From IMG/VR virus record IMGVR_UViG_3300047476_001238, positions 1 to 15,711 of that record: a DNA stretch of 15,711 nucleotides; one strand, 5' to 3'. The position numbers were made by a program, and so were the translations under genes. The number at the start of each line of letters is the position of its first letter. Positions within the stretch are counted from its first letter, which is position 1. This document shows, one piece after another, positions 1-15,711 of this stretch. Origin of the DNA: a virus. Its lineage: Duplodnaviria; Heunggongvirae; Uroviricota; Caudoviricetes. Under the pieces are notes generated by a model. It had not been told where the DNA came from, did not search any database, and saw only the letters and a program-made list of their open reading frames with translations.

Positions 1-144
1 GGCAGCTAGCTCGTCAAGATTAGAATCTTCCTCTTCAGACTCTTCTTCGGATTCGTCTTCGGTTTCCTCTTCAGACTCTTCTTCAAGTTCGTCCTCGTTT
101 TCTAATTCTTCGTTTTTGTTTTCGTTTTCGTTTTCTTGTGACAT
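1..144 (-). CDS. Hypothetical protein with extremely acidic N-terminus (partial, runs off window start)
   Basis: Not in ORF track. ATG at 144, 1 nt after the TAA of the 895-aa gene, open to position 1: MSQENENENKNEELENEDELEEESEEETEDESEEESEEEDSNLDELAA... Confidence 0.75.
   Translation of the reverse strand, partial: MSQENENENKNEELENEDELEEESEEETEDESEEESEEEDSNLDELAA
29..84. repeat. 20-bp exact direct repeat, 36-bp period, within the acidic coding tract
   Basis: tcctcttcagactcttcttc at 29-48 and 65-84; encodes EEESEE twice. Confidence 0.85.
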
Positions 145-145
145 A

Positions 146-2833
146 TTAATTTCCTAAGTTATATTGCGAATCAACCATACGCTGGTGAACGCTGTCGCTT
201 CCGCCGAACAATCCTCGTCCCGAGGGGGTATCCACAGTGCGCTGATTGTTATAGATTGTAAATGGTTTATACCCATTTCCGTCAGGTAGTATAAATCTAC
301 CATAATTATCGAATCCGGGTGTGTATCCCATTGCTTGAATAACTACATTCTGTACGTCCATTTGTGTTTGCATGTCAACAGCTCGTCCCATTTCGTTGGC
401 TAGGTCTTTGCCTTTAGCTACTGCTTCTTTTCTAGCTGCCTCACGTTTTTGTTCTGCAATGGCTTCTCTTGCAGTGACGGGTCTGTCTGGTCGAACTCCA
501 TCCTTGGGGGCTTCAACTACTGCGTCAGTTTTTTTAGTTTCTTTGGTTGTGGATTCTTGTGTGGTGCTGGGCGCCGCAGCAGCAGTAGATGGTGCAGTTA
601 ATTTGACCACTGCTGCAGGACTGGCTTCTGCACTGGTAGCGGTGCTCTTTGTGGTCACTAAATTATTAACTACAGGATCAGCAACCACCGGTGATGCTTG
701 TGCTACAGGATCAGACACCTGTGCCAAAACAATAGTAGACGAGTTTGTGGTTGCAGCAGGCGTAGAGGTATTAGATCCAACATTTAATATATTCTTTTTA
801 GCATAGGCTTCTGCATAGTTTGGGCATTGATTACTGTATAATCCATCTTGACTACATGAATAAGCAAACTGATATCCCGGGCAATAAGATGCATACAAAG
901 GATTGGCCGAACAAGTCAATGATGTGGCCTGATATGTTGGGCACATGGTATTACTCAATGGATTAGTGGAACAGGTGTCTAATGCTGTCTGATATCCCGA
1001 GCAATATGTGGCATATAACGGATTTGTTGTACAACTGGATGTGGCTTGTGCATAACCAGGACACAACGAATTACTTAAAGGATTCACTGAGCAAGTATTC
1101 ATTGTGCTTTGATAACTTGGGCAGTAAGATGCATTTAGCGGATTGGCCGAACAACTGGCTTGTGCTACACTATATCCCGGGCACAAATTATTGCTCAATG
1201 GATCAGTAGTACATACATTTAAAGTGTTTTGATAATTTGGGCAATATGCAGCATTCAAAGAATTAGCTGAACAACTGGCAACGGCAGATGTATACCCCCA
1301 ACATAAAGTATTACTCAATGGATCAACCGAACATGTATATTGAGCAGATTGATATCCGGGACAGTAAGATGCATTTAATGCGTTGGCCGAGCAACTGACC
1401 GCGGCCGATTGATACCCCGGGCAATAAGAACCGTACAATGGGTTCACCGAACATTCTGTAGACGCAGTTTGATATGCAGGACACAACTGATTACCTAGAG
1501 GATTTGTACTGCATTGACTTAAGGCGGTTGAATACCCTGAACAAGTGGTACTATATAAAGAGTTTAAGTTGCATTGCTGAGTTAGGTAAGCAGCAGCATA
1601 TCCAGGGCAACTTGTGTTATAAAGTTGATTGGCGTTGCACTGTTGTGTAAAGTAAGCCTGAGCATATCCTGGGCATCCAGAGTCATATAATGCATTGATG
1701 CTGCATTGTTGTGTGTAATAGGCTGCTGCATAACCAGTGCAAGTTGTACTGGATAGTGGATTAATTACACATGGATCTGCTGTATAAACTGCACTGCTAT
1801 ACATGTTTGTGATACTTGCATTACCCGATGTCCATGGGCTCATACTAAATGTGCCTAGCGTTGACATCGGTACGCTAGAGCTTAATCTGTACTGTTTAGA
1901 ATATGTTCCGCTAGTACCATTATCGCCACCGTTATGTGTTCGGTTGTCTGTGTAAATTGTTGTTCCGGCGCTGTTAGTCAATGATGTATTAACACCTGCG
2001 TCAGAATAATTAAAACCAGTTATACAAAAACCAAATATATCCCATACTGCACAGTTTCTACCGGCAACATTATAGTTGTATCCATAGTTAAATCCGTGGA
2101 TAGTTGCACCTGCGCCCGCTAATGCCAGAGATGAATTAATAGCATACGCTTGCAAACCAGTAGTACCAGACAGTAAATTTTCACTGACGCTTACTGTATT
2201 GTAATTTGGGCAGGTCGGTGAATAGGCTGGGTTGGCAACACACGGGTCAATGCTGTAATTTAAACTCATACTAACATTGCGAATTTGTGGTCCAAAGTAG
2301 CCGGCCCAGAATCCGCCGTCGGCACCCTGTACGCCAAATTGTATATAAGTTGTATCGGCTATATTATACGGATTAGCTGCTACTTTAGTTCCAGTGACAG
2401 TTTTCCAATCAAATTTGGTATTGTAAAACTGATTGCTAGATAGTAATACCGAGTTCTGCGGTCCTCTTAGCAGTTGCGAAACAGTGAATGTGTCAATGCC
2501 ACCTTGTCTATCGTCACCGTTCATATTACGCACATCGTAGCTATAATTATAACCGTTGATTTTAACACCAGCACCAACATGAGCCAATGCTTGATTGATA
2601 GCATAGGTTTGCCCTATACTTGCACTACTATAACTAAAACTTATTGTATTAGTGGCAGGATCATATAACGGCGTCGGACCGCCTGGCATATATGTTGAAG
2701 GTAAAGTGCCCGTTTGAACACCATACCAGGTATGGTTAGTACCTGAAGTAATTAAGTTAGGTGTTGTTTCTATCGTTTGAGCATTTGCAAAACTGAACAA
2801 TCCTAACAATGCTGCGGTTAGGATTCGTTTCAT
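146..2833 (-). CDS. Secreted/exported Cys-rich repeat protein, 895 aa, function unknown
   Basis: Sec-type signal peptide MKRILTAALLGLFSFANA; two related beta-rich domains (YAINQALAHVGAGVKINGYNY / YAINSSLALAGAGATIHGFNY); tandem C-x9-C-x2-Y repeats; S/T/A/P linker; charged helical segment; coupled to upstream gene by TAATG overlap. Confidence 0.85.
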   Translation of the reverse strand: MKRILTAALLGLFSFANAQTIETTPNLITSGTNHTWYGVQTGTLPSTYMPGGPTPLYDPATNTISFSYSSASIGQTYAINQALAHVGAGVKINGYNYSYDVRNMNGDDRQGGIDTFTVSQLLRGPQNSVLLSSNQFYNTKFDWKTVTGTKVAANPYNIADTTYIQFGVQGADGGFWAGYFGPQIRNVSMSLNYSIDPCVANPAYSPTCPNYNTVSVSENLLSGTTGLQAYAINSSLALAGAGATIHGFNYGYNYNVAGRNCAVWDIFGFCITGFNYSDAGVNTSLTNSAGTTIYTDNRTHNGGDNGTSGTYSKQYRLSSSVPMSTLGTFSMSPWTSGNASITNMYSSAVYTADPCVINPLSSTTCTGYAAAYYTQQCSINALYDSGCPGYAQAYFTQQCNANQLYNTSCPGYAAAYLTQQCNLNSLYSTTCSGYSTALSQCSTNPLGNQLCPAYQTASTECSVNPLYGSYCPGYQSAAVSCSANALNASYCPGYQSAQYTCSVDPLSNTLCWGYTSAVASCSANSLNAAYCPNYQNTLNVCTTDPLSNNLCPGYSVAQASCSANPLNASYCPSYQSTMNTCSVNPLSNSLCPGYAQATSSCTTNPLYATYCSGYQTALDTCSTNPLSNTMCPTYQATSLTCSANPLYASYCPGYQFAYSCSQDGLYSNQCPNYAEAYAKKNILNVGSNTSTPAATTNSSTIVLAQVSDPVAQASPVVADPVVNNLVTTKSTATSAEASPAAVVKLTAPSTAAAAPSTTQESTTKETKKTDAVVEAPKDGVRPDRPVTAREAIAEQKREAARKEAVAKGKDLANEMGRAVDMQTQMDVQNVVIQAMGYTPGFDNYGRFILPDGNGYKPFTIYNNQRTVDTPSGRGLFGGSDSVHQRMVDSQYNLGN
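803..1771 (-). repeat. 16 tandem 19-22 aa repeats, consensus C-S/T-x-N-P-L-x4-C-P-G-Y-x6 (one further isolated copy at about 2201-2249)
   Basis: Counted in the translation from CVINPLSSTTCTGY to CSQDGLYSNQCPNY; the first three are 22 aa (ending TQQ), most others 20 aa. Confidence 0.95.
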
Positions 2834-3288
2834 TAATCTTTGCTCTTGACATTTTGCGGCATACGAGCAGGATTAGCATCCCAAATTTCTCTGGCAGCTT
2901 CACCAATTTTGCCGTCTACCGGACAAGGTGTACCGGCATTCATCATGGCAGTAAACACACGCTCGTCCTGGCACATGACTGCTACAGCAGCAACTTTCAT
3001 GCCCATATCAAACAGTGTTTTGGACAACTTTAATCTTTCGCAGTTTTTATCTACAAAAGTTTTACCGATGGATATACCAAGAATCTGTGTTTGCACAGCA
3101 CCAGTAGCTGCCACTGCACAAAGATCGTTGTTCATTGTGGTCACAGCAGGTGCTACTGCGGTAGGTGGAGGTGATTTGACTGTGGTAGTAGATTCTACGG
3201 TACTGCGTGATGTAGAATCAGTGACAATTGGATCAACTGCATAGGCAGTTGATGCTACCAAACTTAGTGCTAGCAATAATTTCTTCAT
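2833..3288 (-). CDS. Secreted Cys-containing protein, 151 aa, function unknown
   Basis: Start reassigned from TTG 3309 to ATG 3288 (AGGAG SD upstream, then signal peptide MKKLLLALSLVASTAYA); four Cys in the mature part (LCAV, NCER, MCQD, PCP). Confidence 0.85.
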   Translation of the reverse strand: MKKLLLALSLVASTAYAVDPIVTDSTSRSTVESTTTVKSPPPTAVAPAVTTMNNDLCAVAATGAVQTQILGISIGKTFVDKNCERLKLSKTLFDMGMKVAAVAVMCQDERVFTAMMNAGTPCPVDGKIGEAAREIWDANPARMPQNVKSKD

Positions 3289-3345
3289 TTTAGCTCCTGG
3301 GCGTTTCAACGCCTCTTTTTTTATAATAGAGCTTTGCTAGAAATA

Positions 3346-3353
3346 TATTTGTA
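3346..3353 (-). promoter_or_regulatory. Possible T4-late-like promoter variant (TACAAATA)
   Basis: One mismatch to TATAAATA; lies between the terminator and the secreted-protein operon, but the region is AT-rich. Confidence 0.3.
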
Positions 3354-3361
3354 GAAAAGAC

Positions 3362-3396
3362 AAAAAGCTCCTTTATCTTATTTAAGGAGCTTTTTT
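3362..3396 (-). terminator. Rho-independent terminator (potentially bidirectional)
   Basis: AAAAAGCTCCTT-N10-AAGGAGCTTTTT perfect inverted repeat with A/T tracts on both sides, just downstream of the 3413 stop. Confidence 0.85.
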
Positions 3397-3412
3397 AAAA
3401 AATTAAGTGTAG

Positions 3413-3727
3413 TTATTCTTGTTCTAGCGCAAACCTTGAACAAACAATTTCATAAAACTCGTCTAGATCACCACCAAATTTACCTTTAAGGTGTTCTGCC
3501 AGATCAATACATAATTTTGCATTTTTATCTTTGTTTGCTTGCACAAACTCTCGATGAAGTTTTTTCCAATGATCAAGCATGGTAATCTCAGTCAAAGGAA
3601 TAAGTTCGGTTGGAACTACACAAAACGTTTCTAATATTTTGTTTTCTACCACATGTGGCTCTAGTTCTAATACTGTGTATCTTTCACTGAGCTCTTCAGC
3701 TATTTGTCTTGAAAAAATTATATCCAT
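3413..3727 (-). CDS. Hypothetical protein, 104 aa, resembling the C-terminal region of class III (CHASE2-type) adenylate/guanylate cyclases
   Basis: Coupled ORF (TAATG); pattern IIF...AEE...Y.VLEL...V..K ... H.EF..A ... LKGKFGGDLDEFYEIV..R recalled as similar to cyclase C-termini; no catalytic N-terminal half. Confidence 0.45.
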   Translation of the reverse strand: MDIIFSRQIAEELSERYTVLELEPHVVENKILETFCVVPTELIPLTEITMLDHWKKLHREFVQANKDKNAKLCIDLAEHLKGKFGGDLDEFYEIVCSRFALEQE

Positions 3728-4281
3728 TATTTGGTTGCGCTTTCGTATGTACGTTTTTTAATACCCACTTCACTATATATTTGTTGCACAGCCCTGGCTT
3801 GATAATAACAATCAATCAAGGCATTGTGAGCACCGTGCCTATCTTTCTTTCTAGGATCGCCGTGTACACTAAACAGTGTACGACTGTCCCTAATCTGCCA
3901 GAACTGCCATGGTGTAGGTCTATCCATTTGTCTATATAAATCTTCTAGGATAACAATATCAAATGCAGGCCCTTGGCACCAAATATTATCTGCGCCTACC
4001 AAGAAACGATTGAGTTCGTCTAGCATGGCATTGATGCCAATCCTGCCCTCGATACCCATGGCCTCTTCGCGCACTTCTTCGGTTTGTGTTCCCCACCATT
4101 CAACAGTTAGATCTTGAATGTGCCGATCTAAAGCAATTTGCTCATCAACATCGGGCTTTAGATACAAGCCTTTATTGGTATCAACATCGCTTTCCCATGG
4201 ACTGAATTTGACTGCACCCAGGGTAAGGATCACTGCCCACGGTCTGGTGCTTAGTGTTTCTAGATCTAACATTACATCCAC
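3727..4281 (-). CDS. DEDDh 3'-5' exonuclease, Rv2179c/RNase AS-like exoribonuclease family
   Basis: Motifs DVMLDLETL (ExoI), WCQGPAFD (ExoII), HNALIDCYYQA (ExoIII); GTG start. Confidence 0.85.
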   Translation of the reverse strand: MDVMLDLETLSTRPWAVILTLGAVKFSPWESDVDTNKGLYLKPDVDEQIALDRHIQDLTVEWWGTQTEEVREEAMGIEGRIGINAMLDELNRFLVGADNIWCQGPAFDIVILEDLYRQMDRPTPWQFWQIRDSRTLFSVHGDPRKKDRHGAHNALIDCYYQARAVQQIYSEVGIKKRTYESATK

Positions 4282-4283
4282 GA

Positions 4284-4757
4284 TTAACTCCTTAGTGCTT
4301 TGTCTGCTTCGGCTGCTGCCACACGCTTACGCAGACTGCTTGAACTAAACGAATGATCTCGTCCGTTAAAAACTATGTGAATACCTCTGCTATAACATGC
4401 ATCGTCGCCGGTAAATGATTTGCCTTCGTACTCAACACCAAGTATACGCACGTCTAGAGGAAGAATCAACAGCAAGTCTACCAAATCCTGTTCGGTTTGA
4501 TAAACAACAACCTCGTCAACATAACGACACGCTGCCAATTGAATCTGTCTTTCAACAATGCTTTGTACTGGTTTGTTTTTCGTATCAGGTCGATCGATGG
4601 TCGGATCCGTTTGCAATCCGGCAATAAGATAATCGCAATGATTCTTAGCCTCGGCGAGCATAGCAACATGACCCGCATGAAGCATGTCAAAAGTAGAGAA
4701 CGTGATTCCAATCTTAAGTCCTTTATCCTTAAGTTCTCGAATTTTATTAAATATCAT
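4284..4757 (-). CDS. Cytidylyltransferase, glycerol-3-phosphate cytidylyltransferase (TagD)-like
   Basis: HIGH-type motif FDMLHAGH, KPVQSIVER, YVDEV and C-terminal SSSSLR motif. Confidence 0.9.
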   Translation of the reverse strand: MIFNKIRELKDKGLKIGITFSTFDMLHAGHVAMLAEAKNHCDYLIAGLQTDPTIDRPDTKNKPVQSIVERQIQLAACRYVDEVVVYQTEQDLVDLLLILPLDVRILGVEYEGKSFTGDDACYSRGIHIVFNGRDHSFSSSSLRKRVAAAEADKALRS

Positions 4758-5482
4758 TTTGTATAAAAGTTCACTAATGAAAGTAATTGATAATCATAAC
4801 TTAAATTTAACAAAATTTTCTGTTTTAATTTAAAGTTGTCGGGATTCAAAACAAAATTGCTGAAAAAAATATAAACTAAATTTTTTTTATCAAACTCATT
4901 TATTTTGGTGTTATTCATATTGTTCAAAATATTGTTTTCTTTGAGATAGTGATTGAGCTGATAACCCAATTTGTTATTCATCCAAAAAAAGTCAATATTT
5001 TTTATGTTTGCTGGATAAAGATGCCAGACTTGCGGAAGTCCGTGAAAATCATACGACAGTTTTTCTATCAAGTAATTGGTTGCTACCAAACTCAAATAGT
5101 TTTTATCCTTGATCAGTTGTTCAAAAATTTGTACGCTTGTGTCAAGATCAAATCCTGATTTTTCATTGTCGTTGATAAAATACGATACTGCACCACTAAT
5201 CCATCTTTCCAGCGGATCTCTTAATACAACAAATCCTCTATATTTGTTTGATTGTAATTTATCACAGTCCTCATGATAATTTATTACTCTCATAGAGTTT
5301 GTGTGATGATCAATATAGGTATTTGCACACTTACCTATTCTTAACCAATACAATCTGCTTGCATCATTAATTTTTCCAATTGATGCATACTTGATTCCTT
5401 CAACTGTTGAATTAATAGTAAACTCTTCATAAGCTGAATGAGCCAACTTTGCAATAGCATCGCACGATTGCTGCGAAATCAT
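4754..5482 (-). CDS. Putative sulfotransferase (Sulfotransfer_2-like family)
   Basis: PAPS-binding-like motifs RIGKCANTYI and VVLRDPLERWISG; start moved from TTG 5485 to ATG 5482 (TGATG overlap with clpS stop). Confidence 0.65.
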   Translation of the reverse strand: MISQQSCDAIAKLAHSAYEEFTINSTVEGIKYASIGKINDASRLYWLRIGKCANTYIDHHTNSMRVINYHEDCDKLQSNKYRGFVVLRDPLERWISGAVSYFINDNEKSGFDLDTSVQIFEQLIKDKNYLSLVATNYLIEKLSYDFHGLPQVWHLYPANIKNIDFFWMNNKLGYQLNHYLKENNILNNMNNTKINEFDKKNLVYIFFSNFVLNPDNFKLKQKILLNLSYDYQLLSLVNFYTK

Positions 5483-5793
5483 CAATTGGCTGGTTCTAGT
5501 TTGATACTGAGAGGAAAACCATTGGTCCTTGCCAACAAGGTGGCTTCAACACCTTTTTGTTCAGCAATTTCGTACGGTAAAGTTTTTACAACACTGCTAC
5601 CATCTTCGTGAATTTTCTTGGTCAATTCATAAGCGGTATTTTCGTCATGATGGAAAATGCTTTTTAAACTTTCAATTACAAATTCCATAGTGGTCACGTT
5701 ATCATTCATGTAGATAACATTAAACAAACTAGGTGGCTGAACTGACTGCTTGGTTGCTACCTTGGGTTTATTGATTGTATCAGTTTTACTCAT
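5482..5793 (-). CDS. clpS: ATP-dependent Clp protease adaptor ClpS
   Basis: FNVIYMNDNVTTMEFVIESL..IF, IHEDG, EIAEQK, ARTNGFPL match the ClpS core; about 23-aa N-terminal extension present. Confidence 0.93.
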   Translation of the reverse strand: MSKTDTINKPKVATKQSVQPPSLFNVIYMNDNVTTMEFVIESLKSIFHHDENTAYELTKKIHEDGSSVVKTLPYEIAEQKGVEATLLARTNGFPLSIKLEPAN

Positions 5794-5810
5794 AATTTTA
5801 AAATTAGATT

Positions 5811-5835
5811 CAGTAGGAGCAAGATGCTCCTACTG
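5811..5835 (-). terminator. Perfect 11-bp hairpin between hsp20 and clpS (terminator or processing/stability element)
   Basis: CAGTAGGAGCA-aga-TGCTCCTACTG; the U tract on the minus strand is weak (AATCTAATTTT). Confidence 0.5.
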
Positions 5836-5848
5836 TTATTACACTATA

Positions 5849-6301
5849 TTACTTAGCGAAGGTAATTGCAATCTTCTTGGGCTTTTGTTCCTCAGGAACA
5901 ATATGCTCTAAGCTGATTGCCAGGATACCGTTAATAACGGTGGCTCCTTTTACTTCTACGTTTTCGTTTAGTGTAAACGAACGAGTGAAAGAGCGAGCAC
6001 TGATACCGCGATGTACGTATTCCTGCTCGTCCTTTACTTTACGCTCGCCCTTGATATATAGTACATTGTCCTTGCGTTCAATGTCTAGTTCATCTTCCCC
6101 GAAGCCTGCAACAGCCACTTGAATGGCCCAGTTGTTTTCGTCAACTTTGATAATGTTGTAGGGTGGGTAATTATCTGCCTTGGCGCTGTTGGCCCATGTG
6201 CGGCCTAGCTCATCAAACAAGCGATCAAAACCAATCGCATGGCGATGAATTTGTGCAGATAGTTGTGGAAGGTCAAGGGTGTTGATTTGGAATTGTGTCA
6301 T
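5849..6301 (-). CDS. hsp20: Small heat shock protein, Hsp20/IbpA-like
   Basis: IGFDRLFD, YPPYNI, IQVAVAGF, YVHRGISARSFTRSFTL, NGILAISL motifs of alpha-crystallin-domain IbpA/B proteins; SD AAGGAG. Confidence 0.95.
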   Translation of the reverse strand: MTQFQINTLDLPQLSAQIHRHAIGFDRLFDELGRTWANSAKADNYPPYNIIKVDENNWAIQVAVAGFGEDELDIERKDNVLYIKGERKVKDEQEYVHRGISARSFTRSFTLNENVEVKGATVINGILAISLEHIVPEEQKPKKIAITFAK

Positions 6302-6307
6302 AATTTT

Positions 6308-6355
6308 CTCCTTTCAAATAAGCAAGTATGACTGTGTAGCCCTAGTGGCGCTACA
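6308..6355 (-). promoter_or_regulatory. ROSE-like RNA thermometer in the hsp20 5' UTR
   Basis: Minus strand CUUGCUU-AUUUGA-AAGGAG (6326-6308) pairs U(U)GCU against the AGGA SD with a bulged G; an upstream hairpin UGUAGC..GCUACA at 6355-6335. Confidence 0.65.
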
Positions 6356-6359
6356 TGTA

Positions 6360-6367
6360 TATTTATA
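6360..6367 (-). promoter_or_regulatory. T4-type late promoter (TATAAATA)
   Basis: Exact T4 gp55 consensus in the intergenic gap, immediately upstream of the hsp20 UTR hairpins. Confidence 0.65.
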
Positions 6368-6390
6368 CACGAAAATATCGTTTTTTGCAA

Positions 6391-6633
6391 TTATTTTGGA
6401 TTCTTAAATTCAAAATGACTTGATACGTATGAATGTGGTACCCAAGTAAGTGCAAATTGGGTATATTCTTTATCGCCCTCAAGGCACAATCGAAATGTGT
6501 ATTTGTGTATTTTGGTCCGATACTTAATGTCGTATTTTGCTGCCCATGCTTCAATGTCTTTTTTAATCAACTGAAGAGCATGTCCAGCAGCCATTCCGCC
6601 TGCGCCTGTTGGCAAGCGAAATTCTATGTACAT
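6391..6633 (-). CDS. Hypothetical protein, 80 aa
   Basis: Start moved to ATG 6633 (MYIEFRLP...), 1 nt after the rpsU stop; the longer 6777 version would overlap rpsU by more than 140 nt. Confidence 0.75.
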   Translation of the reverse strand: MYIEFRLPTGAGGMAAGHALQLIKKDIEAWAAKYDIKYRTKIHKYTFRLCLEGDKEYTQFALTWVPHSYVSSHFEFKNPK

Positions 6634-6634
6634 A

Positions 6635-6871
6635 TCAGAATAGTTTTTTAGGTAGCTGCTCGTCAGATAGCTTTTTAAGCCAGCGACGACGTGCTGCACT
6701 TTTGGCTTTTTTTCGAGCAGTGGTGGGTTTTTCGTACGATTCGCGCTCGCGCAGTTCCTGTAATAGTCCGCTATCACTTACTTTTTTCTTAAACTTACGC
6801 AGGGCTTTTTCTACGTTATCGTTAACTACCAGTACTCGATTACCGGTCACTTTATTGAATTTATCAAACAT
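6635..6871 (-). CDS. rpsU: Ribosomal protein bS21
   Basis: V.V.NDNVEKALRKFKKKV...G.LQELRERESYEKPTTARKKAKSAARRR is the bS21 signature. Confidence 0.93.
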   Translation of the reverse strand: MFDKFNKVTGNRVLVVNDNVEKALRKFKKKVSDSGLLQELRERESYEKPTTARKKAKSAARRRWLKKLSDEQLPKKLF

Positions 6872-6874
6872 AAT

Positions 6875-7234
6875 TTATTTATTTTGTTGATGATATCTTA
6901 CCGCAAAATATTGAAACACTGTATCAACCTTGGTGGACGAAGTCACAAGGGCATGCGGACCATAATAATAAGTTTTATCCAATGTACACAAATGATCTGT
7001 GACTGAATCTCGTGTGCTGGTGTTTACTATCACAGCATCGCTCAATTCCACTGCACGATCTAGCCATGCGGTGTCATTCATTTCAGATCTATAAAGATAA
7101 ATGTTAAACTGATCGTCGCTGCCTTTGCACATGCGTCCTAACAGTTCCACTTCTTCCAATGTGGCATTGACCACTGTGACCGTATGAAACCGGTCTTCTA
7201 CAAAATCCGGGGGAGTTATAAAATTACTATACAC
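6875..7234 (-). CDS. Hypothetical protein, 119 aa (alpha/beta-like pattern)
   Basis: GTG-start ORF filling the gap between the 570-aa gene and rpsU; no family recognised. Confidence 0.75.
   Translation of the reverse strand: MYSNFITPPDFVEDRFHTVTVVNATLEEVELLGRMCKGSDDQFNIYLYRSEMNDTAWLDRAVELSDAVIVNTSTRDSVTDHLCTLDKTYYYGPHALVTSSTKVDTVFQYFAVRYHQQNK
6876..6883 (-). promoter_or_regulatory. Possible late-promoter motif (AATAAATA) 4 nt before the rpsU ATG
   Basis: TAAATA core, no SD before rpsU; caveat: the motif coincides with the AAT AAA TAA end of the upstream gene. Confidence 0.35.
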
Positions 7235-8939
7235 GTTTGCTCTTTAGTATTTCTTCAATTTGCTGTTCAACTTGAGCTTGTTCAGCATCGCTCAAATCTT
7301 CAATTTCGTACTCGCCGGCTTCCAGCTTCTGGATTAAATGCTGTATGTAAGCTTGATTGTAAGTATAACTGTCCGTGGTTGTTTTGTCTACTTCAATCCA
7401 TTTTGTCCCGTTCCATTTGAACAATCGATCAGGCAAGTAATCGGTTCTTATAAACATATCGCCTTTCATGGGCGTGTCCGGGAATCGATCTCCAAATCCA
7501 CATTGACTGGCATTTTCCAAAGTATCGTTATCAGCTTGTATTGCCATGCTAGGATACAGTTTATTGAAGGCATCTAGATTGTAAACTTTGCCTTTGTATC
7601 TAACGGCATAATCATTGCCACGACGAATTGGTGTATTGAATTCGTCTGCAGGAGGTGGTGGCGTGTCTTCTAAATTTTGTGCCACTTCAACTGACTTTTC
7701 TTCCTCCACTGACGCTTCAATCTGTTCAACTTGATCTTCGGTTAACGGACCGTCGTCGGGTTCATAGTACTGTTCATCTATTACACGCTGTGCCCATGTT
7801 TCTTCATTTTCCAATACAGGAATGTCTAGATCTGGTTCTAGTTTAGGTATTTCTGCAATCACTGCATTTGCCTGGTCGGCACGTTGTTGCTCATCTAGCA
7901 CATCTGCTGCTTGTGCTGCAAATTGAGCTTGAGCAAAAAATTCTTCTTCAGAATTTATGGCACTGTCAGATGGCGACACATTTGCTACTGAATTGAGAGC
8001 AGCGATTTCTTGTTCAGTAAACGGTCTGGTTATCATTCCTTCTGGATCGGGATTAATAGACATGGCTGCTTGATCATCTAGAGCGGGATCATGTTGAGGT
8101 GGCGACTCTACCGTTGCTCCATCAGTCGCGGCAACTACCGGAGCAGTTTTTTCTTCCTCATCATGCACCCAACCACCAGTACCCGCTCTTGCCCATTCAA
8201 ACTGTTTGTTGGCAGCAAGAATTAGTGTTAAAGCAAGCGGATCAAAAACAACAACAATAAGAATAATAACCCAACGAACAGCCCGCTCAAGAACGTTTTG
8301 GTCAGGATTGTCCCCGTATATAAGAGCAGCAATATACTTGATAGGTCCGACTTCGGCCTCAATCTTTCTGGCTTCGGAAGCAAATGGTGCTCGTTCGGCT
8401 TGTAGTTGTTGTATCGCTTTTTGGCTCCGAGCAATTTCTGCGTTTAATGCGGCTCGTTCTCGAGCTTGATTTTTTCTAATTGCAACAGCTCGTTCGGCGC
8501 CACGCTCGTTGTCACTGCGTCCAAGCATTTGGTCAACTTGTGAATTCATTTGCTCAAGTGCTCGTTTGGCCTGTGCTATGTTGTCTCGTTCAGTAGCAAT
8601 CTTTTCATCATAGATGGCAACTTTAGATGTGGCATCTCCAGTGACTAGGCTTTGGTCTGAATGTGCTTTGGATAGGAAACCAAAGATACCCATGCTGGTC
8701 AGCAGCATCAGGAACACAATGGCCGGTACCAGGTAAGTTTTAAACACCCAGCCGGCTCGCTGCCAATTGTTGTGCAACCAAACTGTGGCCACAATCTTAC
8801 CAGCTTCCAGTGCGCCACCCATGATAATAACAGGAACAACTGCGGCACTGAAAATGGCAGTAAGGCCGGCTACCGAATACCAAGCGGCAATAGCTGAAAT
8901 GGTGATGGCAATTGCCATCATTAATGAACCAAATATCAT
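7227..8939 (-). CDS. Membrane protein, 570 aa: N-terminal TM helices, coiled coil, TM helix, long acidic linker, C-terminal GxxFP...GD.F...FKWNG.KW domain
   Basis: Hydrophobic segments in the first 90 aa and at WVIILIVVVFDPLALTLILAA; heptad-rich E/R/Q/A region; D/E/P-rich linker. Confidence 0.85.
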   Translation of the reverse strand: MIFGSLMMAIAITISAIAAWYSVAGLTAIFSAAVVPVIIMGGALEAGKIVATVWLHNNWQRAGWVFKTYLVPAIVFLMLLTSMGIFGFLSKAHSDQSLVTGDATSKVAIYDEKIATERDNIAQAKRALEQMNSQVDQMLGRSDNERGAERAVAIRKNQARERAALNAEIARSQKAIQQLQAERAPFASEARKIEAEVGPIKYIAALIYGDNPDQNVLERAVRWVIILIVVVFDPLALTLILAANKQFEWARAGTGGWVHDEEEKTAPVVAATDGATVESPPQHDPALDDQAAMSINPDPEGMITRPFTEQEIAALNSVANVSPSDSAINSEEEFFAQAQFAAQAADVLDEQQRADQANAVIAEIPKLEPDLDIPVLENEETWAQRVIDEQYYEPDDGPLTEDQVEQIEASVEEEKSVEVAQNLEDTPPPPADEFNTPIRRGNDYAVRYKGKVYNLDAFNKLYPSMAIQADNDTLENASQCGFGDRFPDTPMKGDMFIRTDYLPDRLFKWNGTKWIEVDKTTTDSYTYNQAYIQHLIQKLEAGEYEIEDLSDAEQAQVEQQIEEILKSKRV

Positions 8940-8945
8940 AGTCAG

Positions 8946-8953
8946 TATTTATA
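8946..8953 (-). promoter_or_regulatory. T4-type late promoter (TATAAATA) 6 nt before the ATG
   Basis: TATAAATA-ctgact-ATG; exact consensus, no SD. Confidence 0.65.
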
Positions 8954-8966
8954 GAATTGTATGGTC

Positions 8967-8995
8967 AGTATATTATACTATGAGAAGTCTGTCAA
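8967..8995 (-). promoter_or_regulatory. Sigma70-type promoter
   Basis: TTGACA-N17-TATACT on the minus strand in the intergenic region. Confidence 0.65.
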
Positions 8996-9005
8996 CTGTT
9001 TTGGT

Positions 9006-10655
9006 TTAATCTTCTGACCAAGTTAAGGCCACTGTTGCCTGTGACACAGAATTGGTGCTTCGGATGGCTACGCTGACCCAACTGCCCGGAGGGACTGTGA
9101 TACGATAAGCACTTAGATCGATGTTGACTGTGCCATTGATAGCGATCAAGCCGGTATAAATGGGAGTGTCAATGGTGGTGTCAAATGTGCCCGTATCTAT
9201 GGCATGTGTCTCATTGCAAAAGGGGATATTGAAATAGGTGTATGTGCTACTAAAACTTCTAGGTTCAAAAAACAAAAACACCTGTGAGGGGTCTGTACTT
9301 TGTACAGAAACACTCAGACTTTTAATAATGGCTTCTTTGGTATTGAGCACATAGTTGCCGTTGTTGGCACCGGCCAGTCCGTTGGTGACCACTGAGTTTT
9401 TAATGCTCATCATGTGGTGAGTCACATTCTGGGCAAGGCCGCTTTTTGATGTGGACCAAGAACGTGTTAATTCGTTTTGGAATATGGTACCTTCCACAGC
9501 ACCGTATATACTAGCACCTCGAACAGTGAGATTTGATGTGTTGGTAGTGTTTACAGCGGTATAAGCAATCTTGAAACTGGGGTTGTCTATGTGTGGTCTT
9601 GTATGCTGATTCACATAGTGTTCACGGTGGACATAGACTAAGGCTCCCGATGCTTGATCTTCTAGAGCAAAACTAATTGTTCCGGCTCCTAACCAACGCA
9701 TGGCAATTTGATACACATTCATTTTGGTAGGATCCAAGGTCATTCCACTGGGATTGGTAGTGATAGTATTACTACCATCCATACGGTCAATATTCCAATC
9801 TTCTTGATATGTCCAGTAGTCGGTTTGTGCTACACCCGCTTGTTTAACTGTGAATGTAGCGGTAGCATTACCTGTGCTGGTGAAACTGAATGTGCCGTTC
9901 ATGGGACCTAGACTAGGAGCCAACCATAACATGGCGCCATCCACTTGCTGAAACAACCAACCACCATAACCGCCCACACGATTAACAATTTGTACAGTTG
10001 CTTGATCAACAGTGCCTGCGGTCAAAGCAACTGTGTAAGGGACACCGTTTAAGGTGATAGTAGCAGTCTGACCGGCGTTAGGTGCCGTGGTCATAGTCAT
10101 TAACAAAATAGTGGCACGACCGCCGGTGCTTCGCACAATACCAAATCGATCTCCATTGTAGCCAAATTGCAATCTGTTTTCTTGATTTGCTAGGCCGGCA
10201 AACTGATTGCTACCGGCTACGCCTTGGGTAAACATGGCAGTGAATCTTGTCACAATGCCTTGCCCGGGACGATAACGCATAAATCGTTTGCTACGCAACA
10301 CACCATAGCCGCCTTGCGTGGTTCCTGAACTCACATGGAACATACCTGCAACTGAATTGGCTACCGATCCGGTACCATTGGTGTAAGTTTGTATAACATC
10401 TGTAGTAGTACCGTAAATGGCATCTAGTTGTATAACCGCTGTGGGCGAGATTGCTAAAGGTTCACCAAATGCCGATACCTGCCCGGCAATACTAGGTGCT
10501 GACAATTTTGCAGCAACACGAATTACCGGTTTGCCAGCAAGGTCATACTCCATGGCACGATGGAGATCTAGTAAGTTGGTTTCTTGAGGATGTTCGTAGT
10601 TGGTAGTGTTTAGTCTACGATCGCCGCGGCCTTTTGGGGGTGGTGTATATGACAT
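9006..10655 (-). CDS. Probable virion structural/tail-associated beta-rich protein, 549 aa
   Basis: T/G/S/N-rich, beta-strand pattern; motifs SAFGE, RYRPGQG, DPTKMNVYQI..WLGAG recalled from phage structural lectin-like proteins; lies in a putative late block. Confidence 0.6.
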   Translation of the reverse strand: MSYTPPPKGRGDRRLNTTNYEHPQETNLLDLHRAMEYDLAGKPVIRVAAKLSAPSIAGQVSAFGEPLAISPTAVIQLDAIYGTTTDVIQTYTNGTGSVANSVAGMFHVSSGTTQGGYGVLRSKRFMRYRPGQGIVTRFTAMFTQGVAGSNQFAGLANQENRLQFGYNGDRFGIVRSTGGRATILLMTMTTAPNAGQTATITLNGVPYTVALTAGTVDQATVQIVNRVGGYGGWLFQQVDGAMLWLAPSLGPMNGTFSFTSTGNATATFTVKQAGVAQTDYWTYQEDWNIDRMDGSNTITTNPSGMTLDPTKMNVYQIAMRWLGAGTISFALEDQASGALVYVHREHYVNQHTRPHIDNPSFKIAYTAVNTTNTSNLTVRGASIYGAVEGTIFQNELTRSWSTSKSGLAQNVTHHMMSIKNSVVTNGLAGANNGNYVLNTKEAIIKSLSVSVQSTDPSQVFLFFEPRSFSSTYTYFNIPFCNETHAIDTGTFDTTIDTPIYTGLIAINGTVNIDLSAYRITVPPGSWVSVAIRSTNSVSQATVALTWSED

Positions 10656-10658
10656 TGA

Positions 10659-10865
10659 TTATACCCAGGGGCGTCCTTCAACCAATCCGCCTGTGTTAGG
10701 ATTTTCATCAGGTGCAACATCATTACCATTATAAGGATTTGGTAATTGTGTTTTATCAAGTGTATAGCGTCGCCCATCTGATTGGCGCTTGGTTGCTGCT
10801 AATGCAAGTTTAGCATCTTGACGATCTTGTCTTGTTGGTAGTTGTGCGATTCCATTTGCTGACAT
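10659..10865 (-). CDS. Hypothetical protein, 68 aa (possibly virion-associated)
   Basis: Start moved to ATG 10865 (MSANGIAQ), preceded by AAGGA and 2 nt after the upstream stop. Confidence 0.7.
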   Translation of the reverse strand: MSANGIAQLPTRQDRQDAKLALAATKRQSDGRRYTLDKTQLPNPYNGNDVAPDENPNTGGLVEGRPWV

Positions 10866-10867
10866 AA

Positions 10868-11170
10868 TTATTTCCTTGCTTGCCAATCCGGGAACATGCT
10901 GACGCTGTCTGCTCTAATATCTGCAGGATTTTTACTGTAGTGTACGTCGTCACCTGCGGGAAATGCTGCACCCACTGGGGCAATAATAGTGTTTGGTTCA
11001 TTGGCGAATTCTGGATCTTCAACATCTAGGATTCCAGCCAAACGCTGCATGTCCATTAATTCTGCCTCGGGCTCTACTTGTATTGCTACGGCCACTGCAG
11101 GCGCCTGCTCGGGCTCTTCTGCACGGTCAATGACGTCTAATACGCCGCGGATAATATCAGTGATCTTCAT
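10868..11170 (-). CDS. Hypothetical acidic protein, 100 aa
   Basis: First gene after the early-island terminator; ACTAAATA 5 nt upstream of the ATG. Confidence 0.75.
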   Translation of the reverse strand: MKITDIIRGVLDVIDRAEEPEQAPAVAVAIQVEPEAELMDMQRLAGILDVEDPEFANEPNTIIAPVGAAFPAGDDVHYSKNPADIRADSVSMFPDWQARK

Positions 11171-11175
11171 AAGAG

Positions 11176-11183
11176 TATTTAGT
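11176..11183 (-). promoter_or_regulatory. Late-promoter-like motif (ACTAAATA) 5 nt before the ATG
   Basis: TAAATA core placed directly after a terminator and before an SD-less gene. Confidence 0.5.
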
Positions 11184-11184
11184 C

Positions 11185-11207
11185 AAAAAGAAGCCCGCAT
11201 AGCGGGC
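11185..11207 (-). terminator. Rho-independent terminator closing the small-gene island
   Basis: Minus strand GCCCGC-TAT-GCGGGC followed by TTCTTTTT. Confidence 0.85.
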
Positions 11208-11233
11208 AAAATACTTCTCAAGGAGCGCAGCCG

Positions 11234-11542
11234 TTATTGTATTACATAATTCTCAAGCTCAAAATAACTATTACCGCGGGCAACACTAGCCTCAATTGTT
11301 TGATCCCAATCGCCTGTAGCTTGATTTTCAAATCGTCGTTCCGCAGCATCTTCGATTAAGTCTACTAGAGTAAGCAGTCCTTCGGCATACAGTTCTTCAT
11401 CTTCTGATTCTGCTGTTTCTGCAAGTTCGCTGATATGTTCGCGCATGAAGTCAATTACCGCTTCCATTTGCAGAAGATCAAGATCGTTGATTGTAATACG
11501 ATCGCTAAGGATATCGTCTACAAGTTTTTCAGTAGCATCCAT
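11234..11542 (-). CDS. Hypothetical highly acidic protein, 102 aa
   Basis: D/E-rich helical ORF, TAATG-coupled. Confidence 0.75.
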   Translation of the reverse strand: MDATEKLVDDILSDRITINDLDLLQMEAVIDFMREHISELAETAESEDEELYAEGLLTLVDLIEDAAERRFENQATGDWDQTIEASVARGNSYFELENYVIQ

Positions 11543-11730
11543 TACAGTGCCTTAATGTAGTTGATAACTTCGTTGGCTTCCGGAAAGCCTGCATATTCTC
11601 GTGCCAGAACTGCATTTTCGATCATTTCCATTTGCATAACATGCAATTCTTCAAGTGTTTTATTAATAATCTGGCGCTTGCGGCTCATACTGTATTTTGC
11701 TGATTTGTAATACTGATTGCTGTAGTCCAT
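11542..11730 (-). CDS. Hypothetical protein, 62 aa
   Basis: SD AAGGAG upstream; coupled to the next gene. Confidence 0.75.
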   Translation of the reverse strand: MDYSNQYYKSAKYSMSRKRQIINKTLEELHVMQMEMIENAVLAREYAGFPEANEVINYIKAL

Positions 11731-11739
11731 ACTATCTCC

Positions 11740-11946
11740 TTAGTCTGGGGTTATACCCGGATCAATATCGCGTCCTTCAAAATGAGCTTGACTGACGCAA
11801 ACACGATTTTTCTTAAATTGATTAATACCCGACAGCTTGACTGCCATGCAGGCCTGTTTGGTTGCAAACGGACCTAGCTCAATTTTGTCTACAAATTTTC
11901 CGCTGGTAGTGTGCAACATAATAATTAGAATCCAGCCACCGGTCAT
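11740..11946 (-). CDS. Hypothetical protein, 68 aa, hydrophobic N-terminus and two Cys
   Basis: SD AGGAGG; WILIIML N-terminus; FATKQAC motif. Confidence 0.75.
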   Translation of the reverse strand: MTGGWILIIMLHTTSGKFVDKIELGPFATKQACMAVKLSGINQFKKNRVCVSQAHFEGRDIDPGITPD

Positions 11947-12095
11947 ACAGCCTCCTGCTTTCGATGTTTGGGATTGCGCTTGAACTCGCGCTTTTTGTTT
12001 TCAACTGTACGGCTCCGAAACGGTGAGCCAGATTCAAACAGCACACGATGCGCTCGGGTCTTTTGTTGGTACGGTATTTTCACTATCTTTTTCAT
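11943..12095 (-). CDS. Small basic protein, 50 aa, ArfA (alternative ribosome-rescue factor A)-like
   Basis: Below the ORF-track cutoff. MKKIVKIPYQQKTRAHRVLFESGSPFRSRTVENKKREFKRNPKHRKQEAV; fills the gap exactly (2 nt after the upstream stop, ATGA overlap downstream). The ORF is well supported; the ArfA call is motif resemblance only. Confidence 0.55.
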   Translation of the reverse strand: MKKIVKIPYQQKTRAHRVLFESGSPFRSRTVENKKREFKRNPKHRKQEAV

Positions 12096-12097
12096 GA

Positions 12098-12484
12098 TTA
12101 CATATTTACTGCTTGTTTGTTAATTGCAAAGCGATAAAACACTTCGCACTCCCGGATGAATGCACCAGTCACATCCATGCTCACAAAGTTATCGCCCTGC
12201 ATGCCTTGTTCACTGTAATTGATATCTTTAACTGCCTCGTCGCTAAAGCCCAAGGTCTGCATACACTCCCTGAATCCTTGCATCCATGCCCGGTCTGTGT
12301 AGATCAGGCCGTCGTTGTCAACATCCCATTCCGCAGGATCGAAGTAGGCACGAAGCTCACCAAAGTCACTTTCGTCATCAAGATAGGCAATACAAACACG
12401 ATCGATGGTCACGAACTTGGCAGCGGAGCTCCAGTAGCCTCGGCCATTGGTCTGAGTACGAAAATTAACTGTTTGATCAAACAT
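12098..12484 (-). CDS. Hypothetical protein, 128 aa
   Basis: SD AAGGA; no family recognised. Confidence 0.8.
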   Translation of the reverse strand: MFDQTVNFRTQTNGRGYWSSAAKFVTIDRVCIAYLDDESDFGELRAYFDPAEWDVDNDGLIYTDRAWMQGFRECMQTLGFSDEAVKDINYSEQGMQGDNFVSMDVTGAFIRECEVFYRFAINKQAVNM

Positions 12485-12683
12485 TTTGTGTCCTTTGCTT
12501 TAACAGTACAAACATATATTCTTCGGGATTTACTGGATTACCATAACTGTCGTGCGCTACCTTAGCATAACAATTAGAACAGTAGTAGCCCGAAATTCCG
12601 TGGTATCCACTTAAAAACCAACCCGACTGTTTACTAATAGTACCGCAGCATGCACAGGGCAGTTTTGCCTCAGACAACTTCAC
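12477..12683 (-). CDS. Small putative zinc-finger protein, 68 aa
   Basis: CACC ... CSNC pairs; GTGA overlap with the upstream stop. Confidence 0.65.
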   Translation of the reverse strand: MKLSEAKLPCACCGTISKQSGWFLSGYHGISGYYCSNCYAKVAHDSYGNPVNPEEYMFVLLKQRTQNV

Positions 12684-12910
12684 GCTGCTTCCAACTCTTT
12701 GATTTGTTGCATGATTTTGCGACGCTGCTCATCAATTCTAGCATTAGTGAATTCGTCGAAGCAACCTGCTTGCTCATCCAAACTAATTAGATCTTCGTAC
12801 AGGCAATCAATGAGTTGTTTATCAGTCATTGCTAGAGCATCCTCTTCACATTTTTCCCAAGTTTCTTTGACCCAAGTCTTCCACTCTGTTTCGGTCATTA
12901 TGGTAGCCAT
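12680..12910 (-). CDS. Hypothetical acidic helical protein, 76 aa
   Basis: Start moved to ATG 12910 (MATIMTE), 1 nt after the upstream stop, removing a 47-nt overlap. Confidence 0.7.
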   Translation of the reverse strand: MATIMTETEWKTWVKETWEKCEEDALAMTDKQLIDCLYEDLISLDEQAGCFDEFTNARIDEQRRKIMQQIKELEAA

Positions 12911-12911
12911 T

Positions 12912-13184
12912 TTATTGCTCTTTGTCCATAATATAAGTGAACAGAACGAACTTGGCACGGTTGAGCAGTTGGCGCTGATCTTCGATCACATTGAAGTCAG
13001 GCTGCTCGTATGCCATCATTTCTTGTGCATCCGACATCATTCCAGCCGCAACCATAGCAGGTCCGCTGAACTTGAAAGTGATGCTGGACTCAACTGCTTC
13101 GCGCATTTGGGCCACGGTGCAGCCGTACATACGAACTTCACGCTTTTCTTGCTCGGTAAGACGATCGTAAATTGCTGTAGTCAT
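12912..13184 (-). CDS. Hypothetical protein, 90 aa
   Basis: SD AAGGAG; first gene after the promoter at 13217-13247. Confidence 0.8.
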   Translation of the reverse strand: MTTAIYDRLTEQEKREVRMYGCTVAQMREAVESSITFKFSGPAMVAAGMMSDAQEMMAYEQPDFNVIEDQRQLLNRAKFVLFTYIMDKEQ

Positions 13185-13216
13185 TTTGTACGCTCCTTAT
13201 TAATTACTATACCGTT

Positions 13217-13247
13217 AGTATAGCAAAATGGGGAATTATGGTCTACC
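13217..13247 (-). promoter_or_regulatory. Sigma70-like early promoter (copy 2)
   Basis: GG-TAGACC-N17-TATACT with extended -10 TG; 25/33 nt identical to the copy at 13577-13607. Confidence 0.7.
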
Positions 13248-13265
13248 AAAATATTTGTTGCTAAT

Positions 13266-13346
13266 TTAGCAATGATGATTGTCATCGTTATAGGCAAAGT
13301 AAGCCCAAATAACTACAATTGCAAAAATAATAACAATCCAAATCAT
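13266..13346 (-). CDS. Single-TM micropeptide, 26 aa
   Basis: Not in ORF track. MIWIVIIFAIVVIWAYFAYNDDNHHC; ATGA overlap with the upstream stop. Confidence 0.5.
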   Translation of the reverse strand: MIWIVIIFAIVVIWAYFAYNDDNHHC

Positions 13347-13570
13347 AGCAATTTAATAACAAGTCCCACGGTATAGATTAGTAATAATGTTGCATTAATT
13401 GTAATGAGGCTCCACTCGCGCCATTTAATTGCAACAATGAGCCACAGCAGGGCACCAAAGTTGAGCAAGGCAGGGCCCAGCGGATAAAGGTTAACAGAAG
13501 TGCAAATGGCTCCAACAATTGTTATAAAAGTTGCAAGCCACTTGAGATAAAATGTGATGTCCTTTTTCAT
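13343..13570 (-). CDS. Small 3-TM membrane protein, 75 aa
   Basis: Three hydrophobic helices; ATG sits 6 nt after a -10 box, no SD. Confidence 0.8.
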   Translation of the reverse strand: MKKDITFYLKWLATFITIVGAICTSVNLYPLGPALLNFGALLWLIVAIKWREWSLITINATLLLIYTVGLVIKLL

Positions 13571-13576
13571 GCTCTT

Positions 13577-13607
13577 AGTATAGCAAAAAGGATCTTTATG
13601 AGCAACC
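13577..13607 (-). promoter_or_regulatory. Sigma70-like early promoter (copy 1)
   Basis: GG-TTGCTC-N17-TATACT with extended -10 TG. Confidence 0.7.
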
Positions 13608-13608
13608 G

Positions 13609-13833
13609 TTAATGAATTGTTAAGTCTTCGTTAAATTGTGCTAGATCAATGACACCCAAAATCTTCATTATCTTTTGAATATTTTTAGGTGGTTTGTCAG
13701 GAACGACTTCGGGGATAAACGCAAATTTTAAATTACCATCTGCGTCAAAGACAAATCCATAATCTTCTTCCCCGATTTCGTCTTCGATACTATACGCTAG
13801 TTCTTCTATTTCGATTTCGGCTCGTTTGGTCAT
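13609..13833 (-). CDS. Hypothetical acidic protein, 74 aa
   Basis: SD AGGAGG. Confidence 0.8.
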   Translation of the reverse strand: MTKRAEIEIEELAYSIEDEIGEEDYGFVFDADGNLKFAFIPEVVPDKPPKNIQKIMKILGVIDLAQFNEDLTIH

Positions 13834-13854
13834 CGTAGCCTCCTGTTCTAAAAG

Positions 13855-13862
13855 TATTTATG
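13855..13862 (-). promoter_or_regulatory. Possible late-promoter-like motif (CATAAATA)
   Basis: TAAATA core in a short intergenic gap upstream of an SD-led gene. Confidence 0.35.
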
Positions 13863-13864
13863 GA

Positions 13865-14248
13865 TTACTTGAACAGTATCAATGCCATTAAAACCGCTTG
13901 GATAACAAATCCCAATCCAATGGTCACAATATTAAGAAGATCCTTGAGAATAACTGCTCGTCCAAACAACAGTACAAGTCCCAACCACATGAACAGCACA
14001 ACATCCACGCTAGGAGTACTGTCTGTTAATCCAGTTAGTAATGCAAGCAGGGTAGGAACGGTGGCAGCATGTAATGCAATAGCTGCTAACCAACCCATGG
14101 TTTCTGCAGAGATTTTACTAAAGTGGGTAGAGAAAAACTCTACCACACTTTGTTTAACACGATCAAAATCTATTTTGCTTGACAAATCAGTTTTGTTTGA
14201 ATTTTCCATTTTAGATCTAAGTTTTGGTGTTGAAGTTAAAATTGGCAT
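13865..14248 (-). CDS. Small multi-TM membrane protein (PQ-loop/SemiSWEET-like pattern)
   Basis: Three hydrophobic helices, GWLAAIALHAATVPT resembling PQ-loop TM1; ATG 14248 has AGGA upstream (alternative start ATG 14209). Confidence 0.6.
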   Translation of the reverse strand: MPILTSTPKLRSKMENSNKTDLSSKIDFDRVKQSVVEFFSTHFSKISAETMGWLAAIALHAATVPTLLALLTGLTDSTPSVDVVLFMWLGLVLLFGRAVILKDLLNIVTIGLGFVIQAVLMALILFK

Positions 14249-14263
14249 CAATGAGTATCCTGC

Positions 14264-14818
14264 TTAACTGCCATAAAAAATATGGCGTCCAATCTTGGTA
14301 ATAGGTTTTTTACCCCATCCTGGTTGAACATAGTCAGCATGATAATACATTGCATTTTTGAGACTTGGAAGTCTGAAACCTTCTAGTAGTACTTTTTTAG
14401 CAACTTCTGCACTTTCATTGTACAGGGGTTGATAAACAGGACGTACTCGATGAGTGCCATCGCAATACCAAGAAAACTGGCAGACCACTTTTGAGTAGAC
14501 GACATTTTTCTGATACACTACAGCACAGATATCATTGGGAAACTGCCCACTGGCTGCTCGATTGATTGTGACCTGGGCCACAGCGACCTTGCCTTCGAAT
14601 GGTTCGCTAGCAGCTTCCCAATAAATGTTCTGCGTTAGGCAACGCAACTGGCGAGACCGTTCCTCCCCGGTTATTGGTTTCATGACAGCCATTTGGGCCT
14701 GTTCGGCCTTGAGTGACTCAAATTTGTTTTTGGTGACCTCTACCAAGGTGTATGTGGCCAACCACATACCAAAAACGATTGATACAAATTTTGCTAAGTT
14801 CGGCAAATATTGTTTCAT
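14264..14818 (-). CDS. Cell wall hydrolase, SleB/Hydrolase_2 family, with N-terminal TM anchor
   Basis: CLTQNIYWEAASEPFEGKVAVAQVTINR, CQFSW, YYHADYVQPGW, KIGRHIFY; SD AAGGAGG. Confidence 0.93.
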   Translation of the reverse strand: MKQYLPNLAKFVSIVFGMWLATYTLVEVTKNKFESLKAEQAQMAVMKPITGEERSRQLRCLTQNIYWEAASEPFEGKVAVAQVTINRAASGQFPNDICAVVYQKNVVYSKVVCQFSWYCDGTHRVRPVYQPLYNESAEVAKKVLLEGFRLPSLKNAMYYHADYVQPGWGKKPITKIGRHIFYGS

Positions 14819-14906
14819 CTATTTTTCCTCCTTTCTTAAGGTTGTAGTTTTATATAACTATGATAATTCAGAGAAAACAACTGCTATTACCCCATAATAA
14901 TGGTAC

Positions 14907-14935
14907 ATTATAGCACTTTTTATGGTTTTTTACAA
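14907..14935 (-). promoter_or_regulatory. Sigma70-type promoter
   Basis: TTGTAA-N17-TATAAT with extended -10 TG; shares TGCTATA with the two early promoters. Confidence 0.65.
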
Positions 14936-14960
14936 GTAATGTGGGTAGTTTATGGAACTG

Positions 14961-15257
14961 CTAACCGGCAATCACGTCCGGACTGCCGCCGGCAACTGAA
15001 TCTCCGCAACCAATGGCATCGCCGATTCTTGCCACTGCCAATCCGTTCACAAAGAAGGTTGAACTGCCACCAGATTGAGCACCACCATGGGTATCAGGTG
15101 GTCCTGGATCGGTGTGATCCGGCCAGGCGTCAGTGACTCTGACAACACCTTGACCATTGACAAACACATCTGCACTGCCATTTGGTGTGCTTGGTCTTGG
15201 TACGTATCCACCATGTCCTGATGTTGGATCTACATTGGTTCTAGTGACTGGAGGCAT
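14961..15257 (-). CDS. PAAR-domain baseplate spike-tip protein (T4 gp5.4-like)
   Basis: GSADVFVNG..VVRVTD, GSSTFFVNGLAVARIGD, CG....GSPDV; His/Cys metal ligands present. Confidence 0.9.
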   Translation of the reverse strand: MPPVTRTNVDPTSGHGGYVPRPSTPNGSADVFVNGQGVVRVTDAWPDHTDPGPPDTHGGAQSGGSSTFFVNGLAVARIGDAIGCGDSVAGGSPDVIAG

Positions 15258-15711
15258 TAGTATTTTCCTTGAGCAACATATTGCACGAGATAATTTTGTC
15301 CGGGAGTGAAGCTAGTATTATTTATAGTTTGGTTCACTGTAAATGGTGTACCGTTTACTGTCACAGTGTATGTGGCAGTGGCAGTTCCTCCGCCTGAAGC
15401 CAGATACTCTGAAACAAAATTGTATTCCGGAGTTATATCTTTGAATCTTGATACAGTTTGTACAGTTTTGTTTTTATCTTCATACGTGATAGTTTTATCA
15501 AAATTGTCATTGTATCTGCCTGTTATGGTAATAACAGTATTTCCGCTGCCCCCGCCCGGACTGACAATTGATATATTAATATTACCCAAGGCTGAGCAAG
15601 TGGCACTAACTGAAGTGATTGCAGGATCACCAATGTTTGTGTTTGCTGTTATGGTAAAGTTAAGATCAACGTTTTCCTCAACTGCTGGCAACGTTCCGGG
15701 CGTGATAAACA
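15257..15711 (-). CDS. Probable virion (baseplate/tail) beta-rich protein, 5'-truncated by the window end
   Basis: The frame is open from the window edge through the TTG at 15691 (FITPGTLPAV...), so the real start is probably outside; T/N/V-rich; TAATG-coupled to PAAR. Confidence 0.65.
   Translation of the reverse strand, partial: FITPGTLPAVEENVDLNFTITANTNIGDPAITSVSATCSALGNINISIVSPGGGSGNTVITITGRYNDNFDKTITYEDKNKTVQTVSRFKDITPEYNFVSEYLASGGGTATATYTVTVNGTPFTVNQTINNTSFTPGQNYLVQYVAQGKY

Follow-up and report, generated by a model that had tools for sequence, protein, structure and literature searches.

The two adjacent genes for exported proteins described here come first and second in an envelope trio, a three-gene set that is conserved in aquatic tailed phages. 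The explanation that best accommodates the evidence, to which we assign a probability of roughly 0.4, is that the trio forms a late, periplasmic, membrane-anchored complex that holds on to an envelope glycan and works at host lysis or close to it. The window, i.e., the whole stretch of DNA that was analyzed, makes up the initial 15,711 bases of a linear fragment that is 137,196 bases long (37% complete), and the carrier of the studied genes is a giant freshwater phage. The features are collected in the table.

Table 1. Features of the trio region, with positions in the window
Feature	Position	Strand	Details
Third gene, start only	1..144	-	48 very acidic residues, then contig end
Large exported protein gene	146..2833	-	895 aa from ATG, stop included
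Large protein, conserved C-terminal domain	149..472	-	aa 788-895, family signature
Large protein, disordered linker (predicted)	473..787	-	aa 683-787, Thr/Ala/Val/Ser/Pro-rich
Large protein, rod	791..1771	-	aa 355-681, 16 repeats of 19-22 aa
Large protein, head domain 2	1778..2200	-	aa 212-352, smaller jelly roll (modelled), diverged duplicate of domain 1
Large protein, head domain 1	2249..2770	-	aa 22-195, FBA/CBM-like jelly-roll lectin fold (modelled)
Large protein, signal peptide (predicted)	2780..2833	-	aa 1-18, cut after ANA
Small exported protein gene	2833..3288	-	151 aa, ATG at 3288 behind AGGAG
5' leader of small gene	3294..3313	-	GC hairpin and ribosome-binding site
Candidate module promoter, TATAAAAA	3318..3325	-	one mismatch to T4 late promoter TATAAATA
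Intrinsic terminator of upstream gene	3362..3395	-	sequence and RNA fold

An earlier note on this DNA had described two coupled genes lying behind a strong terminator, and both observations were borne out. Base 2833 is shared by the TAA of the small gene and the ATG of the large gene, so that the two overlap by one base. The upstream hairpin (3395-3362) has a 12-bp stem and a 10-nt loop, with an A-run before and a T-run after it, and the 124-nt intergenic RNA upstream of the small gene folds with a minimum free energy of -26.3 kcal/mol (z -2.7); the consensus terminator scan missed this hairpin because its loop exceeds 8 nt. The reading frame of the small gene is open from a TTG upstream of its ATG (2833..3309, minus strand), and its leader consists of a 5-bp GC hairpin (3313-3300) followed by the ribosome-binding site (3298-3294). 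The late-promoter motif occurs in the window only in its one-mismatch form, while 20 of 74 relatives have the exact motif no more than 110 nt upstream of their small gene. In one RNA-library run the uppermost contig ended at 3323, which lends weak support to the candidate promoter; contigs from RNA libraries partly covered both genes, although such cover is no proof of transcription. A joint in an RNA-library run (X4) that skipped 2602-3511 was set aside as cross-mapping, one side being only 21 letters long at 90% likeness.

The same note had regarded the module as one of two genes, which had to be revised, since a third reading frame begins at 144, one base past the TAA of the large gene, and continues the unit until the contig breaks off. 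As expected of a gene at a broken end, it was not found elsewhere in the 137-kb fragment. In relatives, the third gene encodes 108-240 amino acids and is predicted from its sequence to be an inner-membrane-anchored coiled-coil protein, with its N-terminus inside, one transmembrane (TM) helix, and a C-terminal tail of the DNPLA type. In an alignment of these proteins the TM helix precedes a coiled coil whose length varies, and an invariant N-P-L comes last. A gene with the DNPL tail lay downstream of 55 of 62 complete large genes.

The trio is widespread. The large protein is represented by more than 2057 clusters and the small protein by at least 7973 (about 8000 at 90% identity), none of them informatively named, ‘hypothetical protein’ being the sole label at the source. 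Confirmed loci in IMG/VR numbered 530. That the two genes co-occur in relatives, as the earlier note needed, was evident from 69 of 80 IMG/VR loci in which the small gene directly preceded the large one; 10 of the 11 misses were at contig ends. The C-terminal motif of the large protein was present in 59 of the 62 complete genes. Two forms of the module could be told apart, in that small proteins with a plain tail were paired with a long, Cys-rich large protein (29/29) and those with a hydrophobic tail with a short-form large protein (27/30). The short-form relatives carry extra pilin-like and chaperone-like genes, which are absent from this window. The carriers include phages with podovirus-type, siphovirus-type and T4-type tail genes as well as contigs over 200 kb, and, among cultured isolates, the Pelagibacter phages Mosig, HTVC033P, Baldr, HTVC115P and HTVC202P. 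The trio was seen only in phage-like DNA; a survey of 185,579 species genomes returned 30 loci, all of them on metagenome-assembled or single-cell contigs with incoherent taxonomy. The upstream neighbors of the module are very diverse, and its genomic position resembles that of accessory genes. Pfam and NCBIfam hold no family for the small or the large protein, and the literature searched had nothing on the module and no virion proteome of a carrier phage, in keeping with the earlier opinion that it is not a described system.

Signal peptides had been proposed for both proteins, and a crude test, which scores charge in the n-region, a 10-residue hydrophobic core, and small residues at -3/-1, agreed. 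It was positive for both proteins, for 109 of 120 homologues of the large and 112 of 120 of the small protein, and for 1 of the 23 other open reading frames in the window. The predicted cuts are ...TAYA|VDP in the small protein (aa 1-17) and ...FANA|QTI in the large. Each signal peptide ends in A-x-A and lacks a lipobox Cys at +1, and none of 38 homologues of the small protein had a Cys after the predicted cut. Judged by their Sec-type signal-peptide-like N-termini, therefore, both proteins look exported, and the disulfide-repeat architecture of the large protein fits an oxidizing compartment. The earlier suggestion was of a periplasmic or cell-surface apparatus; arrival at the cell surface found no support, and no outer-membrane export component was seen.

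The small protein is extremely well conserved, with 44 invariant columns across 38 aligned sequences. The N-terminal 17-20 residues vary, whereas the DPIVTDSTS right after the predicted cut is nearly invariant; a Ser/Thr spacer and the sequence SPPPTAVAP come after the mature N-terminus. In the core (aa 57-136) there are four invariant cysteines, at 57, 83, 106 and 122, the first two of which frame a Gly/Ala-rich hydrophobic segment. Residues 35-125 matched positions 187-276 (of 314) of phrog_20531 (E 3.7e-16), a family whose members include ORF122 of Ralstonia phage RSP15. The structure model was poor (pLDDT 58), and the mature N-terminal segment had low confidence when the protein was folded alone; a wide structure search with this model produced nothing above Z 3.3, a result that is silent on the novelty of the fold, and a search of the ESM Atlas retrieved viral hypothetical clusters only. 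The hydrophobic C-tail of the small proteins in short-form relatives is reminiscent of the GlyGly-CTERM sorting signal, but lacks the basic cluster; the long-form relatives have the plain tail.

The large protein was modelled by AlphaFold2 with 50 sequences (mean pLDDT 70.9), and the order of parts in the earlier description, namely two related beta domains, a C-x9-C rod, a flexible linker and a C-terminal domain, was recovered in full. Both beta-sandwiches were modelled at a pLDDT of about 80-94, and the two are 49% identical over 45 residues (E 1e-7). On structural comparison by VIA-align, head domain 1 was closest to the FBA domains of Fbs1 (2e33_A; Z 13.2, rmsd 3.1, 152 aligned) and Fbs2 (8zuh_A; Z 13.2), with CBM16 and CBM61 at Z 9-10, while Foldseek matched it to tandem CBM51/CBM22 (E 3.5e-7 to 2.6e-6; matches overall to 1e-5); head domain 2 reached a Z of about 8. 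At the sequence level the matches were weak (FBXO6 at E 0.18; FBXO6/FBXO44 over the range E 0.18-0.63), and no Pfam CBM or FBA family was found on the large protein at E<=0.01. According to the model, then, the heads have the carbohydrate-binding jelly-roll (CBM/FBA) fold, and their binding of sugar is putative. In the rod (aa 354-681; pLDDT about 70-88) each repeat consists of a C-x9-C loop (CxxNPLxxxxC, then PGY) and a helix of roughly 10 residues. These repeats account for 32 of the 36 cysteines of the protein, and the corresponding alignment columns are invariant or nearly so; no tandem repeat was found in the rod at the DNA level.

It is the C-terminal domain that defines the family. The model has helices at 788-834 followed by a low-confidence tail, and in sequence the domain is marked by the amphipathic character of its helices, by PGF-x-x-Y, and by a tail of the form D-x(3-5)-R...H-x-x-M-V-x-x-Q-Y. 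A profile search retrieved 1081 clusters (50% identity) at E<=1e-3, and the domain was at the extreme C-terminus in 150 of 150 among the matches listed. While this end is conserved, the types of N-terminal head differ widely between loci, and the spacer between the two varies in kind and length. Pfam analysis of 83 diverse carriers of the domain revealed no real family, the lone match (SR-25, low-complexity) being below its cut-off, and there are therefore no enzyme fusions among them. The ESM Atlas gave no usable named match to the domain. Profile searches of the PDB produced nothing at E<0.1, and the complete large protein, compared with cultured phages by tblastn, had no match at 1e-5.

Several observations speak for a role of the trio near the exit of the phage. 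The third gene of relatives has the design of an i-spanin, that is, an N-terminal TM helix and a periplasmic coiled coil; in HTVC202P (gp26) and Baldr (gp004) it is the only i-spanin-like gene, and no credible lipobox ORF was found in these two complete genomes (32 and 39 kb), although the same scan recovered its positive control in locus L064. In L064 the genes for a T4-type lysozyme, an Rz-like i-spanin, a lipobox ORF and a tail-anchored protein are followed by the module, and in HTVC033P a lysozyme gene is four genes upstream of it. A muralytic gene lay no more than 6 kb to either side of the module in 13 of 80 loci. The late promoter motif also fits lysis or exit timing better than early exclusion, because the T4 exclusion genes imm and sp and the T5 gene llp are early genes. 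In the complex that we favor, the three proteins would assemble in the periplasm late in infection, with an anchor in the inner membrane. It would be held together by its conserved parts (the small protein, the coiled-coil tail and the C-terminal domain of the large protein), and the variable heads would grip a host-specific envelope glycan. The complex might act during lysis, when the envelope is broken or close to that step, as an accessory tether, timer or breaching aid, and in phages without lipoprotein spanins the trio may itself be the outer-membrane step.

Against this reading we have counted the following. In 67 of the 80 loci the DNA covered had no muralytic gene, the upstream neighbors are very diverse, the hydrolase of the window is 11 kb away, and the late-promoter motif of the window itself has a mismatch. 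Both L064 and G001, a complete 205-kb relative with a long-form large protein as in the window, have spanin pairs of their own. In G001, a canonical i-spanin gene, which a lipobox ORF overlaps, is about 4 kb from a SleB-like hydrolase, and the trio is 85 kb from both; there, the trio is neither the sole spanin nor a member of the lysis cluster. In the window's own fragment a crude scan revealed no spanin pair, one lipobox ORF being dismissed as an out-of-frame artefact inside another gene, but at 37% completeness this result carries no weight on either side. A rod of ~330 residues and a 105-residue linker in a protein of 895 amino acids would seem to exceed the need of a periplasmic tether, and lectin heads that are hypervariable point to a ligand specific to the host and perhaps located at the surface.

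An unlikely possibility, which refines one raised in the earlier note, is that the large protein masks receptors or glycans, binding a glycan of the host's surface or periplasm and either blocking superinfection or coating the debris after lysis, such that progeny would not be wasted on dead envelopes. The heads resemble distal domains of phage tail fibers and tailspikes (Kp7 gp52, Z 10.5; CBA120 TSP4, Z 10.2), and their variation over a conserved C-terminus, the accessory-like genomic position, and the sulfotransferase-family and cytidylyltransferase-family genes just upstream of the module in the window would all suit such a role, as would disulfide stapling, which may favor survival outside the cell. 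Simple masking, however, would require neither a third gene anchored in the membrane nor a small protein of such extreme conservation, and no route across the outer membrane was seen; PHROGs offered no similarity to known exclusion proteins, and the late motif of relatives speaks against exclusion of the classical, early kind, though it would be compatible with the masking of receptors on cell debris late in infection.

It is rather unlikely that the trio is a new kind of lipoprotein-free envelope-breaching machine, opening the outer membrane for spanin-less phages of SAR11 and of other streamlined bacteria. Such a machine would have an inner-membrane coiled coil of tunable length carrying the exported adaptor, whose disulfide-framed Gly/Ala-rich loop would enter the outer membrane like an internal fusion loop, while the lectin-headed stalk would fix the device to a host-specific envelope glycan; where large T4-like phages have classical spanins, it would operate alongside them. 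More doubtful is a sensor of lysis timing, in which the third-gene protein would be holin-like or holin-binding and the exported proteins its periplasmic regulators, as in T4 T/RI. The third gene does share the topology of class III holins, of which T4 holin T is one (N-in, single TM, large periplasmic domain), a tail-anchored membrane protein accompanies the module in 19 of the 80 loci, and PF11031 (holin T) was not found in the window's own fragment or in five module-bearing records (two of them >=91% complete), a search that had no positive control. But four third-gene proteins also had no similarity to PF11031 at E<=0.1, formation of holes by them has no support, and RI has no counterpart to the lectin heads and rods.

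An accessory fiber of the virion, the stalk of which would fold in the periplasm and dock on particles at lysis through its C-terminal domain, appears quite improbable, since the same C-terminal domain occurs across podovirus-, siphovirus- and T4-type phages, making a universal docking site implausible. The partner encoded by the third gene is an integral membrane protein, the large protein is oriented opposite to tail fibers (variable N-terminus, conserved C-terminus), and no structural PHROG family matches the small or the large protein; these weigh against the late motif of relatives, the fiber-like architecture with its heads like fiber tips, and the location of the trio directly before the terminase and structural genes in HTVC202P and Baldr. 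Lastly, it is highly improbable that the mature N-terminus of the small protein hijacks TonB or TolA by beta-strand pairing in the manner of a TonB box: an acidic residue, x-I-V-T and a disordered Ser/Thr spacer, nearly invariant and of low confidence in the fold, do recall in position and pattern the box of colicin M, where ETLTV occupies residues 2-6 in an N-terminal domain without structure; strand formation matters more to the activity of a TonB box than side chains do (PMC11658791). But the likeness is one of five residues, and the ‘TonB’ label on one GenBank relative (H7) probably derives from a Pro-rich stretch.

Among the modules of aquatic phages that lack an explanation, the trio is one of the more common, and its presence in cultured Pelagibacter phages makes it testable. 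It bears on the route of SAR11-type phages through the outer membrane and on the exported proteins that large phages place in the host envelope. Should it prove to be a device for exit, timing or masking, the textbook holin-endolysin-spanin scheme would gain a new component, and lectin stalks that are modular, stable and stapled by disulfides, with heads specific to the host, would become available as a family.

Among known systems, the two-component spanins (lambda Rz/Rz1, T4 PseT.3/PseT.2) are comparable in that they are late phage genes for a periplasm-located complex, as the trio would be; the i-spanin design recurs in the third gene, the exported partners of the trio also bear cysteines, and in some phages the module adjoins lysozyme and spanin genes. 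The trio is nevertheless not a canonical spanin. An o-spanin is a lipoprotein of the outer membrane that has its lipobox Cys at +1, whereas the trio has no lipoprotein but three genes, with partners of 151 and 895 amino acids, lectin heads and a repeat rod; none of its three proteins matched the spanin families of Pfam or PHROG, and the canonical pair coexists with it in G001 and L064. With T4 holin T and antiholin RI it shares a membrane protein that crosses once and has a large domain in the periplasm, a small exported partner, and occurrence in T4-like phages, but its membrane partner has no PF11031 similarity and a variable-length coiled coil as its periplasmic part, and a large lectin-stalk protein is added. 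T5 Llp and phi80/N15 Cor are small lipoproteins aimed at one outer-membrane receptor, Llp being made early; like them, the trio would consist of exported proteins that the phage encodes and that target the host envelope rather than the virion, but it differs in its three components, the absence of a lipobox, and the late promoter motif of relatives. The FBA domains of Fbs1/Fbs2 and bacterial CBM16/CBM22/CBM51/CBM61 have the fold in common with modelled head domain 1 (Z 13.2, 152-154 aligned, rmsd 3.1-3.2 Å) at only 13-19% identity, and the heads of the large protein are mounted on a disulfide-repeat rod, not on an enzyme or F-box. The twin Cx9C (CHCH) proteins, such as NDUFS5, have the C-x9-C spacing in common with the rod (weak profile match, E 0.47), but in the model the paired-Cys segment of the rod is a loop with a helix after the second Cys rather than a helix-turn-helix hairpin, and an exported protein carries 16 of these repeats in tandem.

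The module in the window consists of two complete genes and the beginning of a third, all on the minus strand. The gene overlap expected from the translational coupling in the earlier note was confirmed, base 2833 being common to the TAA stop codon of the small gene and the ATG start codon of the large gene, and the terminator that it had placed before the module is there as well, as a hairpin flanked by A- and T-runs. For the small gene, an in-frame TTG at 3309 is a less likely start than the ATG. The spacer 5' of this gene (124 nt) is predicted to fold with a minimum free energy of -26.3 kcal/mol (z -2.7). The count of two genes, on the other hand, did not hold: what the same note called the downstream acidic gene opens as a third member at 144, where relatives with continuing DNA encode a coiled-coil membrane protein of 108-240 aa. 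In these relatives, the product has a short cytoplasmic N-terminus (acidic in some) and a single transmembrane helix. The juxtamembrane stretch is conserved, the coiled coil differs in length by whole blocks, and close to the C-terminus N-P-L is invariant, typically as ...ALDNPLA. For its acidic beginning, the window's gene matched that of one such relative (L009) with 48% identity over 33 residues, at an E-value of 0.003 and with compositional bias.

Features of the window and of the large exported protein
Feature	Position	Strand	Description
Small gene	3288..2833	minus	151 aa; ATG preceded by AGGAG
Large gene	2833..146	minus	895 aa
Third gene	ATG at 144, cut by contig end	minus	48 very acidic residues; starts one base past large-gene stop
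Hairpin	3395-3362	minus	12 bp, A-run on one side, T-run on the other; terminates preceding gene
TATAAAAA	3325-3318	minus	motif in spacer upstream of small gene
Short GC hairpin	spacer of small gene	minus	adjoins ribosome-binding site
bS21 gene	6635-6871	minus	78 aa; PF01165, E 2.7e-17
SleB-type cell-wall hydrolase	14264-14818	minus	PF07486, E 9.3e-25; hydrophobic segment at N-terminus
Other window genes			Hsp20, ClpS, ribosomal protein bS21, Rv2179c-type exonuclease
Other window genes			cytidylyltransferase-family, sulfotransferase-family, PAAR, virion structural PHROGs, SleB-type hydrolase
Large protein, beta-sandwiches	aa about 22-195, 212-352		confident (AlphaFold2)
Large protein, rod	aa 354-681		10-residue loops alternating with 10-residue helices; pLDDT about 70-88
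Large protein, linker	aa 683-787		disordered; Thr/Ala/Val/Ser/Pro
Large protein, C-terminal part	helices aa 788-834		followed by low-confidence end

The source fragment, from freshwater metagenomes, is linear (137,196 bases, rated 37% complete), with the window as its first 15,711 bases, and the other window genes identify a large tailed phage. An ORF at 6391..6777, which overlaps the bS21 gene and is longer, is probably not a real gene. The cytidylyltransferase-family gene (phrog_7878, annotated as heptose-phosphate adenylyltransferase type) adjoins a Sulfotransfer_2-family gene at 4284-5485 (-), separated from the module by an exonuclease gene and a 104-aa gene; this pair suggests sugar or envelope-glycan modification driven by the phage.

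Signal peptides had been proposed for both proteins, and a crude n/h/c-region test agreed, scoring both as positive along with 109/120 large and 112/120 small homologues, against 1/23 of the other window ORFs. When 38 small proteins were aligned, the initial 17-20 residues proved freely variable, and those right after the predicted cut nearly invariant. Considering the signal peptides, the disulfide repeats and the membrane-anchored partner together, the products of the trio are predicted to reside in the periplasm; no component able to bring them across the outer membrane was seen.

The architecture originally read from the large protein, namely related beta domains, a C-x9-C rod, a linker and a C-terminal region, was reproduced by AlphaFold2 modeling (50 sequences, mean pLDDT 70.9), self-comparison and repeat count. 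The two beta-sandwiches arose by duplication and have diverged (49% over 45 residues, E 1e-7). Of the 36 cysteines, 32 make up 16 repeats of 19-22 residues each with strict C-x9-C spacing, and a seventeenth C-x9-C connects the two heads; no tandem repeat is visible in the DNA of the rod region, and the repeats are therefore old and diverged. In the predicted model, the fold of head 1 is that of FBA, the domain with which Fbs1/Fbs2 bind sugar (Z 13.2 over 152-154 residues, rmsd 3.1-3.2 A). Bacterial CBMs are similar to it too, as are tail-fibre and tailspike tips of phages (Z 9-10.5), and Foldseek put tandem CBM51 and CBM22 at the top (E 3.5e-7 to 2.6e-6). Within the trio, only the heads, as modeled, can be assigned to a fold class already known. 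The window protein exceeds all 64 complete large genes of the 80 loci studied in both length and cysteines, the long forms there measuring 513-809 aa with at most 26 Cys, and some homologues found by protein search reaching about 1000 aa. The window version has the longest stalk among the loci studied, with its third gene truncated by the contig end.

The searches returned at least 7973 relatives of the small protein and more than 2057 of the large one, the latter on contigs of up to about 367 kb. The best 120 small-protein relatives were 78-100% identical, which makes the small protein much better conserved than its large partner. In IMG/VR, 530 loci were confirmed by pattern scanning, and analysis of the best 80 supported the expected co-occurrence of the two genes: a signal-peptide-like gene directly follows the small gene in 69, and among the other 11, ten reach the contig end within 378 bases and one (L063) had no such gene by the criteria used. 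The C-terminal motif is present in 59/62 complete large genes, and in 55/62 the next gene ends in (D/N)NP(L/M). Searching with a profile of the last 110 residues recovered 1081 clusters at 50% identity; in all 150 matches listed the domain sits at the extreme C-terminus, of proteins of 82-978 aa. No real Pfam domain was found in 83 carriers, and there are thus no enzyme fusions from which to borrow function.

The small and large proteins vary together, although these counts are not phylogenetically independent: a plain small-protein tail pairs with a long Cys-rich large protein (29/29), a C-terminal Cys loop likewise with the long form (5/5), and a hydrophobic C-terminal tail with a short large protein (27/30) of about 290 aa, whose gene overlaps the small gene by 62-161 nt. 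Five short-form loci (L028, L051, L055, L067, L075) encode three further signal-peptide proteins (about 166, 124 and 137 aa) between the large and coiled-coil genes, about 1-2.5 kb downstream of the small gene. A fourth travelling gene, detected in 19/80 loci by single-sequence phmmer (L064 3496-3960; L004 10600-11382; L037 8804-9322; L055 9601-10086), encodes a protein that starts amphipathic (M-x-DP-hydrophobic-S/T...) and has a TM tail at its C-terminus, and is possibly a holin-like or regulatory membrane protein.

Among cultured phages, the small-protein core was found at 56-64% identity in Pelagibacter phages HTVC033P, HTVC115P, HTVC202P, HTVC023P, Baldr and Mosig, with the large gene following in Mosig, HTVC033P, Baldr, HTVC115P and HTVC202P. 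HTVC115P, HTVC202P and Baldr are those in which the third gene was read. In HTVC115P, gp46 (L086 1511-1960), four genes downstream of the trio, is annotated 'toxin-activating lysine-acyltransferase', and a few genes past the trio of Baldr lies a 'putative acetyltransferase'. The carriers are annotated with T4-like, podovirus-type (tail tubular proteins) and siphovirus-type (tape measure) genes; the trio therefore moves between unrelated phage types. Among 185,579 prokaryote species genomes, just 30 loci turned up, each of them on a MAG or single-cell contig, and the assigned taxa were incoherent (Bifidobacterium to archaea); we read these loci as binned phage DNA, and nothing in this set points to a cellular homologue.

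Several findings speak for a connection with lysis genes. A muralytic gene lay within the +/-6 kb examined in 13/80 loci (4 T4-lysozyme-like, 9 SleB-like). At L064, lysozyme comes first, followed by an Rz-like i-spanin (phrog_739, E 3.9e-8), an overlapping lipobox ORF, a tail-anchored membrane protein and then the module, and in HTVC033P a lysozyme lies four genes upstream. A scan that recovered the L064 control found no credible lipobox ORF in the complete genomes of HTVC202P and Baldr, where the trio's third gene is alone in being i-spanin-like. Other findings speak against such a connection. The complete 205-kb relative G001 carries the trio in the long form, as in the window, and 85 kb away a canonical-looking overlapped spanin pair (G001:C1 about 92,500-93,309 (-)), in which a lipobox ORF begins inside a 153-aa TM and coiled-coil ORF, ~4 kb from a SleB-type hydrolase. 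The hydrolase of the window, 11 kb from the module, is possibly a signal-anchored (SAR-like) endolysin, judging by its N-terminal hydrophobic segment. Upstream neighbours in 24 loci ranged from T4-type DNA polymerase, UvsX and ribonucleotide reductase through to the small terminase subunit. From this mixed evidence, the trio is not a canonical spanin, which we reject given the missing lipobox and the separate pair in G001, and in large phages it lies apart from the genes of the lysis cluster. It could nevertheless have a part in host exit, and may be everything that small Pelagibacter phages possess for the outer membrane.

Exact TATAAATA, the T4 late-promoter core, occurs in the 110 nt before the small gene in 20/74 loci (six with an unmatched N-terminal pattern were left out), where by our own arithmetic chance would place this octamer in only 1-2% of AT-rich 110-mers; many remaining loci have CTAAATA or CATAAATA. 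The window has TATAAAAA at this place and exact TATAAATA elsewhere, before hsp20 and a 570-aa gene. Across the spacers 6302-6390, 8940-9005, 13185-13342, 13571-13608 and 14819-14960, promoter-like motifs fall into two classes: the T4 late type TATAAATA before hsp20 and the 570-aa gene, and extended -10 motifs TGCTATACT and TGCTATAAT ahead of small genes near 13.3-13.6 kb and of the hydrolase. One RNA-library run gave five identical small contigs within the small and large genes and none over the terminator, the uppermost stopping at 3323, inside the TATAAAAA motif; since such contigs are no proof of transcription, they are only a hint of expression.

Our leading reading, tentatively held at a probability of about 0.4, is a periplasmic complex at the inner membrane that grips envelope glycan and acts at envelope breakdown. 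The conserved surfaces (small protein, C-terminal domain of the large protein, coiled-coil tail) would join the proteins into a complex at the periplasmic side of the inner membrane, the variable lectin heads would bind a host-specific envelope glycan, the coiled coil, the Cys rod and the acidic or Thr-rich linkers would, as spacers, fix distances, and the complex would be active as the envelope comes apart. Two parts of the small protein, its disulfide-framed invariant Gly/Ala-rich segment and its extended invariant N-terminus, fold poorly in isolation in the model, and a partner or a membrane may be what induces them to fold. The best of the alternatives, albeit an unlikely one, is that the trio masks receptors or glycans, possibly on post-lysis debris. 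A sensor of lysis timing modelled on T/RI is more doubtful, and slightly more so is a fibre joined to virions following periplasmic folding. Hijack of TonB or TolA through a TonB-box-like segment, suggested by a five-residue likeness to the colicin M box described in PMC11658791, is very improbable.

The small protein belongs to phrog_20531, a family without assigned function, and the trio matched no spanin, holin T, exclusion or structural family. A full-text literature search, with subscription journals outside its scope, found no paper on the module, in keeping with the initial impression that no described system was recognisable. Whereas the o-spanin is defined by its lipobox, the trio has none; it is a real, very widespread, undescribed exported phage module of three genes, open to experiment in cultured Pelagibacter and Roseobacter phages.

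Follow-up and report, generated by a model that had tools for sequence, protein, structure and literature searches.

Does a 50-aa open reading frame (ORF) hidden in a phage genome encode a ribosome-rescue factor of the ArfA type? The initial annotation of this locus claimed an ArfA-like factor without the self-destruct tail of its bacterial counterpart, and we followed up that claim by computational analysis. The window, i.e. the whole stretch of 15,711 nucleotides that was analysed, is the first 15.7 kb of the 137-kb IMG/VR record IMGVR_UViG_3300047476_001238, which has a G+C content of 41% and a CheckV completeness of 37%. The ArfA-like ORF occupies positions 11943-12095 on the minus strand, running from an ATG at 12095-12093 to a TGA at 11945-11943, and it contains exactly the peptide that had been quoted from it. 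The ORF listing, the conserved family and the dN/dS values described below are the grounds for this assignment.

The ORF sits tightly between two genes of no assigned function on the same strand. The upstream gene (128 aa, 12098-12484, minus strand) stops 2 nt before the ATG, and the start of the downstream gene (68 aa, 11740-11946, minus strand) overlaps the stop of the ArfA-like ORF as ATGA; the tight coupling noted at the outset is thus borne out. Junctions of the ATGA or TAAATG type to the next gene are kept in most relatives, and the 128-aa gene is syntenic in close relatives only. The AGGAGG Shine-Dalgarno sequence of the 68-aa gene (11951-11956, minus strand) lies inside codons 47-49 of the ArfA-like ORF, which probably explains in part why the last residues of the peptide are conserved. 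Following the small-gene block, an intrinsic-terminator-like hairpin with six G-C pairs and a T run (11193-11207, minus strand) likely marks the 3' end of the ORF's transcription unit. Elsewhere, also on the minus strand, the window encodes an exonuclease (3727-4281, phrog_255), an Hsp20-type small heat-shock protein (5849-6301, phrog_432) and an endolysin-like protein (14264-14818, phrog_938).

The ArfA-like ORF is a real gene. Performing a word-indexed search of 5.8 billion proteins, we find 62 close relatives of 46-52 aa. At the profile level, with a profile built from diverse members, the number of relatives is 385, and 8 clusters were matched when 1.84 billion cluster representatives were searched exhaustively. 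Among 32 members, 17 positions are invariant, including the R-x-H-R-V-L-F block, S-P-F, R-T-V, Lys34, Arg40 and Lys43-His44. Judged from its coding sequences, the family is under purifying selection, with pairwise dN/dS values against relatives of 0.03-0.37 (median 0.22 over 241 pairs).

The family is virus-only. We saw it in 54 viral contigs, the longest of 355 kb, and pattern and tblastn searches of 185,579 bacterial and archaeal species genomes returned no homologue. Gene callers at JGI label the relatives 'hypothetical protein'. The ORF found no family match in Pfam or PHROGs, its tblastn search of 50,697 cultured-phage records gave chance matches only (E 7-10), and the region around it had no megablast match. 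Unnamed viral proteins make up the nearest Atlas clusters, one of which has a 23% share of DUF7230. Gene order is kept among close relatives, and distant phages keep the ArfA-like gene alone, amid unrelated neighbours such as UvdE, AAA ATPases and Bax1-I; the gene thus behaves like an independent module. It is unlikely to have a fixed partner gene, as synteny is limited to close relatives and divergent phages have unrelated neighbourhoods. On a divergent 152-kb phage fragment, the ArfA-like gene is adjoined by a gene (L041:4832-5884, plus strand) for a 350-aa protein in which a P-loop/ABC-type ATPase segment is joined to a GNAT acetyltransferase domain.

We checked the similarity to ArfA with profile statistics. 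The Pfam ArfA model PF03889 has a gathering threshold of 25.5 bits, which the window protein fails to reach; hmmscan at E up to 10 left it unmatched, and this was the outcome of the HMM check that the initial annotation had proposed. A search of the phage's own 137-kb record with PF03889 also found nothing. One of 23 family members, a distant one, reaches the Pfam ArfA model at a sub-threshold 13 bits (E 0.071). A narrow family profile (A1) did not recover ArfA from the PDB. With a broader profile (A2) searched against 177,635 PDB sequences at E up to 10, all six matches were ArfA chains (E 0.076-0.36).

For direct comparison, we used 30 diverse ArfA genes from 401 proteobacterial genomes. Aligning the family with these ArfAs over the whole length, hhalign gave a Prob of 82.7 and a P of 9.5e-6 over 27 columns. 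The real score was 32.5, against 9.3 ± 2.1 (maximum 17.4) for column shuffles of the ArfA alignment that preserve composition, and none of 300 shuffles was as good. The C-terminal halves (residues 24-50) gave a Prob of 93.9 and a P of 1.6e-7, with none of 200 shuffles as good. In comparison, the N-terminal halves scored 6.7 against 5.9 ± 1.4 for shuffles, of which 45 of 200 were as good, i.e. the score was at shuffle level. A six-frame search of the 401 genomes with the family profile recovered, amid noise, the arfA genes of four of them (G216, G368, G220 and G156), each time via query positions 25-47. The top matches outside arfA (in G249 and G207) scored better and are noise, lying inside other genes or in alternative frames.

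At the level of sequence profiles, the ArfA similarity is real and is confined to the C-terminal half (residues 24-50). Profile similarity to ArfA among homologues, which the initial annotation had made a touchstone of its claim, is therefore present, both in the hhalign comparison (P 9.5e-6) and in the PDB matches, which are only ArfA. The claim of an ArfA-like factor itself is supported in part: it stands for the C-terminal half, but the Pfam model does not match, the KGKGS loop is absent, and the N-terminal half has no detectable similarity.

Residue by residue, the match centres on a core of codons 24-44 (11964-12026, minus strand), comprising S-P-F, the R-T-V strand segment, N-K-K, an aromatic residue, Arg40 and Lys43-His44. 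This core aligns to ArfA Pro23-His45 with a gap of 2-3 residues at the G-K-G-S loop. The initial annotation quoted the E. coli ArfA sequence correctly, and the common spacing that it described, F-R-x-R-x-x-x-N-K-K...(Y/F)-x-R-x-x-K-H, holds with a deletion where ArfA has G-K-G-S. The deletion takes 2 residues from the window protein and 3 from most relatives. The KGKGS loop is indeed replaced, as had been noticed: K-G-K-G-S-(Y/F) is present in 30 of the 30 sampled ArfAs, and the phage family has K-K-(R)-(E/Q)-(F/Y) instead, 2-3 residues shorter.

F26 and R29-T30-V31, which do not vary within the family, fall opposite ArfA F25-E30, that is, they correspond to the RF2-recruiting Phe25 and the strand Gln27-Glu30, which is a match at the sequence level only. 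Likewise, R40, K43 and H44, also invariant, pair with ArfA R41, K44 and H45. Phe25 and the strand Gln27-Glu30 of ArfA extend the beta-sheet of RF2 and in this way recruit it; residues 31-48 run along the mRNA tunnel, where their redundant basic residues bind 16S rRNA; and the Lys-His motif, common to ArfA and BrfA, occupies a pocket of the entry channel (PMC8012679, PMC5378476). The shortest ArfA reported to stay active is cut at Asn47, and ArfA cut at residue 40 is inactive (PMC5378476). The window peptide ends 6 residues after His44 (equivalent to ArfA His45), so it extends beyond the position matching Asn47. The observation that the ORF ends shortly after Lys-His applies to the whole family, since 53 of 53 orthologues have 3-9 residues beyond this motif. 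The best reading of these alignments is that the C-terminal half (S-P-F...K-H) would be homologous, or very closely analogous, to the docking and RF2-recruiting part of ArfA.

The N-terminal half carries a family-specific invariant block, R-A-H-R-V-L-F, at codons 14-20 (12036-12056, minus strand), which appears in both alignments A1 and A2 and includes the helix 15-19 of the AF2 model. This block shows no similarity to the ArfA N-terminus above shuffles in the hhalign comparison (45 of 200 as good). In ArfA, the N-terminal half becomes ordered on the switch loop of RF2 and activates this factor, and the hydrophobic N-terminal minidomain (Ala18, Leu19 and Leu24) is the RF2-activating part. A tentative extended alignment, of low confidence, pairs A15, V18 and L19 of the phage peptide with A15, A18 and L19 of ArfA, respectively. 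The A18T substitution in ArfA abolishes RF2 activation by steric hindrance (PMC8012679, PMC5378476). The invariant and bulkier Val18, opposite Ala18 in this low-confidence alignment, counts against RF2 activation.

In the AF2 model (mean pLDDT 75), the peptide is extended apart from a single short helix (residues 15-19), and the helix of ArfA comprises residues 15-24 (PMC8012679, PMC5378476). Such a model fits a peptide that would fold on its target, and it says nothing on function. A complex prediction with E. coli RF2 and the family alignment scored 0.12 against a mark of 0.32, which counts neither for nor against binding. We also considered the N-terminal H-R-V-L...S-P-F as a mimic of the codon-recognition strand and S-P-F loop of RF2, and regard this likeness as a coincidence. 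The family HMM did not match RF2 (a segment from E. coli prfB) with all filters off.

Bacterial arfA is translated from a stop-less mRNA, with an internal hairpin or terminator; its hydrophobic tail is dispensable, and tmRNA keeps ArfA off. The phage genes have none of this arrangement. All 53 orthologues from viral loci end in ordinary stops (TGA in 38, TAA in 14 and TAG in 1), and the hydrophobic tail is absent from the orthologues. RNA structure at the region of the ArfA-like ORF is not significant (fold z-score -0.58) and forms no hairpin, and the ORF holds no terminator within it. The ordinary stops, the lack of RNA structure and the lack of an internal terminator together exclude a non-stop mRNA design. 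The initial annotation was right that the ORF has no self-destruct tail, and this is true family-wide (53 of 53 ordinary stops, no hairpin). Given an ordinary stop and translational coupling in a multi-gene operon, the peptide would be made whenever the operon is expressed.

The window and its relatives carry other ribosome-directed genes. Ribosomal protein bS21 (78 aa; 6635-6871, minus strand) is encoded 5 kb downstream of the ArfA-like ORF, with a PF01165 score of 62.6 bits, above the cut-off. In each of five related records tested, a bS21 gene lies 5-10 kb from the ArfA-like gene. A permuted two-piece tmRNA occurs in 7 of 55 records carrying the ArfA-like gene, including the sole complete genome, G402 (L175); the others are L173 (G405:C1:14735-15032), L174/L055, L056, G417, G430 and G455. 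The remaining 48 of the 55 records are fragments, most of them short, so the absence of tmRNA there says little. Similarly, we found no tRNA or tmRNA in the 137-kb record, which carries little weight as this record is only about 37% complete. The tmRNA tag of the close relative G405 ends A-L-A-A and the tmRNA of L055 also matches the betaproteobacterial model, which suggests a betaproteobacterial host.

IF-1 (PF01176, 78-80 bits) is encoded in two related jumbo-phage records (G402:C1:75235-75429 and G430:C1:20233-20421). SmpB was not found in five related records. The close relative G405 encodes a 138-aa protein with a GGQ motif and an RF-1 domain (43.6 bits; L172:1300-1716, minus strand), whose C-terminus is acidic and without an ArfB-like basic tail. 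The GGQ gene is present in one of ten related records and absent from the complete genome G402, which argues against a two-piece ArfB formed with the phage GGQ protein.

What might the peptide do? Our leading proposal, to which we give somewhat less than even confidence, is that the gene encodes a divergent, virus-specific and constitutive ArfA-type factor with an RF2-dependent rescue mechanism. That the peptide docks in the mRNA channel of the ribosome is a narrower statement, which we consider probable from the sequence comparisons. Its basic residues would be threaded through the vacant mRNA entry channel, with the Lys-His motif anchored in the channel pocket, and the Phe25 equivalent and its strand would lie against RF2 in the A site. 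By docking in this manner, the peptide would recognise ribosomes that have reached the 3' end of a truncated mRNA and stalled there, and it would most likely recruit release factor 2 to free them. The phage would benefit during infection by keeping ribosomes free while mRNAs are cut. Ribosome binding, recruitment and activation of RF2, and the benefit during infection are the steps that we infer. Since relatives supply tmRNA, it appears unlikely that the peptide blocks the tmRNA-SmpB channel, and likelier that it promotes rescue.

The same features can be read in other ways. An ArfA-type tail could fill the vacant mRNA channel without activating a release factor, so that the peptide would act as a plug or modulator. 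Such a plug would block or retune host rescue (by ArfA, ArfB or tmRNA-SmpB) or would park ribosomes. In keeping with this, the docking half alone is ArfA-like and the activating N-terminal half is not, Val occupies the place where ArfA needs Ala18 (in the tentative alignment), and the KGKGS loop is absent. However, the invariant N-terminal block would be needless for a simple electrostatic plug, and the relatives, including the sole complete genome, encode tmRNA, which uses the same channel. Blocked rescue would presumably also trap ribosomes that the phage itself needs. We regard a plug, whether it blocks or retunes host rescue or parks ribosomes, as unlikely. An N-terminus that is invariant yet unlike that of ArfA could alternatively recruit a different partner, such as RF1, a host ArfB-like protein or the phage GGQ-domain protein, in which case the peptide would still be a rescue factor. 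Small RF-recruiting peptides, such as BrfA and ArfT, have evolved several times (PMC8012679), and the 138-aa GGQ-domain protein of the close relative G405 has no basic C-terminal tail of its own. Nevertheless, that protein is encoded in just one of ten related records and not in the complete genome, and the residues that give ArfA its RF2 specificity (Phe25 and the adjacent strand) are kept in the phage family, and a switch of partner appears quite improbable to us.

Could the resemblance to ArfA be misleading altogether? The resemblance covers about 24-27 columns of basic sequence with many Lys and Arg residues, and over so short a stretch it may be convergent. The gene might then encode an unrelated small basic DNA- or RNA-binding or regulatory micro-protein with no ribosome link, and in keeping with this it has no Pfam or PHROG assignment, its nearest Atlas clusters being the unnamed viral proteins, one of them 23% DUF7230. 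Against such convergence, the similarity depends on residue order and outlasts composition-preserving shuffles (0 of 300 and 0 of 200), ArfA is the sole PDB family recovered, arfA genes are recovered genome-wide, and the phage lineage has several ribosome-directed genes. We therefore hold an unrelated peptide to be doubtful. A functional chimera, with an ArfA-type docking tail joined to a new virus-only head and doing something that ArfA does not, would also be a low-probability outcome. The head of such a chimera might bring in another partner for release or hydrolysis, or might place host ribosome rescue or hibernation under a phage-controlled switch. If true, the peptide would belong to a new class of viral ribosome effector and would not be a plain ArfA.

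If the constitutive ArfA-type factor is the correct reading, large freshwater phages carry an always-on back-up ribosome-rescue factor beside tmRNA, bS21 and IF-1. Freeing ribosomes from broken mRNAs would then be limiting for phage replication, e.g. when host mRNA is degraded or when defence nucleases cut RNA. For ArfA itself, the family offers a natural experiment, in which the docking half was kept, KGKGS was dropped and the activating half was replaced. It could show which parts of ArfA sense an empty mRNA channel and which switch on RF2.

Among known systems, ArfA of beta- and gamma-proteobacteria (YhdL; PF03889; PDB 5U4I, 5MDV, 5H5U and 5MGP) is the nearest. Like ArfA, the phage peptide is small and basic, and it is about the length of active ArfA. 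The ordered motif F-R-x-R...N-K-K...aromatic-x-R-x-x-K-H is common to both, and a short helix is predicted near residue 15. Unlike ArfA, the phage family has no KGKGS loop, no detectably related N-terminal half, no stop-less mRNA, no hairpin and no hydrophobic tail. It is virus-only, and the window protein scores below the Pfam threshold; by its Pfam score, its loop and its ordinary stop, it falls outside ArfA proper. Several bacterial ArfA frames (L157, L162 and L164-L167) end in A-A, e.g. L-M-A-A or L-L-A-A. The C-terminus of the ssrA tag for degradation is similar, and the full-length ArfA product may carry a degron of its own in this ending.

BrfA of Bacillus subtilis and ArfT of Francisella are likewise small RF-dependent rescue peptides, and both are bacterial. 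BrfA adds a strand to RF2, places its KH motif in the mRNA channel and is regulated by trans-translation (PMC8012679). We detected no sequence similarity of the phage family to BrfA or ArfT; the PDB profile search returned ArfA only, though a BrfA entry, 6SZS, exists.

DUF7230 (PF23876), a family of no known function, gave sub-threshold matches in 3 of 23 family members (best E 1.3e-4) and no match to the window protein. It occurs in one of 301 proteobacterial genomes sampled, G176, as a 76-aa basic protein (L170:1480-1710, plus strand). In this protein, a hydrophobic tail comes after a K-H-K-G segment, a layout like that of ArfA, and G176 has no PF03889 match. DUF7230 may be another ArfA-type family.

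Phage-borne ArfA as a concept is not new. Gene product gp30 of the pelagiphage HTVC027P is already annotated as ArfA and has a Pfam ArfA domain, and its gene is expressed in both the early and the late phase of infection (PMC12753301). Searching with E. coli ArfA, we find two more in cultured phages. Gp99c of Salmonella phage Arash (L168:517-741, plus strand) is a near-canonical ArfA, 63% identical to E. coli ArfA and with K-G-K-G-S-Y; it is labelled 'ribosomal protein L2', and its start is probably placed too early. An unannotated ORF of Pseudomonas phage pf16 (L169:595-738, plus strand), partly overlapped by the annotated gene gp199 on the opposite strand, is an ArfA that is 49% identical to E. 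coli ArfA and also has K-G-K-G-S-Y. As in the present family, the Arash and pf16 ArfAs are about 47 aa long, phage-borne and closed by ordinary stops, and so they too appear uncoupled from tmRNA control. A literature search found no paper that treats the present family, nor any in which the function of a phage ArfA was tested. In comparison with the ArfAs of HTVC027P, Arash and pf16, which are near to bacterial ArfA, the present family forms a branch of its own that is virus-only and much more divergent. By its sequence relationships, it would be a new viral variant related to the ribosome-docking, RF2-recruiting half of ArfA.
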